Made by a program: the position numbers and the translations under genes. Positions 1-64,000 of a stretch of 64,000 nt of DNA are shown piece by piece (position 1 is the first letter of the stretch; each line of letters begins with the position of its first letter). The DNA is taken from assembly GCA_965197725.1 (NCBI GenBank), contig CBDANQ010000058.1, forward strand, positions 1-64,000. Direction: 5' to 3'. The notes under the pieces are model-generated. The model was not told where the DNA came from and ran no database searches. It was given only the letters and a program-made list of their open reading frames with translations. This stretch comes from Longimicrobiales bacterium. Its GTDB lineage: Bacteria; Gemmatimonadota; Gemmatimonadetes; Longimicrobiales; Gaopeijiaceae.

Positions 1-556
1 CCGGATGCCGTGAACCGACGTGATATTCACGATCTTGCCGTACTCCTGGGAGCGCATGAACGGGGAGACCGCACGGGTGAAGTAGAACGCACCGTCCAGA
101 TTCGTACGCAGGACAGCCTCCCACTCGTGGTCCTCCATGCGCCACAACGCTCGATCGCGACCGATGCCCGCGTTGTTGACCAGGATGTGCAGCCCGCCCA
201 GCTCCTCGCGCGCCTCCGCGACAAAAGAGCCCACGTCGCACGCCTCGCGCACGTCGCAAGAACGGAAGAAGACGCGGACTTCCATCTGGCGAAGTTCCCT
301 TGCGACTTCCTGCGAGTCGACGCGAGACTGAGCGCTCTCGTCGAGAAAACAGAAGCCGATGTGCACCCCGCAGCGGGCCAATTCGAGCACGACCGCACGG
401 CCGATCCCACTCGAGCCTCCTGTAACGATCGCGACCTGCCCACGGAGGTTTGTCCTCTCGAAGAGCCCCACTCGCTTGGGTCTCGGTGGTGGTGACTTCG
501 TCGAGCAGCGCCTCGACGGCGTCGCTGGCGGTCTCGGAGAGTCGCTGGTCTGCCAT
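1..556 (-). CDS. SDR family oxidoreductase (FabG-like), runs off the window start; 5' end uncertain
   Basis: Manual minus-strand translation gives GQVAIVTGGSSGIG...HILVNNAGI...GKIVNITS. In-frame GTG at 471; the ATG at 556 with an SD-like GGAAGG is out of frame, so a 5' frameshift is possible. Confidence 0.85.
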   Translation of the reverse strand, partial: MADQRLSETASDAVEALLDEVTTTETQASGALREDKPPWAGRDRYRRLEWDRPCGRARIGPLRGAHRLLFSRRERSVSRRLAGSRKGTSPDGSPRLLPFLRRARGVRRGLFCRGGARGAGRAAHPGQQRGHRSRSSVVAHGGPRVGGCPAYESGRCVLLHPCGLPVHALPGVRQDREYHVGSRHP

Positions 557-646
557 GTTTCTACTCTACCCCTTCCGGCACCTTAAGCCGATAGCCGAAG
601 CCTCGAACGCAACTCCATGGTGTCAGGGTCGCGACCTTTTCCGCGA

Positions 647-1149
647 TTAGACCGCGCGGCAGACGGCCCGTACCTCTCCCTCCGTCGGAGTGTGATCGGA
701 TTGCTTGGCGGCGTTGAAGATCCGCTTGCACAGGACCTCGTCGTTCGGGTCGTAGCCGTGCTCTCGGAGCCAGTACCTCACATCGGAGAGTCCCGACATG
801 GGACGGACCTCGATGAGCTGCTTGCGGCCGACCGTGGCGGGGGGGATACCCGAATAGACGCGGTCCGCCAGCCAGGTATCGCCCTTGGCTTTGGCCTTCA
901 CGATCGCTGCGGCATGCACGCCGGTACCGCTCTCGGCCCGGCGCCCGGCAGACCGATGTCCGCAGTGTCGATGCCGAGCTGATCCATCATGTGAAGGAGC
1001 CGGATCTTGTCCTCGATGGACGGATCGACGACCGCCGGGTTCTGAAGCCCGTCCCGCAGCGTCTCGTCGTCCAGCTCGACCCTCGCGGTCGACCAGTCGA
1101 AGGTCGGCTCTGATCGGTTCCAGTCGTTGATCAGTTCTCGTTCGTCCAT
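647..1149 (-). pseudogene. LeuA/homocitrate-synthase-family (DRE-TIM) gene with a large internal deletion
   Basis: N-terminus DETLRDGLQ...DIGLPGAGPRAV is joined out of frame at ~925 to the C-terminal GTGVHAAAIVKA...RVYSG segment; most of the TIM barrel is missing. Confidence 0.75.
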
Positions 1150-1356
1150 GCCCACCGGGGTGTTCGAATACCTGCGACTACGTTCACGAGAAACATAGGT
1201 ACGCTGGCCTGAGCAGCTACAGTCCCCGGTGCCGAGCGCCACAGCTCAGGCCCGCCGAGCGGCTTAGCGACCGCTGGCTCAATGGTCGTACCGGCGAAAG
1301 CTCGCCAAGTTGTCTTGCATTATGCCACTCCGCTGACGAAAGGCCGATAGCAAAGC

Positions 1357-2631
1357 ATGCAGCAGACGCTCGAACGGCTGTTGGAGGACCCCGGCGCTCA
1401 GGTCGCGGCCGCCCATGCGCGCTCGGCTGATGAGCGCACGCTCCACGATCAGGCCGATCTCTCCCGAATCCCCGCTCCACCCTTCGCGGAGGGGGAGCGA
1501 GCTCGGCGGATGGCCGAGCTGATGGCCGAGGCAGGCCTAGAGCAAGTACGTGGCGATGAGACCGGAAACGTGCTCGCGGACCTGCCGGGAAGTCGAGGTG
1601 GCGCGCCGCTGGTGATCTCGGCTCACCTCGACACGGTCTTCCCGGCCGAGGTGGACGTGACCGTCTCACGCGAGGGTCAGCTGCTGCGCGGACCTGGCAT
1701 TTCGGACGACGCCCGTGGTCTCGCAGTGCTGCTCGCCGTGGCTCGCTGCCTCAGAGAGGGAGGGATCCGGTGCACGACCCCGGTGCTCTTCGCCGCCACC
1801 GTCGGGGAGGAGGGCCTGGGAGACCTACGCGGGGTCAAGCACCTCTTTCACGAAGGGGAAGGCCGTCGGGCGGCTGGCTTCATTTCGGTGGACGGAGCCG
1901 GACTGGAGCGCCTCGTCGTGAGAGCGCTCGGCTCTCGTCGTCTTCGTATCACCGCCCACGGCCCCGGTGGCCACTCGTGGATCGACTGGGGTCTGGTCAA
2001 CCCGATCCACGCGCTGGCAAAAGCGGTCTCCCGGCTCACCGAGCTCGACCTACCCGCAAACCCGACAACGACGCTCACCGTCGCCCGCTGGGGCGGCGGC
2101 AGGAGCATCAACGCGATCCCGCAGGACGCATGGATCGAGGTCGATACGAGGTCCGAGTCGGACGATCATCTGGCGGACCTGGAACGGAGGATTCGTGACG
2201 CGATTCGCTTGGCCTGCGCCGCCGGGGGCGGCACCGGCGGGCCCCCTCGACACGACGGTCGATGTTCTAGGGCACCGTCCCGGCGGGCGGACGCCCTCCG
2301 ACGCCCCCCTCCTGCGCGCCGCCGTCGCGGCAACCCGTCACCTGGGAGCCGAACCGTTGCTCACGGCGTCCTCCACGGACGCCAACGTACCGATGTCGCT
2401 CGGAATACCGGCGGTCACGGTCGGGGGGGGTGGGGAAGCGGGGCAGGCCCACACCACGGAAGAGTGGTACCGGAACGTCCGGGGTGTGGAGGGGTGCAGC
2501 GCGCGTTGTATACCGTGTTGCTCGCCGCGGGCGCCGGGAATAAGCGACTCAGGCGCCACCATCGACGACGGAGTGATCGGTCACCAGCAAGGATCCGACG
2601 GCGTCGCGAACCGTTGAGTGCCCCCCGATGA
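1357..2631 (+). CDS. M20/M25/M40 family metallopeptidase with two compensating frameshifts
   Basis: SAHLDTVF, GISDD, GEEGLGD and GGHSW motifs. C-terminal STDANVPM...AHTTEEWY lies in another frame (~2240-2490), then the original frame resumes (QRALYTVLL). Confidence 0.8.
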   Translation: MQQTLERLLEDPGAQVAAAHARSADERTLHDQADLSRIPAPPFAEGERARRMAELMAEAGLEQVRGDETGNVLADLPGSRGGAPLVISAHLDTVFPAEVDVTVSREGQLLRGPGISDDARGLAVLLAVARCLREGGIRCTTPVLFAATVGEEGLGDLRGVKHLFHEGEGRRAAGFISVDGAGLERLVVRALGSRRLRITAHGPGGHSWIDWGLVNPIHALAKAVSRLTELDLPANPTTTLTVARWGGGRSINAIPQDAWIEVDTRSESDDHLADLERRIRDAIRLACAAGGGTGGPPRHDGRCSRAPSRRADALRRPPPARRRRGNPSPGSRTVAHGVLHGRQRTDVARNTGGHGRGGWGSGAGPHHGRVVPERPGCGGVQRALYTVLLAAGAGNKRLRRHHRRRSDRSPARIRRRREPLSAPR

Positions 2632-3551
2632 TCGACTGACGAAGCCGTGACCGCTCCAGCTTCGCGTTCGGCCCCACGACCGAGTGTTCGAGCTCGCAGT
2701 TGAACGCGCTCGTGCCGGACTCGAGCGTAACGTTCGGTCCGATGCGGCCATCCCTGACCACAGCGCCCGCTTCGATGCGCACCGGCTCCTGGATCTGGGC
2801 GCCCTCGACCGTGGCCGCCGGGTCCACGCCCCGCGACCCGGTCCGCAACAGGTGCTCGTTGGTCTCGAGCAGCGTCTCGGGCTTGCCAGCGTCCCACCAC
2901 CCCTCGACGGGAGCAGGGAGCACGCGGGAACCTTGATCGACCATGTACTGGAAAGCGTCCGTGAGGTAGAACTCGCCCGCCTTGCCAGGATCGCAGCTCA
3001 TGGTGTGGCGGACCCCGTCGAAGAGCAGCGCGTGATCCCGGATGTAGTAGAGCCCGATATTGGCGAGCTTCGAGATCGGTTCGGACGGCTTCTCGATGAT
3101 GCGGGCCATGTTGCCCGCGTCGTCGGTTACAATCACGCCGTAGCGTTGGTAGTCTTCGACTTCCATCGCCCAGATCACTCCGCCGTACCCGGGATCCAGG
3201 TCTCGGATCAATCCGTAGTCGACCTCGATCACGGCGTCAGCGAATACGATCAGGACTTCTTCGTCGATGTACGGTTCAGCCAGAGCCACCGCGCCGGCCG
3301 TGCCGTCCTGGACGTCCTGCAGGACGTAGTGCGCACGCAAATCGGGATATTGCTCCGAGATCCAGGCTTCGACCGTGTCGCGTAGGTACCCCACGATGAA
3401 GACCATCTCTTCGACCCCGAGCTCCACCAGGTCGTCGAGGATGAAGCTCAGCACGGGTTTTCCCGCAACCTTCACCAGAGGCTTGGGGGTACTGAGCGTA
3501 AGAGGCCGGAGGCGCGTGCCCTTCCCGGCCAGGGGGATGACGGGCTTTCAT
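2549..3551 (-). CDS. Sugar-phosphate nucleotidyltransferase with C-terminal hexapeptide repeats; +1 frameshift near the start
   Basis: Removing one C at ~3543 gives MKAVIPLAGKGTRLRPLTLSTPKPL; also EKP, GEFYLTDA and WWDAG motifs. Confidence 0.85.
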
Positions 3552-3713
3552 CGTGTCCGGGCATAGCGAGGTCGGTTCAACAGCGCCACACTATAAGGCG
3601 TGCAGAGCCGGCGTAGTAGGCCTCACGGCTGGGTGTGTCGCGATGAGCCTTCCAAGGGACTGAATCGTGATGGTGACGCGAAAAATCGTTTCAACAGCCG
3701 TGATGCTGACCGC

Positions 3714-4157
3714 GTGCGCGCCGGCTTGAGCGGACTCTTGAGAGGTTTCACCCAGAATCGGGCCCACACAGACCCAGCGTCCGAGGACCGTCGCCTCAGG
3801 GGGCGCACCTACACGATTCCGTTCGACAGGGTGTGGACCGAGTCGGTGCACGTCGCTCATGAACGGATGCGGGGTTGGACCGTCACCGTCGAGGACGACG
3901 GGCTAGGGGTGCTGGAAGCCGAATCGGCCACACTGGTCTGGCGTTTCGTAGACGACGTCCACATTTCCGTCGGGCTGGACGAGGACGGTCAGACGCGGGT
4001 CGACGTCGCCTCCGCGTCGCGAGTGCGACGGGGAGACCTCGGCCGGAATCCACGGACGATCGCGCGATTTCTGCGCATGCTCGATCGGGCCCTCGACGTG
4101 CAAGCCGGGCAGATCCTGGACCCGACGCTCACCCCGGACCGGGGGGAGGCGACATGA
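3714..4157 (+). CDS. DUF1499-like protein
   Basis: LVWRFVDDV...RVDVASASRVRRGDLGRN matches the F-x-DD / SR-x-G-x-x-DLG-x-N pattern; start codon uncertain. Confidence 0.7.
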   Translation: MRAGLSGLLRGFTQNRAHTDPASEDRRLRGRTYTIPFDRVWTESVHVAHERMRGWTVTVEDDGLGVLEAESATLVWRFVDDVHISVGLDEDGQTRVDVASASRVRRGDLGRNPRTIARFLRMLDRALDVQAGQILDPTLTPDRGEAT

Positions 4158-5113
4158 GCCCTAGCAGCCCGGCTGCTAAGGTCGCGGCGATCCTTCTCAC
4201 GTGCGCCAGCTTCGCCTGCACCGAGCCGGCGCCCGAGGTCTTCGTGGAGTTCCCAGGCGCGGCTCCGAGCAACGCATCCCGTACCTTCCCAGGCCGGTCG
4301 TACGAACGGAACTTCGTGTTCGCGACGGTCACCGGGGACAGCCTCCTCATGGTCCCGTGGCTCTTCGAAACGACGACGCAGCCGGGAACCGTCGTGCGCG
4401 AGGCGCGGGGCTGGCTGGACCGAAGCGGCACGTGGGACGCGTTTTTCGCGGAGCGGTGGGAAACCCCACCCACGCGGATACCCGCTCGCATCCTCCCGCA
4501 CGGCAGCCTGAGGCTCGTTGTGCGGGAGGGCAACGCAGTGGACGGAATCATCTACGACGAAGGAAGCCGGAACCTGGAGCTCGCGCTGGGAAGCGTGCTG
4601 ATGGAGTGGGGTGGGCCCCGTGGAGAGGTGTTTCAACTGCTCGACGGTTCGCTCTATCTATCGGAGCGGCGGCTCGGTGGGATCGTACTCGACATGGCGC
4701 GCGGTTCCTCAGCCGACACCCCGCGTGCGGGCGATTGGGCGTTCCTGGCCTCCGGCGACTCCCTGCAGCTCGTGCTGCAGGGTGAAAGTGAACACCAGGG
4801 TGAGCCGCTGCCCACATACCGGGGTTGGGGGCGGCTCGACTTCAGGGACCTGCAGTGGAGCACCCTGAATGTGGACTGGGTGGAGACGAGTGCCTTTCAA
4901 CCCGCACGGCGCGATGTACCCGTCTCCTGGACCATTTCCTCACCGGAAGGCCACCTTCAGGGCGTGCTCGAAGTGAGCTCGGCAGATGTGCGCGCCGGGC
5001 AAGGTGGCGGTCCGGTGCTCCCGGTGCAGGCTCTGTTCGAGGTAGAAGGCACCGTGACCATCGAAGAGAGGACGTTCCCTATACGTGGTCTTTTCAGGCA
5101 CGAACGGCGCTAG
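4154..5113 (+). CDS. Hypothetical secreted/lipoprotein, beta-rich
   Basis: ATG overlaps the upstream TGA, GGAGG SD; hydrophobic N-terminus with SFAC lipobox-like Cys. Confidence 0.65.
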   Translation: MSPSSPAAKVAAILLTCASFACTEPAPEVFVEFPGAAPSNASRTFPGRSYERNFVFATVTGDSLLMVPWLFETTTQPGTVVREARGWLDRSGTWDAFFAERWETPPTRIPARILPHGSLRLVVREGNAVDGIIYDEGSRNLELALGSVLMEWGGPRGEVFQLLDGSLYLSERRLGGIVLDMARGSSADTPRAGDWAFLASGDSLQLVLQGESEHQGEPLPTYRGWGRLDFRDLQWSTLNVDWVETSAFQPARRDVPVSWTISSPEGHLQGVLEVSSADVRAGQGGGPVLPVQALFEVEGTVTIEERTFPIRGLFRHERR

Positions 5114-5150
5114 TGGACTTCGCCACCCATTCTCCAGAGACGGTCCGCTC

Positions 5151-6722
5151 TTGAACGAACAACTCATCAAGGCCGCGCTATACATCTCGGCCGGTGCGCT
5201 GTCAGGCGGGCTCACGAACAAAGTCGCGATCTGGATGCTCTTTCACCCGTATGAGCCACCGAAGCTGCTGGGTCGTTGGCGGGTGCTCCTGTTCCAGGGC
5301 GCGATCCCCAAGAACCAGCCGCGCCTAGCGGCCGCGATCGGCAAGACCGTGGGCGATCGGCTTCTGACGGCCGAGGACCTGACCCAGTCGTTCACGGACG
5401 AGACCTTCCGCAAGGCCTTCGACGACCGCTTGGCCGAGTTCCTCGATGGGGTCCTCAACACCGAGCGCGCAGCCCTGCGTGATTTGATCCCAGAGCGGGT
5501 CATGCCCGACATCGAGGTGCTGCTCGATGAGGGAATCGACAAGGCGCTGACACAGCTCGACCAGTACCTCGAATCCGAACGTTTCGCGGAGTCGATGCAG
5601 CGACGCGCCGGTGACCTCGTCGAAGCGATCAAGGACGAACCGATCGGAAGTTTGATCACTTCTGCCAGGGGTGCGGCGATGGAGTCAGCCGTCGAGGAGT
5701 GGCTCCACAATGCGGTCGACAGCGAGGACTTCAAGGCGGCGATCGAGGACTACCTCGACCGGGCGGCACGGCGCCTGCTCGAGCCGGGCCGTACCTTCGA
5801 AGAGATCCTCCCGCCCGGTCTAATCGGGACGGTGGAGAAGGCGATCGCGGGCTATTTGCCGCTCGCGGCGCAGCGGCTGGGTCGCCTGCTCGAGGACGAC
5901 ACCGCGCGCGCGCGCTTCGAATCCACTCTACACGACCTGCTCCATCGCTTCCTGAGCGACCTCAAGTTCCATCAGCGGGTCGTCGCTCGCCTCGTGATGA
6001 CGGAGGACACTGTCGACAAGGTGCTCGACACCATCGAGGCGGAGGGCGCGGAGCGGCTCTCGGAGATCCTACGAGACAGTGCGGTGCAGGACGCCATGGG
6101 CCGTGGGGTCAACGAGGCGATCGTGGACTTCCTCCGACGCCCGGTGTCCGACGTGCTCGGTGAGCCGGACGACCCGAGCGTGATCGAGGCACGCGCTACG
6201 CTGACTGGATGGATCGTCGGCATGGCACGCGACCCTGGAGCGAGAGAGTTCCTTGTCGAGAAACTCCACAAGGGCTTGGAGAAGGCCGGCGACCGCACGT
6301 GGGGCGAGGTGCTCGAACGCGTTCCACCGGAGCGCATCTCCGAAACGCTGGTTTCCGCCGCACGCTCAGAGGCCGTACGGACCGCACTGGGCGATGGCAT
6401 CCGAAAGCTCGCTCGTGGCCTGCTGGATCGCCCGATCGGGACCCCGGCACGATGGCTGCCGGAAGACGGGTCGGCGCGGCTGGAGGCCGCCCTAAGTGAC
6501 CCGATCTGGGATTGGCTAGAGACCCAGGTCCCGGCGGTGGTCGCGCAGATCGACGTGTCACGACGTGTGGAAGAGAAGGTCCTGAACTTTCCGGTGTCTC
6601 GCATGGAAGAGATCGTGCGAAACGTGACGGACCGCGAGCTGAGGTTGATCGTTCGGCTCGGCTACGTGCTGGGCGCCTTCATCGGTGTGGTCCTGACCGT
6701 GCTGGACGCGGTGTGGCGGTAA
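5151..6722 (+). CDS. DUF445 family membrane-anchored protein
   Basis: GGLTNKVAIWMLFHPY, QGAIPKNQPRLA and C-terminal ELRLIVRLGYVLGAFIG. Confidence 0.85.
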   Translation: MNEQLIKAALYISAGALSGGLTNKVAIWMLFHPYEPPKLLGRWRVLLFQGAIPKNQPRLAAAIGKTVGDRLLTAEDLTQSFTDETFRKAFDDRLAEFLDGVLNTERAALRDLIPERVMPDIEVLLDEGIDKALTQLDQYLESERFAESMQRRAGDLVEAIKDEPIGSLITSARGAAMESAVEEWLHNAVDSEDFKAAIEDYLDRAARRLLEPGRTFEEILPPGLIGTVEKAIAGYLPLAAQRLGRLLEDDTARARFESTLHDLLHRFLSDLKFHQRVVARLVMTEDTVDKVLDTIEAEGAERLSEILRDSAVQDAMGRGVNEAIVDFLRRPVSDVLGEPDDPSVIEARATLTGWIVGMARDPGAREFLVEKLHKGLEKAGDRTWGEVLERVPPERISETLVSAARSEAVRTALGDGIRKLARGLLDRPIGTPARWLPEDGSARLEAALSDPIWDWLETQVPAVVAQIDVSRRVEEKVLNFPVSRMEEIVRNVTDRELRLIVRLGYVLGAFIGVVLTVLDAVWR

Positions 6723-6748
6723 CGGATGGACCACTCTACCGCGCCGGC

Positions 6749-6994
6749 TCAGCGGTCCTCCGGACCCTCCACGTTGAACCCGCGGCCCCTGCGCGTGCTG
6801 CGGACCCTGGGCTGACGATGCAGCCAGGCAACCGGCGAGAGGGACCGCTTTGCCCTTCTCGGCCGCCCGCTCCCACCACGCTCCATCACGTCCTCGATGT
6901 CCTCGATCCGCTGTGAATAGCGGCCTGGTAGGCCAAGCCACACGCCAAGAGCGAGTGCAAACAAGGCGCCGAGGATCTTGAGCGTGAGAATCAA
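6749..6994 (-). CDS. Small single-pass membrane protein with basic tail
   Basis: TTG start 1 nt after the upstream stop; hydrophobic ILGALFALALGVWLGLPG followed by an Arg-rich tail. Confidence 0.55.
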   Translation of the reverse strand: MILTLKILGALFALALGVWLGLPGRYSQRIEDIEDVMERGGSGRPRRAKRSLSPVAWLHRQPRVRSTRRGRGFNVEGPEDR

Positions 6995-6995
6995 C

Positions 6996-7145
6996 TCATC
7001 GCTTCGTAGCCGTCTCGAACACCAGAAGTCCGAGGCCGATCGCAAGAATGATCGCAACCACGTTCGTACCCACCGCGACTAGGGCGACCACCGCCCAAAA
7101 CACCGCATGAGTGAAAATGTACCCGCCGGGAACCAGATCGTGCAT
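6996..7145 (-). CDS. 49-aa hydrophobic membrane protein (below the ORF-track cutoff)
   Basis: MHDLVPGGYIFTHAVFWAVVALVAVGTNVVAIILAIGLGLLVFETATKR; AAGGGA SD; fills the gap between co-oriented genes. Confidence 0.6.
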   Translation of the reverse strand: MHDLVPGGYIFTHAVFWAVVALVAVGTNVVAIILAIGLGLLVFETATKR

Positions 7146-7192
7146 CGCTCGGGCTTCCCTTAGAAGTGGAGTGGCTCAGGAATATGTGCAGG

Positions 7193-7678
7193 CTAGTCCA
7201 TCACGTCCATCGAATTCGGACGCTCGGATTCGCCCGCCCGCTTGCGGGCTTCGGCCAGATATCCCGGCTCGAGTCGCAGCAGGTTGCAGATCTTGCGCAT
7301 CAGGTAGTCTTCCTTTTCAGCGAGATCGCCGTCGGAGTAAACCAGCCCCCACATGATCTCAGCCAAGACCATCTTCTGACCGAGTGAGTAATTCTCGGCG
7401 ATCAAGTTCGTGAACTGCCACAGATCGATCGCTTCGTCGCGTGCTTCGTGCGCGAGCTCGAGCAGTTTATCCGCCTCTGCCTGGCCGAGGCCGTACTGAC
7501 GCCGAATGGCCGACTCGAGGTGCTGGCGCTCGTCGTCGGTGAACTCGTTATCGGCCTGTGCCAGCTCGATCAGGAGTGCACACGCCGCGAGTCGGATGTC
7601 TGGCGCACTCTCCGCCTTGTCCGCGTCCGGTGACGGGCTCATCGACGACTTGAAGAAGTTCTTTATGGACTCGAGCAC
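7193..7678 (-). CDS. TerB family protein
   Basis: LAACALLIELAQAD, DLWQFTNLI and YSDGDLAEKEDYLMRKICNLL. Confidence 0.8.
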   Translation of the reverse strand: MLESIKNFFKSSMSPSPDADKAESAPDIRLAACALLIELAQADNEFTDDERQHLESAIRRQYGLGQAEADKLLELAHEARDEAIDLWQFTNLIAENYSLGQKMVLAEIMWGLVYSDGDLAEKEDYLMRKICNLLRLEPGYLAEARKRAGESERPNSMDVMD

Positions 7679-7693
7679 AGATGAATCTCCGAT

Positions 7694-8942
7694 TCAGAAG
7701 TCGATCGAGCGCACCCTGCGCACGCCAGCCCGAAGAGGGAGCCAGGTCGCCAGAACCGTAAGCAGGAACGCTCCACTCACGCCGAGAACCAGCGGGATCG
7801 AACTCACCTGAGCCGAGCCACCCGGGAAGCGGGACTGCAGGAAAAGATACACCGGCCAGGCCTCGAGGCAGCACGGTGATGTTGTAGACGTACACCGCGA
7901 CCAGGACGCCGAGCAAGATCAGCTGGGACCACTGTGTCGTGTCCCGAAAGAAGACCCGAATCTCCTTCGAGACCAATACACGCGTGCTTAGCCGCGCACG
8001 CCTCAACAGCCGGTCGACGACCAGCGAGCGAACGCGGCTTCCCCTGCGCTCGGCGCCCTCCTGTGCCCGCGTGAAGCCGGCTTCGAAGTAGTGCCCGTGA
8101 AGCCATCCGCCCAAGACCAGGAAGGCGGCGGCCGTGCTCCACAGGAAGAGGAACGGGAACAAGTCGAAGAAGCCATTCAGGTAGGACATGAGCGTGTTCG
8201 CCGCCCACTCACTCGGAAGCCAGACTGAGGTGGGCGCGCGCAAGACCGCGACGAAGTCGACGAGGTCCTGGAACTCCTCGGGACGCATCAGGCGCTCGGG
8301 CCGTAGGAAGCGAAAGAGCGCGACAACGCCTGCGACGGCAAACAGACCGACCAACGCAAGTAGGTCTCGCGTGCGCCGCGCCGGAAACACGTTCACAAGG
8401 ACCAGCGTGAGGGCGCTCCCGATCACCGCGGGCACGATGAGGAACGGCAGCAGCGTCCCGCTCGTAAGCACGTAGTACTTCCAGTCCGCGGCGTACGCCA
8501 CGCCGTACGCGCTCAGAAGCGGCACCGCGAGCAGCGCAACCATCCAGGACGAGTCCACCACCGTTTCGATGAGACGCGCCGCGTATACTTTCTCCGGCTC
8601 CACAGGGGCCGCGACGACGAGCTCGAGGTCGTCCGAGAGGAAGAACGTAGAGAGAGCGGTGATCACGTTCGAGAGCACTAGGATCATCAGGAATGTGACG
8701 AACGCGAGCCCGAGCAGCTTGCTAGCGAGCAGATCGCCGATCCCCTGCGTGCCCCGGAAGTAGAGCAGCATCCGGAAGATGACAGCGAAGATCAGCGACC
8801 AGAAGAAGATCCCTACCAAGCCGAGCAGCAGACCCTTGAAGAGCCGACCCTCAGACGTGCGGGCGCGATTGATCTTCGTGCGGATCTTCGGGCCCAGCAG
8901 CAGGAGAACGCCCGGGCTCCTTCGAAGCGCGGCTCCGTTCAC
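7694..8942 (-). pseudogene. Putative ABC exporter permease with internal deletion/frameshift at ~7868
   Basis: Multi-TM protein with KEIRVFFRDTTQWSQL; the C-terminus LEAWPVYLFLQ...RVRSIDF* is in another frame directly after ITVLP. Confidence 0.7.
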
Positions 8943-9709
8943 GGCTGGAGCGCCTCGCGCAGGCTCTCGATGACGTCCGCCATGGCCTCGCCGCCCGTCA
9001 CCTTGAGGAAGATCTCTTCCAGGTGCGCGCCCCCGGCCTCCGCCTGGGAGCGAAGCTCGTCCATCGTGCCTAGCGCGATGATCTCACCTTCGGCGATGAT
9101 CGCGATCCGGTCACAGAGAACCTCGGCCACTTCCATCGTGTGCGTGGAAAGGAAGACCGTTCCGCCACTGTCGACGAATGTGTGGAAGAGATCCTTGAGT
9201 AGCCGAGCCGAGCGCGGGTCGAGTCCGACCATCGGCTCGTCCACCACGATGAGTGCGGGCTGGTGGATGAGCGCCGAGCTGATGAGGATCTTCTGGCGCA
9301 TGCCGTGTGAGTAGCTCTCGATGAGCTCGTCCTTCCACTCTGTCAGTTGGAAGAGCTCCAACAGGCGGTCGGCTCGCTGCTCGACCGCGTCACCCCCTCG
9401 GCCCCACAGCCCCGCGACGAAACGCAAGAATTCGCCGCCGGACAGCTTCTCGTAGAGGAACGGCCGGTCGGGGATGTATCCGATGCGCGCCTTCGCCGAC
9501 TCCGGCTTCTTCTCCAGGTCGTCCCCGCCCACCAAGACCTGTCCAGCAGAGGGACGGAGAACCCCAGCCACCATGCGGATCGTCGTGGTCTTCCCCGCCC
9601 CGTTGGGCCCCAGGAAGCCGAAGATCTCACCGCGGTGGACGTCCAGGTCCAGCCCCATCACGGCGGCAAAACTGCCGTAGCTCTTCTTCACGCCCCGAAG
9701 CTGCAGCAT
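8939..9709 (-). CDS. ABC transporter ATP-binding protein
   Basis: Walker A GPNGAGKTT, signature YSHGMRQK, Walker B IVVDEP, H-loop STH. Confidence 0.95.
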   Translation of the reverse strand: MLQLRGVKKSYGSFAAVMGLDLDVHRGEIFGFLGPNGAGKTTTIRMVAGVLRPSAGQVLVGGDDLEKKPESAKARIGYIPDRPFLYEKLSGGEFLRFVAGLWGRGGDAVEQRADRLLELFQLTEWKDELIESYSHGMRQKILISSALIHQPALIVVDEPMVGLDPRSARLLKDLFHTFVDSGGTVFLSTHTMEVAEVLCDRIAIIAEGEIIALGTMDELRSQAEAGGAHLEEIFLKVTGGEAMADVIESLREALQP

Positions 9710-9732
9710 CTCGCTGGAACGGGAACGGGCGA

Positions 9733-11282
9733 TCACTCTTCCAGCACCTGGATGTCCAGGTTGCCGATGAGTCGGAGGATCTCGACCTGCTGTGCGAGCC
9801 CGCCGGTCACGAAGCGAATGTGCGATGCGTCCGCGGGGTACTGCCCGAACGTGGGATCGACCGCGACCCACTCGTCGAGCCAGACCTCAGGCCACGCATG
9901 GTACACGCATGGTAGAAGAACGAGCCGTTGAGGTAGACGAGCCCGACCGCGGTCCTGGCTGGAAGCCCGAGCGCACGCGCGAGCGCTACATACAGGACCG
10001 TGTGCTCGTTGCAATCCCCCTGCCTGGTCTCGAGAACCTGAACCGCGTTCGGTATGGAGAACGTGATGCTCTTTTCGAGCATGCCGTAGACGGACCGGGT
10101 GAGCTCCAAGGCGACCCGCTTCGGGTCCTGCCTCCACTCGCTACGCCGGGCGGTGATTCTCCGTGCGTGCTCCACGATTCGCGGATCGTCGCTCTGGATG
10201 AGGGGCTCGGGCTCGAGCACCTCCCGAAGATCCATGAAGCTGTAGGGTAGCCGGTAGCCCGGGTCGAGAGCGGCCCAATTCGCCCGCCGAACGATGAGTG
10301 TGTCACCGCGAAGCTCCTGGCGCCCCCCGTCCAACTGGAAGCCGGACAGATCCACCCCGGTGAGTCGGAAGCGCAGCTCCTCGAATGCCTCGACATTCTC
10401 GATATCGACGTTGCTCCGGACCGCGGTGGAGAGGATCACGTCGTCGTCGATCGGCGATAGCGCCGTGAGCCGCGCGTCTTCCTGAGCCTGCCTAGCCAAC
10501 TCGTACTCTGTCTTCTCCATGGAGAACCCGAGTGGGCTAGAAGAACGGAGAATCCGCCCGTCTTCGTCGACCCAACTCTCTACCTGAATCCCTCCGAACA
10601 ACTCTGCGATCTTCCAGGCCGGAATCGAGTCCGTGCGCGCCGGAGACCACCTACCCGCGTCGTCCAGCGCTGCGCTGTCGGTCACGAAGAGCGTGTCGAA
10701 GTCGAGCACACGCACTTCGACGGTGCGGGTGCTCAGAGTTGTCGGATCGAACACCGGAAGCCGGTGCCGGTCACCAACCTCCCAACCCTCCCCCATCGCC
10801 AAGCGAATCGGTACGACATTCGACAAGATCGGCGGGCGGGACAACCGAAAACTCAGGTGCTGTTCGCTTCCCGCGGAAACTATCGTGACGTCGAGCGTCG
10901 TGTCCGGGCTCAGCATCCCCGACGCTGAGAAGCGTCCGACCTCGCTGTCGAGTGAAAAGTCGAACGTCTCCATGACGAGCGAAGGGCTCAGCTTCACTCG
11001 GGTGCGCGCTATGGCCGTGCCGGTCTGGCCCAGCGCGGGCAGCTCGAGGACCATCAGATCTTCGAGTTCGAAACCGTCGGGCAACGTGTCGAGGCGTGAG
11101 CTCGCCTGACCGACCGTACGGGCACCCATCGTCAAAGTGTAAAAATGGATCCCCGCCGCGAGAGAGAGAGCCGCCTCGGCGAGACGTGCGAGCTCCGGCT
11201 GGAAATATTCGCTCCGTACCTGCCAGCCGACCATGGCAAGCCAGACCAGCAGAATCGCACCACTCAGGATCCGTCTACGCAT
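9733..11282 (-). CDS. Membrane-anchored transglutaminase-like protein, frameshifted by an 11-bp tandem duplication
   Basis: N-terminal TM; GDCNEH...YHAWPEVW...VDPT Cys-His-Asp triad is restored if one CACGCATGGTA copy (9893-9914) is removed. Confidence 0.8.
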
Positions 11283-11398
11283 CGGGAGTCCTCCAGGTCA
11301 CCGTACCCATCCCGCCCATTCAAGAAGTCTAATGCGTACTGAAGTGCCCCGCGTTAGGGAACCTCTGCACGAGTAGAGCGTGGCGGGCCCCTTTCCGA

Positions 11399-11920
11399 TC
11401 ACCCTAGCGCGGTGCGCCGGCTCGTCATCTCGGCCACGAGCTGCTCGAACACGTGCTGTTCGTACTCGGAGCCGGTGACGATCCTAACGTCGAGGGGGGG
11501 CTGGCCCTCGTCCAGGTGGAAGAAGAGCATCTCCAGCATCGCCAGCGCATTTTCTTCCGCGTTGAGCTGCCCAATCCCCGTTCCCAGCGGCGGCAACGCC
11601 AGCGACTCCAGTCCCAGATCGGCTGCTCTTCGAAGGCTATTCCTGAGCGCCTTCTGGACGGACGCGGGGGTTTCCGGCTCGTCCGGCGCGGACACCACAG
11701 CGTGGATCACGAAGTCCGCGCTCAGGCCTCCAGCTGGCGTGATGACCGCTCCGCCCAGCGGGATCGCGCCGATCTGCTCGAGCTTGTCGTTCATCGTATC
11801 GCCTGCGCCCTCCGCGACGTCACGACTCGCGGACGTGACGGGCACGAGGTCGGAGCGGATCGGCCTAAGGATGCCCTCGGTTTCCTGCTCGTAGAGCGCG
11901 CCGAGTAGGACTTCGATCAT
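11399..11920 (-). CDS. Macro-domain protein (divergent)
   Basis: GGAVITPAGGLSADFVIHAV and SLALPPLGTGIG motifs. Confidence 0.8.
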   Translation of the reverse strand: MIEVLLGALYEQETEGILRPIRSDLVPVTSASRDVAEGAGDTMNDKLEQIGAIPLGGAVITPAGGLSADFVIHAVVSAPDEPETPASVQKALRNSLRRAADLGLESLALPPLGTGIGQLNAEENALAMLEMLFFHLDEGQPPLDVRIVTGSEYEQHVFEQLVAEMTSRRTALG

Positions 11921-12792
11921 CCCCGCGACAACTCCCGGGCCCGGCGGTACATGAGCGCCGCCTCCTCGCCCATGTGCTTGCGGTCGTAGAGGTGGCCCAG
12001 CGTGTAGAAGGCCTTGGCGTTTTGGGGTTGAAGCACGGTGGCACGTTCCAGCGCTTGCAGCGCCTCATCGAAACGACCCAGGCGGTTGAGCGCCTCGCCT
12101 CGATAGTAGAACGCCGACCCATGCCCATCGTCCTGCTCACAAACCCAACTGAGGTCTGCCTCCGCCATAGCATACACGCCACGGCGGAAGTGGAGAATGC
12201 CCATGCTCGCCCGAACCGAGACGTCCTCGGGGCCGAGTCTTTGCGCGCGACGCAGCAACTCCCCCGCTTCGTCGTAACGGCCCATCGCCCCGAGCACCGA
12301 GCCGTGGTTGTTCAAGACCTCGACGTTCTCGGGTTCGATGAGCTCGGCCGCTTCGAATTGCTCGAGCGCGAGCTCCAGACGGCCTAACTCATCGTACAGT
12401 ACGCCCAGGTTGTTGCGCGCCTTCAGGTTGGCGGGGTTCTGGACCAGGACGTCGCGGTACAACGCGATCGCCTCCTCGATGCGACGGTCTCGCACCAGGT
12501 CCTTCGCTCGGCCGAGCTGCTTTCCCGCCGGGGGGGCCGGGACCGCCATACCCTCCGCGGGCACCATCTCGAAGGAGACGGGCACACGTGCCTCGCCTTC
12601 GTCGGTTGGGACGGCGTCTTCAGTCCGCTCGGGTTTCTGAGCAGCCGCCTCGGAATCATCCTCGGCCGGCTCTTGCCCGGACTCGCCGTCCTCGCCCTCA
12701 TACGGCGCTTGCTCGCCCGAGAGCAGGTACGTCTGTGTGGCCTCGTATTCAGCCCGCGTCTCTTGCTTCTTGGTCCGCCGTTTCTTCGCCAC
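11917..12792 (-). CDS. Tetratricopeptide repeat protein
   Basis: Repeated TPR units (ARNNLGVLY, AFYYRGEAL, AFYTLGHLY) after an acidic disordered N-terminus. Confidence 0.85.
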   Translation of the reverse strand: MAKKRRTKKQETRAEYEATQTYLLSGEQAPYEGEDGESGQEPAEDDSEAAAQKPERTEDAVPTDEGEARVPVSFEMVPAEGMAVPAPPAGKQLGRAKDLVRDRRIEEAIALYRDVLVQNPANLKARNNLGVLYDELGRLELALEQFEAAELIEPENVEVLNNHGSVLGAMGRYDEAGELLRRAQRLGPEDVSVRASMGILHFRRGVYAMAEADLSWVCEQDDGHGSAFYYRGEALNRLGRFDEALQALERATVLQPQNAKAFYTLGHLYDRKHMGEEAALMYRRARELSRG

Positions 12793-12794
12793 CG

Positions 12795-13127
12795 TTACTC
12801 CCCCACCTCGTGGCCGACCCAGGCGAGGTAGGGCGCGTGTCCCCCGGACACCGCGAGCACGAGTACCTCGGGTACAGCGTATGGATGCAGCTCTACTGCG
12901 CGCGCCTCGAGCGCTTGCGCCCGCTGCTCAACAGTCTTCAGAATCACCATCGCCTCGTCGTCCCGCTGAAGCTCGCCATCCCACCAGTACATCGACACGA
13001 TCTTGGGCACGACGCTGGCGCACGCGGCCAACCGCTCGGACACGAGTGTCCGCCCGAGCTTCTCGGCCGTTTCGGCGTCGGGTGCGGTCATGATCACGGT
13101 TACGACGTCGGTGGGCTGTGCAGTCAT
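12795..13127 (-). CDS. cutA: Divalent-cation tolerance protein CutA
   Basis: ERLAAC, SMYWWDG, ILKT and HPYAVPE motifs. Confidence 0.92.
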   Translation of the reverse strand: MTAQPTDVVTVIMTAPDAETAEKLGRTLVSERLAACASVVPKIVSMYWWDGELQRDDEAMVILKTVEQRAQALEARAVELHPYAVPEVLVLAVSGGHAPYLAWVGHEVGE

Positions 13128-13131
13128 TCGA

Positions 13132-14976
13132 TCAGTACGCGGTGGCGTCCGCCGCCTCTTCTGAGTACAGCTCGCCGATCACGGAGTCGAGCCGTTCTTG
13201 AACCACCCTTCTCTTGACCTTCAGGGTGGGCGTAAGGAAGCCGTTTTCGGTAGAGAGCTCCTCTTCCAGAAGCGCAATCTTCTTAGGCCTCTCGAACGAG
13301 GCCAGGTCGGTGAGCATTGCGAACACTTCGCGCTCCATGTGCCCCGTTACCGCGGCCGAGGTCACGAGCTCCGTCCGATCGCTCCACGAAACGCCATTAT
13401 CGCTCGCCCATGCCTCGAGCGCACCAAAGGCTGGCACGACGAGCAGACAACAGTACGGCCGACGGTCGCCGATCATGACGACCTGCTCCACGAACCGGTT
13501 CGTCTTGAGCAAGTTCTCGATCGGCTGTGGGGCCACGTTCTTGCCCCCGGCCGTGACGATGATGTCCTTCTTCCGGTCCGTGATCTTGAGGAAACCGTCC
13601 GGGTCGAGTTCGCCGATGTCGCCGGTCGCGAACCAGCCATCGGCATCGAGGACCTCGTTGGTGGCGTCGGGCTTCCGGTAGTAGCCCTTCATGACCTGGG
13701 GGCCTCGAACGAAGATCTCGCCGTCGTCCCCAATCTTGACCTCGGTACCCGGCACCGTCTTCCCCACCGTGCCGATCCGGCAGGCCTCACGCGAGTTTAC
13801 GTTCGTGACGGGGCTCGTCTCCGTGAGGCCGTACCCCTCGAGAATCGGCATGCCGATCGAGTTGAAAAAGCGGTTCAGAACAGGCGCCAACGGACCGCCA
13901 CCGCTCACGAAGAAGCGCAGGCGACCACCGACCGCAATCTTTACTTTCGAGAAAACCAGCTTGTCGGCGAGGCCGTACTGGAGCGCTAGCAGCCCACCAG
14001 GCTTCCTTCCGGCCAGGCTCAACTCGATGGCACGGTCGGCGACGTCGACGGCCCAGTCGATGAGCTTCTTCTTCAATCCGCGCGCGTCCATCACCCCGTT
14101 GTAGATCTTCTCGTAAATGCGCGGCACTGACACGACCACGGTTGGACGGACGACCCTCATGTCATCCACCAGGGTCTGCATCGAGCGCGGATAAGCCAGG
14201 CGGCACCCGCTCCAAAAGAAGAGGTAGTCCACCATGCGCTGCAGGATGTGCGACAGCGGCAGGAAGCTGATGGTGTTGTCGGCGTCCGAGATGTCGAGCA
14301 TCATACACGCCGCCAATACGTTCGACCCGACGTTGTTGTGCGTCAGCATCACGCCCTTCGGATCCCCAGTCGTGCCGGACGTATAGAGGACGGTCGCGAC
14401 ATCGTGAGGCTGAGCCTCCAATGCGGCCGAGCGAAAGTCCTCGTCCGACCACGCATCCGCGAAGTCCGCGCCGGCCGCCAGGAACGAAGCCCACGACATC
14501 ACCCCGGCCGGCAGATCCGCGATCATGTCGAACACGACGATCAGGATTTCCTGAGGGCACGTCGCCGCCGCCTCTAGGGCCTTCTCCATCTGGTCCTGTG
14601 TGGAGACGAAGACGAGCTTGGCCCCGGAGTCTTCGAGCAGGTACGCGACTTGACGGGCGTTTAGCGTCGCATAGATCGGAACGTCTATCACCCCCGCACA
14701 CAGACAACCGTAGTCGACCAACGCCCACTCGGGGCAGTTTTCTGAAAGGATCGCCGCGCGGTCGCCACGTTCGACCCCCTGTTCAGCCAGTGAGGCGGCC
14801 ACGCCCTTCACGATGCGGCGCGTCTCGCCATAGCCGATCCCGGTCAGCTCGGTCTCCGACGTCAGTCGCTCGAACGCGGTCTTTCCCCCGTACTTGTCGA
14901 CCGCCTCGAAGAAGAGACACGTCAGCGTCGTCTCAGGGACGGGGGTTTCGTTGGCTACGTAGGTGAGGGTCGTCAT
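13132..14976 (-). CDS. Long-chain fatty-acid--CoA ligase
   Basis: YTSGTTGDPKG, GYGLTE, TGDIG and DRKKD motifs. Confidence 0.92.
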   Translation of the reverse strand: MTTLTYVANETPVPETTLTCLFFEAVDKYGGKTAFERLTSETELTGIGYGETRRIVKGVAASLAEQGVERGDRAAILSENCPEWALVDYGCLCAGVIDVPIYATLNARQVAYLLEDSGAKLVFVSTQDQMEKALEAAATCPQEILIVVFDMIADLPAGVMSWASFLAAGADFADAWSDEDFRSAALEAQPHDVATVLYTSGTTGDPKGVMLTHNNVGSNVLAACMMLDISDADNTISFLPLSHILQRMVDYLFFWSGCRLAYPRSMQTLVDDMRVVRPTVVVSVPRIYEKIYNGVMDARGLKKKLIDWAVDVADRAIELSLAGRKPGGLLALQYGLADKLVFSKVKIAVGGRLRFFVSGGGPLAPVLNRFFNSIGMPILEGYGLTETSPVTNVNSREACRIGTVGKTVPGTEVKIGDDGEIFVRGPQVMKGYYRKPDATNEVLDADGWFATGDIGELDPDGFLKITDRKKDIIVTAGGKNVAPQPIENLLKTNRFVEQVVMIGDRRPYCCLLVVPAFGALEAWASDNGVSWSDRTELVTSAAVTGHMEREVFAMLTDLASFERPKKIALLEEELSTENGFLTPTLKVKRRVVQERLDSVIGELYSEEAADATAY

Positions 14977-14996
14977 GCGATGGCTCCCGAGCGGGG

Positions 14997-15416
14997 TCAG
15001 GCCCGCTCGACTCGAATGGAGAAGGCGATATCGGGATGGAGGGAGTGCAGCACGCTGCAGTACTTGTCTCGCGACAAATCGATCGCCCGCTGCAGCCTAG
15101 GCTCGTGCTCGGGTCCAGGCCCCTTCAAGCGATACACCAACTTGATCGCGACGAACTTGCGTGGTTCGCTGTCGGCGCGCTCGCCTATGACTTCGACGTC
15201 GAGCGCCTCGAGCGGTACCCGCGACTTCTGCAGGATCAGGACCACATCGACGCCCATGCACCCGGCGAGGGACAACAGCAGCTGCTGCGTAGGCGACGCA
15301 CCCTCATTGCCATCGCTGTCTATGGTCGTCTCGGGACCGCCATCCGCGCCTCCCCGGAAGACGAGCCCTTCTCCGACCCACCGGAGCTGGACCTTTCGGA
15401 TGTTAGAAGAGCTCAT
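14997..15416 (-). CDS. OsmC family protein
   Basis: SPTQQLLLSLAGCMGVDV and KYCSV two-Cys pattern. Confidence 0.88.
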   Translation of the reverse strand: MSSSNIRKVQLRWVGEGLVFRGGADGGPETTIDSDGNEGASPTQQLLLSLAGCMGVDVVLILQKSRVPLEALDVEVIGERADSEPRKFVAIKLVYRLKGPGPEHEPRLQRAIDLSRDKYCSVLHSLHPDIAFSIRVERA

Positions 15417-15858
15417 CGGGGGGCGGCGCCTCGGCCGATGCCTCATGAGCCTCCCCGCGCAACTGTGCCAGGGTCGATCGCGCGTGGCTGACGTGGTCCT
15501 CCGCGTCCCCATCCTTGGGAGCCTGGGCGAGGAAGGCTTCCAGGTACTTGATCGCGCGCTCGGGGTCCTCGCCCCGAAGCAATAGGAAGGCCAACCCGTA
15601 GTTCGCACCGGCCGCCGCGGGGTCCTTTTCCAGGACGTGCCGATACGTTTTGGCGGCTTCCTCGGTCATACCGATCCGGGTGTAACAGATCGCGATCTGT
15701 TGGAGCACGGTCGCGTCGCCTGGCGCCACCTTCAACGCCAGTCGGAACGAGGTCAAAGCCTCGTGGAACTTGCCGTCCGTGAGAAGCTCAACGCCCTCGT
15801 TGTAATAGTCGACGCGAGGTGCTTCGCCCCCGCCAAAGAGCTTATTCCAGAACGCCAT
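15403..15858 (-). CDS. Tetratricopeptide repeat protein
   Basis: About three TPR units (YYNEGVELL, VLQQIAICY, ANYGLAFLL). Confidence 0.8.
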   Translation of the reverse strand: MAFWNKLFGGGEAPRVDYYNEGVELLTDGKFHEALTSFRLALKVAPGDATVLQQIAICYTRIGMTEEAAKTYRHVLEKDPAAAGANYGLAFLLLRGEDPERAIKYLEAFLAQAPKDGDAEDHVSHARSTLAQLRGEAHEASAEAPPPDELF

Positions 15859-15935
15859 TCAGAAGGCCTGTGATGTAATTGGGGCAGGCCGGAAGGTAGG
15901 AGTTGAATGGGGAGAGGCGCAACGCCGAAAAGCGC

Positions 15936-16565
15936 TCAACTCCGTGCCGCGACAACGGTTTCCTTCTCAGCCACCATCACCTTCAGGCCGGCTCCCTCGA
16001 GCCACGCACAAGTCTCCCCGGTGGCATCCGTCACCACGACCCGGGACATCGGTGCGACGACGCGGGCCGCCTCGTCGATCCAGCGCCTGCCGAGTCGACC
16101 GTCGAGTCCGACGCCTCGCAGGGTCCGGGAGAAGAAGGGCATGCCCGGACGGGAGACGATGCGGCTCCAAGACGGATCCGCCGGCCAGGCGCTCAGGTCC
16201 GCGTCGATGCCCACGATCTGGAGGTCCCCGGTGAGACGGGAGATCACAGCGCCGTAGCCTGCTAGACCCCCGACGAGCGCGACGGTGCCTGGCCCGCGCG
16301 CCACGCCGATGAGCGCAGCGATCCGTTCGGCTTCGGCCTCGTCCTGACTGCCGAATGCACCGGCCAATCCCACCTCCAACCCCCGGCGGGGAGGTGCACG
16401 CAAGTCACCGAAGCCGGCCTGAATCGGGAAGCCGTCTCGGCAGTTCGGACAGCCCAGGACGCCTTCCGTCACCACACGGTCGGCCAACTCGTGTGCGAGC
16501 AGAATCAGCCCGAACTCGGGCCCGCATCGTGGGCATGTCAGGCGGTCGGTGAGGAGGAGATGCAC
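15936..16565 (-). CDS. Trm112-like zinc-ribbon domain fused to a degenerate methyltransferase-like domain
   Basis: LTCPRCG...EGVLGCPNCRDGFPI; C-terminal MPF...EAARVVAP resembles the class I MTase tail. Confidence 0.6.
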   Translation of the reverse strand: MHLLLTDRLTCPRCGPEFGLILLAHELADRVVTEGVLGCPNCRDGFPIQAGFGDLRAPPRRGLEVGLAGAFGSQDEAEAERIAALIGVARGPGTVALVGGLAGYGAVISRLTGDLQIVGIDADLSAWPADPSWSRIVSRPGMPFFSRTLRGVGLDGRLGRRWIDEAARVVAPMSRVVVTDATGETCAWLEGAGLKVMVAEKETVVAARS

Positions 16566-16584
16566 GCTAGCAGCCCTCCTAGAC

Positions 16585-17013
16585 TCAGCCAGAAGGACTC
16601 TGCGGTGGCGGCAGGGGCGCGCTGGCCGGCCCGTACTGTGCCCACTGGGTCGGGGACTCCCAGACGCGGGCGTAGAGTAGGCCCTTCGCCATCGGTTCCG
16701 GAAGCCTCCGGCTCAATTCCTCGAAGAAGTACTTCGCCTGGTTCTCGGCGCTCGTCTCCACGTCCTGGAATTGCGGAAGCTCGTTCAGGTTCTCGTGATC
16801 CAAAGCGTCGGCGATGCCACGTAGCTCCTTCTTCAGGTCGATGAAGTCGAACGCGATACCGGAGTCGTCTAGCTCGGTGGCTTGGAGCGCAGCCTCGACC
16901 ACATACCTGTGCCCGTGCAGCCGACTGCACTTGCCTTCGTAGTTGCGAAGGAAGTGGGCGGCGTCGTAGTGCGCCTGGGCGCTGACGGTATACGCGAACT
17001 CTTCGGTCATCAC
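16585..17013 (-). CDS. queD: 6-carboxytetrahydropterin synthase (PTPS-I/QueD)
   Basis: AAHFL, C-x3-HGH (CSRLHGH), LDH, TSAEN and WESP motifs. Confidence 0.88.
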
Positions 17014-17621
17014 AACGGCTGATGCGCGCTGGTCGTCAGTCGCAGGAATTCGTCTCTCGTCCTCGGGTCATCCAGGAAGGATCCGCGCATGGCCGAAGTA
17101 ATCGTCTTGGAGTTTTGTTTCTGGACACCGCGCATCATCATGCACAGGTGATACGCCTCGACGACGACCGCGACCCCCTGCGGTTTCGCGGCGTCCCAGA
17201 CGGCCTCAGCGACCTGCTCGGTGAGCCGTTCCTGGACCTGGAATCGGCGCGCGTACATTTCCACGAGCCGCGCCAGTTTCGAAATGCCAAGAATTCTCCC
17301 GTCGGGAATGTAGGCGACGTGAGCCTTGCCGAAGAACGGAAGCATATGATGCTCGCACAGCGAATAGACCTCGATGTCCTTCACCAACACCATATTGCGA
17401 TGGCACTCCTCGAAGAGCGCATCCCCGATAATATCTTCGGGCGTCTGCAAGTATCCCCTGGTCAGGAACGACAGGGACTTCGCCACGCGAGTCGGCGTTT
17501 TGAGCATGCCCTCGCGTTGGGGGTCGTCACCCAGTCGGCGAATCATCTCGGCCACGAGATCCTCGAAGGAGGCTCTCGACAAGTCGACGCTGCTCAACGG
17601 TTCCACGATCGTGTCGCTCAT
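17010..17621 (-). CDS. folE: GTP cyclohydrolase I
   Basis: [22 protein letters not shown] and HLCMMMRGV motifs. Confidence 0.96.
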
Positions 17622-17902
17622 GGTCCGGCCTTCTCCTCGTGCCCGGAGTACTCCGCGGAGTTCCGCGGTGTTTCGTGAATGACCACCTTGGCGAGCCTCA
17701 CGCCTTCGGGCACGGCGTGGACGATGCGATCCCAGATGACTACGGTGGCCGAAATCTCAGTGTCGACGCGTCCTTCGACGGTGACCTCCAGCTCGTCGTT
17801 GTGCCCGTGCCAGCTCGTCCTCGCGTCCGCTGATGCCGAAGGAGCGAGAGGGCCGACGCCTGGGCCGCTCGGGAGCGGTTGGACGCCGGCCCTCTCGTGC
17901 AC
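17618..17902 (-). pseudogene. Degenerate second PTPS/QueD paralog
   Basis: WHGHNDELEVTVEG and HETPRN are retained; the N-terminus and the central LDH/SEN segment are absent. Confidence 0.65.
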
Positions 17903-18170
17903 ATCGGAGGGCTAGGATTGAAGCCCGGGATAAACTTCTGGTGACCTCCTCGGGTACTTCGCTTTCCCCTCTTCCGGGGCCTAGCGGCCGACTCGAGAGT
18001 CAGTCCCGGCTTCGGTGTGTTGGCTCAATTCATAGGCCCCCCGATGCGCAACCGAAATATAGAGAGCGCTGGAGCACAGGACCAGCGCCGCTTGCGGCGC
18101 GCCCGCGGCGAGCGCCGTCGGGCAGCCCTCCAGAGTAGACAATGTTGAGAAGGACGGGTCGTGGATTTCA

Positions 18171-18200
18171 TTGACATACGCGGGGGCCCGTGCTTAGCCT
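18171..18200 (+). promoter_or_regulatory. Sigma70-type promoter of the metal-uptake locus
   Basis: Perfect TTGACA (18171-18176), 18-nt spacer, TAGCCT (18195-18200). Confidence 0.55.
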
Positions 18201-18209
18201 GAAGGTCCT

Positions 18210-18542
18210 ATGGAAGCGAGAGGCAAGGTGATCCGGAAGACCGTCTCGGTCTGGCTCTCGACGCTGCTGCTCACACTCAGCGTCGCCGTTCCAGCGCTCG
18301 AACGCGCCGAATTTGCGCACGAGCCTGCGATCGAGAGCGAGCACGATCCGGCCCACTGCCCACCTGCGCACGACCACACGGTGTGTACTCAGGTCGGAGC
18401 CAACCTCTCTCTCACCGCCGCACCCACGCTGGTCGACCATACTCAAGAGGTCTTCAGTGTGCGCGCGCCCATAGAAGCGCCGGCTTCGGTCCACTCCGTT
18501 TTTGCATACGGACATCCCTCGCGCGCTCCCCCCTTGGCCTGA
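18210..18542 (+). CDS. His/Cys-rich leader protein with C-terminal RAPP motif (DUF2946/CruR-like uORF)
   Basis: Signal/TM-like N-terminus, EHDPAHCPPAHDHTVC cluster, ends GHPSRAPPLA*; alternative start GTG 18228. Confidence 0.72.
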   Translation: MEARGKVIRKTVSVWLSTLLLTLSVAVPALERAEFAHEPAIESEHDPAHCPPAHDHTVCTQVGANLSLTAAPTLVDHTQEVFSVRAPIEAPASVHSVFAYGHPSRAPPLA

Positions 18543-18633
18543 CGAGCCGCACCCGGCCGCACCGCGGCCGTCCGTACACGACCGACCAGTCTCGTCCTCG
18601 TCAGTATCCAGGGATACGGAGAGCACTACAATC

Positions 18634-20001
18634 GTGAACAGCCGTTGGAAGGGAGCCCGCCACGTGTTGTGGGGCGTACTCCTGACGATCGCCCACACAC
18701 TCGCGCAACCGGAACCCGCGGTCGCGCAGGAAGCGACCGACTCGTTGAGGTTGGAGCTCGCGCGCCTGGCTGCGTTGGTGGACAGCCTCGGCAGGGAAGT
18801 CGCCCGCTTTCGCGACACAGGAGCGGACACGCAGGCAGACGACGCGCTGGCGCGGCTTCGCGCGTCGGCGCAGGCGGCAGCCTCCGCAGGCAGGTCGCCC
18901 GCACCGGAGGAGGCCGACACACAGGACTTCGTCGGCCGACAGCGCTCATTGCAGGCCCTGAACCCCGAGATCAGCGTCAACGCCGACCTGTTCGGTCATG
19001 TGAACAAGGACGACACGGACCAGGACAACTTCTTCGCTCGGGAGTTCGAGATATCGATCATCTCGAACCTCGACCCTTTTTCTCGAGCCAAAATCTTTCT
19101 CTCCCGACATGGCGAGGGCGGGGAGTTCTCCCCGTTTGCAGGGGAGAGTCACGGGGGCGCGCACGGCGCCGAAGAGGGTGGTGGTGGCTTCGCGGTCGAA
19201 GAAGGGTACGTCGAGTGGGTGAGCCTTCCCGGAGGCATCGGACTCAAGTTGGGGAAGTTCTTCCAGCAGTTCGGCCAGCTGAACCGCTGGCACGCGCACG
19301 CGCTTCCCTTCCAGACCCGCTCTCTACCGCACCTCGCGTTCATCGGTGAGGAGTCGCTCGCACAAACAGGTCTTTCGGCACACTGGCTCGCTCCTTTCGG
19401 GCTGGCCGGGGGAACCTACGAAGCCACTGTCGAAGTCACCCGAAGTGAGAACGAGACGCTGTTCGGCGAGTCAGGAGGCCTCTCGCTGCTGAGCCACGTC
19501 AACGCCTTTTGGAGTCTGTCGACGTCGACCGACCTGGACCTCGGGTTCAGCTGGGTGAGCGGGTCGTACGAGCACGAAGCCGTTCTCGCGGACCGGAACC
19601 TGTACGGCGTAGAGATGGCCTTCACATGGCGTCCGCCTGGGCAGTCGCGCTACCGCGGCTTCTCCTTTCGCGGCGGTGTCATGGCTCTGGATGGCCTGGT
19701 GGGACTCGAGCAAGCGTCCGACGAGGACGCTGAACGTGCTCTGGGTCTGTGGGCCTTGGGCGAGTTGCGGCTCTCGCAGAGCTGGCTCGTCGGGGTGCGC
19801 TTCGATCGCACGGAGAGCCCGGAAGATCTGGAGGAGACCGCTTGGCTGTTCTCTCCGACGTTGACGTGGTGGCAGAGCGAGTACGTCCGCATCCGACTCG
19901 AGTACGATCTGCTCGGTCGCAGCCTTGCGGTCGAGCGTGAAGGACACCTGCTCTTCCAGGTGACGTTCGCGATGGGCCCACACAAGCATGAGACCTATTA
20001 G
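18634..20001 (+). CDS. Outer-membrane beta-barrel protein, probable metal-uptake porin
   Basis: Signal peptide, coiled-coil N-terminus, LNPEISV, FGQLNRWHAH, SEYVRIRLEY and His-containing C-terminus GPHKHETY; GGAGAG SD. Confidence 0.72.
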   Translation: MNSRWKGARHVLWGVLLTIAHTLAQPEPAVAQEATDSLRLELARLAALVDSLGREVARFRDTGADTQADDALARLRASAQAAASAGRSPAPEEADTQDFVGRQRSLQALNPEISVNADLFGHVNKDDTDQDNFFAREFEISIISNLDPFSRAKIFLSRHGEGGEFSPFAGESHGGAHGAEEGGGGFAVEEGYVEWVSLPGGIGLKLGKFFQQFGQLNRWHAHALPFQTRSLPHLAFIGEESLAQTGLSAHWLAPFGLAGGTYEATVEVTRSENETLFGESGGLSLLSHVNAFWSLSTSTDLDLGFSWVSGSYEHEAVLADRNLYGVEMAFTWRPPGQSRYRGFSFRGGVMALDGLVGLEQASDEDAERALGLWALGELRLSQSWLVGVRFDRTESPEDLEETAWLFSPTLTWWQSEYVRIRLEYDLLGRSLAVEREGHLLFQVTFAMGPHKHETY

Positions 20002-20045
20002 CCGATGGCTCTGACGACATCGAGCCCCTCGGGCATGGAGGCAGC

Positions 20046-21107
20046 ATGATGTTCGAAACGATCCTGGTCGGCGCACTCGCGATTGGGGCGCTATCGACCG
20101 AGGCGGCGGCACCCACCGAGCCGCCGGACCCGCTCCGTGACCCTGTTCGCGTCGTCACGACTCTTCCGATCTACGCGGAATTGGTCAGGGAGATCGGGGG
20201 GTCCGAGGTCGAGGTGACTTCCATCGCCAACCCCAATGAGGACGCTCACTTCGTACGTCCCAAGCCGAGCTTCGCGCGCGACCTGAGGCGGGCGGAGGCC
20301 TTCGTCACGACGGGTCTCGATCTGGAACTGTGGGTCCCGATCCTCCTCGACCGCGCCGGCAACGGTGACGTATTGGAGGGCGGCCGCGGATACATCACGG
20401 CATACACGGGAATCGAGCTGCTCGATATCCCAGTTTCCGCGGACCGGAGTGGGGGCGACGTCCACATCTTCGGCAACCCCCACCTGACGACCGATCCGCT
20501 GCGCACGGTCCAGGTCGCGCGCAACATCACCGTTGGACTCAAGCGAGTCGCACCGGACCGCGCCGCCCACTTCGACGTCGGGCTCGCCGCCTTCACCGCC
20601 CGCGTGCACCGTCGCCTCTTCGGCGACAGGCTCGTCGAATTGCTCGGAGCACAGACCCTGGAACAGTTGGCGCTCAACCGCACGCTCTACGACTTCCTCG
20701 GCACGCAGGAATTCGATGGCAAGCCGCTCATCGAGGAGTTGGGTGGGTGGCTCGCTATCGCGGAGCCCTTTCGCGACCAACGGCTCATCTGCTACCACAA
20801 GAACTGGGCTTATTTCGAAGACCGCTTCGACGTTCGGTGCGCCGACTACGTCGAGGCAAAACCCGGCATCGCGCCGACTCCCCGACACGTCGGACGCCTC
20901 ATTCGGCGGATGCAGGAAGAGAACCTCGACGTTGTGCTCGCCGCGACCTACTTCGACAGAAGCAAGGTCGAGACCGTGGCCACCCGGGGTGGTGCGGCGT
21001 TGGTCCAAGTGCCCCTTTCGCCGGGTGCCCGCGAGGGGATCGACGACTACTTCACGCTCGTGGACACCTGGGTGAACGAGCTCGCCAAGGCATTCCTGAG
21101 CCGATGA
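20046..21107 (+). CDS. Metal ABC substrate-binding protein (ZnuA/TroA family)
   Basis: VVTTLP, EDAHFVRPKPS, GLDLE, GDVHIFGNPH, YHKNWAYF and PGIAPTPRH motifs. Confidence 0.9.
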   Translation: MMFETILVGALAIGALSTEAAAPTEPPDPLRDPVRVVTTLPIYAELVREIGGSEVEVTSIANPNEDAHFVRPKPSFARDLRRAEAFVTTGLDLELWVPILLDRAGNGDVLEGGRGYITAYTGIELLDIPVSADRSGGDVHIFGNPHLTTDPLRTVQVARNITVGLKRVAPDRAAHFDVGLAAFTARVHRRLFGDRLVELLGAQTLEQLALNRTLYDFLGTQEFDGKPLIEELGGWLAIAEPFRDQRLICYHKNWAYFEDRFDVRCADYVEAKPGIAPTPRHVGRLIRRMQEENLDVVLAATYFDRSKVETVATRGGAALVQVPLSPGAREGIDDYFTLVDTWVNELAKAFLSR

Positions 21108-21126
21108 CGTCCGAGCGGAGCGTGGA

Positions 21127-21978
21127 ATGCTCGACCTGATGATTCCGCCCATCGTGGCGGCGCTGATCATCCTCTCGATTCACGCGTATCTGGGACTGCA
21201 CGTGATCGGTAGGGAGGTGATTTTCGTGGACCTCGCGTTCGCCCAGATCGCGGCTCTCGGGTCGACGGTCGCCCTACTGATGGGCATCGAGCTTGGAACG
21301 ACACCTTCTCTGCTTTTCGCGCTCGGATTCACGCTGCTGGGCGCGTTGCTCTTCTCTGTCACGCGCCTGGAAAAATCGGCGGTGCCGCAGGAGGCGATCA
21401 TCGGCATCTCCTACGTTCTCGCCTCGGCGGCTGTGATCCTGATCGCGGGGCTCACCGCAGAGGGCGCGGAACACCTCCGTGAAACGATGACCGGGACGCT
21501 GATCTGGGTCGGGTGGGGCGACATCTGGAGGCTCGCTGGGGTCTACGCCGTTCTGGGCGTCTTCCACTTCGTGATGCGTAAGCGATTTCTACGCGTCACG
21601 TTCGACCCGGAAAACACCGACAAGGTCAAGATGTGGGACTTCCTGTTCTACGTGTCATTCGGGATCATGATCTCCTTCTCGGTCGAGATCGCCGGCGTCC
21701 TCATGGTCTTCAGCGCGCTCGTCATCCCGGCCGTGATCGCCTTTCTTTACACGAGCCGATTCGGTCGTGCGCTGCTGATCGCGTGGGGGGCGGGAATGGT
21801 GGCGGTCGTGGGAGGCATCGGCACGTCGTTCTACCTCGATATCGCGACCGGTCCTTTGCTCGTGTGCGCCTTCGGGGTAGTCCTCGTGATCGCGGTGGGC
21901 CTTCGGCCATTGCTGGGCGTCCACCCCGAGGGGAAAATCACCGTGCCGAGTCTGCGCGGGGACGGCAAGGCCCCCTAG
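21127..21978 (+). CDS. Metal ABC transporter permease (ZnuB/ABC-3 family)
   Basis: LGLHVIGREVIFVDLAFAQIAALG, QEAIIG and GVLMVFSALVIPA motifs. Confidence 0.88.
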   Translation: MLDLMIPPIVAALIILSIHAYLGLHVIGREVIFVDLAFAQIAALGSTVALLMGIELGTTPSLLFALGFTLLGALLFSVTRLEKSAVPQEAIIGISYVLASAAVILIAGLTAEGAEHLRETMTGTLIWVGWGDIWRLAGVYAVLGVFHFVMRKRFLRVTFDPENTDKVKMWDFLFYVSFGIMISFSVEIAGVLMVFSALVIPAVIAFLYTSRFGRALLIAWGAGMVAVVGGIGTSFYLDIATGPLLVCAFGVVLVIAVGLRPLLGVHPEGKITVPSLRGDGKAP

Positions 21979-22154
21979 CACGAAACTCTGCAAAGTTTGC
22001 CCCAGGCGGAATAGGATCCCCCCTCCGAGATTGAGACAACCCGCCCTCGAAGACCCAGGCGTACTCGCAACTCGTTCACCGACAAGGTGTTACGCGTACC
22101 GCTCGACGCGTGTGCACCGCTGGCACATGTGGGCACAGGACTTGAACTATCGAT

Positions 22155-22607
22155 ATGACCAGCGCCGACAGTGGCGCTCTCAATCCAGAAATACGGCAGG
22201 AGGCCCTGATGCGCGTAGCGGCCGATGGATATATTGATATAAGTGACGGGCGGCGGGTCCGGACACCCGGGTACCACGACCACACGGTCGAACCCGTGCC
22301 GGAAGCTGAAGCTCTCTCCTATATACTGTCCCACAGCTTCCCCGGACACCGCCGCATCGTCCGCGCCCTCAGGCTCGACGAGCGTAAGCGTGTCAGGCTC
22401 GCGATGTGGGCGGGCTCCGTTTCGGAACGCATGACCCTCATGGATCGGGTCTGGCGTGCCATCACTCAGCCCGTGCCCCCACCGAAAGACCCGAATGAGC
22501 CGCAGCTCCTCCAGGTTATCCAGTTCGAGCACTGGGCCTATCCCATCTACCTCGACGGCTCATACACGAGAGTGATCCCCCGCGGTGGCGCGTTGTGCGG
22601 AAGATGA
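22155..22607 (+). CDS. Hypothetical protein, possibly truncated
   Basis: 150-aa ORF with protein-like composition; no motif recognised. Confidence 0.5.
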   Translation: MTSADSGALNPEIRQEALMRVAADGYIDISDGRRVRTPGYHDHTVEPVPEAEALSYILSHSFPGHRRIVRALRLDERKRVRLAMWAGSVSERMTLMDRVWRAITQPVPPPKDPNEPQLLQVIQFEHWAYPIYLDGSYTRVIPRGGALCGR

Positions 22608-22735
22608 CCCGTTCGTAGTTGGAGGAAGTTGACGGCTTAGCTCAGGGCCGGGAACGCCAGTCACATCGGTGAACCCGGGATAGCGCCCGCGCCCGATCTG
22701 GGCCGGGCCTCCACGCCCTGGGGGGGGCGTGCCAA

Positions 22736-22777
22736 GAGTGGCGGTAGGTGTTTGCACCTATCGTCACTCGCTTTTTT
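22736..22777 (+). terminator. Rho-independent terminator
   Basis: GAGTGGCGGTAGGTG-TTTG-CACCTATCGTCACTC 15-bp stem (2 G-U pairs) followed by GC-TTTTTT. Confidence 0.65.
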
Positions 22778-22881
22778 GTATGCGGGAGCCGCAGGCCACT
22801 AACCTCCTGAAACGATTCAAGGCCGGTCCGCCTCAGCGGACCGACCTCTCAGTGGCAGTGGCGCTCTAGTACCAATCTATT

Positions 22882-23001
22882 CTAGCCCATCGCGTCGCGC
22901 GCCAACATCGCGATGGCAATCAAAGCCAAGACGACAACAACGGACGGGCCGAACAGCCCAACCCGGTCTCCCAGCTTCAGTTCGTTTCGTGAATAAATCA
23001 T
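22882..23001 (-). CDS. 39-aa single-TM small protein
   Basis: MIYSRNELKLGDRVGLFGPSVVVVLALIAIAMLARDAMG; GGGAG SD; downstream hairpin at ~22820-22847. Confidence 0.5.
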   Translation of the reverse strand: MIYSRNELKLGDRVGLFGPSVVVVLALIAIAMLARDAMG

Positions 23002-23271
23002 CGTCCCACTCCCTTGTCTTGTACCCAGCGGCCCCATGCCGCGCCTAGTATTTAGCAAGCCCCGTGCCACTCGAGTCCCGAAGGGAGCCCGGGAGCCGTC
23101 ACGATTCGTATAACCGCCTATACATCACCAAGATACACTTGGAGAAAAGGAAACCGACGTGCCGATCACTCCCTGCCATTTCGACCGAACTGTCCGTTAA
23201 TGGTGACAGCAACCGCGCCCGTGCGACGGATTTGGCAGAAAGGACACGCAGATCGCCCGACGGTCCCTCAA

Positions 23272-24657
23272 TCAGCCAGGCAACCCCGGCTCAGTCATCC
23301 CCCGCACGTCCAAAGCTTCGTCGATCTGATCGTCCGGCAAGAGCCCCTTCTCGGCGACCACCTCCCGCACGCTCAACCCGCGCTTTGCCGACTCCTTCGC
23401 GACCACAGACGCCGCGTCATAACCGATGTACGGGTTGAGCGCTGTGGCGATCGACGGGTTCTTTTCGAGTAGTTCCTGCGCCCGCTCGGTGTTCACCTCG
23501 ATGCCAGCGACGCACTTGTCGGCGAACGCGGTGGCGATGTTTGACAGCAGGGTGATCGACTCGAGCACGGCTTGCGCGAGCACCGGCATCATCACGTTCA
23601 ACTCGAAATTACCTCGGCTTCCCGCGACGGTAATGGTGGTGTGATTCCCCATCACGCGTGCGCAGACCATCATCATCGCCTCAGACATGACCGGGTTGAC
23701 CTTGCCCGGCATGATCGACGAGCCTGGCTGGATCGCGGGCAGCTTGATCTCGTGGATCCCCGACGTGGGGCCCGAGCCGAGCCACCGGATGTCGTCCGCA
23801 ATCTTCATGAGACTCGTCGCGACAGTGTTAAGCGCGCCCGCAGTGCTAACCGCGGCATCTTTCGCGGCCTGGGCCTCGAAGTGGTCGTGTGCCTCTCGGA
23901 ATGAGATGCCCGTGGCCTCGGAAATGCGAGCGATCGTCTTCCTAGCGAAGTCCTCGTGCGTGTTGATCCCTGTCCCGGTCGCGGTTCCGCCGAGCGCCAG
24001 CTCCTCGAGCTCACCGGAAGCCCGCGTCACACGTTCGACGCCCTTCGCGACCTGGGTGGCGTATCCCCGAAACTCCTGGCCGAGACGGACCGGGGTAGCG
24101 TCCATGAGGTGCGTGCGACCCGACTTCACCACGCCGTCGAACTCGTCGGCCTTCGCGGCGAGCGCGGACCTCAGGTGCTCGAGTCCGGGAAGCAGTTGTT
24201 GCTCGACCGCGACGAGTGCTGACACGTGGATCGCGGTCGGGATGACATCGTTGGAGGACTGCCCGAGGTTCACATGATCGTTCGGGTGGACCTTGTCGCC
24301 GCGGATCTGGGATGCGCGGTGAGCCACGACCTCGTTGACGTTCATGTTCGTCGACGTACCCGAGCCGGTCTGGTAGATGTCGAGCACGAACTGGTCGTCC
24401 CACTTGCCGTCCGCGACCTCTCCGGCCGCCTGAGCGATCGCATCCGCGATGTCGGCGTCCAGGTTGCCGAGCTCCAGGTTCGTCTGCGCCGCCGACTTCT
24501 TGACGAGCCCGAGCGCTTCGATGAAGCGGGGCCCAAAACGCTGACCGCTGATGGGGAAGTTCTCCACCGCCCGCTGAGTCTGGGCGCCGTAGAGCGCGTC
24601 CTCGGGAACCCGCATCTCGCCGAGGGAGTCCTTCTCGATCCGATATCCGTCAGCCAT
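23272..24657 (-). CDS. fumC: Fumarate hydratase class II
   Basis: YQTGSGTSTNMN, QSSND, GRTHLMDA and GSSIMPGKVNP motifs. Confidence 0.95.
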   Translation of the reverse strand: MADGYRIEKDSLGEMRVPEDALYGAQTQRAVENFPISGQRFGPRFIEALGLVKKSAAQTNLELGNLDADIADAIAQAAGEVADGKWDDQFVLDIYQTGSGTSTNMNVNEVVAHRASQIRGDKVHPNDHVNLGQSSNDVIPTAIHVSALVAVEQQLLPGLEHLRSALAAKADEFDGVVKSGRTHLMDATPVRLGQEFRGYATQVAKGVERVTRASGELEELALGGTATGTGINTHEDFARKTIARISEATGISFREAHDHFEAQAAKDAAVSTAGALNTVATSLMKIADDIRWLGSGPTSGIHEIKLPAIQPGSSIMPGKVNPVMSEAMMMVCARVMGNHTTITVAGSRGNFELNVMMPVLAQAVLESITLLSNIATAFADKCVAGIEVNTERAQELLEKNPSIATALNPYIGYDAASVVAKESAKRGLSVREVVAEKGLLPDDQIDEALDVRGMTEPGLPG

Positions 24658-24731
24658 GGGAGACGCGTCTCTCCTTGAAGGGTCTTTGCGTGCTGGAAAG
24701 GCGGGGCGGCCCTGCCCCACCCATCTGAAAT

Positions 24732-25439
24732 CTACTGCTTCGGCTGACTCGGGCGCATCTCGATCCGACTCACGTGGGCCTCCTTGGGATACGACAGGAC
24801 CTGCAGCACCGCCGCGGCACAGTCGTCGACGTGCAGCCGCCACGTCCGCTCGGGCACCTGTTGGCGATCATTGAAGTAGCTGTCGACGCTGCCCGGCATC
24901 ACGATACTCACGCGCACATCATCGTACCGGACGTCGAGCATCATCGCCTCGGTCAAGCCCAGCACTCCGAACTTGCTCGCGTTGTATCCAGTGCCGCCGG
25001 CGAACGGGTTCCGGCTCGCCAGCGACGCGATGTTGATGATGAAGCCGTCGCTCGTGACGCTCAGGTGGGGCAGCGCCGCCTTCGAGCAATAGAAGACACC
25101 CCCGAGGTTCACATCGACCTGGAGCTTCCACTCGTCCACGGTCATCTCGGAGATCGACTTGAAGATGCCCAAGCCTGCGTTGTTCACGAGGACGTCCAGT
25201 CGGCCGAAGCGCTCGACGGTCGCGTCGACGAGTCGCTGGCATTGGCTGGCGTCACCCACGTCCGCGACGATCCCTAGCGCACGCTCTCCAAGGGCATCCG
25301 CGGCGGTCTCGACGTCGCGCGCTGAACGGGCGTTCACGACGACCGAGGCGCCCGCCTCCAGCAGGTGCTCGGCGATGGCCCGACCGATACCCTTAGTGCT
25401 TCCCGTAACGATCGCGACCTTGCCGGTCAGGGCGGGCAT
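24732..25439 (-). CDS. SDR family oxidoreductase
   Basis: TGSTKGIG, NNAG and YNASK motifs. Confidence 0.92.
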   Translation of the reverse strand: MPALTGKVAIVTGSTKGIGRAIAEHLLEAGASVVVNARSARDVETAADALGERALGIVADVGDASQCQRLVDATVERFGRLDVLVNNAGLGIFKSISEMTVDEWKLQVDVNLGGVFYCSKAALPHLSVTSDGFIINIASLASRNPFAGGTGYNASKFGVLGLTEAMMLDVRYDDVRVSIVMPGSVDSYFNDRQQVPERTWRLHVDDCAAAVLQVLSYPKEAHVSRIEMRPSQPKQ

Positions 25440-25501
25440 TTCGACCTCTTTCGTATTTGGATGAAGACAGGCCTCGGGCCTGAAGGGCTATGAGAGTGGC
25501 C

Positions 25502-26257
25502 ATGACCGACCAGAATCCGCAACGCGTCGCACTGGTGACCGGTGGAGCCATCCGCGTGGGCCGGGCCATCACGTTGGCGCTCGCCGGCGCGGCGTACGAC
25601 GTCTTGATCAGCTACCGCTCCTCGGCAGGGCCGGCGGAGGAGACCCGAGCGGCCGTCGAGTCCTTGGGGCGACGCTGCGAGACGGTGCGTGCGGACCTCA
25701 CAGTGCCATCCTCGGCGGACATCGTGATCGACGCGGTGCGAGACACGTTTGGCCGGCTCGACCTCGTCGTGAACTCGGCGGCGAGTTTCGACGAGCGCGC
25801 CCTTCTCGACGTGGATGCGGAGGCGTGGGACACGGTCGTGAGCCTCAATGCGCGCGCGCCACACTTGGTCGTGCGCGCCGCGGCCGACCTTCTGCGCGAG
25901 GCGCGCGGGAGCGTGGTGAACATCGTCGACCTGTCCGCGTTTCAGCCATGGACCGACCACCCCGCGCATTCCGTCGCAAAGGCCGCGCTGGCCCACCTGA
26001 CGCGCATACAGGCGCGTGCGCTCGCCCCCGAGATCCGCGTGAACGGGATCGCGCCCGGAGCGGTGTCGCCGCCGAACGGCTGGCCCCCCGAACGGTGGCA
26101 CGCACTGGCGCAGATCGCCCCGCTGCAGCGGGTCGGCTCACCGCAGGACGTAGCTCAGGCCGTGCTCTTCTTCGCGCGAGCAGAATTCGTCACAGGCCAA
26201 ATCCTAGCCGTGGACGGCGGGCTGCTGCTCGGCCCCGCGCGGCCTCCCAGAGAGTGA
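25502..26257 (+). CDS. SDR family oxidoreductase, pteridine-reductase-like
   Basis: TGGAIRVG (Arg-type cofactor loop), VNSAA, VNIVD and LAPEIRVNGIAPG; HSVAK at the YxxxK position. Confidence 0.78.
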   Translation: MTDQNPQRVALVTGGAIRVGRAITLALAGAAYDVLISYRSSAGPAEETRAAVESLGRRCETVRADLTVPSSADIVIDAVRDTFGRLDLVVNSAASFDERALLDVDAEAWDTVVSLNARAPHLVVRAAADLLREARGSVVNIVDLSAFQPWTDHPAHSVAKAALAHLTRIQARALAPEIRVNGIAPGAVSPPNGWPPERWHALAQIAPLQRVGSPQDVAQAVLFFARAEFVTGQILAVDGGLLLGPARPPRE

Positions 26258-27241
26258 TGGCTCAGAGACACTGCCGTGCGTGAGCCAACGCTCGGCCTCG
26301 AGAGCCGCCATGCAGCCCGTGCCGGCGGCCGTAACTGCCTGACGGTAGAAATCGTCCATCACGTCGCCAGCCGCGAAGACGCCGGGCACGGACGTCCGCG
26401 TCCGCCACGGGATCGGCGTCTCGACGTACCCGCTGTCCTTGAGCTTCACGGCGTCTCCGAGGAAGCCACTGTTCGGCGTGTGGCCGATCGCCACGAAGAG
26501 CCCTCCGACCTCGAGCTCGCTCTCTTCGCCAGTCACGGTGTCCTCGAGCTTGAGGCTCGTGACCGTCTCTTCGCCGACGACTTCGGTGACGACCTTATTC
26601 CACTCGACACGGATCTTGGGATCCGCGATCGCCCGTTCGGCCATGATCTTCGAGGCTCGGAACTCGTCGCGGCGGTGCACGATCACGACCTCCTCGGCGA
26701 ACTTGGTGAGGTACAACGCGTCCTCCATCGCCGAGTCCCCACCACCGATCACCGCGAGCTTCTGATTACGAAAGTGGGGTAGCGCACCGTCACAGACCGC
26801 GCATGCGCTCACGCCACCGCCGGACTGCGCTAGTCGCTGCTCGTTCGCGTCGCCGAGCCACTTCGCATTCGCACCCGTCGCGAGGATGACCGAGTCGGCA
26901 AGAACCTCGGTGCCGGTGCTGGAGACGAGCCGGAACGGGTACTGATCGAAGTCGACTTCGACGATGTCTTCCCAGACCGACCGGGCCCCGAAGCGCAACG
27001 CCTGGTCCTTCATCTCCAACATTAGGTCCGGACCCATCACGCTCTCCTTGAACCCCGGGTAGTTCTCGACCTCGGTCGTGAACATGAGCTGGCCGCCAGG
27101 AATCATCGTGCGGCTGCCCGCCCCTTCGAAGACGAACGGCTCCATTTGGGCACGTGCGGCATAAATCGCCGCGGTCCATGCAGCCGGTCCGGATCCAATG
27201 ATGACGACGGTCTCCCGCTCCCGGACTCCGGTGTCCGTCAT
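26204..27241 (-). CDS. trxB: Thioredoxin-disulfide reductase
   Basis: GSGPAA, VENYPGF, CAVCDG, GGGDSA, HRRDEFRAS and YRQAVTAAG motifs. Confidence 0.95.
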   Translation of the reverse strand: MTDTGVRERETVVIIGSGPAAWTAAIYAARAQMEPFVFEGAGSRTMIPGGQLMFTTEVENYPGFKESVMGPDLMLEMKDQALRFGARSVWEDIVEVDFDQYPFRLVSSTGTEVLADSVILATGANAKWLGDANEQRLAQSGGGVSACAVCDGALPHFRNQKLAVIGGGDSAMEDALYLTKFAEEVVIVHRRDEFRASKIMAERAIADPKIRVEWNKVVTEVVGEETVTSLKLEDTVTGEESELEVGGLFVAIGHTPNSGFLGDAVKLKDSGYVETPIPWRTRTSVPGVFAAGDVMDDFYRQAVTAAGTGCMAALEAERWLTHGSVSEPSLSGRPRGAEQQPAVHG

Positions 27242-27452
27242 AGTGCTCCTACTCTTTGAAGACTTTCATATTGGTGGCATGGCCCGGGTTTACGCGTGCA
27301 GTCGGGTCCACATAGTGAACGCTCCAACGATGGTAAGGTCCCGCATTTCGCTTGCCATAAGGTCACTGACAAGCTATTGGCTGCGCGCGGCCCACGCCGT
27401 CTCGTCAACAACCATGCAATGTAACCGTGCGACAAAGCCCGCCCAACGGGCC

Positions 27453-28715
27453 TCAGGTACGGGTAGTGACACCCCCGCCGCGATAGAGATCGGAGGTCTT
27501 GTATCGCGCGAGACCGCGAACGACCAGCAGCTTGAGCCCGGCGGCGATGGGGACGCCGATCAGCAATCCGACGAAACCGAAGAAGAAGCCACCGAGCGCG
27601 AGGGAGAGCACGACCCACACAGGGTGGAGACCGACCGAGTCGCCCACGACGCGCGGGCTGATCACCGTTCCCTCGAGCAACTGAGCGATCGTGTAGACCA
27701 CAGCCACTTTGAGGAGCGAAGCGACCACGCTCCCGCTGACCAACGCGATGAACAACGCGGGCACTAGGCTCAGCGCGAGGCCGAGATACGGCACCACCGA
27801 GAGCACGCCGACCATGAGGCCGAGCGTGCCCGCATAAGGGAAGCTCGCGATCCACAGGCCCAGGCCGGTGATGACTCCGACCGCGGCGGCCACCGTGAGC
27901 TGGCCCCGCAGGTAGCGCGACAGCAAGGCGTCGTAGTCCTTGGCGAACGAAGTGACCTCAGCCTGGTTCTCCAGCGGCAAGAGTTCGCCGAACGTCCTGG
28001 TGATCCTGTCCCAGTCCCTGAGCAGGTAAAAAGTCAGGACCGGAGTCAGGACCACGTAACTCACGAGGCCCATGAGGGAGCCGATGCCGCGCCCGAGTCC
28101 CAACACACCACTGGTAATCCAGCCTCTGAGCGCCTCCTGGCGCTCCTGTAAGAACACGACCACGGCATCCGAGTCGATCCCGCGCAACCGGGCGAGCATC
28201 GCGTCCTCATCCACGAACGGCAGGTTCACGGCGAGTAGGCGCTCCCGAAGCGCCTCGAGTGAGTCTGCGAGACGGGCCAGAAATAAGGGTGCCTGTCCGG
28301 CTAGCTCGCCGAGTTGGGAAAGCGCCGCCGGCACGGCGAGGAAGATCAGCGCTGCAAGGATTCCCACCACGGGAAGGGTCAGAAGCACGATCGCGAGCGC
28401 TCGCGGCACGCTCCGACGTTCCAAGGCATCCACTACGGGGTCGAGCGCGTACGCGAGCACCACCGCCAACACGAACGGAGCCAGCAGGGAGCCGGTCGTG
28501 GAGAGTAGCCAGATCATCGTCAGCACGCTCGCTGTGACCAGCAGCGCCATGTGGCCCTCCTTACCGCGGAAGGGGAGCAGCACGGCCCAAAGCAGGAAGA
28601 ACCCCAACAACGGGTTGAGGATCGTGCGCGTGGCGTACAAAAAGAAGCCGAGGACGAGGAGAACCGCCGCTGCCTCGACAGCGCGCCAGACGGTGAGCTG
28701 CGTGCTGTCGCTCAT
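27453..28715 (-). CDS. AI-2E family transporter
   Basis: LAYALDP, YLRGQL, VPYLG and PRVVGDSVGLHP motifs. Confidence 0.9.
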   Translation of the reverse strand: MSDSTQLTVWRAVEAAAVLLVLGFFLYATRTILNPLLGFFLLWAVLLPFRGKEGHMALLVTASVLTMIWLLSTTGSLLAPFVLAVVLAYALDPVVDALERRSVPRALAIVLLTLPVVGILAALIFLAVPAALSQLGELAGQAPLFLARLADSLEALRERLLAVNLPFVDEDAMLARLRGIDSDAVVVFLQERQEALRGWITSGVLGLGRGIGSLMGLVSYVVLTPVLTFYLLRDWDRITRTFGELLPLENQAEVTSFAKDYDALLSRYLRGQLTVAAAVGVITGLGLWIASFPYAGTLGLMVGVLSVVPYLGLALSLVPALFIALVSGSVVASLLKVAVVYTIAQLLEGTVISPRVVGDSVGLHPVWVVLSLALGGFFFGFVGLLIGVPIAAGLKLLVVRGLARYKTSDLYRGGGVTTRT

Positions 28716-29161
28716 TTGCTCTCAAGGCCCTCCATAACCACCTGCTGAGCGACCTTCATTACCTCGCCAGCGTTGTCGTAGGTGATCTTCTTGTGCGCCT
28801 CCGCGAGTGGGACCCACAGGCTGTCCGAGATCCCTTCGGCCTTCTCGGGGATGGTGTCGCCGACATCCGAATACATCAGGTAGAACGTGGTGAACTTGTG
28901 GATCTGGACGCCCTGGGCGCGAAAGTACCAGTCGATGGTGACGAGCTCGGCGCCCAGCCGAAGGTCCTCGAGGCCCGTCTCTTCCGCCACCTCACGAAGC
29001 GCCGCCCCGGCTGAGGTCTCGTTGTCCTCGAGGTGCCCCTTCGGCAAGCCCCAGTTCCGGTACGGATCTCGGATCACAAGGGCATGTTTCACCCCCCCGA
29101 TCTCTCGTAGGACTACTCCCCCCGCGCTCTTCTCGACCCTGATCGGCTGACTCGTCGACAC
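28712..29161 (-). CDS. NUDIX hydrolase
   Basis: Nudix box GHLEDNETSAGAALREVAEETG; SAGGVV. Confidence 0.9.
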   Translation of the reverse strand: MSTSQPIRVEKSAGGVVLREIGGVKHALVIRDPYRNWGLPKGHLEDNETSAGAALREVAEETGLEDLRLGAELVTIDWYFRAQGVQIHKFTTFYLMYSDVGDTIPEKAEGISDSLWVPLAEAHKKITYDNAGEVMKVAQQVVMEGLESK

Positions 29162-29169
29162 GTCAGAAG

Positions 29170-30162
29170 TCAGAAGATTGAGAGCCGAACGTACTTGCGC
29201 GGGTTCTCACGCAGGTCCTGGAGGAGCAGGTCGATCTGAGCGAGTAGGTCCTCGGCGCGAATCGCGAGGGTACTGTCGACGAGCAGGCGGCCGAGCGCGC
29301 CTTGGCCGGACTCGAGCCGGGCCGAAATCCGATCGAGACGGGCGAACGTGGAGTCGGCGCGCTCGATCGTGACCGCGATGCCGCCGGTAGACTCTGCGAG
29401 ATCCGTGGCGATTTCCTGAATCCCAGTGGATGCAACTCGCACGTTCGCCACGATCGTGTCGATCTGCGCGTCGGTGAGAATCGATTCGATGCGTTCGAAG
29501 GAGCGGCGGGCCACGCGGGACGCTTGTTCGATCTCGGAGAGAGCGCTGTCCGCGCTCGCGGTGACGCTGCTCGCGACCGCCGACTGCTGCGCGACCAAGT
29601 CCCGGATCTCGAGGCTGATCGTATCCAGATTCGCAATCGCCGAGGCGAGCGCGGTCGCGGTCGAATCGTTGAACGCGAGACCGAGCCGGTCGGTGAGGTC
29701 CGCGAGGTTTTCCGAGATCAGATCGGCCGACGCCGACAGACGGGAAAGCTCAGGTAGCGCGTACCCCCCGAGCACGTTCGGGCTCTCGCCCTCCGGGACC
29801 TCGTAGAACGGGAAGCGCGGGAACTCCACCCTGCTCACGATTTCGGCTTGCCAATCCCCGAACAGGGACTCAGGTCCGAGAATCACCGCCGGATCGGGCG
29901 GCAATACCACGTCCTGGTCGAGCAGGAGGGAGACGCGGACCGCTATGCCGTCGACGGCGATGTCCTCGACGCGCCCGATCCCGACGCCGAGATACTTGAC
30001 GGCGTTGCCCTGGTTGAGCTGGCCCACTCCCCGAAGAAGCACGTTCACCTCGGTCTGCGGTCGCCCGAAGTTCGTGCCCTCGAGCCACAGTGTGCCAACG
30101 ACCGCGGTCAAGCCCGAGACGATGATCACCAAGCCGACGAGCAACTCGCGGCCGCTGCTCAT
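29170..30162 (-). CDS. mlaD: MCE/MlaD family protein
   Basis: N-terminal TM, VKYLGVGIGRV MCE motif, helical C-terminus ending DLRENPRKY. Confidence 0.85.
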   Translation of the reverse strand: MSSGRELLVGLVIIVSGLTAVVGTLWLEGTNFGRPQTEVNVLLRGVGQLNQGNAVKYLGVGIGRVEDIAVDGIAVRVSLLLDQDVVLPPDPAVILGPESLFGDWQAEIVSRVEFPRFPFYEVPEGESPNVLGGYALPELSRLSASADLISENLADLTDRLGLAFNDSTATALASAIANLDTISLEIRDLVAQQSAVASSVTASADSALSEIEQASRVARRSFERIESILTDAQIDTIVANVRVASTGIQEIATDLAESTGGIAVTIERADSTFARLDRISARLESGQGALGRLLVDSTLAIRAEDLLAQIDLLLQDLRENPRKYVRLSIF

Positions 30163-30908
30163 GGCGCGAGCCCCATAAGCTCCGGCTTGCCTTCGATGAA
30201 CCCCTTCACGACGGGGTCCTCACACATCCGTACCTCTTCCGGTGTGCCTTCAAAACGGATACCTCCATCGTAGAGCATCGCGACCCGATCTGAGATTCGG
30301 AAGGCGCTCTTCATGTCATGCGTGATCACTACCCCGGTCACTCCGAGTTCATCGGACATGCGCACGATCAGCGCGTCGATCACTGCCGCGGTCACGGGGT
30401 CGAGACCCGTCGTGGGCTCGTCGTAGAGCATGTATTTGGGCCGGGTGGCGATAGCACGAGCAAAGCCGGCTCGCTTCCTCTGTCCTCCGGACAGCTCGGA
30501 CGGGAGCCTCTGTCCATATCCCTCGAGGTCGACCAAATGCAAACACTCTGCCACGCGCTGGTCGATAGCCTCGTCGCTCGTGTCCCGCACTCGCCTCAGG
30601 CCCATGCCCACGTTCTTGGTGATGGTCATCGAATCGAACAGTGCCGCGAACTGGAACGCGAACCCCACGTTCCGGCGCAGCCCGTATAGCGACTCCTGAT
30701 CGAGACGGCTGACATTCTCATCATCGACATATACCTCACCACCATCCGGGCGGAGAAGGCCGACGATGTGTTTGAGCGCGACGGACTTGCCCGAACCCGA
30801 AGCGCCGATGATGGAGAGCGTCTCCCCTTCGTTGATCGTGAGCGTGAAGCCCTTCAAGACCTGCTTCGTGCCGAACGCCTTTTCGACATCGAACATCTCG
30901 ATGCTCAT
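30159..30908 (-). CDS. mlaF: Mla/Mce ABC ATP-binding protein
   Basis: GASGSGKS, ALFDSMT, LSGGQRKR and YDEPTTGLDP motifs. Confidence 0.9.
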   Translation of the reverse strand: MSIEMFDVEKAFGTKQVLKGFTLTINEGETLSIIGASGSGKSVALKHIVGLLRPDGGEVYVDDENVSRLDQESLYGLRRNVGFAFQFAALFDSMTITKNVGMGLRRVRDTSDEAIDQRVAECLHLVDLEGYGQRLPSELSGGQRKRAGFARAIATRPKYMLYDEPTTGLDPVTAAVIDALIVRMSDELGVTGVVITHDMKSAFRISDRVAMLYDGGIRFEGTPEEVRMCEDPVVKGFIEGKPELMGLAP

Positions 30909-31684
30909 AGCAACGTCGCCGCCCAGAAGGCATCGAGTGCCAGGATGATCATGGTCGAGATCACTGCGGCGCGTGTCGCCGAGCGCCCTACCCCCTCTGA
31001 TCCACCGGTTGTGTGGAAGCCGAAGAAGCAGCCCACGGAGGTGACAGTCAGGCCGAAGCTCACCGACTTGATGCCCGAGAACCACACGTCCCAAGGCTCG
31101 AAGAAAAGGCGAAGCCCCTTCAGAAACTCGAACGAGGACATGTCGAGCCGGAACATCGCGGTGCCGAGCCCCGCCATGATCCCCAACGCGTCGGCCAGTA
31201 TCACGACGACCGGGAACATGATCGCACCGGCCACAACACGCGGAACGACCAGGTACGCGACGGGATCGTAGGCCAGGGTCTCGAGGGCGTCGATCTGTTC
31301 GGTCACCCGCATCGCGCCGATCTCCGCCGCAATGTTCGAACCGACCCGCCCGGAGAGAGCGAGGCCCGTGAGGACGGGCCCGAGCTCCAACACCATGGTC
31401 TTGCCCACGAGCGTGCCGACGATGTACAGCGGAACGGCGCCCGTGAATGTGTACGACGCCTGGATCGCGAGAACGATGCCCGTGAAGGTGGCGACGAAGA
31501 GCGCGATGGGGACCGACTCCACTCCGATCTTCCCCATCTGCTCGAGCAGCTGAGGCGCCCACAGCGATTGCTTGCGAAGCGCCCGGGCCGCGTCAACGGC
31601 CAAGTACCCGGCCCTTCCCACAGCAGCCACGGTGCGCAGCGTCGTGCGTCCGATGGCCCGGATCGGGTGAACCATGTAAGGCAT
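30905..31684 (-). CDS. mlaE: Mla/Mce ABC permease
   Basis: ELGPVLT, GRVGS, MRVTEQIDAL and GVGRSAT motifs. Confidence 0.92.
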   Translation of the reverse strand: MPYMVHPIRAIGRTTLRTVAAVGRAGYLAVDAARALRKQSLWAPQLLEQMGKIGVESVPIALFVATFTGIVLAIQASYTFTGAVPLYIVGTLVGKTMVLELGPVLTGLALSGRVGSNIAAEIGAMRVTEQIDALETLAYDPVAYLVVPRVVAGAIMFPVVVILADALGIMAGLGTAMFRLDMSSFEFLKGLRLFFEPWDVWFSGIKSVSFGLTVTSVGCFFGFHTTGGSEGVGRSATRAAVISTMIILALDAFWAATLL

Positions 31685-31698
31685 GGGGAGAGTGAGTC

Positions 31699-32052
31699 CT
31701 ATCCGCCGGGAACGTCCTCGCTCTCGAGCGTGAACTCCACCTCCTCTTCCCTGCCGTGGCCATCAGGTAGCGCGTACGAGATGCGAATCCGCTTCACCGC
31801 GGCCCTCGGGTCCGTCAGAGCCACCTCGAAGTCCAACGCCTGGTCATGGGAAGTGATCCTCGTGCGGACGCGAGCGCCGAGCTCGGCCTGAGGCAAACTC
31901 ACCGGATTCCGAAAGAGGGTCTTCGTCGATTGGCGACCTGTTTCGAGCTGGCGCGTGACCTTCACCAGTTTCAGCCAATCCGGCTGATAGCTCACGCCGT
32001 ACTCGAAGCCCCGCTGGTCGGCTCCGTTGCCCTCGCGATTGTGACGCGCCAA
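31699..32052 (-). CDS. Hypothetical protein
   Basis: TTG start with AGAGGAG SD; minus-strand TTGACA at 32121-32126; ends just before mlaE. Confidence 0.55.
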   Translation of the reverse strand: MARHNREGNGADQRGFEYGVSYQPDWLKLVKVTRQLETGRQSTKTLFRNPVSLPQAELGARVRTRITSHDQALDFEVALTDPRAAVKRIRISYALPDGHGREEEVEFTLESEDVPGG

Positions 32053-32201
32053 CCCGACTCCTCTGGAGAGGTGGGTTTTCAAGAAATGCGTAAACGAATG
32101 TTTTCTCAGCGACACCCAAATGTCAAGTTTTAGAGTCGTCACTTCGGCTGAAGCGTAACGCCGGGAACGGTCCCGCAGGATCGCCTTGCTGGATTTTTCC
32201 G

Positions 32202-33362
32202 CTAAATGTTCAGCGGCACTGGAACAAAAGTCAGGAAAAATATCGCGACCAGCAGCCACCCCAAGGTCCTTCGCGCACGTCCGACACTCTCTTCTGGTTG
32301 CACGACCCTGGGGTGGTCTATTCGGCCCCGGTGCAGCACCATAATCAGCAACGCCCATGCCCACCAACCCCACCAAAGAAGTCCGAGCGGGAGCAAGGCG
32401 ACCATGAAGAGGCGCGCCGCCTTCCCCTGATGCTCAGGCATCAGCGCGTACAGGATGTGCCCACCGTCGAGTTGGCCGAGCGGGAGCAGGTTCAACGCGG
32501 TCACGAACAAGCCCAGCCAACCCGCGAGCGCGAGCGGGTGCAGAAGGATCGGGGTCTCGCCCAGCGCGCCGGGTGCGAGCCAGGTCGCGAGCACGTGGAT
32601 GATCGCGCCGTTCCCGAGCCACACTGGCTGACCGGCGAACTGGATCAGGAACGGGGTCTCGATGGTGGCGCGCCCTGGTACGACCTGGGAGAGCGCCAGC
32701 CCGATGCCAAGCAGGGGTAGCGACAGCACAAAGCTCGCCAACGGGCCCGCCGCCCCGACGTCGAAGAGGATCGCTCGCCGGATGGTAGGCCCCTTGAGGC
32801 GAATGAACGCGCCCACGGTCCCGATGATCGAGAAGTACGGCGGGAACGGGATGAAGTACGGTAGCGTCGCACGGACCCGATTGACTCTAGCGGCTACGTA
32901 GTGCCCCATCTCGTGCGCGAGCAGCACGCCCATGAACGGGAGTGCAAACGGAGCCCCCAGCACGAGGCCGCTCCAGTTGAGACGGGTAGGGAATGGGATC
33001 GCCATCTCGCCCAAGCGGAAGACCTGCGTGGCGAGCGGATCGATTCCGACCATGAGAGCGCCAGCCGCCATCGTCGTGACCATCGTGGCAGCGAAGAGCG
33101 CCAGGTGGATCCACGGCCCTCGACCTCGTTCATCGGTCGCGTGGTACACCAGGGCGACTTGGGTGCGGTCGCCTTCGTGTTTTAAGTGGGCGGAGGCCGG
33201 CCACGCTTGAAGCGCGGCCTGTACTTCCGGGGATGCCCCCTTGAGATCCTCGCGGAGAGTGCCCTCGAGCAGCGTGTCGTGGCGAAGAGAGGTCAGCCGG
33301 TACTCGGCCAAAAGAGGCAGCCACAGGCCCGGATCAGGCTTGACCGTCTTTCTGAGAGCCAT
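32202..33362 (-). CDS. Site-2 protease (peptidase M50)
   Basis: HEMGH, GAAGP and NLLPLGQLDGGH motifs. Confidence 0.9.
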   Translation of the reverse strand: MALRKTVKPDPGLWLPLLAEYRLTSLRHDTLLEGTLREDLKGASPEVQAALQAWPASAHLKHEGDRTQVALVYHATDERGRGPWIHLALFAATMVTTMAAGALMVGIDPLATQVFRLGEMAIPFPTRLNWSGLVLGAPFALPFMGVLLAHEMGHYVAARVNRVRATLPYFIPFPPYFSIIGTVGAFIRLKGPTIRRAILFDVGAAGPLASFVLSLPLLGIGLALSQVVPGRATIETPFLIQFAGQPVWLGNGAIIHVLATWLAPGALGETPILLHPLALAGWLGLFVTALNLLPLGQLDGGHILYALMPEHQGKAARLFMVALLPLGLLWWGWWAWALLIMVLHRGRIDHPRVVQPEESVGRARRTLGWLLVAIFFLTFVPVPLNI

Positions 33363-33549
33363 TAATGTGGTCTCAATCCCATAAAATCTCCGCAGGTCCA
33401 CTGCGCCCGGCACGTCCCCGAGCCACGGGAAAAGACGTCAGCGGGCACCGACTAGGCATTCGCGATCCCTCGGTCGATTCCTTCTTTTCCACTCCGCAGT
33501 ACCCGGTTCAGCCGGCAGTTGTAGTCCACACTCATCGGAGCCCTCGCTC

Positions 33550-34809
33550 GTGGACATCGCAGAGCTAAAGAACAAGAGCGTCGGGGACCTACACGACCTC
33601 GCGGAGGAGTTGAACATCAGCAACTTCACGGGCCTCCGCAAGCAAGACCTGATCTTTAAGATCGAGCAAGGCCTGCTCGAATCGGAGGTGGTTCTTCGCG
33701 GAGAAGGGGTCCTCGAGATCCTCACGGAAGGGTACGGCTTCCTGCGTTCGCAGGACTGGAATTATCTGTACGGTCCCGACGACATCTACGTCAGTCCGTC
33801 GCAGCTCAAGCGCTTCGATCTGCGTACCGGCGACGTGATCGGCGGACAGGTTCGTCCGCCAAAGAGTGGCGAGAGGTACCTCGCTCTTCTCAAGGTCGAG
33901 TCCGTGAACGGCCTCGACCCGGAGGATGCGAAGAATCGGGAAAGTTTCGACAATCTCCGGCCTCGCTATCCCGAGGAGAGATTGAAGCTCGAAGTGCTCG
34001 GCGAACAGGGAAGTCTCTCCATGCGTGTCATCGACCTGATCGCCCCGATCGGGAAAGGTCAGCGAGGCCTGATCGTGTCCCCTCCGAAAGCGGGCAAGAC
34101 CACGATCCTCCAGGAGATCGCCAACTCGATCACCATCAACGAGCCCGACGTGCATCTCATCGTCTTGCTCATCGACGAGCGACCCGAAGAGGTCACGGAC
34201 ATGGAGGAACAGGTCGAGGCCGAGGTCATCTCGTCAACCTTCGATGAGCCCGCCGAACGTCATGTCCAGGTCGCGGACATGGTGATGGAGAAGGCGAAGC
34301 GGCTCGTCGAGCACGGGAAGGACGTGGTGGTGCTGCTCGACTCGATCACCAGGCTGGCGCGCGCTTACAACACCACTATGCCGCACTCCGGCCGAATCCT
34401 GTCGGGAGGCGTGGACGCGAATGCGCTACAGAAGCCGAAGAGGTTCTTCGGCGCGGCGCGGAACATCGAGGGTGGCGGATCGCTCACCATCGTCGCGACC
34501 GCGCTCATCGAGACCGGTAGCCGCATGGACGAAGTGATCTTCGAGGAGTTCAAGGGCACGGGAAACCTGGAGCTGGTCCTGGATCGCGAGATCTCCGACC
34601 GGCGAATCTTCCCGGCGATCGACCTCAACCGGTCGAGTACACGGAAGGAGGAGTTGCTACTCAACGAGACGGAGCTCAACCGCATCTATCTGCTTCGGAA
34701 CTTTCTGGCGGACATGCCTCCGGCGGAAGCGATCGAGTTCTTGCTTTCGCGGATGAACGGGACGGATAGCAATCAGGAGTTCTTGGACTCCATGGCTCGG
34801 GGGGAGTAG
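33550..34809 (+). CDS. rho: Transcription termination factor Rho
   Basis: [38 protein letters not shown] and FKGTGN motifs. Confidence 0.98.
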
Positions 34810-34950
34810 CGCTTCGGAGCGGGCTGACGAGCCGGGGCCTTCCCTTCGCTCAGACATCGTTTTCCCCGCTTCCCTTTCCCCGGCCACTACGCAATGTCGC
34901 TGCGGGAAGGACCCCAGCTCCTCAGCCTCGGCCGCGCCTCCGACCCTTTG

Positions 34951-35397
34951 TTAGTTCTGGCGGCGTTGTTTGCCGGATACTAGGACGTCGTAGGTGGCTC
35001 GTTGGGCGGGGCTCAGGGTGGCGGGGAGGCTTACTAGGAGGGCTCGCAGGCCTTGATTCTGCGGCAGGTGGAGCACGAGTTGGTCGGGTGACGTTGGTGG
35101 TTCGTAGGGGTGGGCGCACCCGCTGGTATCTATGCTCACGGCACGGCCCGGAGCGAGCGACTCGGCGAGCATGTGGCCGTACTCGGCCCACGCGATGAGC
35201 GGGTCGACCGAACCGGCGGCGATTTCCGGGATTAGCCGGTCCTTGTAGTAGGCAACCGCTTCGGAATACGCGGCGGCATCGACGCTCTTGAGCTCGCGCA
35301 GCCTGTCCCGGTAGAACTCACGGGGGTCGCGCGCACCGGAGGACTCGAGGGCTTCCCGAAGGCGGCGGTCGGCTTCTGCCGTATGGTCTTCGGACAT
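34951..35397 (-). CDS. Hypothetical protein
   Basis: 148-aa protein-like ORF (MSEDHTAEADRRL...). Confidence 0.6.
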   Translation of the reverse strand: MSEDHTAEADRRLREALESSGARDPREFYRDRLRELKSVDAAAYSEAVAYYKDRLIPEIAAGSVDPLIAWAEYGHMLAESLAPGRAVSIDTSGCAHPYEPPTSPDQLVLHLPQNQGLRALLVSLPATLSPAQRATYDVLVSGKQRRQN

Positions 35398-35435
35398 GGC
35401 GGGAAGGATCACCTCATGGCGGGGTAGTTGCAACG

Positions 35436-35952
35436 ATGTCGCCTATCGAATCATCGTTCGAGTACCTGGACCTCTCCTGGGAGATGTTCGGAGAACTCTG
35501 TCGCGCGCTCGCGCTCAAGGTGGCTCGAGACTATGACCCGGACGTCGTCGTTGGCATCGCTCGAGCGGGAGCACTCCCGGGCGCGGTCGTGGCCACGATT
35601 CTCGGCGTCGATATTCTACTCGATGAAAATCTCGAGGAAGGGTGACGACAACGAAGTGCGTGAGCGGCCGGAGATCCTCTCGGCGGCTCCCCGCGAGGTC
35701 GAGAGCCAACGGGTGCTGATCGTCGACGAGGTAACCACCTCCGGAGCGACCCTTCGGCTCGCGCTCGCCGTGGTGCGCGACACCCACCCCATCGAGGTCC
35801 GGACCGCCACCAGCTTCGCGCGCACGCGCGGCTACAAGCCGGACTACTTCGCGCTGGAGACCGATGCCGAGGTGGTCCTCCCCTGGGATCACCACCTCTT
35901 GGAAGACGACGAGTTCGTCGCGAACCCACGGTACGGGGACGCGGTAGACTAG
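35436..35952 (+). CDS. Type I phosphoribosyltransferase, frameshifted at ~35612
   Basis: VVGIARAG in the first frame; VLIVDEVTTSGATL PRPP loop and VLPWD in the second. Confidence 0.8.
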
Positions 35953-36062
35953 ACGACCGAGGTGGGGCCCTCTGTACATCTCGCCCCGCGTCCCTGGGAC
36001 ACCTAGTTTACGTGTCCACCCGTTTTTTTGGCCGCCGCCTCACGCTTTCCCAGGAGTTGCAA

Positions 36063-36933
36063 GTGGAGTTCGAGCCGGTCATTCAGCATTGGCTGGCAGC
36101 GGTCGCTCAGGCGGCCGACCTCCCCGGCATGGAAGAGCTGAGCGTCGACTCGGAAACCGAGCTCGCGGGCGCCTGGGATCTCGTCAGCATGGCCACCGGG
36201 ACCCCTCACGACAAGTTGGCCGAGCGCGTCGCGGCACACTATCGACTCGTGGTCGCGGACCTGTCCACGGCCGATCCCCACGCGCGCAGGCTGATCCCGG
36301 GGGTTATCGCGAGAAAGCGCAACGTCGTCCCGCTGCGGTACACGGACCGTTCGCTCGTGATCGCCACGGCCGACCCAGTCAGCATGGAAGCGGAGAGCGA
36401 GCTACATAAGATCTCATCACGAACTGTGCACTTCGAAGTGGCTACGCCCGCATCACTCGCCGCCGCCGTACTCGATATCTATCCGGAGGAGGAGGGGCTA
36501 CGTCACGAGGTGCCTCTGCTCTCGCACGAAGCGAAGGGCGGGCCTCGCATCCTGGTGGTCGATGATGACGCCTCGATGCGGCTACTCCTCACTACGATGC
36601 TTTCCGAGAACGGCTTCCGGGTCGCCGAGGCCACGGACGGCCCCGAGGCGCTCGCGATGCTGCGAGGCGACGACCCGTTCGACCTCGTGACGCTGGATCT
36701 GCGCATGAAGGAGATGCACAGAGGTTCTTCATCAGATCCGCTCACGGCTTCCAACGGCAGATCTTCCTGTGATCGTCGCGACGGGTTCGGGCGACCCCGC
36801 GGTAGAGATGCAGCTATTCGAGGCGGGCGCGGACGACTTCGTGGTCAAGCCCGTCGATCCACCGCGTTTCCTGCTGCGGATTCGAGCGGTGCTCCGGCGG
36901 CGGAGTTCCAACCCGCTGGCCGATCTCTTCTAG
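36063..36933 (+). CDS. GspE/PilB N-terminal-like domain fused to a response-regulator receiver, frameshifted at ~36720
   Basis: IARKRNVVPLRYTDRSLVIATADP; ILVVDDD, LDLRM, then in another frame VIVATG...AGADDFVVKPV...DLF*. Confidence 0.75.
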
Positions 36934-36971
36934 AAGGGCTCGGGGTCAGTCGGTACGCCGATGGGCACCTC

Positions 36972-37826
36972 CTAGAAGCGCCCCCGGGCCCGCTCCTTCC
37001 CGGGGAGGATCTCCAGGCAGGTGGTCCACCAACCGGTGAGAATCGTCTGCACGAACTCCTCCGGCAGCTCCTCGGACCGCATCTCGACGGCGAGCGCCTG
37101 GTGATCGTACGTGACGGGGACGAACTCGACCGACAGCTCGCGCCCCGCGGCCTGGAGCACCGCATACCAGACCTCGGTTCGCCCATCATTCGCGGGCCGC
37201 CCCAGAGCCCCCACGTTGACATAGGCGCCGGCGGTGGCATCACGGATCGAAGGCGGTGCACTCAGATCGCCCCACCTCCGCGTCCAGTGGATACCGGTAT
37301 GCGTGCCAAGGATCACGTCGGCCTCACTGTCGCTCGCGAGCTTGTGCAGGAAGTGCGTCGGCGTGGTGGACTCCCACAAGAACTCATTGATCTGCCGAGG
37401 ACTTCCGTGACACGCCACGACGGAAAGTGCCCCTAGCTGGAAGCGCAGCTCCCTCGGAAACGTGCCCATCCACGCCCGATGCTCGGCTGAAGTGTTCCGG
37501 AACGTGTACTGGTACGACAGACGCGCGTACTGGTTGTCACGAGGGTCGGTGTACCCGCACTGGCAGTCGTCAAGTCCGCGTGCGACGGAGTCGTCGTAGT
37601 TCCCGCGCACGACCGGGATGCCGGCCTCCTTCAGGACGCCCGCTGTCTCGTCAGGGTGAGGGCCGAACCCGCCAAGGTCGCCGAGGCAGATGATCTCGTC
37701 GACATCCCTCGCCCGTGCGTCCGCGATGGCAGCGTGGAGGGCGAGATGGTTCGAGTAGACCCCGCCGAAGACGGCGATCCGGTGGTACGCCCGCTGCGCT
37801 TGGGGAGCGACTCGACACGGCCTCAT
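36972..37826 (-). CDS. Metallophosphoesterase family protein
   Basis: GGVYSN (in place of DxH), LGDLGG, RGNYD, HGSP and THTG motifs. Confidence 0.85.
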   Translation of the reverse strand: MRPCRVAPQAQRAYHRIAVFGGVYSNHLALHAAIADARARDVDEIICLGDLGGFGPHPDETAGVLKEAGIPVVRGNYDDSVARGLDDCQCGYTDPRDNQYARLSYQYTFRNTSAEHRAWMGTFPRELRFQLGALSVVACHGSPRQINEFLWESTTPTHFLHKLASDSEADVILGTHTGIHWTRRWGDLSAPPSIRDATAGAYVNVGALGRPANDGRTEVWYAVLQAAGRELSVEFVPVTYDHQALAVEMRSEELPEEFVQTILTGWWTTCLEILPGKERARGRF

Positions 37827-38734
37827 GAAAAGTCCTGAGCGTATCCGGGCAGGTTCGCGCACATCGCGCCGCTGACGTAGCAGGTGTAGCACGCTTGCTC
37901 CGACAACCGCGCTGGGGCGGCCGTCGCTTCCCGCAAAGTCTCACCCAGCCGACCGGACTCGTAGTCGAGCAAGATCGGGCAGACCCAAACACCACGAGCC
38001 GTGACGAGCCGAGCCCGTGCGCAAAGCAGGAGGTCTCGATCGTACCCAACCATCATCTCGGCCGTGACGCGGTCGGTTTCGGCATAGCCTCCCGACCGCC
38101 CCTCCTCGGCGCCGATCCGCAAGGGCGGCAGGATCTTCAGCCGGGCGCGGGCGTAACCGATACCCGCGAGTAATTCTCGGAACGCATCAAGTACCTCCGG
38201 CGTCTCGAAGTCGTCCCATGTCTGCATCGCGGTCACGATCGGAAGAAAGCCGGCGGCGACCAGGCGCTCCATCCCTTCCATCGCCCTCGCGAACGCTCCC
38301 TCGCCGCGGAGCACGTCGTTCATCTCCGGGGTGGTGCCGTCGATGCTCACGCGTAACTCGAGCGTGTACCGTGAAGCGCGCGCGATTCGGGCCAGCTCAG
38401 CCACCCTCCGTTGCGAAAGCAGAGTCGCATTGGTGAGGACCGTAGCGGGCCCGATGGCTAATGTGTCCTCCAGGATCCCCGGCATCTCCCGGTTCATGAA
38501 GGGCTCCCCACCGGTGAAGTAGTACTCCTTCACCCCCATGCTGGCCGAAGTGACGAGGTGCTCGCAAACTTGCTCGCGATCGAGGAACCAGTGACTGTGG
38601 TTCTCGGGCGAGCAGGAGATGAAGCAGTGGGAGCACCTCAGATTGCACACCGTGCCCGCGACCTGGAACCACAGCTGATCCAGCGCTGCGAGCGGCACGG
38701 CCGGGGCTTCCAGGATGGGAAGAGCTTTGCTCAT
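37823..38734 (-). CDS. Radical SAM protein
   Basis: CNLRCSHC, FTGGEP and LTNA motifs; C-terminal Cys residues (C...CP...CYTC...C). Confidence 0.9.
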   Translation of the reverse strand: MSKALPILEAPAVPLAALDQLWFQVAGTVCNLRCSHCFISCSPENHSHWFLDREQVCEHLVTSASMGVKEYYFTGGEPFMNREMPGILEDTLAIGPATVLTNATLLSQRRVAELARIARASRYTLELRVSIDGTTPEMNDVLRGEGAFARAMEGMERLVAAGFLPIVTAMQTWDDFETPEVLDAFRELLAGIGYARARLKILPPLRIGAEEGRSGGYAETDRVTAEMMVGYDRDLLLCARARLVTARGVWVCPILLDYESGRLGETLREATAAPARLSEQACYTCYVSGAMCANLPGYAQDFS

Positions 38735-38742
38735 GAACCAGC

Positions 38743-39720
38743 CTACTCGAAGCTGCCCGGCACCGCCTCGAACATCGTCTTCGCGACCTCCTCCGCCGAC
38801 TTCATCTTCGACAGATCGAGTTCGAAGTCCGGACGCGCGGGCGCCTGCAGCTTGGCAACCAGCTCGCGGATCTCCCGGGCGGAAAGTCCCGCTTCCTTCA
38901 GATCGTCCACGCTGAAGGACGCCCCGGCGCGGGCGGAGATCCCGTCCCCTCCCCCGACGAGGAGTCGCGACAATACCTCGAGCTCCCCGCGGCTCATGGG
39001 TCGTCCCACAAGGTCGTAGTCTACCCACGCTTCGTACGACAGCGGCGCGACCCGCTTCACCATGCCCGCGATGATCTCAGCGAAGACCTGGATCTCCCAC
39101 TGCGCGTGCGGGTCCGCACGCAGTGACAAGAAGTGCAGAAGGTTGTGCAGATTGATCTTCCAGTACCACTGGGTATACGTCGAGAGCGGTAGGTCGATAC
39201 GGGCGATCTCTCGCGCCACGTCCTCGCCAATCATCCAGGTGTAGCCGTCGCTCGCCGCTTCACGGAGGCCACGCCACCGCTCGATCGCCTCCGCGTACAC
39301 CGCGTCCGGCGCGCCCGCGCCTCTGCCCTGCTGGCTCTGCGCGCTCTGGAGCGCGAACTGCTCCCGCTCGGGCATGTAGTAGAGCAGCGGCATGAGGCTA
39401 TAGCGTCCGCTGTATTCGTTCACGGAGGCCGTCCGGTGCCGTATCCACTGCCGGGCTACGAACATCGGCATCGCGCAGTGGAACTTGAACTCCACCATCT
39501 CCGACGGCGTCGTGTGTCGATGACGGCGTAGATACCGAACCAGTCCGCGTGTGGCGGACACCTTCCGCGTACCGTATCCGTAGCTGACGCGTGCGGCCCT
39601 CTCGACGTCATCGTCCTTGCCCATGTAGTCGACGAGCGCGACGAACCCGTGATCGAGCGCGGGGAAATAGCCGCCCAGAATCTCTTCCGCGGCCGGACTG
39701 GTTGGTCTTTTGGTCTCCAT
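38743..39720 (-). CDS. thyX: FAD-dependent thymidylate synthase
   Basis: AARVSY, RHRTASVNEYSGRY, EIARIDLP and LRADPHAQWEI motifs. Confidence 0.96.
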   Translation of the reverse strand: METKRPTSPAAEEILGGYFPALDHGFVALVDYMGKDDDVERAARVSYGYGTRKVSATRGLVRYLRRHRHTTPSEMVEFKFHCAMPMFVARQWIRHRTASVNEYSGRYSLMPLLYYMPEREQFALQSAQSQQGRGAGAPDAVYAEAIERWRGLREAASDGYTWMIGEDVAREIARIDLPLSTYTQWYWKINLHNLLHFLSLRADPHAQWEIQVFAEIIAGMVKRVAPLSYEAWVDYDLVGRPMSRGELEVLSRLLVGGGDGISARAGASFSVDDLKEAGLSAREIRELVAKLQAPARPDFELDLSKMKSAEEVAKTMFEAVPGSFE

Positions 39721-39741
39721 GCCGCCGAATATAGTCGAGCG

Positions 39742-39761
39742 GTGGTTCACCGGTGAACCAC
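39742..39761. promoter_or_regulatory. Perfect 20-bp palindrome in a divergent promoter region (candidate operator)
   Basis: GTGGTTCACCGGTGAACCAC equals its own reverse complement. Confidence 0.45.
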
Positions 39762-39814
39762 AACGGGGTCAGATCCGTATTAGAATGCATTGCACACTCT
39801 GTAGGAGGTGAACC

Positions 39815-40021
39815 GTGGCTCAGTGCAGTGGAAGTACGAAAAAGGGAAACCGGTGCAAAAGGGATGCGCGAGGCGAGTCACCGTTCTGCGCCATCCATCA
39901 GGACCAGGAGATCCGTGCACGGGAGCCCTGCGAACGAGGTGAGTGGGACAACGACGCCATTATCAAGGCGGTGATCGGCTTCGCCATCATCGGACTGTTC
40001 TTCATGATGCGACGGCGATAG
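39815..40021 (+). CDS. Small CCCH zinc-finger (DUF5763-like) protein with C-terminal TM helix
   Basis: C-x9-C-x10-C-x2-H (QCSGSTKKGNRCKR...FCAIH); AGGAGGT SD; hydrophobic tail followed by RRR. Confidence 0.7.
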   Translation: MAQCSGSTKKGNRCKRDARGESPFCAIHQDQEIRAREPCERGEWDNDAIIKAVIGFAIIGLFFMMRRR

Positions 40022-40030
40022 CGACACTCG

Positions 40031-41545
40031 TTGACCCTACCCCTCTTTGAGCGTGCCGCCGGGATTCGAGATAGGACGGCAATCGTAGCCCCTGAAGGGG
40101 TCTTTACGTTCGGGGAGCTACTCGACACTTCCGGCCGGGTGGCCACGCGGCTGCTCGCCGGGCGCAACGACCTGGACGCCGAGCGCGTCTGTTTCCTCGT
40201 ACCTCCGGGCTGGCACCACGTGTCGGTCCAGTGGGGCGTATGGAGGTCGGGCGGCTTCGCGGTGCCGCTGGCGACATCACATCCGGCGACAGAGCTCGCC
40301 CACGTGCTCGACGACGCTCGGCCCGAAACCGTCGTCGTACATCCCGACCTGATCGACCGGATCGCGGACATCGCCGCCGAACGCCAGCTGCCGGTTCTTC
40401 AGACACCCGCGCTGCTCGCTGAAGGTCCCACCGGAGTGCTGCCGGACCTGGCCGAGCACCGGTCGGCCATCATGCTCTACACATCCGGCACCACGGGGCC
40501 GCCGAAGGGCGTCGTGATCACGCACGGCAACCTCCAGGCGCAGGTCTCTTCGCTGAGCGGTGCGTGGGGTTGGAGCGAGCGCGATCACATTCTGTTGCAC
40601 CTCCCGCTGCACCACGTGCACGGGATCACGAACGTCCTTACGTCGGCGCTCTGGAACGGAGCCACCTGCGAGATCCTGCCACGCTTCAATGCGGTGGATG
40701 TGTGGGAACGCCTCTCCCGGAGCGACTGCACGCTCTATATGGCGGTGCCGACGGTATACCGGCGACTCATCGAAGCGTGGGAACGTGCTGACCCACCGAC
40801 GAGAGACGCGTGGAGCGCTGGAGCATTGGCTTGCCGACTGATGGTGTCCGGCTCGGCCGCGCTTCCAGTCCGGACCCTCGAGCGCTGGCAGGAGATCACC
40901 GGGCAACGCTTGCTCGAGCGGTACGGCATGACCGAGATCGGCATGGCTCTCTCGAATCCGCTCGACGGAGAGAGGCGGGCGGGTCATGTGGGCCAGCCGC
41001 TACCCGGTGTCGACGTCCGCCTCGTGGATGAAGCCGGCAGCCGCCTGGTCGCGGGTGCCGCTGGGGAAATCCAGGTGCGAGGCCCGACGGTCTTCTCGGC
41101 CTACTGGCAGTGTGAGAACGAGACGCGCGCGGCGTTCGGCGACTCGGGCTGGTTCAGCACCGGCGACCAGGCCGTGGTCGAGGACGGCGCATACCGCATC
41201 CTGGGGCGCTCGAGCGTGGACATCCTCAAGACGGGTGGGGAGAAGATCTCCGCGCTCGAGATCGAGGAGGTGTTGCGCTCCTACCCGGGCGTGGTAGACT
41301 GCGCGGTCGTCGGCGTCCCAGACGCCGACTGGGGCGATCGCGTCTGTGCGGCGGTCGTTTACGATGCGGCACATCCACTCGAAGCGGACGCCCTGCGAGA
41401 GTTCGCTCGGGACCGGCTGGCGCCCTATAAGGTGCCCAAGGAGGTCCTCCTCGTGGACGACCTGCCGAGGAACGCGATGGGAAAGGTCAGCAAACTCTCG
41501 GTGTGCGAGCTCTTCGAAGTGCCCGACGCCCTGGAGAGCGAATGA
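40031..41545 (+). CDS. Acyl-CoA synthetase (malonyl-CoA synthetase MatB/ACSF3-like)
   Basis: YTSGTTGPPKG, LPLHHVHG, LERYGMTEIGM and RNAMGKV motifs. Confidence 0.88.
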   Translation: MTLPLFERAAGIRDRTAIVAPEGVFTFGELLDTSGRVATRLLAGRNDLDAERVCFLVPPGWHHVSVQWGVWRSGGFAVPLATSHPATELAHVLDDARPETVVVHPDLIDRIADIAAERQLPVLQTPALLAEGPTGVLPDLAEHRSAIMLYTSGTTGPPKGVVITHGNLQAQVSSLSGAWGWSERDHILLHLPLHHVHGITNVLTSALWNGATCEILPRFNAVDVWERLSRSDCTLYMAVPTVYRRLIEAWERADPPTRDAWSAGALACRLMVSGSAALPVRTLERWQEITGQRLLERYGMTEIGMALSNPLDGERRAGHVGQPLPGVDVRLVDEAGSRLVAGAAGEIQVRGPTVFSAYWQCENETRAAFGDSGWFSTGDQAVVEDGAYRILGRSSVDILKTGGEKISALEIEEVLRSYPGVVDCAVVGVPDADWGDRVCAAVVYDAAHPLEADALREFARDRLAPYKVPKEVLLVDDLPRNAMGKVSKLSVCELFEVPDALESE

Positions 41546-43032
41546 TCGATGCCGTGCTGGGCAACCTGCGTGAGTACTGGATGGTGCACACGCTCCTGGC
41601 GCTCTACACCGTCATACTCGCGCACCACGCCTGGAGCGGGAACAAGAAGACCAAAGACCTTACCGACTACTACGTCGGGGGCCGCAGCATGGGCGGCTGG
41701 GTCATCGGTCTCTCGTTCTTCGCGACCTACGCGAGCACGAATTCGTTCGTGGGCTTCAGCGGCCGTACATACGACTGGGGGCTGCCCTGGCTGTTGTTCA
41801 TCCCCACGTCGGTCGCCTTTTGCCTCTTCGCGTGGATTGTCGTGGCTCCACGGTTGCGCAGCTTCACCGCGGAGATGGAAGCGCTGACGATCCCCGACTT
41901 CATCGGCTTTCGTTTCACCAGCACGCCGGCCCGGGTGTTCGCCGCGCTCATCGTCATCGCGGCCTCGCTCTTCTACATGACCGCAGTGTTCAAGGGCATC
42001 GGAAACCTGCTGGAGGTCTTCCTCGATATCCCGTACAAGCTCTCGATCGTCATAGTGTTCTTCATCGTCATGACCTACACGATGATCGGCGGCTTCATCT
42101 CCGTCGTTAAGACCGACGCGGTCCAGGGCGTCGTCATGATCATCGCTGCGCTGCTGCTCTTCTTCGGGACGGTGAACGCGGCGGGTGGCCTGGGTGCGAT
42201 CTCTGAGGTTAGGGCGCAGCCAGGCGGCGAGGCGCTCTTCACGTGGGGAGGCGGGGTCGCGATCCCGGTCCTGATCGGCACCATGGTCGCGAATCTCGTG
42301 AAGTTCGCGGTCGAGCCGCGTCAGCTGTCGCGCTTCTTCGCGCTGGAGGGCGACAAGGCGATCCGAACAGGTATGTGGGTGTCGTCTCTGACCTTCGCTG
42401 CGGTCTTTTCACTGCTGATCCCGGTTGGAATGTACGCTCGGCGGATCTTCCCCGACGGCATTGCGGACACCGACCTCGTGATCCCCAACCTGCTCGGCGA
42501 TGTCTTCGGGCTGGGCACGAGCTCATTTCTGCTGGTCGCAATGGTCGCCGCCGCGATGTCGTCACTCGACAGCGTCCTGCTCGTGATGGCATCGACCACC
42601 GAGCGCGACCTTGTAAGCATCGCCCGGCCCGGCCGCGGCGAAGAACAGGAGATGTTCTGGACGCGCGGCTGGGTGGCGCTCTTCGCGTTCATCACCATGC
42701 TGATCTCACTGAACCCGTTGGGCGGTATCGTGGAGTTGACAGCATTCAGCGGGGCGCTCTACGGTGCATGCTTCTTCCCCTCATTGGTGCTGGGACTGCA
42801 CTGGAAACGCGGGAACGGCGCCGCCGTGATCGCTTCCTTCGTGACCGGGATTCTCGTGCTCCTGGCCTGGAATCTCGTGCCGGGTTCCGAGATCGTGCAC
42901 GAGATCTTCCCTGCGATGGGGCTGTCCACGGGAGTCTATATCGGACTCGCGATGGCAACGGAAGACGCGGCGACCGAGGCAGTGGTAACGTTGATCGAGG
43001 GAGGCAGAAGGATCTCCGAGACGACATCGTAG
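41542..43032 (+). CDS. Sodium:solute symporter family protein
   Basis: DYYVGGRSMG, STNSFVG, TDAVQG and AAAMSSLDS motifs; many TMs. Confidence 0.9.
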   Translation: MIDAVLGNLREYWMVHTLLALYTVILAHHAWSGNKKTKDLTDYYVGGRSMGGWVIGLSFFATYASTNSFVGFSGRTYDWGLPWLLFIPTSVAFCLFAWIVVAPRLRSFTAEMEALTIPDFIGFRFTSTPARVFAALIVIAASLFYMTAVFKGIGNLLEVFLDIPYKLSIVIVFFIVMTYTMIGGFISVVKTDAVQGVVMIIAALLLFFGTVNAAGGLGAISEVRAQPGGEALFTWGGGVAIPVLIGTMVANLVKFAVEPRQLSRFFALEGDKAIRTGMWVSSLTFAAVFSLLIPVGMYARRIFPDGIADTDLVIPNLLGDVFGLGTSSFLLVAMVAAAMSSLDSVLLVMASTTERDLVSIARPGRGEEQEMFWTRGWVALFAFITMLISLNPLGGIVELTAFSGALYGACFFPSLVLGLHWKRGNGAAVIASFVTGILVLLAWNLVPGSEIVHEIFPAMGLSTGVYIGLAMATEDAATEAVVTLIEGGRRISETTS

Positions 43033-43074
43033 TAGCAGTCAACACTACCCGCTCCCTAACCCTACGGACTGACC

Positions 43075-44655
43075 CTGAGCACGCTCACCCTTGCAGAACA
43101 TCAAGCCGATATCCTCGGCTCCCTTCGGCGCCTCAAAGGCCGAGGCACCGTGGGGGATGTGGTGGCGGACTGCGGCCTGGCTGGCGACGACGTCCGCTCG
43201 GGACTCAAGGTGCTGCTGGAGTCTCACCAGGGGCACCTAGCGGTCTCCGACTCCGGCGAACTGCTCTACGAGTTCGACGAGAAGCTGATCGTTCGCGGAA
43301 CGGAGCCGGTGCTCGCCCGCTTGAAGCGCACCGCGACCGATCTGTTCACGAAGGGCTTCAAGGCGACAATAGTCATCGTGCTGGTCGTCTACTTCCTCGT
43401 CTTCGTGGCGCTGGTGATCGCCGCGCTCTTGGCGAACAGGAACAGCAACTCCCGGGGGGGCGGAGTCCTGGGCGGACGGAGAGGCAGGGGTCACAGCCAC
43501 TTCTCCTTTGGCAACTTTTGGCTCTGGTACTACATCTGGACGCCGCGCTGGAGGCTTGGCCGACCATACTACGGCCACCGCTGGGAGGGCACGCTCGCCA
43601 AGGAAGACCGACCGCCCTTCTACAAGAAGGTCTTTGCTTTCGTGTTCGGGCCGGATAAGCCGAACCCGACTCAGAGCCAGTTGGATCGCAGCACGATCCA
43701 TCTGATCCGGGCTCGCAAAGGAGTCATCACGACGGCTGAGCTCGTGGAGCACACCGCGCTCACGTTCCCGGAGGCCGAGGATGAGATGGGACGGCTCCTG
43801 GGCGCCTACGACGGCGAGGCGGCAGTCTCACCGGACGGCGAGCTCGTATACGCCTTCCCTGGACTCATGCTCAGCGCACACGAGACGAAGGCGCGCGAGC
43901 CGAATCCCGCGTGGTTGAGGCTCGAGCACAAGCAGGAGCTGACCGGTAATACCGCCGGCTCAAACGCGGTCGTCGCGGGCATGAACGGCTTCACGCTGGT
44001 GGCAGCCGCAACCGCACCCTGGTTCATCTTCCCTCGGCTCGGCATCGGTGGTCCAGCCGCGTTCGTCGGGCTGGTCCTTATACCTCTCGTATTCAGCGTC
44101 GTCTTCTACGGAGTCCCCTTCTTGCGGATGTGGGGAGTTACGCGGGAAAACAAACGGCGGGACACGCAGAACATAAGGCGGGTGCTGCTAGGTCTGGTCT
44201 ACAGCCGATCTTTGGATGGGGAGCGGGACGTCGGCACGGCAGAAGCCTACGAGCACGTGGTCAGCCGCCTGAAGTCACAGGTCGTCAGGCGGGCGGACGT
44301 CGATGCGGCGCTTCAGACGTTGGCGGCCGAGCTCGACGCGGAAGTGGCGGTCGATGACGCCGGAGATACGAGGTACCGCTTCGGGGCCCTTCGCCAGCAG
44401 TTCACCGCCAGTGAGACCGTGCGGAGGAAGTTGAAGCTCGAAAACCGGACGCTGGGGGAGATCGTCTTCTCTACCAGCGACTCGGCCATCGAAGCCGGGG
44501 AACGTGAACTCGCTCTTTTCGATCGCGGGCTCAAGGACGGTGAGGCCGATTTCGACCGGTACCTCCCTGCGCTCGACAAGATCGGATTCGAGGACGACTA
44601 CGAGCTCGTTGCGTTCGATGAAGAGTTGAAGCAACGGGGTCTCATCAAGGCGTAG
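43075..44655 (+). CDS. Conserved membrane protein resembling the cyanobacterial/plastid At5g03900 family; start uncertain
   Basis: TVGDVVA...GHLAVSDSGELLYEF, TM, Gly/Arg linker, VFAFVFG, YDGEAAVSPDGELVYAFP; the frame is open from a CTG at 43075. Confidence 0.65.
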   Translation: MSTLTLAEHQADILGSLRRLKGRGTVGDVVADCGLAGDDVRSGLKVLLESHQGHLAVSDSGELLYEFDEKLIVRGTEPVLARLKRTATDLFTKGFKATIVIVLVVYFLVFVALVIAALLANRNSNSRGGGVLGGRRGRGHSHFSFGNFWLWYYIWTPRWRLGRPYYGHRWEGTLAKEDRPPFYKKVFAFVFGPDKPNPTQSQLDRSTIHLIRARKGVITTAELVEHTALTFPEAEDEMGRLLGAYDGEAAVSPDGELVYAFPGLMLSAHETKAREPNPAWLRLEHKQELTGNTAGSNAVVAGMNGFTLVAAATAPWFIFPRLGIGGPAAFVGLVLIPLVFSVVFYGVPFLRMWGVTRENKRRDTQNIRRVLLGLVYSRSLDGERDVGTAEAYEHVVSRLKSQVVRRADVDAALQTLAAELDAEVAVDDAGDTRYRFGALRQQFTASETVRRKLKLENRTLGEIVFSTSDSAIEAGERELALFDRGLKDGEADFDRYLPALDKIGFEDDYELVAFDEELKQRGLIKA

Positions 44656-44740
44656 CAGCCCGTGGTGCCCACAGCTTGTGGTTATTCCCCTTCTCGATGC
44701 GTCGTATGATGAAACGGTGGCTGGCTTCAGAGGTGAGGAG

Positions 44741-45130
44741 ATGATGATGATGAAGAGGACATTGACGTCGCTCGCGGCGCTAGTGGTGATCACGGCCTGC
44801 GCGACACCCGGACGGGTGGTTGAGCATCAAGAACCCTTCACGAGGGAGCCTGTCGGTGAGGAACGCATCCGGGTTCAGGTGCATAACGACAACTTCATGG
44901 ACGCGCGCCTCTATGCACTCGGACCGGGCACGCGCCACTATCTCGGCGTCGTCGGCGGCAAGCAGCAAGTGGTGGTGGACATCCCGTGGGATATCAGCCA
45001 GCCTCTGCGCATCGAGATCGACATGCTTGCCGGTCGCAAGTGCATCACGCGTATCATCCAGACCGACCCCGGCGACCTGCTCGAACTTAGGATCGAACCG
45101 GTGTTCTCGAGCAGCAGCCTCTGCTCGTAG
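44741..45130 (+). CDS. Hypothetical lipoprotein
   Basis: MKR + hydrophobic stretch + ITAC lipobox; GAGGAG SD. Confidence 0.7.
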   Translation: MMMMKRTLTSLAALVVITACATPGRVVEHQEPFTREPVGEERIRVQVHNDNFMDARLYALGPGTRHYLGVVGGKQQVVVDIPWDISQPLRIEIDMLAGRKCITRIIQTDPGDLLELRIEPVFSSSSLCS

Positions 45131-45202
45131 CGACCTGGGGGCGTTGCGCGCCGGTCGCTAGAAAGCTGAGAGGCGGCCCGCTTTATTTATGCAACAGCCT
45201 TC

Positions 45203-46381
45203 TTAGTCGTAGAGCAGGTGGGCTGCGACGCTGTCGCGGAAGTCGGCGAGTTCCCGATCGATACCGTGCAGGATTTCGTCGACGGTAGCGCCCGAGTCCA
45301 CACCTGTACGCAATCCGTCGTGCCCCCAGAGAATGTCGATGGGAGCGAGCTTCTCTTCGTACTCGTACGGTGGGGCCCGCCACGCGAACCCGTCCGGCGT
45401 CAGCTCCTTCGCGGCGCTGAGGAGCGCTACCGCCGTGCGTACCGGCTCGAACGTTTGGGCATCCGTGACATGGAGTTGCGCGCCTCCGCACATGGTGCGC
45501 GCGTGTTTTTGGAAGGACGGTTCGAAGTGGCAGGGTCGAAACCGTACCCCGGGTAGCTGGTGCCCCTTGAGCCGTTCTACGAGAGCGCGGGCGTCGAGAC
45601 GCGGCGCGCCTACGAGCTCGAACGGTCGTGTCGTGCCTCTCCCCTCCGAGAGGTTGGTGCCCTCGACCAGGACCATGCCCGGATAGACGTCACAGGAGTC
45701 GACCGTCGGCAGATTGGGGCTGGGCATCACCCAGGGTAGTCCCGTGTCGTGCCACCTCATCCACCGGCGAAGCCCTGCGCAGGCCACGACCTCGAGCTCG
45801 CACCCGATTCCGCGCACATCGTTGAGCCAGAGCGCCAACTCTCCACACGTGAGGCCGTGCCGGAGCGGTACGGGATGCAGGCCTACGAAGGACTCGAAGC
45901 CCGGGCGGAGCACGGGACCCTCGCGGCGATCGCAGGCGATGGGGTTGGGGCGGTCCAGCACCACGAAGCGCACACCGGCCTCGGCGCACGCCTGCATTGC
46001 AAGCGCCATCGTCCACACGAAGGTGTACACCCGGACCCCTACGTCCTGTAGATCGAAGAGGACCGCGTCGAGCCCGTCTAGCATCTCGGGGGTGGGCCTT
46101 CGGACCTCGCCGTACAACGAGTGCACGGGCAGGCCGGTCACCGGGTCGGTGTAGTGCTCCGACTCGATCATGTTGTCCTGCTTTTCTCCGCGCGCCCCGT
46201 GTTGCGGCCCGAAAAGCGCACGCACGTCGAAGTCCGCGGCCAGCAGCGCGTCCGCGGAGAAGGTCAGATCCGACGCCACGGACGCCGGGTGCGCGATCAG
46301 GCCGCACGGGATTCCGCGTAGGTGGTCGGCCCCGCCCGCGAGGACCCGGTCGATGCCCGTACGGACGCGGACCCGGCTCAA
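45203..46381 (-). CDS. namZ: Exo-beta-N-acetylmuramidase NamZ (DUF1343)
   Basis: LFGPQHG, FDLQDVGVRVYTF, LDRPNP, PSPNLP and SEGRGTTRPFE motifs. Confidence 0.88.
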   Translation of the reverse strand: MSRVRVRTGIDRVLAGGADHLRGIPCGLIAHPASVASDLTFSADALLAADFDVRALFGPQHGARGEKQDNMIESEHYTDPVTGLPVHSLYGEVRRPTPEMLDGLDAVLFDLQDVGVRVYTFVWTMALAMQACAEAGVRFVVLDRPNPIACDRREGPVLRPGFESFVGLHPVPLRHGLTCGELALWLNDVRGIGCELEVVACAGLRRWMRWHDTGLPWVMPSPNLPTVDSCDVYPGMVLVEGTNLSEGRGTTRPFELVGAPRLDARALVERLKGHQLPGVRFRPCHFEPSFQKHARTMCGGAQLHVTDAQTFEPVRTAVALLSAAKELTPDGFAWRAPPYEYEEKLAPIDILWGHDGLRTGVDSGATVDEILHGIDRELADFRDSVAAHLLYD

Positions 46382-46685
46382 GAGCCTAGTGTCCTGTCCC
46401 ACCGGAATGCTCGGTGAGCGAGTCGACGTACACCGGAACGGCACCCCCCAGCGCGTCGCGCGATTAGCCCGACACCGCTGCCGAGAAGGCGAGCGTCGAG
46501 AGAACTACCAGGAGCACGGCGAGCCGCCGCACGTTCTCGAGCTTCATAGCTGTGGAATCATCAGAGAGGTTGAAGCGGAGCCCGAGAATGGGCACCGGGG
46601 CTGAGCCCCGCTACCCCGGTCGTCATTCGGGTCCGGACGTCGCGACTGGATCAACTCAGACCGGAGTGGGTTCCCTTGTCGGGGC

Positions 46686-46930
46686 CTACATCCGAAACCG
46701 TTCTTGAATCACGCAAATCGATGCCAACAGCAGGAGAAGCGAATCCATCGAACCGTCCTTGCCCGGCCCCAAATCTGGAAGCGAATCGAGTAGACGCACT
46801 ACCGCGGTCCGATCCAGAAACGGCACAGCTGAAGTCCCAGCGCCGCGCAGCGTGTCCTGGACGAGTTCATTGAGCGGGCTGCCCTTAAGCGCCCCGGTAG
46901 GAGGCGGTGGATACGTATGATGACGTAGCG
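46686..46930 (-). pseudogene. C-terminal remnant resembling asparagine synthase (AsnB-like)
   Basis: ELVQDTLRG...VPFLDRTAVVRLLD...SICVIQERF; no upstream body of the gene. Confidence 0.45.
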
Positions 46931-46984
46931 AGAGTCCCAAGATGACGTCCACCCGGGCGAGCGAGCGGAGCCCCTGGCATGCGA

Positions 46985-47434
46985 TCAAGCTGTGCTGGGC
47001 GGGCCGGTCTCGTGGGCGTCGAGGAAGCGAGCCGCTATGTCAGGCGTCGGCGTCATGCAGGTGGCTCTCCGACCGAACCACCGGTAACGATTGCGTGCGA
47101 CTAGGTCATATGTCGCGTCTCGGATTGGACGCGGCAGGACGATTCCCAGCCGGAGCAGCGCGAACGGGCGGCCAAGTCCCCGCGCGATTCGCAGGGCCGC
47201 CGCCGACCGAGTGTGAACGCCGTCCGAGTCGAGCAGGACGATACTGTCCGGGAGCGCGTCGATCTCATCCCGGCCCAAGGCCTTCTCCAGCTCTCGACGA
47301 GCAGCGTCTGACTGGAGGGACGCGAAATAGAATCGTCGGTCCTTGTCGCGCTCGATTACCCACTGGACCGCCGAGTTGCAAAGGTTGCAGACTCCGTCGA
47401 AGAGAATGACGGGACGTTGTGGTCGGCGGTCCAC
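46985..47434 (-). CDS. DCC1-like thiol-disulfide oxidoreductase (DUF393)
   Basis: VILFDGVCNLC, FASLQS and YDLVARNRYRWFG motifs. Confidence 0.9.
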   Translation of the reverse strand: MDRRPQRPVILFDGVCNLCNSAVQWVIERDKDRRFYFASLQSDAARRELEKALGRDEIDALPDSIVLLDSDGVHTRSAAALRIARGLGRPFALLRLGIVLPRPIRDATYDLVARNRYRWFGRRATCMTPTPDIAARFLDAHETGPPSTA

Positions 47435-50140
47435 TAGTTCCCGCCGCGCGCGACGAAGATCGGCGTGCTGTGCTCGGTGCCGTTCACCGTCAGCACAGCC
47501 GTGTACTGCCCGGGCTGCACGGTGTTGGCACGCCGTCGGAATCCGCCACCACCGCCACCACCCTGATGGGCGCCCATGCGGTCGAGTCGCCACTCGATCT
47601 GGCTCAGGCCTGCGGAACCACTCGCCTCGAGAACGTTCACTGTCCTGCCCTGGCTGTCCTGCACCTCCAGCGTGATGTCGGCATCCGCACCGAGCCAGTA
47701 GTGCACGTACGCGCTCTGAACGTTTCCGCCGAAGCCTCCAGACTCACCACTGGGAACCACGCCATCTTCGGCACCGAATACGTGCGCGCTCGAAGCGACG
47801 ACCGCCGGGGTGAGCTGTTGGAGCTGGCGGACATCGCACGCGAACATGCCGCGACCGTGGGTCGCCGCGACCATGATGTCCTCCCGGGGATGGATCACGA
47901 GGTCGTGCACGAACGTGCTCGGCAGCTCATGGCTGAGGGCATGCCACTGCTCGCCCTGGTCCAGCGACACGTAGACCCCGACGTCGTTCCCGGCATAGAG
48001 GATGTTGTCGTTCTTCGGGTCCTCGCGGATGATGTTCACCGGCCCGAAGGGGATGCCGTTCGCGATGCTCTTCCACGTTCGGCCGTAGTCGGTGGACTTC
48101 CACACGTAGGGGGCGAAGTCGTCACTGCGACGTCCGTTCTGTGTCACATACACCGTGCCCTCGTCGAGGCGCGACGCCACCACCTCGGAGGTGAAGCGGT
48201 CGGAGTGCAGACCCCGCGACACATCCATCCAGGCCCCACCGTCGTTCATGGTCACATGAACCCGACCGTCGTCCGTGCCCGCGTAGAGAAGGCCCTGTCT
48301 GATGGGTGACTCCGAGAGCGCAACGATGGTCTGGAACTGGATGTCGCCAATACGGTCGACATCGTTGTGCGACAGGTCCGGGCTGATGCGCCGCCAGTCG
48401 TGGCCCTGATTCGTCGACTTGAAGACAAAGTTCATGCCGTGGTAGATGGTGTTCGGGTCGTGCGGCGAGATGATGAAGTGCGCCAACCACTGACCTCGGA
48501 GCGGCGGTTCGCCCGGGCCGGCACTCGGCATGATCGACGTGTTCTCGCCCGTCTCGAGGTTACGGCGTGCGATCGAACCGTAGAAGCCCGCCGAATAGAC
48601 GAGGTTCGGGTCACGCGGGTCGATAGCATGGTGGCTGCCCTCGCCGCCCGGCGCAGAATCGAACTCGACCGCGGGAATGCTGTGGCGCCCGCTGCTCAGG
48701 TCGACGATGCCACTGTATGAGCCGTGGTCCTGCACCGATCCGTACACCCGGAACGGTAGCCCGAGATCGTAGTTCACGTTGAAGAACTGGACCATCGGAA
48801 GCCCACGGAAGAAACGCCAGTTCTCGCCGGCGTCGTAGGAGACGTACGCGCCTCCATCGTTGTTGTTGACGAGGTAATCGGAGTTGTTGGGGTCGATGTA
48901 CAGTCCGTGGTGATCAATGTGCATGCCGGTCAGCCGCGTGAACGTGGCGCCACCGTCGTCCGAGACGTTCAGACCTAGACCCATGACGTAGATCTTGTCC
49001 GAGTCGTTCGGATCGACCCGAATCTGGCCGAACACACCACCCATACGTGCTGGCCAGATTCTCCATGAACTCGTTGTGCTCGCTCATCCTCCGCCACGAG
49101 GAGCCGCCGTTGTCGGACCGGAACACGGTCGCGCCGCGAATCACACCGCCACGGGGCCGTCCGTAAGTATCGACCTCAGCGCTCGCCCCGCCTTCGCGCG
49201 CGATCTCGTAGTTGTCGACGAACGCATAGATCGTCTCGGGCTGCGAGCGCGCGATGTCGATGCCGATCCGGCCGCGGTACCGGGCCTCGGGCAACCCGTT
49301 GTTCACTTGCTTCCAATTCGTGCCCCCGTCCGTGCTCTTCCAGACACCGGAGCCGGTGAAGTAGTCGGTCGATTGCGTGAACGCCGGCTCGTTGCGCGGA
49401 TCGTTGAATTTCGCCCGCCGCCGCTGCCACGTCGCCGCATACAGTGTGTTCGGGTCGTTCGGGTGGATGACCAGGTCGATGGCTCCGGTCATGTCGTCGA
49501 CGTAGAGCACGTTCTGCCAGGTCTGGCCACCGTCGGTCGTCCGGTAGACGCCGCGCTCCGGATTGTCGCGATACTCGTGACCGCTCGCGGCCACCCAGAC
49601 GATGTCCGGGTTGTTGGGGTGCACGACGACACGCGCGATGGTCTGCGTCTCAGTGAGCCCCTTGTGTGTCCAGGTCTCGCCCCCGTCCGTCGTCTTGTAG
49701 ATGCCCGCGCCGGCGTGCGAGCTGCGGAAGATGTTCGCCTCACCGGTACCGACCCAGACGATCTCCGGGTTCGACGGGCTGATGGCGATGTCCCCGATGG
49801 AGGTCGTGAGCTGTTCGTCGAAGAGCGACGTCCAGGTCACGCCCTCGTTCTCTGTTTTCCACAGGCCGCCCGAGGCGCCTCCGACATACATCGTGTACGT
49901 CTCGCCCCGGGGCTCTGGGACCGCGATGTCCGTCGATCGACCGCTGATGTTCGTCGGCCCGAGGTGCTGCCACGGCAGCGTGGAGAAGAGGGACCCTTTG
50001 ACCATCGCCCGGTGTTGTTCGAAGGCCTCCAGTCGCTCGGTGGCCGACATGCGCTCACTCTGGGCGGCGATCGGAGCGGACGGCGGGATGGTGAGCAAGG
50101 CCGTCCGGAGCAGGACGAAGCTGATGCGCCTGGTGTTCAT
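47434..50140 (-). CDS. Secreted VPS10/BNR-repeat beta-propeller protein, frameshifted at ~49037
   Basis: Signal peptide, GPTNISGR, many S/T-x-D-x-G-x-x-W repeats, ATHGRG; two ORFs join at TYGW/VFGQI. Confidence 0.85.
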
Positions 50141-50281
50141 GACATGGAGCCGGTCGAGCTACCGAAATCAGGACTGCGGCACTCCGCCGCCGGAGTCGGA
50201 AACGTATGAGCCGCGCTTTCCGCCACGCCAGGGGGCGTAGTAGCTTGGACAGACGCCCGAGCGGTAGACCGGAACTCCCAC

Positions 50282-51946
50282 ATGCCGACCCCAACCAGAT
50301 CTCTGTTCCTCCTTCTCGCGACCACCGCCTTCGTGGCATGCGGCGCCCAGCCGATCGAAGACCCTGAGGAGGCAGAGGAGCACCAGCGGATGCACGCCCT
50401 TCTCGACCAGTACGCGACCGTCCGCCTCGCGGCCGACGTCTCGCACCTCTCCGCCGACGACCAGGAGGTCGTCCGTCTCCTTATCCAGGCCGTGCAGCCC
50501 ATGGACGACGTCTTCTGGTATCAGGCCTACGGCGATCGGAGAGCTGCGGAGGAGCTGTCGCACGGTGACCCGGCGACGCTGGAGTATCTGCGGGTCAACT
50601 TCGGGCCGTGGGATCGACTGCACGGAGATGAGTCGTTCATCGAGGACGTCGGCGCCAAGCCCGCCGGAGCCAACTTCTATCCACGAGCCATGACCTCGGA
50701 GGAGTTCGACGCCGTGGTCGTGGACAACCCGGAGTTACGGAGCCTCTACACGCTCGTCCGTCGTGACGAATCGCTTGGACTCGTCGCTGTGCCGTATCAC
50801 GAGCAGTTCGCCCAAGCGCATGCGGATGCAGCCGCGAAGCTCAGGGAGGCGGCTGAGCTCGCGAGTGATCCGGGGCTCGCCCACTATCTGCGCCTGCGCG
50901 CCGACGCTCTTGAGACGGACGACTATCGGGCGAGCGACATGGCGTGGATGGACATGAAGGACAACCCGATCGACGTGATCATCGGACCCATCGAGACGTA
51001 CGAAGATCAGCTCTATGGATACAAGGCCGCACACGAGGGCTATGTGCTGATCAAGGACATGAAGTGGAGTGGGAGGCTGTCCCGGTTTGCGGCGCTGCTG
51101 CCGAGTCTCCAGCAGGGCCTACCGGTCGACGCACGCTACAAGGCTGAGGCCCCCGGCACCGACTCCGACCTGAATGCGTACGACGTCGTCTACTACGCGG
51201 GGGACGCGAACGCGGGCTCGAAGACGATCGCGATCAATTTGCCGAACGACGAGCGGGTGCAGCTCAGGAAGGGTACGCGACGCCTTCAGCTCAAGAACGC
51301 GATGCAGGCCAAGTTCGATCAGATCATGGTCCCGCTCGCCGAACAGCTGATCCCTGAAGACCAACGTGTCCACGTGACCTTCGATGCGTTCTTCGGCAAC
51401 ACGATGTTCCACGAGGTCGCGCACGGGCTCGGTATCAAGAACACCCTGGGGGGCCATGGCACCGTGCGGACCACGCTGCGGCAGCACGCGTCACCCATGG
51501 AGGAAGGAAAAGCGGACGTCGTCGGGCTCTATATGGTCACGCAGCTCTTCGAGCGTGGCGAGCTGACGGAGGGCTCGATCGAGGACCACTACGTGACGTT
51601 CCTCGCCGGGATCTTCCGCTCCGTGCGTTTCGGCGCGTCGAGCGCGCACGGACAGGCCAACATGGTCCGTTTCAACTACTTCCAGGAGGAAGGCGCGTTT
51701 ACGCGCGACGAGGTATCCGGAACCTATCGCGTCGACTTCGACGCGATGCGCGCCGCAGTCGACGGCCTGAGCGAGCTGATACTGACGCTGCAGGGGGACG
51801 GTGACTACGAGGGCGTGGATCAGCTGATGGCTGAAAAGGGAGTCGTACCGCCAGAGCTACAGCGTGACCTGGACCGGCTCGACGCGCTGGGGATCCCGCG
51901 TGACATCGTGTTCGAACAGGGAATCGGGGTAGTGTTCGGCCGCTAG
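50282..51946 (+). CDS. Zn-dependent dipeptidyl-peptidase III-like (M49-related) lipoprotein
   Basis: FVAC lipobox, IGPIETYED, AINLPND, HEVAHGLG and EEGKAD motifs. Confidence 0.85.
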   Translation: MPTPTRSLFLLLATTAFVACGAQPIEDPEEAEEHQRMHALLDQYATVRLAADVSHLSADDQEVVRLLIQAVQPMDDVFWYQAYGDRRAAEELSHGDPATLEYLRVNFGPWDRLHGDESFIEDVGAKPAGANFYPRAMTSEEFDAVVVDNPELRSLYTLVRRDESLGLVAVPYHEQFAQAHADAAAKLREAAELASDPGLAHYLRLRADALETDDYRASDMAWMDMKDNPIDVIIGPIETYEDQLYGYKAAHEGYVLIKDMKWSGRLSRFAALLPSLQQGLPVDARYKAEAPGTDSDLNAYDVVYYAGDANAGSKTIAINLPNDERVQLRKGTRRLQLKNAMQAKFDQIMVPLAEQLIPEDQRVHVTFDAFFGNTMFHEVAHGLGIKNTLGGHGTVRTTLRQHASPMEEGKADVVGLYMVTQLFERGELTEGSIEDHYVTFLAGIFRSVRFGASSAHGQANMVRFNYFQEEGAFTRDEVSGTYRVDFDAMRAAVDGLSELILTLQGDGDYEGVDQLMAEKGVVPPELQRDLDRLDALGIPRDIVFEQGIGVVFGR

Positions 51947-52335
51947 CCATGCGGTAGTAGGCTTCCGCTGAGCCTGCCGAGGCCTTCCTTCATCCAAGGA
52001 GTGGGACTGGGCCATGTGGGTTCAGGGCCAGTCCCGAATCGAAGTGCCGAGGTTGTCCGCGGAAGAAGGCAGCATAGAGGCAACCCCGAAGAACGATTCG
52101 ATCACATACCCGTTCCTGAGCCCGGAACTTGCCGAATGGGGATGAGGCCCGCGAGCCGCATGCGCGCCAACAGCTCGGCGTCGATGTCGTCACCCTTGTA
52201 GTTCGACGGGGCATGCACTTCATGGAGATCTCATCTCATGGTGGTCGAGTGTGCGCCGGATAGAGTCGGGCGACCTTTGTCGGTGCCCAAACGCTTCCGT
52301 TGCGCAGAGCCTGGGGGCGGGCCTAGCGTGATCAC

Positions 52336-53103
52336 ATGAAAGCGATGGGCTGGCTGGCTGCAGGTGCGACGGCTCTGGCGGGGGCTGCAGGGAGCGTGGG
52401 GACCATCCCGCTCCACATCGAGCTCGCGCCGGCCCTCCAAGGCCTTCCAGCGAACCCCGGCTATGGCGCCGGCTTCATCTTCACGCGCATTCGGTACGGC
52501 GGAAGCGGATTCGGTTTCCGTCGCGGCGGCGCTAGCTGGTCGCACGACTATCCCCGAGCCGACTCCAACCTCTCGATGCTGCTCACCGAACTCACGACCA
52601 TCGACGCGGAAACTGGCGGCACGAACGTGCTAGAGATCGGCGACCCTGAACTCTTCAAGTATCCGGTTGCGTATATCTCCGAACCGGGCTTCTGGGATAT
52701 GACGGATCGACAGGCCGTCGTTCTGCGCCAATACGTGTTGAAGGGAGGGTTCCTCATCTTCGACGACTTCGAGCGACGGCAGCTCGACAACACGCTGTAC
52801 CAGCTCGCTCGCTCGCTGCCCGAGTACGAACTGGTTCACATCGACATCGATCACCCGATCTTCCACTCGTTCTTCTCGATGGAAGACATCTACTTCCCAC
52901 ATCCGCTGGTGGACGTGATCCCCGTCTACTACGCGCTCTTCGAAGACAACGACCCTCGGAAGCGCATGCTGGCGATCATCAACCACAACAATGACATCGC
53001 GGAGTACTGGGAGTGGTCAGCCGAGAGTTGGTTCCCCGTCGACATCACCAACGACGCATACAAGCTCGGGATCAACTACATCACCTACGCCATGACACAC
53101 TGA
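52336..53103 (+). CDS. DUF4159 domain protein
   Basis: WSHDYPRAD, LRQYVLKGGFLIFDDF, DHPIFHSFF and LGINYITYAMTH motifs. Confidence 0.85.
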   Translation: MKAMGWLAAGATALAGAAGSVGTIPLHIELAPALQGLPANPGYGAGFIFTRIRYGGSGFGFRRGGASWSHDYPRADSNLSMLLTELTTIDAETGGTNVLEIGDPELFKYPVAYISEPGFWDMTDRQAVVLRQYVLKGGFLIFDDFERRQLDNTLYQLARSLPEYELVHIDIDHPIFHSFFSMEDIYFPHPLVDVIPVYYALFEDNDPRKRMLAIINHNNDIAEYWEWSAESWFPVDITNDAYKLGINYITYAMTH

Positions 53104-53109
53104 GCGTCG

Positions 53110-53670
53110 CTACGGCACCCAGGTCGTGAGCTCGGCGGCCGGCCAACGCGCTTTGGCTTCCGGCACGCTCGCAGGCTCCCCCACGTTGACGGTGGCGACG
53201 ATGCGCTCACCCTTTGGGAGGCCCGCCGCAGCATGCGACTGCGGGTCGTCCATGATCGCGCCAGACTTGATGTGGGTGCCGAGCCCCATTGCATGGGCGA
53301 CCAGCGAGAGGTTCTGGATCGCCATGAACGTTGCCGCGTAGTCCTCTTCGCGGATCTCCGGGTCCTCGTCGAGCACGACACTTACGACGAGCATGGCCGG
53401 AAGCTCCCGATGCGTGCGTTCGACCTTCGCGATGACCGCCTGCGCTGCGTCCGGCTCGTCGACCCGCTTCGCCTTGCGGGCACCGAGCGCGGCACCATAC
53501 GCGGCGCGTGCCTCGGGGCCGAGTACATAGAACCGCCAAGGCTCGGTCATACGGTGGTTCGGCGCTTGGCAGGCTGCGTCGAGCAATCGGTCGATCTCTT
53601 CGCGAGAGATCTCTCGGTCGCTGAACTCTTTGATCGAACGTCGGGTCGCGATGGCTTCGACAACTTTCAT
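53110..53670 (-). CDS. Nitroreductase family protein (YdjA-like)
   Basis: AIATRRS, APNHRMTEPWRF and QNLSLVAHAMGLG motifs. Confidence 0.9.
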   Translation of the reverse strand: MKVVEAIATRRSIKEFSDREISREEIDRLLDAACQAPNHRMTEPWRFYVLGPEARAAYGAALGARKAKRVDEPDAAQAVIAKVERTHRELPAMLVVSVVLDEDPEIREEDYAATFMAIQNLSLVAHAMGLGTHIKSGAIMDDPQSHAAAGLPKGERIVATVNVGEPASVPEAKARWPAAELTTWVP

Positions 53671-53837
53671 TGGGCGCGGCGGTCTGGGAGGATCGGACGT
53701 GCGAACCGGCGGAATCTGTAAGAATCCAGAACCCGGCGCATGTGGGCACGCGGCACGTGAGGGATCAGCCCCCAGCCCTAGCCAAGCCCGCCTGATGCTC
53801 TGTACCGTGCCACGACCGTTACAGGCCGGAGCCATCG

Positions 53838-55019
53838 ATGGATGACGCGCGTTTCCCCACCACGTGGGCGCCGTACATGACGTGGGCGAAGCACCACCCG
53901 AAGACTTGCTACGACCTCACCGGTTCGAATCTCCTACCTTGCACCATCGACGAGCTACCGGGTGCGAGAGAGGCGGTGCGCCTGTACGACCGCAACGATG
54001 ACGGGTGGCCTCCGCTCGTAGACGCGATCGCCCATCGGTACGACGTCGACGCGACCCGAGTCGCGACCGCGCCGGGTGCATCCGGAGCGAACTTCATGGC
54101 GCTCGCGGCGCTGGTGCGACCCGGCGACACCGTGCTCGTCGAGTGGCCGGGGTACGACCCCCAAGGCGGCGCCGCTCGCTTCCTCGGAGCGCGGGTCAAC
54201 ACGTTCGAGCGAGCATGGCACGACCGCTTCGCGCTGATCCCCGAGAGGGTGGAAGCCGCGCTCACACCCGAGACCCGGGCCGTGGTCGTCACCAACCTGC
54301 ACAACCCGTCGGGGGTCTATGCAGCGCCTCATGCTCTCGAGGCGGTGGGCGACCTCGCACGCGCCGTGGGCGCCAAGGTGATCGTCGATGAGGTTTACTT
54401 GGATGCCTTGAGCGGAGTGGACCAGAGCCCGGCCGCTACACGAGACGACGTGTTCGTCTCCACGAATAGTCTGACCAAGTCGTACGGCCTCTCCGGGCTT
54501 CGCGTAGGCTGGATGATCGCGGACCCTGGAACCGTGGAGCGGGCACTGCGCGTGCGCGACGTCGTGGACGCGGTCGGCTCGATCCCGTCAGAGATGCTCG
54601 GCGTGCTCGCGTTTCAGCAGCTGGATGCTCTGCTCGAGCGCGCCCGTGGGGTGCTCGAGCCCGGCCAAGCCATCGTGCGCGACTTCATCGCGTCGAGGGC
54701 AGAGCTGGAATGGGTTCAACCGATCGGAGGCGCGATCGCCTTCCCCCGCCTCGTCGGGGTCGATGACGCCGAGCCGTTCGTCGAGATGGCGGCGACCAAG
54801 TTCGACGTCGGAGTCACTCCTGGACTCTTCTTCGGCGCCCCCGAGCACTTCCGGATCGCGGTAGCAGGCGAGCGGAGCGCGCTCGAGGGCGGGCTGGAAG
54901 CTCTGGGAAGAGCGCTAGCAGTCCGTGGAAGAAATAGGTTCCCAGCGGATGATGGGTGGGAGAGAAGGCAGACACGCGGGGGCTGTGTTGTTGTGCAAGA
55001 AGCGGGTTTTGGGGTCTGA
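53838..55019 (+). CDS. PLP-dependent aminotransferase class I/II; native last codons displaced by IS insertion
   Basis: NLHNPSG, DEVY and SLTKSYGLSGLRVGW motifs; residues encoded after 54918 come from IS sequence. Confidence 0.9.
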   Translation: MDDARFPTTWAPYMTWAKHHPKTCYDLTGSNLLPCTIDELPGAREAVRLYDRNDDGWPPLVDAIAHRYDVDATRVATAPGASGANFMALAALVRPGDTVLVEWPGYDPQGGAARFLGARVNTFERAWHDRFALIPERVEAALTPETRAVVVTNLHNPSGVYAAPHALEAVGDLARAVGAKVIVDEVYLDALSGVDQSPAATRDDVFVSTNSLTKSYGLSGLRVGWMIADPGTVERALRVRDVVDAVGSIPSEMLGVLAFQQLDALLERARGVLEPGQAIVRDFIASRAELEWVQPIGGAIAFPRLVGVDDAEPFVEMAATKFDVGVTPGLFFGAPEHFRIAVAGERSALEGGLEALGRALAVRGRNRFPADDGWERRQTRGGCVVVQEAGFGV

Positions 55020-56336
55020 CGAGGCGATATTCGGCCCAAGGAAGGCGAAATAGCGCCGAATACGGCGGAAAAAGCGCGAGACGCGGGTTGTAACCTGAGT
55101 TGCGAGCGCAGCTGGTACGGTAGCGAGGCCCTGTAACGCACGGGGGGTTCCAACCCCGAACCGCTTGCGCATGAGAAGGCCGAGGTTGAAGGCCGCCGCG
55201 TGGATCAACATCCGTTTTCGAATCTCCTCCTGGCCCCGTATGTGGACGCGACGCAGCCCTCCGGTCACAAGCAAGTGCGCAAACCCCCGCTCCACCTTCT
55301 CGCCGCGCTGGCGCAGCAGCCGCATCCCCCGGTTGCCGCGGATCCGGCGGCGGTTGTCGTAGGTCGGCGTCTGCGCGTCCCGGTTGTTCTTCCATTTCCG
55401 GCGCCCGCGGTTGGGCTCGCTCACATAGCTGCGCAGCTCCCGCTCCTTCACGCCCGTCATGGTCTTGTTCGAGTGGTAGCCTTTGTCGGCCACCACTTCC
55501 TCGGGCTCTACCTGCACTACTTCCAGCTGCCGCTCTGCCTCGTCCAGCGTGTTGGGCAGCGACGCCACATCTCCCCCGTCCATCGTCTGCACCGTCACCG
55601 CCACAAGCGCACCGGTCTCCATGTCGACCGCCTGCTCCAACTTGTGCGCCAGGCGCGTCCTGCCGTCCTTCATCTTCGTGATCCGCGCCTCCGGGTCGTG
55701 CGGATGCACCCAGTCCTTGTTCGAGCCCTTCTTCGGACGCTTCCGGTCCAGCGTCGTCAGATCCTTGCGCGTCGGCGTCTCGATCCCCGACGCCCGGGCC
55801 ACCTGCTCCAGCCATTCATCGTAGCCCAACCCGTCGTCGCGCCGCACGATCGTGCGCATCGCCGCATTCGCCTCCAGCGTCGTCGAGTCGACGCCCAGCG
55901 TCTTGCCGCTCAGCAACCCCGACCCCTTCAGCAGCTCCAGCACCCGCCCGAACACCGCCGCGTGCGCTTCCACGCTCAGGCGCTTGCGCGTCTTCGACAG
56001 GGTCGAATGCTCCGGCGGGTTCTTCGCCCACCCGTATCCCAGAAACTCACGCAACGACAACGAGTCCCCACACCGCCAGGCAATGCCCCGCTCCGAGCCG
56101 ATCCCTTCGAGGTAGCCCACCATCATCATTCGGAAATACACCCCGGGAGCAATCCCCGGCCGACCCCGATTGTCCGCGTAGAACTCACGGCATGCCTCTT
56201 CCGCGAACTCGTCAAACCCGCTTTTCGCCAGAAGCTCGTTCAAGGCCCGGTAGAACGGGTTGTCCAAGGCCCGAATCTCGCTCGCCACCACGAACATCTC
56301 GCCCTGCCGAGCCTCGGGCCGCTTGCCTACCGCCAT
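54915..56336 (-). CDS. DDE transposase
   Basis: GRPGIAP...SERGIAW N-terminal (DUF772-like) domain, VDSTTLEANA, VADKGYHS and VERGFAH motifs. Confidence 0.92.
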   Translation of the reverse strand: MAVGKRPEARQGEMFVVASEIRALDNPFYRALNELLAKSGFDEFAEEACREFYADNRGRPGIAPGVYFRMMMVGYLEGIGSERGIAWRCGDSLSLREFLGYGWAKNPPEHSTLSKTRKRLSVEAHAAVFGRVLELLKGSGLLSGKTLGVDSTTLEANAAMRTIVRRDDGLGYDEWLEQVARASGIETPTRKDLTTLDRKRPKKGSNKDWVHPHDPEARITKMKDGRTRLAHKLEQAVDMETGALVAVTVQTMDGGDVASLPNTLDEAERQLEVVQVEPEEVVADKGYHSNKTMTGVKERELRSYVSEPNRGRRKWKNNRDAQTPTYDNRRRIRGNRGMRLLRQRGEKVERGFAHLLVTGGLRRVHIRGQEEIRKRMLIHAAAFNLGLLMRKRFGVGTPRALQGLATVPAALATQVTTRVSRFFRRIRRYFAFLGPNIASSDPKTRFLHNNTAPACLPSLPPIIRWEPISSTDC

Positions 56337-56413
56337 CGCCGTCCTCGCTGCAAAAACCCTCGTGTCCTCCTGATTTAACACAACAGCGATGACCGGACTT
56401 TATCCACGGTCTG
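54919..56413 (-). mobile_element. Complete insertion sequence (IS1182/IS5-like), 1495 bp, with CTAG target duplication
   Basis: Imperfect terminal IRs CAGTCCGTGGAAGAA (54919-54933) and CAGACCGTGGATAAA (reverse complement of 56399-56413); CTAG at 54915-54918 and 56414-56417. Confidence 0.9.
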
Positions 56414-56466
56414 CTAGACCGGGGTCTACCCTAACAGCATGCAGGTAGAAGTAAGCGGGCTAGGCG

Positions 56467-59044
56467 TCACCAGGTCTCCACGCGTCCCTGTGCAGTGAAG
56501 AAAAGCACGCGCTCCTTCACCGGGTCACCCGTGAGCCGGGTCCACGCCTCCGCGTACAAGTCGACCTGCCGCCGATAGGCGTCCAGCCGTGTTCCGAAGT
56601 CTGGATCGGTCCCCAGGTCGGTCTTGTAGTCGGCGATCACCCAACCGTCTGCCTCCAAGAACGCCAGGTCGATCACGCCTTCGAGGACCTGGTGGGCTCT
56701 GGAAGGCTCTTCGGGCGCAGGCTCGCTCTCGGCTTCATGGATCGCGTCCAGAGAGAAGAGGTCGAGCTGCTTGCGCGGCTTCTCCTCGGGACCCTGCGCT
56801 TGGCGCTGCGGGCCCGCGGCCGGCGCGGCGGTGGCGCCCCGGCCGGCCGGCTGCGACACGGCAAAGGGCACTTCGGCAAGCAGGCGCTCGGCCCGGTGCG
56901 CTCTCTGCCACAGATCCGACGCGCGCACGGATTCCACGACGCCGAGGAGTTCGTGCAACTCGGTGGGATCGCCGTGGTCATCCAGCGGCCTTTCGTACTC
57001 GACGAGCAAGTCACGGCACGCGGCGCGCAGTGCTTCCGGCGTGGTCCCTTCCCCGGCTGCGGCGAGCGCCCCGTGAACCGCGCTTCCCCACGAGAAGCCG
57101 CGGAAGGCCTGCCTGTCGGCCTGATGGCATCGAAGGCACCTTCGTCGAGACGGTGCTGAACCAGTCGCTCGTAGTCGATGCCGAAGAAGAGCCCGACCAA
57201 GACCGCGACGACTTTCACCGGATTGCTCGGGTCGATCATGCACGCCAGGACCGCTTGCAGCTCACGTAGCTCGCTCTCGACGCCGACACCCGCCCCGGTC
57301 ACCTGGACCGGCAGGCTGAAGGCCTCCAAAGCTCGTGCGTAGCGGTCGAGGTGGGACCGCGTCCTCGTGAGGATCATAAAGTCTCCGCTCGAGCGTTCTC
57401 CGGAGGCGACCCGAGTCGCGATCCAGCTCGCGATACGTGCGGCATCGTGGTTTGCCGCCGCGGCACCTCGCGCAGCGACGGGGGTCACGGCGTACCAGAA
57501 GACACCCTCGCGCGAGGTTGGCTCTCCTGGCCGCGTGTTCAGCGGCTCGAAGCCCGCCTGCTCCGGGGTAGCCGACGTGGGGAAGAATCCCTCGCCATCG
57601 AACAGCTCATTGACCAGATCCCCGATCGGTGGACGCGAGCGGAAGTTGGTCGTGAGCTCGAGCACGGCTCCGAAGTCGCTGAATCGGTCCTTTACGAATC
57701 CGTAGAGCTGGATGTCCGGTCCGCGCGCCGGAACCGATAGATGCTCTGCTTCGGGTCCCCGACCACGAAGAGCGCTCCGTCCCTGGGAACCGCGGAGCGC
57801 CAGTCCGCGCGCTCAGCCGGACCGTCTCCCCCGTGCGATGCTCCGTCGTCATCGACGTCGGGATCCGAAGAAAGCAGCAGCATGATCTCCACCTGCAGCG
57901 GATCGGTGTCCTGAAACTCGTCCACCAGAAGGCGTCGGTACCGCCGCCCCAGCTGCCGGCGAACGTGTGGGTTCGACCTGAGCAACTCTGCGGCCAGCAG
58001 CAGCAGATCCTGGAAATCGAGCCGTGCCGTCCGTTTCCGGTGCTCGGCGAACTCGAGCGCGGCGTGTCCTGCCAGGCGAACCGCGAGCGCGTCACGATGC
58101 GCGTACCATCGGTTAACCAGACCGCGCGGGGCCGTGTCGCCGACGCCGAACTCGTCGACCCGATCGCGCAGCGCCTTCGCCATCGATCCGTCCCTCCACC
58201 GGTTCTGCGTGATCGAATGGCCCCGTGGGCCCGGCTTGCAGAGACGTGACAGCGCGTCGAAGAAGTCGGCCGGCTCTTTCCACCCTGTGACGTCGCGGGT
58301 GAAGTGGAGCGTCCTCAGTTTCTTCTGGAGCGAATCCCAGCCGCGGTTCGGTTCATGATCCGGTATGAGTTCCCACCCGCGATCAACGAGGTCGTCCAGG
58401 ACCGCTCGGACCTCGCTGAGCTCCGCGGCTGAAGGAGGTTGGGTCTTGTCCGTCGGAAAGTGCACGTCCGGATTCTCGACCAGATGGCCGAACAGACCCC
58501 GCAACCGCGAGGCGCGCAGCCCCGCGTCCGAGAGCTCTTCCAGAATCGGGTCCGCGTCGCGGGTGAGTCGCTCGAGATACGCCTCCCAAAAGTGTTGTCG
58601 TAGCCGCAAGCGTTCCTCGACCGCGAGTTCTTCGAATGCCGGATCGAGGCCGACCTCCAAGGGCCGTTCACGCAACAGTCGGGAGCAAAACACGTGGATC
58701 GTGCCAACAAAAACCCGCTCGATGTCGTCCAGCGCCGTAGCGAGCCGCTCTCGCACGAGGTCGTCGCCCTCCGGCTCGCTCGGTTCAGCTACGCGTTTCT
58801 CGAGATACATCTGGAAGCGCTCGCGTAGCGCGGCAGCGGCCTTGCGCGTGAAAGTCACGGCGGCGATCTCGTCGACGGTTGCCACGCCCGAAGCCACCAA
58901 GGCCACCATGCGCGCGACGAGCTCCGTGGTCTTACCCGACCCGGCACCGGCTTCCACGAGCAAGTTCGTGTCGAGGTCGTCGCCAATGCGCGCGCGGGCC
59001 TGCGCGTCCGGAAACGGGAGGCTGATCACCGCAGGGCCATTCAT
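56467..59044 (-). pseudogene. addA: AddA/UvrD-type helicase-nuclease, disrupted
   Basis: AGAGSGKT, TFTRKAA, VDEFQDTD, VGDPKQSIYRFR, NFRS and C-terminal GVIDL...DYKTD...QVDLY. 5-bp duplication at 57714-57723; deletion at ~57110; no KGLE or LYVA-x-TRA motifs. Confidence 0.8.
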
Positions 59045-59063
59045 CGCGCCAATCTGGGTATGT

Positions 59064-59140
59064 TGAGGTCGTACCGCGGGACATCGTGGCGCCACCAGTA
59101 GTGAGGTCGTACCGCGGGGACATCGTGGCGCCACCAGTAG
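59064..59140. repeat. 38/39-bp tandem duplication inside an aldo/keto reductase-like fragment
   Basis: TGAGGTCGTACCGCGGG(G)ACATCGTGGCGCCACCAGTAG twice; minus strand reads DRSLSRLGVDRLDLVQYYWW. Confidence 0.85.
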
Positions 59141-59259
59141 TACTGAACGAGGTCCAGCCGGTCGACACCGAGGCGTGAGAGCGATCGGTCTGGTCGTAAC
59201 AATCTAGCTGCGGCGCCAACATCGGTCTTGCGTGGGACTCGCGCCACCACGACGAGGAC

Positions 59260-59599
59260 GGTAGCATGGGCGCGCCCGAATCTACGAAGCTTCCTAGGAG
59301 ATCCGGCTGGACAATCTGACGCACCGCCTGGTAGGCGCCGCGGACGTCATGGTGGCCCCCTTGCCCGCCAACCCCTTCAGCGCGGAGATCGAAGTCATGA
59401 CCGATTCGGGTTTCGTGCCCGGTGCGCGCTGGCACGGCTCGAGCCGGACGTCGCTCGTTATCTTGAATGGTCTCGATACCCCTACGTGCGGATCGAACCG
59501 GGAGGCACCAACTGGTGGGTCCAATTCAGCGACGCGCGCTATGACGGGCGGCCAGGAACGGGCGGGCTGAGCGGGCTGAGAGTGCAGATCCGCGACTGA
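59260..59599 (+). pseudogene. 3' remnant of a gene, possibly a membrane-bound metal-dependent hydrolase
   Basis: MVAPLPANPF and YLEWSRYPY...FSDARY lie in different frames; no N-terminus. Confidence 0.4.
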
Positions 59600-59606
59600 G
59601 CATGTC

Positions 59607-60065
59607 ATGGAAAAGAAGCTGTTCACCATCGACGAGCGGGTTCCATGGTCCGCGGTCGACAAGGCCGGCATCATCTTCTACGGTGCCTACGTGGGTTTCT
59701 TCGAACTCGCGGAGATAGAGCTCTTTCGGGCGGCCGGCGTGCCGTACGGCGAGGTCTTCGATCGCTTCCGAATCTGGTTGCCGCGCGCGCACCTAGAGTC
59801 CGACTTCCACTACCCCTCCCGGCTCGACGACAATCTCCGGGTGGCTGCATATTTCACCCGTTTCGGCACGAGCTCGTTGCAGATCAATTTCGACGTGATG
59901 AACCTCGAGGCCGGCACACTCGCCGTGACGGGGCATGAAGTGCTGGTGTGCACCACGCAGGATACGCTGCGACCTTGGCCTCTGCCGGAGGAGCTCAGGG
60001 AAGCGCTCTCGCCGTACCTGATGTCGGTGGAGCAAGCGCGGGCGAAGCTCCATTCCCTGGAGTGA
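59607..60065 (+). CDS. Acyl-CoA thioesterase (YbgC/4HBT family)
   Basis: VPWSAVDKAGIIFYGAYVGFFELAE hot-dog motif. Confidence 0.88.
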   Translation: MEKKLFTIDERVPWSAVDKAGIIFYGAYVGFFELAEIELFRAAGVPYGEVFDRFRIWLPRAHLESDFHYPSRLDDNLRVAAYFTRFGTSSLQINFDVMNLEAGTLAVTGHEVLVCTTQDTLRPWPLPEELREALSPYLMSVEQARAKLHSLE

Positions 60066-60137
60066 GCTTGGAGCCGATCGCACCGGTTCCGCTGGAAGCC
60101 ATCGAAGCCGCGCGAGAGCGAATCGCCGGTGCGCTCG
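60062..60137 (+). pseudogene. 5' stub resembling a threonine/serine dehydratase N-terminus
   Basis: GTG overlapping the upstream TGA; MSLEPIAPVPLEAIEAARERIAGA, then collides with the addB stop. Confidence 0.45.
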
Positions 60138-63100
60138 CTAGTCCTCGAAGGTCCGCACGCGCTTCAACTGAGCGAACGCCGGCCAGAGTCCGGCATTGAG
60201 GTGCTGCTCGGACCACTCGGCGAGCGGGGATGTCATCTTCCCGAACCGTGCCTGCCGCGCACGGCACACATCGGCGTAGTCGCAGAAGCGGCAGTCGTCC
60301 GCTCTCTCGGTCGGCACGAAGTTCCCTGACGCGACGGTGTCCAACATCAGGTCCAGCAGTGGGCCAACGCCCGCCAGCCGCTGGCAGTCGAATACGAACG
60401 CTCGGTTCTCGCCACGTCGCGTCGGGTAGTGATACTCGCCGGAGACGACCGTAACGCCGAGCCGTTGTTCCGCAGCGTGCGCGTACAGTGCGTGCTGTAG
60501 ACGACGACCGCCGTCGAAGGTCCCGCTGTCACCCTCCAGGCCCCATGGCATGCCTGTCTTGTAGTCGACCACGTGCACGCCTTGAAGGTCCTCGTCCACA
60601 CGGTCGATCGCGCCACGCAGCCGAAGCTGTCCCTGCTTGAGGTCGAGAACGACCGGTTCGTCGTCGCCGATGCCGAAGTCGAGCTCGAGCGCCACCCATG
60701 GAGCCCCCCGCTGTCGGACCATGCGCACGAAGGAGCGTACGTCCTCCTCGAGCGCGACCAACTCCCTCCTGAGCGCACCCTCCCCGGGAACCGGCACCTC
60801 GGCCCGCAGCCGCTTGACGCTGATGCCAAGGGTCTTCACCGCGAGCGCTTCGAAGCCCGGCTCCTCCATCTTGAGCTTCCGAATACGGGCCTCGCGCAGC
60901 GACGTCTCGAACACTGCGTGTAGAAGAGCTCCGTGGCGCAGAGGGTTGAGCCAGCGATCAGGATCCAACTCGGGGTCGTCAGGCGGGTAGATACGCAGCA
61001 CCGAACGGTGGAGGTACCGAAGCGGACAGGCGCCCAGATCCTCGAGTCTGCTCGCCGAAACGACGAGCGACGGATTCTTCCGGGGATCGAGCTCCTGTGG
61101 CCTCGCTTCGATCACGCCGTGCGCTGGGCCGGGTACGCCGTCACTGCGTTCGAGCAGCAGCGACAGTCCCGCGTCGAGCCTGGGGAACGCCGCCCGCACG
61201 CGATCGACGCCGTGCCGCATCACCTCCCCCGAACCGAGGCCCGCCATCCAGATGTCGTCGCCGTCCAGCGGGGGACGGTTCGCGCGGGGCACGCGGCACA
61301 CGACACGGCCAAGCGTCTCGTGCAGGTCTCGAAACGTCAGACGCGGATCCCGGCGCTGGAGGCGAAGCGCCGCCAGCAATACCGGCGATGGTCTTATCGA
61401 ACGCGCCTCTGTCGCATCCCACGCACGATAGCTGAGCGTGACGCGGGCACCACGCAGGCGGGCAAAGAACGCCGCGAACCGAAAGGTCCGCTCTCGCAGC
61501 AGTTCAGACGATGTGGGCAGACCCTCCCCGAGCACGCGCCGGTCGCTGTCGAGCAGCACGGGGTCTTGCGTGCTCGGACCCGGTATGTGCTCCGCTTCCG
61601 CTCCCACCACGAAGACCGCGGGACGCCCCGTGTATCCTCCGTGCTCCATATCGGACAGGTGCAGGTGTCCCCCCTCGGACGACCATGGCGCACCGGGGTC
61701 GTTGCCGCTCGCGCCCGGTCCCGACGCACGCACCCTGATCTCGAGGTGCCGGCGGAGAACAGTCACCGCCGCGCCGAAGTCCGTGCGGCGCCGGAGTGTG
61801 GCGTCCACCCGCTCGAGCACCTGGTTGATGCGTTCTCGCGCGCTCAGATCCGACCCGTCACCTAGAGGAACGCGACGGAGGAAAGCCCGTAGGCCCCGTG
61901 CTAGCTCGGCTGGGGAGACCGGCGCGCCGCGCTCTCCCCTGCGGTCCGGAATCGCCGGCGTCGCCTTCAGGGTCGGAAACAGGATCGAGCGCAACGCCCT
62001 CAACTCCCCTTCCGCCTGCGCACGCCGTCGCTCGAAGGCCTCAGCATGCTCCCACTTTCTTGGCCCGAGCTCCTCGAGTCTAGCCAGGGCCGTGCGGACC
62101 TGACTGCGATATCGCTTGCGACCCCAACCGATGCGGAGGCTGCGGAACCGACGCCCCAACTCGGCCGGCGCGTGGTAGAGGCGCGTGCGACCGGGCCGAA
62201 GGTCACCGGCCTCGAGCAGCCTTCGGATCGGGCTGGCCTGGAAGCCTCCCTCGATCCAATCGAGGTAGGCGCGTACCACTCGGCCCGGCCGCGTGCGCTC
62301 GACGGGAAGGCCTACTGCGTACGTGACCGGAATGCGTAGCTCGGAAGAGAGCGCATGGAGCGCCGACCCGTAGGCGGCGGGATCCGGTGTGACGATCTCG
62401 ACCTGGTCCCATGCAAGAGCGCGCTCGGCCACACGCCGAATGACTTCACGCAGCTCGTCGGTGATGGAGGCCGCATGGAAGAGTTCGAGCTCGGAAGACC
62501 GCGGGTCGCCGTCCATCTGCTCCGGGGCGAATAGATAGGAGTAGGCGGATCCACTGGATCCATTGGAGTGACGGTTCCAGAGCACGGAGTCCCGCACGTC
62601 GATCCCCACCACTGGGTCCGTCTCGAGCACCTTAGCACCCCGGGCTTGAAGCGCGGTGAGCAGCTGCCCGCTCAAGCCCCGGGTGCTGACCCCAGGCACG
62701 ATTACGACGACCTCGGCACCCAGAGTGTCCGGCATGCGATGACCGTCGTTCTCCAACGATGCGAGTGCAAGCCGGAGTACGGATGCGGTGTCAGCCAGAC
62801 GTCGTTGGCCCAAGAGCCGCTCGTAGCGCTGCAACACGCGCAACAAGAAGAGCCGCTTCGACCAGTCTGCAAGCCGTGCTCGATCAAGCTCCTCAGGACT
62901 GATACCAGAGAGACGCAACGCCGTGACCGCACCGTGCACGCGCTCACGGAAGCCGACGCCTTCAGCGAGCTCCCCGAGGCCCCGTCCCTCGGCGACCAGA
63001 GCGGCGTCGAGAGATTCATCGAGAAGTGCTCTTTCGTCGAACGCGTCCATCACGCGCAGCGACGCCCGCTCCATCCCGTCGCGCGCGAGTCGAAGCGCCA

Positions 63101-63299
63101 ACGGCGCTTGGGTCACCACCTCGAAGCCGATCCACCCGAGGCCCTCGAGAGAGAGCCGCCTCAACAGTTCGCGCCCCCCACCGAACGTCTGTGAGATGAC
63201 GAGCTTTCGGCCGACGGGGTGACGTCGCGCGATGCGGGCGAGCACGTCGACGAGGTGAGGGGCCGAGGAGGCCCGGCCTAGCTTCTCCAGTCCGCTCAC
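60138..63299 (-). CDS. addB: AddB-like PD-(D/E)XK nuclease subunit with Fe-S cysteines
   Basis: SASRLE..GACPLRY, LRGAIDRVD, VVDYKTG, LQHALY and CRFCDYADVC motifs. Confidence 0.82.
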   Translation of the reverse strand: MSGLEKLGRASSAPHLVDVLARIARRHPVGRKLVISQTFGGGRELLRRLSLEGLGWIGFEVVTQAPLALRLARDGMERASLRVMDAFDERALLDESLDAALVAEGRGLGELAEGVGFRERVHGAVTALRLSGISPEELDRARLADWSKRLFLLRVLQRYERLLGQRRLADTASVLRLALASLENDGHRMPDTLGAEVVVIVPGVSTRGLSGQLLTALQARGAKVLETDPVVGIDVRDSVLWNRHSNGSSGSAYSYLFAPEQMDGDPRSSELELFHAASITDELREVIRRVAERALAWDQVEIVTPDPAAYGSALHALSSELRIPVTYAVGLPVERTRPGRVVRAYLDWIEGGFQASPIRRLLEAGDLRPGRTRLYHAPAELGRRFRSLRIGWGRKRYRSQVRTALARLEELGPRKWEHAEAFERRRAQAEGELRALRSILFPTLKATPAIPDRRGERGAPVSPAELARGLRAFLRRVPLGDGSDLSARERINQVLERVDATLRRRTDFGAAVTVLRRHLEIRVRASGPGASGNDPGAPWSSEGGHLHLSDMEHGGYTGRPAVFVVGAEAEHIPGPSTQDPVLLDSDRRVLGEGLPTSSELLRERTFRFAAFFARLRGARVTLSYRAWDATEARSIRPSPVLLAALRLQRRDPRLTFRDLHETLGRVVCRVPRANRPPLDGDDIWMAGLGSGEVMRHGVDRVRAAFPRLDAGLSLLLERSDGVPGPAHGVIEARPQELDPRKNPSLVVSASRLEDLGACPLRYLHRSVLRIYPPDDPELDPDRWLNPLRHGALLHAVFETSLREARIRKLKMEEPGFEALAVKTLGISVKRLRAEVPVPGEGALRRELVALEEDVRSFVRMVRQRGAPWVALELDFGIGDDEPVVLDLKQGQLRLRGAIDRVDEDLQGVHVVDYKTGMPWGLEGDSGTFDGGRRLQHALYAHAAEQRLGVTVVSGEYHYPTRRGENRAFVFDCQRLAGVGPLLDLMLDTVASGNFVPTERADDCRFCDYADVCRARQARFGKMTSPLAEWSEQHLNAGLWPAFAQLKRVRTFED

Positions 63300-63327
63300 G
63301 GTGCCTTCCAACACTTGTGTCCCCGTC

Positions 63328-63889
63328 TCAAGGCGCGGCCACCGTGAGCTGCGTGCCGTACACGAACAAGGTCGCAACCAGGATCAGGACCGAAGCAGCG
63401 AGATGTACCCACCTATGGGCGACCCAAGCGAGGAACAGGAAGATCACGCCTGCAATAAAGGCAATAAGGTTCACATAATGGAGTAGCGGGTTGTCGAAGA
63501 CGGAGATGTTGCTCCATGTCATGGCGATCATCAGCATCGCGGCGACGGAGAAGAACCGACCTCGAATCTCGTAGTAATAGTCGCTGAGGTTGGTCCGTGC
63601 GTCCTCGAGCGGGAATACCAGCTCAGCAAGTGCGAACAAGAGGATCGGGACGAGGAGAAAGCTCAGCAAATCCCAAAGCGTCCATACCGGGCGATCCGCG
63701 ACTCCCCAGCGTCCTCGACCAGACGCCCACGTGCATCACGAACACCCAAAGGACCCAGATCGCATGGACGAGGCCGGGCGCGGTCGTGGTGTCGGGGCGG
63801 AGTGACCCGACCACGCCACGAAGAAGTGTGGCGATGCCGAGTCCCATGATGATCGACACCAGCACCATGATGAACTCAAACGGATCCAA
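63328..63889 (-). CDS. Hypothetical multi-pass membrane protein, frameshifted at ~63712
   Basis: FEFIMVLVSIIMGLGIATLL...HAIW in one frame continues as WTLWDLLSFLLVP...DYYYEIRGRFF in another. Confidence 0.65.
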
Positions 63890-63912
63890 GTCAGGTAATC
63901 ACCCCTTCCTGC

Positions 63913-64000
63913 CTAGATCCCGCTGATATACGCGAACACGAGAAGGCCGACGATCGCCGCCGCGAGCGCGGCCTTGATCAGGAACCCACGGAGTGCGACG
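63913..64000 (-). CDS. 3' end of a membrane protein continuing beyond the window
   Basis: VALRGFLIKAALAAAIVGLLVFAYISGI*. Confidence 0.5.
   Translation of the reverse strand, partial: VALRGFLIKAALAAAIVGLLVFAYISGI

Follow-up and report, generated by a model that had tools for sequence, protein, structure and literature searches.

We favour, with modest confidence, the reading that the gene heading the porin-znuA-znuB operon of the window (the 64,000-nt stretch of Longimicrobiales bacterium DNA analysed here) is a conserved, CruR-like, cis-acting leader, a ribosome-arrest switch that would be released by metal, probably zinc. The conservation, spacing and gene context of the leader are shown directly by comparison of homologous loci. 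The features concerned are as follows.

18171-18176, + strand: predicted promoter -35 element, TTGACA, then 18 nt to the -10 element
18195-18200, + strand: predicted promoter -10 element, TAGCCT, ending 9 nt 5′ of the ATG
18210-18542, + strand: leader gene, 110 aa, CruR/DUF2946-like, ending in RAPP-LA-stop
18243-18299, + strand: candidate hydrophobic export signal or signal anchor, residues 12-30, with a conserved Pro28
18333-18386, + strand: putative metal site E42-x2-H45-x4-C50-x3-H54-D55-H56-x2-C59, from homologue conservation
18387-18521, + strand: linker of 45 residues, variable in sequence and fixed in length, from homologue spacing
18519-18637, + strand: predicted mRNA helix, RAPP/stop codons against the 3′ part of the spacer, the porin Shine-Dalgarno and the GTG start
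18522-18533, + strand: putative RAPP arrest motif, followed by two residues (LA) and the stop
18543-18633, + strand: spacer between leader and porin, 91 nt, 40% C and 26% G
18618-18623, + strand: porin Shine-Dalgarno GGAGAG, a predicted arm of the helix
18634-20001, + strand: outer-membrane porin, predicted 16-strand barrel without plug, with N-terminal helices and a C-terminal GPHKHETY
20046-21107, + strand: ZnuA-type binding protein (PF01297, E 9e-38)
21127-21978, + strand: ZnuB-type ABC-3 permease (PF00950, E 1.5e-26)

The leader gene and its operon

Sequence comparison confirms the 110-aa ORF as a conserved gene of Gemmatimonadota; the ORF, its RAPP near the stop and the C-rich spacer, all described in the earlier note, are found at the positions above. 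A leader ending in RAPP-x-x-stop lies upstream of 45 of 47 porin relatives, or 46/48 with the window counted (52 loci were fetched, five with less than 400 nt upstream were dropped, and the window was added), whereas R[AG]PP ends only 52 of 24,104 stop-to-stop frames genome-wide, and the leader is thus not a chance ORF. A further 29 porin relatives carry RAPP/RGPP ahead in 25 cases and RSPP in two, and four operons (L002, L025, L062 and L079) are without a leader. The family comprises 355 representatives at 50% identity, its genes are annotated as ‘hypothetical’, and dN/dS values of 0.22 and 0.23 against two relatives indicate purifying selection. The leader also falls within a rule set for CutF-like leaders taken from PMC9973294 (<150 aa, PP in the C-terminal 15 residues and a same-strand next gene within 1000 nt).

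The promoter proposed earlier, TTGACA-N18-TAGCCT, lies at the positions given above. TTGAC occurs within 60 nt of the leader start in 19/23 relatives including the window, versus 2.4% of background windows, but the promoter is absent from the listing of a strict sigma-70 scan, its -10 element having three of six matches. TAnnnT is present 5-9 nt 5′ of the leader start codon in 16/23 loci. With the -10 element ending this close to the ATG, the leader mRNA looks nearly leaderless, and a Shine-Dalgarno is weak or absent ahead of most leaders. The export-signal-like N-terminus is borne out by a mean hydropathy of 1.94 over residues 12-30, and Pro28 is kept in 144 of the 150 best homologues. VPA-L is a candidate cleavage site in the window leader, where Leu or another large residue occupies the position in most relatives; this suggests an uncleaved membrane anchor in most of them.

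Downstream, the three metal-uptake genes are present as had been claimed, and the coupling of the leader to a non-TonB barrel and a ZnuA-type uptake system is supported. The barrel is predicted to be a porin, a TonB-dependent receptor (22 strands and a plug) being ruled out by its 16 strands, lack of a plug and porin matches. The nearest named cluster of the barrel is called TonB-dependent receptor. The ZnuA-type protein retains three invariant His without the fourth carboxylate, and its best solved relative is Synechocystis ZnuA (PMC3851752). The operon holds A and B of the ZnuABC set and no ATPase gene; an ABC ATPase occurs in one of 52 loci, apart from znuB, and a search of the genome, which is 89% complete, gave no ZnuC above cut-off.

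Putative metal site, linker and arrest motif

The leader ORF contains the residue cluster EHDPAHCPPAHDHTVC, as read from the sequence. Conservation of RAPP and of His/Cys upstream of barrel homologues had been proposed as a check on the original idea, and both are conserved. Among the best 150 homologues, collected with a profile that itself selects for these residues, E42 is kept in 140, H45 in 142, C50 in 140, H54 in 150, D55 in 146, and H56 and C59 in 149 each. RAPP is invariant in 24/24 Gemmatimonadota leaders, and RAPP/RGPP lies close to the C-terminus in 142 of the 150 homologues, with the stop following after two residues in 119 of these 142. The linker is 45 residues long in 124 of the 140 homologues having both motifs and 44-47 in all 140; likewise, the distance from HxxC to RAPP is 45 in the window, 45 in 21/24 members and 44-46 in 24/24. 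The second Pro codon of the motif is CCC or CCT in 24/24 leaders versus a background of about 52-55%, a bias not seen in the group of CxxC leaders (12/22).

In the mechanism that we propose, the nearly leaderless mRNA would be translated and the hydrophobic N-terminus of the leader would engage the Sec channel. When metal is scarce, the ribosome would stall on RAPP with the His/Cys cluster, 45-65 residues back, already out of the exit tunnel, whereas metal binding would fold the cluster, pull the chain and end the stall. In an engineered system, an arrest peptide can be freed by folding that zinc drives (PMC4571824).

Two other roles for the peptide fit this pattern less well. Sec-monitoring peptides have RAPP as their motif, the leader has a conserved export signal and every cargo protein is exported, such that the leader might monitor export in the manner of SecM or ApdA, which like ApdP are export-monitoring arrest peptides preceding sec genes, or might serve as a constitutive translational coupler, with metal irrelevant or structural. 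As the His/Cys residues are invariant at a fixed distance, and the cargo, a few loci apart, consists of metal transport with no sec gene downstream, we regard this as highly improbable. The export signal, putative ligands and purifying selection could also describe a small metal chaperone, periplasmic or anchored in the membrane, that acts in trans, with RAPP incidental. Such a role is likewise highly improbable given a linker kept in length but not in sequence, an invariant RAPP placed next to the stop as counted above and a leader that is always the first gene of its operon.

Predicted coupling of the stall to porin translation

For the metal-released arrest switch, base pairing is predicted between the RAPP/stop codons and the porin ribosome-binding site. 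The stalled ribosome would cover these codons and permit translation of the uptake genes; once the stall is over the helix would re-form and porin translation would cease, possibly followed by Rho termination on the C-rich RNA. When a stall is modelled, the porin start region takes less energy to open in 21/24 Gemmatimonadota loci (by a mean of 2.7 kcal/mol) and in 20/21 other loci (mean 6.0 kcal/mol). The relatives are not independent, and the porin starts are manual choices that replaced automatic ones with a weaker signal (an effect >1 kcal/mol in 16/24 loci with automatic starts and 18/24 with hand-chosen starts). In the window the effect is small, at 1.6 kcal/mol (8.7 to 7.2 kcal/mol), the fold alone is not unusual (z-score -1.5), and even with the leader arm absent GGAGAG can be masked by a local hairpin. 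Cognate helix arms pair better than swapped ones (-22.0 versus -18.9), an advantage absent from an upstream control segment, and the cognate arm is the best partner in only 2/24 loci and among the top three in 11/24. Real codons surpass synonymous recodings in pairing in 23/24 cases (p 0.07 for the window itself). Elsewhere, the modelled stall gives no opening in two of four TonB-receptor leader cases, and at the leader of a CzcCBA-type exporter it makes the start site harder to open (10.9 to 17.2 kcal/mol), a flip obtained at a single locus and for one of its three possible starts.

The same arrest sensor could instead have a CruR-type output, in which the stalled ribosome hides a C-rich rut and metal release leads to Rho termination before the porin. 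Rho termination is the mechanism of CruR in the available part of PMC9426467, a rho gene lies in the window at 33553-34797, and the 3′ half of the leader (41% C, 22% G) resembles the spacer in composition. The pairing to the Shine-Dalgarno region is, however, cognate-specific, and part of the C-richness is imposed by Pro/Ala codons and the anti-Shine-Dalgarno arm, rendering this output unlikely. Rho termination and Shine-Dalgarno masking can coexist.

The metal probably sensed and comparison with known leaders

Judged from the cargo, zinc is probably the metal sensed. Paralogous leaders precede TonB receptors, of which the two tested both match ZnuD best, and one precedes the CzcCBA-type exporter. 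The genome has two clear Fur-family proteins, whose best scores are for Fur and PerR rather than for Zur, and at the completeness given above Zur may be missing from the assembly. A genuine switch may nonetheless respond to Cu, Co, Ni or Mn, or to several metals. Czc pumps are not confined to zinc, Cu is what the two characterised relatives sense, and CxxC forms on the same porin-ZnuA-ZnuB operon leave room for copper; His-only CutF-like leaders also precede HupE/UreJ Ni/Co genes in the accessible portion of PMC9973294. Three separate cargo gene classes nevertheless point to zinc, and the operons examined, with unsystematic annotation of their flanks, showed neither a Cu chaperone nor a cuproenzyme, so that we assign another metal a low probability. 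More speculatively, and with a fairly low probability, the several-hundred-member family could be a protein-based zinc ‘riboswitch’ replacing Zur in Longimicrobiales-related Gemmatimonadota, with a zinc-released stall in two RNA wirings: stall-ON for the ZnuC-less porin-ZnuA-ZnuB importer and ZnuD-like receptors, and stall-OFF for the CzcCBA-type exporter.

Copper is the only demonstrated case of metal sensing by a nascent arrest peptide that we found in the literature, and Roy et al., in the part of their text available, state that a riboswitch for Cu or Zn is not known. If true, a zinc-responsive leader would fill this gap as a small, portable test system, and the natural HxxC and CxxC versions of one operon, with uptake and efflux wirings, would make ligand set, spacing and polarity separable. 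The reading also gives a putative function to unnamed genes in a poorly cultured phylum, and a barrel assigned by its nearest cluster name to another class is now a predicted porin.

The DUF2946 assignment that the earlier note wished to see checked by HMM fails at the Pfam threshold: the leader scores 8.1 bits (E 5.8) against PF11162, below the 23.7-bit cut-off, 9/24 members match weakly (E up to 10, best 6.7e-05), and a search of the genome found no DUF2946. The ESM neighbours of the leader include a ‘putative DUF2946’ cluster. The proposed absence of CxxC is literally true, but the window leader has HxxC at CruR spacing, and in Acidobacteriota and further Gemmatimonadota this operon begins with homologous leaders that do carry CxxC (profile match 94%, E 1e-7; the Cys equivalent to C59 is ambiguous). 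By this comparison the His site is the form that a CruR-like sensor takes in this lineage, and His versus Cys is therefore not by itself evidence for another metal.

CruR (Bp2923) of Bordetella pertussis, of the DUF2946/PF11162 family, is likewise the first gene of an uptake operon, and the excerpted PMC9426467 describes an export signal, a C-terminal RAPP with a metal motif 45 residues ahead of it, a long spacer and the importance of motif-to-RAPP spacing. CruR carries CxxC, precedes a TonB receptor and acts through demonstrated Rho termination (PMC9426467, in part), whereas the window leader carries HDHxxC with upstream E/H/C, precedes a 16-strand porin-ZnuA-ZnuB operon and is predicted to act by Shine-Dalgarno masking. 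According to the accessible sections of PMC12992588 (Fujiwara et al.), in vitro arrest of CruR and of seven Streptomyces RAPP/RGPP proteins occurs with the P and A sites occupied by the two Pro; its source data (supplement file 8) already list RAPP leaders ahead of this porin class as uORFs, ‘zinc’ and ‘porin’ having zero occurrences in its main text. ApdA/ApdP and SecM, described in part in the same source, share a RAPP-like stall motif, an export signal and control of the next gene, but monitor export, precede sec genes and have no known metal cluster. CutF of Rhodobacter capsulatus, ahead of cutO, is similarly a leader that is exported and, on stalling, melts a stem covering the next ribosome-binding site, with CxxxC and a Pro-rich tail in place of HDHxxC and RAPP; CutF-like proteins include Cys, His and mixed sites (PMC9973294, in part), and CutF is reported, in the text available, to be unable to complement in trans. 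Its polarity is the reverse of that proposed here: copper increases stalling and turns detoxification on (PMC9973294 and bioRxiv 10.1101/2025.02.05.636593, each in part), whereas in the window leader a metal-free stall would turn uptake on.

Leader gene and its conservation

The promoter-like element, the 110-aa frame with a near-terminal RAPP, the C-rich 91-nt spacer (C 40%, G 26%) and the three downstream genes described in the earlier note are all present, genes two and three being of the ZnuA and ABC-3 families.

16585-17902, minus strand: divergent genes, queD-like, folE (GTP cyclohydrolase I) and queD
18171: TTGACA, 18 nt, TAGCCT
18210-18542, plus strand: leader, putative metal site HDHxxC, C-terminus SRAPPLA-stop
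18634-20001, plus strand: porin
20046-21107, plus strand: ZnuA-type binding protein
21127-21978, plus strand: ZnuB-type ABC-3 permease
22155-22607: 150-aa ORF downstream of znuB, no Pfam or NCBIfam match

TTGAC precedes the leader in 19/23 relatives, and TAnnnT lies 5-9 nt upstream of the start codon in 16/23. In most relatives the promoter sits right against the start codon, so translation of the leader probably begins on a nearly leaderless mRNA. Such an mRNA would have no 5′ UTR to hold a riboswitch, and an Rfam search found none.

Conservation of RAPP ahead of barrel homologues, the check that the earlier note had set, holds: among 52 porin loci taken from GTDB genomes, 47 have at least 400 nt of upstream DNA, and in 45 of these an ORF with a RAPP or RGPP end lies directly upstream of the porin, the leader being missing in L002 and L025. 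Across the whole genome, such an end occurs in only 52 of 24,104 long frames. In 29 further fetched porin loci (one duplicating an earlier locus), a RAPP/RGPP leader occurs in 25, RSPP in 2 and no leader in 2; in a set of 201 genomes from the phylum, 90 carry the porin. RSPP replaces RAPP in the leaders of L063, L078 and L199, and the porin operons without a recognisable leader (L002, L025, L062 and L079) are natural controls for other regulation of the operon. A profile built from 24 leaders found 355 representatives clustered at 50% identity. Among the best 150, H54 is kept in 150, H56 and C59 in 149 each, H45 in 142, and C50 and E42 in 140 each, and RAPP/RGPP stands at the C-terminus of 142, lying two residues from the stop in 119 of these, all features that the profile itself favours. 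Three leader pairs have a dN/dS of 0.22-0.25; a further pair gives 0.67 and a very close one 1.34. Judged by sequence comparison, the leader is real and conserved.

Genes behind the leader and the candidate metal

The first gene after the leader had no match in family searches. Structure prediction from a 111-sequence alignment gave a plugless 16-strand barrel (pLDDT 85), and the top structural matches of this predicted fold are general porins. Its nearest relatives are from Gemmatimonadota, Longimicrobiales among them, and znuA and znuB follow it in every porin locus with room. An ATPase gene is absent from the operon (window 18634-21978, L001-L052), an ABC ATPase occurring in 1/52 loci, apart from znuB. 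The binding protein, with Synechocystis ZnuA as its best solved relative, keeps three His (EDAH, NPH, YHKNW) and has Ser, Gly or Gln at the position of the fourth carboxylate of Lmb-type proteins; loss of this ligand marks some zinc-specific binding proteins (PMC3851752).

A leader search gave 45 matches in 44/201 genomes of the order, with a porin next in the window and 35 others, a TonB-dependent receptor in 8 and a TolC-adaptor-CzcA operon in 1. In a redundant set of 68 metagenome loci with sufficient sequence downstream, every leader has an R[AGS]PP end, and the porin is next in 60. Two TonB-dependent receptors tested had ZnuD as top match, below the family cut-off; for that of genome G114, ZnuD was not the best match. 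Leaders precede such receptors at L145:5493-8245, L149:420-2762, L093, L101, L116, L169 and L211-L214, a His-rich putative lipoprotein gene following the pair in L145. A TolC-adaptor-CzcA/CusA-family efflux operon is headed by an HDHxxC-RAPP leader at L198 (G114:C53:14000-24500, minus strand), and in L190 and L191 a YchF-like GTPase gene (by inspection) follows the leader, with no transporter. In about ten relatives, folE adjoins the leader; queD/folE-type enzymes use zinc, and a zinc link to the leader may or may not exist.

The window's genome (assembly 89% complete) has a Fur-like and a PerR-like protein, a third, weak match and no clear Zur. Zinc would most likely be the signal of the leader, with copper, cobalt and nickel as possible alternatives.

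Predicted RNA switch

At low metal, the ribosome would stall at RAPP, a helix would open and porin-znuA-znuB would be translated. At high metal, the cluster, beyond the ~30-residue tunnel, would fold on metal and pull the nascent chain, on which the ribosome would finish the leader and the helix would close; Rho, present in the window as the rho gene, may then add polarity. The cluster may sample either the periplasm or the cytoplasm. In an engineered construct, zinc-finger folding releases SecM arrest (PMC4571824).

RNA folding of the window pairs the RAPP and stop codons with the 3′ part of the spacer, GGAGAG and GTG. The CruR stall is reported with two Pro codons in the P and A sites (PMC12992588), and a 15-nt footprint counted from that position would end on the window leader's stop codon. 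When the footprint is blocked in the model, the porin start region opens at a lower energy cost in 21/24 Gemmatimonadota loci and 20/21 other loci, with L049 dropped, starts hand-picked and kin not independent. Cognate leader and spacer arms pair better than swapped ones, a gain not shown by an upstream control segment; the real leader codons pair better than synonymous recodings in 23/24 loci, and CCC or CCT serves as the second Pro codon in 24/24, a bias absent from the CxxC group. In the window itself, the modelled stall effect is only 1.6 kcal/mol, the fold is not exceptional and another hairpin is still able to occlude the porin site; in two of four TonB loci, the modelled stall gives no opening. 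At the efflux locus (L198), it raises the opening energy from 10.9 to 17.2 kcal/mol for the ATG with AGGAGG, and other candidate starts go from 15.2 to 10.3 and from 10.6 to 12.2 kcal/mol. For the ATG, the likely start site, this modelled closing is the direction that metal-driven release of the stall would require at uptake and efflux operons alike. Overall, the leader very probably acts in cis as some form of metal-linked arrest leader; we lean, with much less assurance, towards a zinc and Shine-Dalgarno version of the switch. The system is directly testable.

Relation to CruR and CutF

In the Bordetella pertussis uORF CruR, the CXXC-RAPP distance is reported as 45 residues, and five added residues weaken regulation (PMC9426467). 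The HxxC-RAPP distance is 45 residues in 21/24 leaders and 44-46 in 24/24, and 22 leaders from Acidobacteriota and Binatota carry CxxC at 43-45 residues from RAPP. Other Gemmatimonadota leaders read E-x2-H-x3-C-x3-HD-x3-CxxC and are homologous to the window form (94%, E 1e-7). In a quickly built porin tree, HxxC leaders occupy one supported 30-row clade (27 HxxC, 3 leaderless), with one further HxxC row as a long-branch outlier. The DUF2946 HMM check suggested earlier came out mixed, as 9/24 members match weakly and the window protein misses the Pfam cut-off, for which reason the leader is not filed as a member. Probably a distant CruR relative, it would also work like CruR. As for the claimed His-based CruR variant for another metal, the His-rich site without CxxC stands, at the CruR-like spacing; its His ligands cannot be taken to mean a change of metal, since leaders of either type, CxxC or HxxC, stand at the head of this operon.

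Fujiwara et al. report RAPP uORFs enriched ahead of metal genes; among the rows searched in their source data, nine lie ahead of 'zinc-regulated' receptors and one is an HDHTIC leader, on which the main text carries no comment (PMC12992588). In our literature search, no paper turned up that tests or describes a RAPP leader responding to zinc. According to Ozturk et al., the sites of CutF-like proteins can be Cys, His or mixed, and the authors suggest that copper is not the metal sensed by all of them (PMC9973294). The metal cluster of CutF, from Rhodobacter capsulatus, samples the periplasm, whereas that of CruR samples the cytoplasm.
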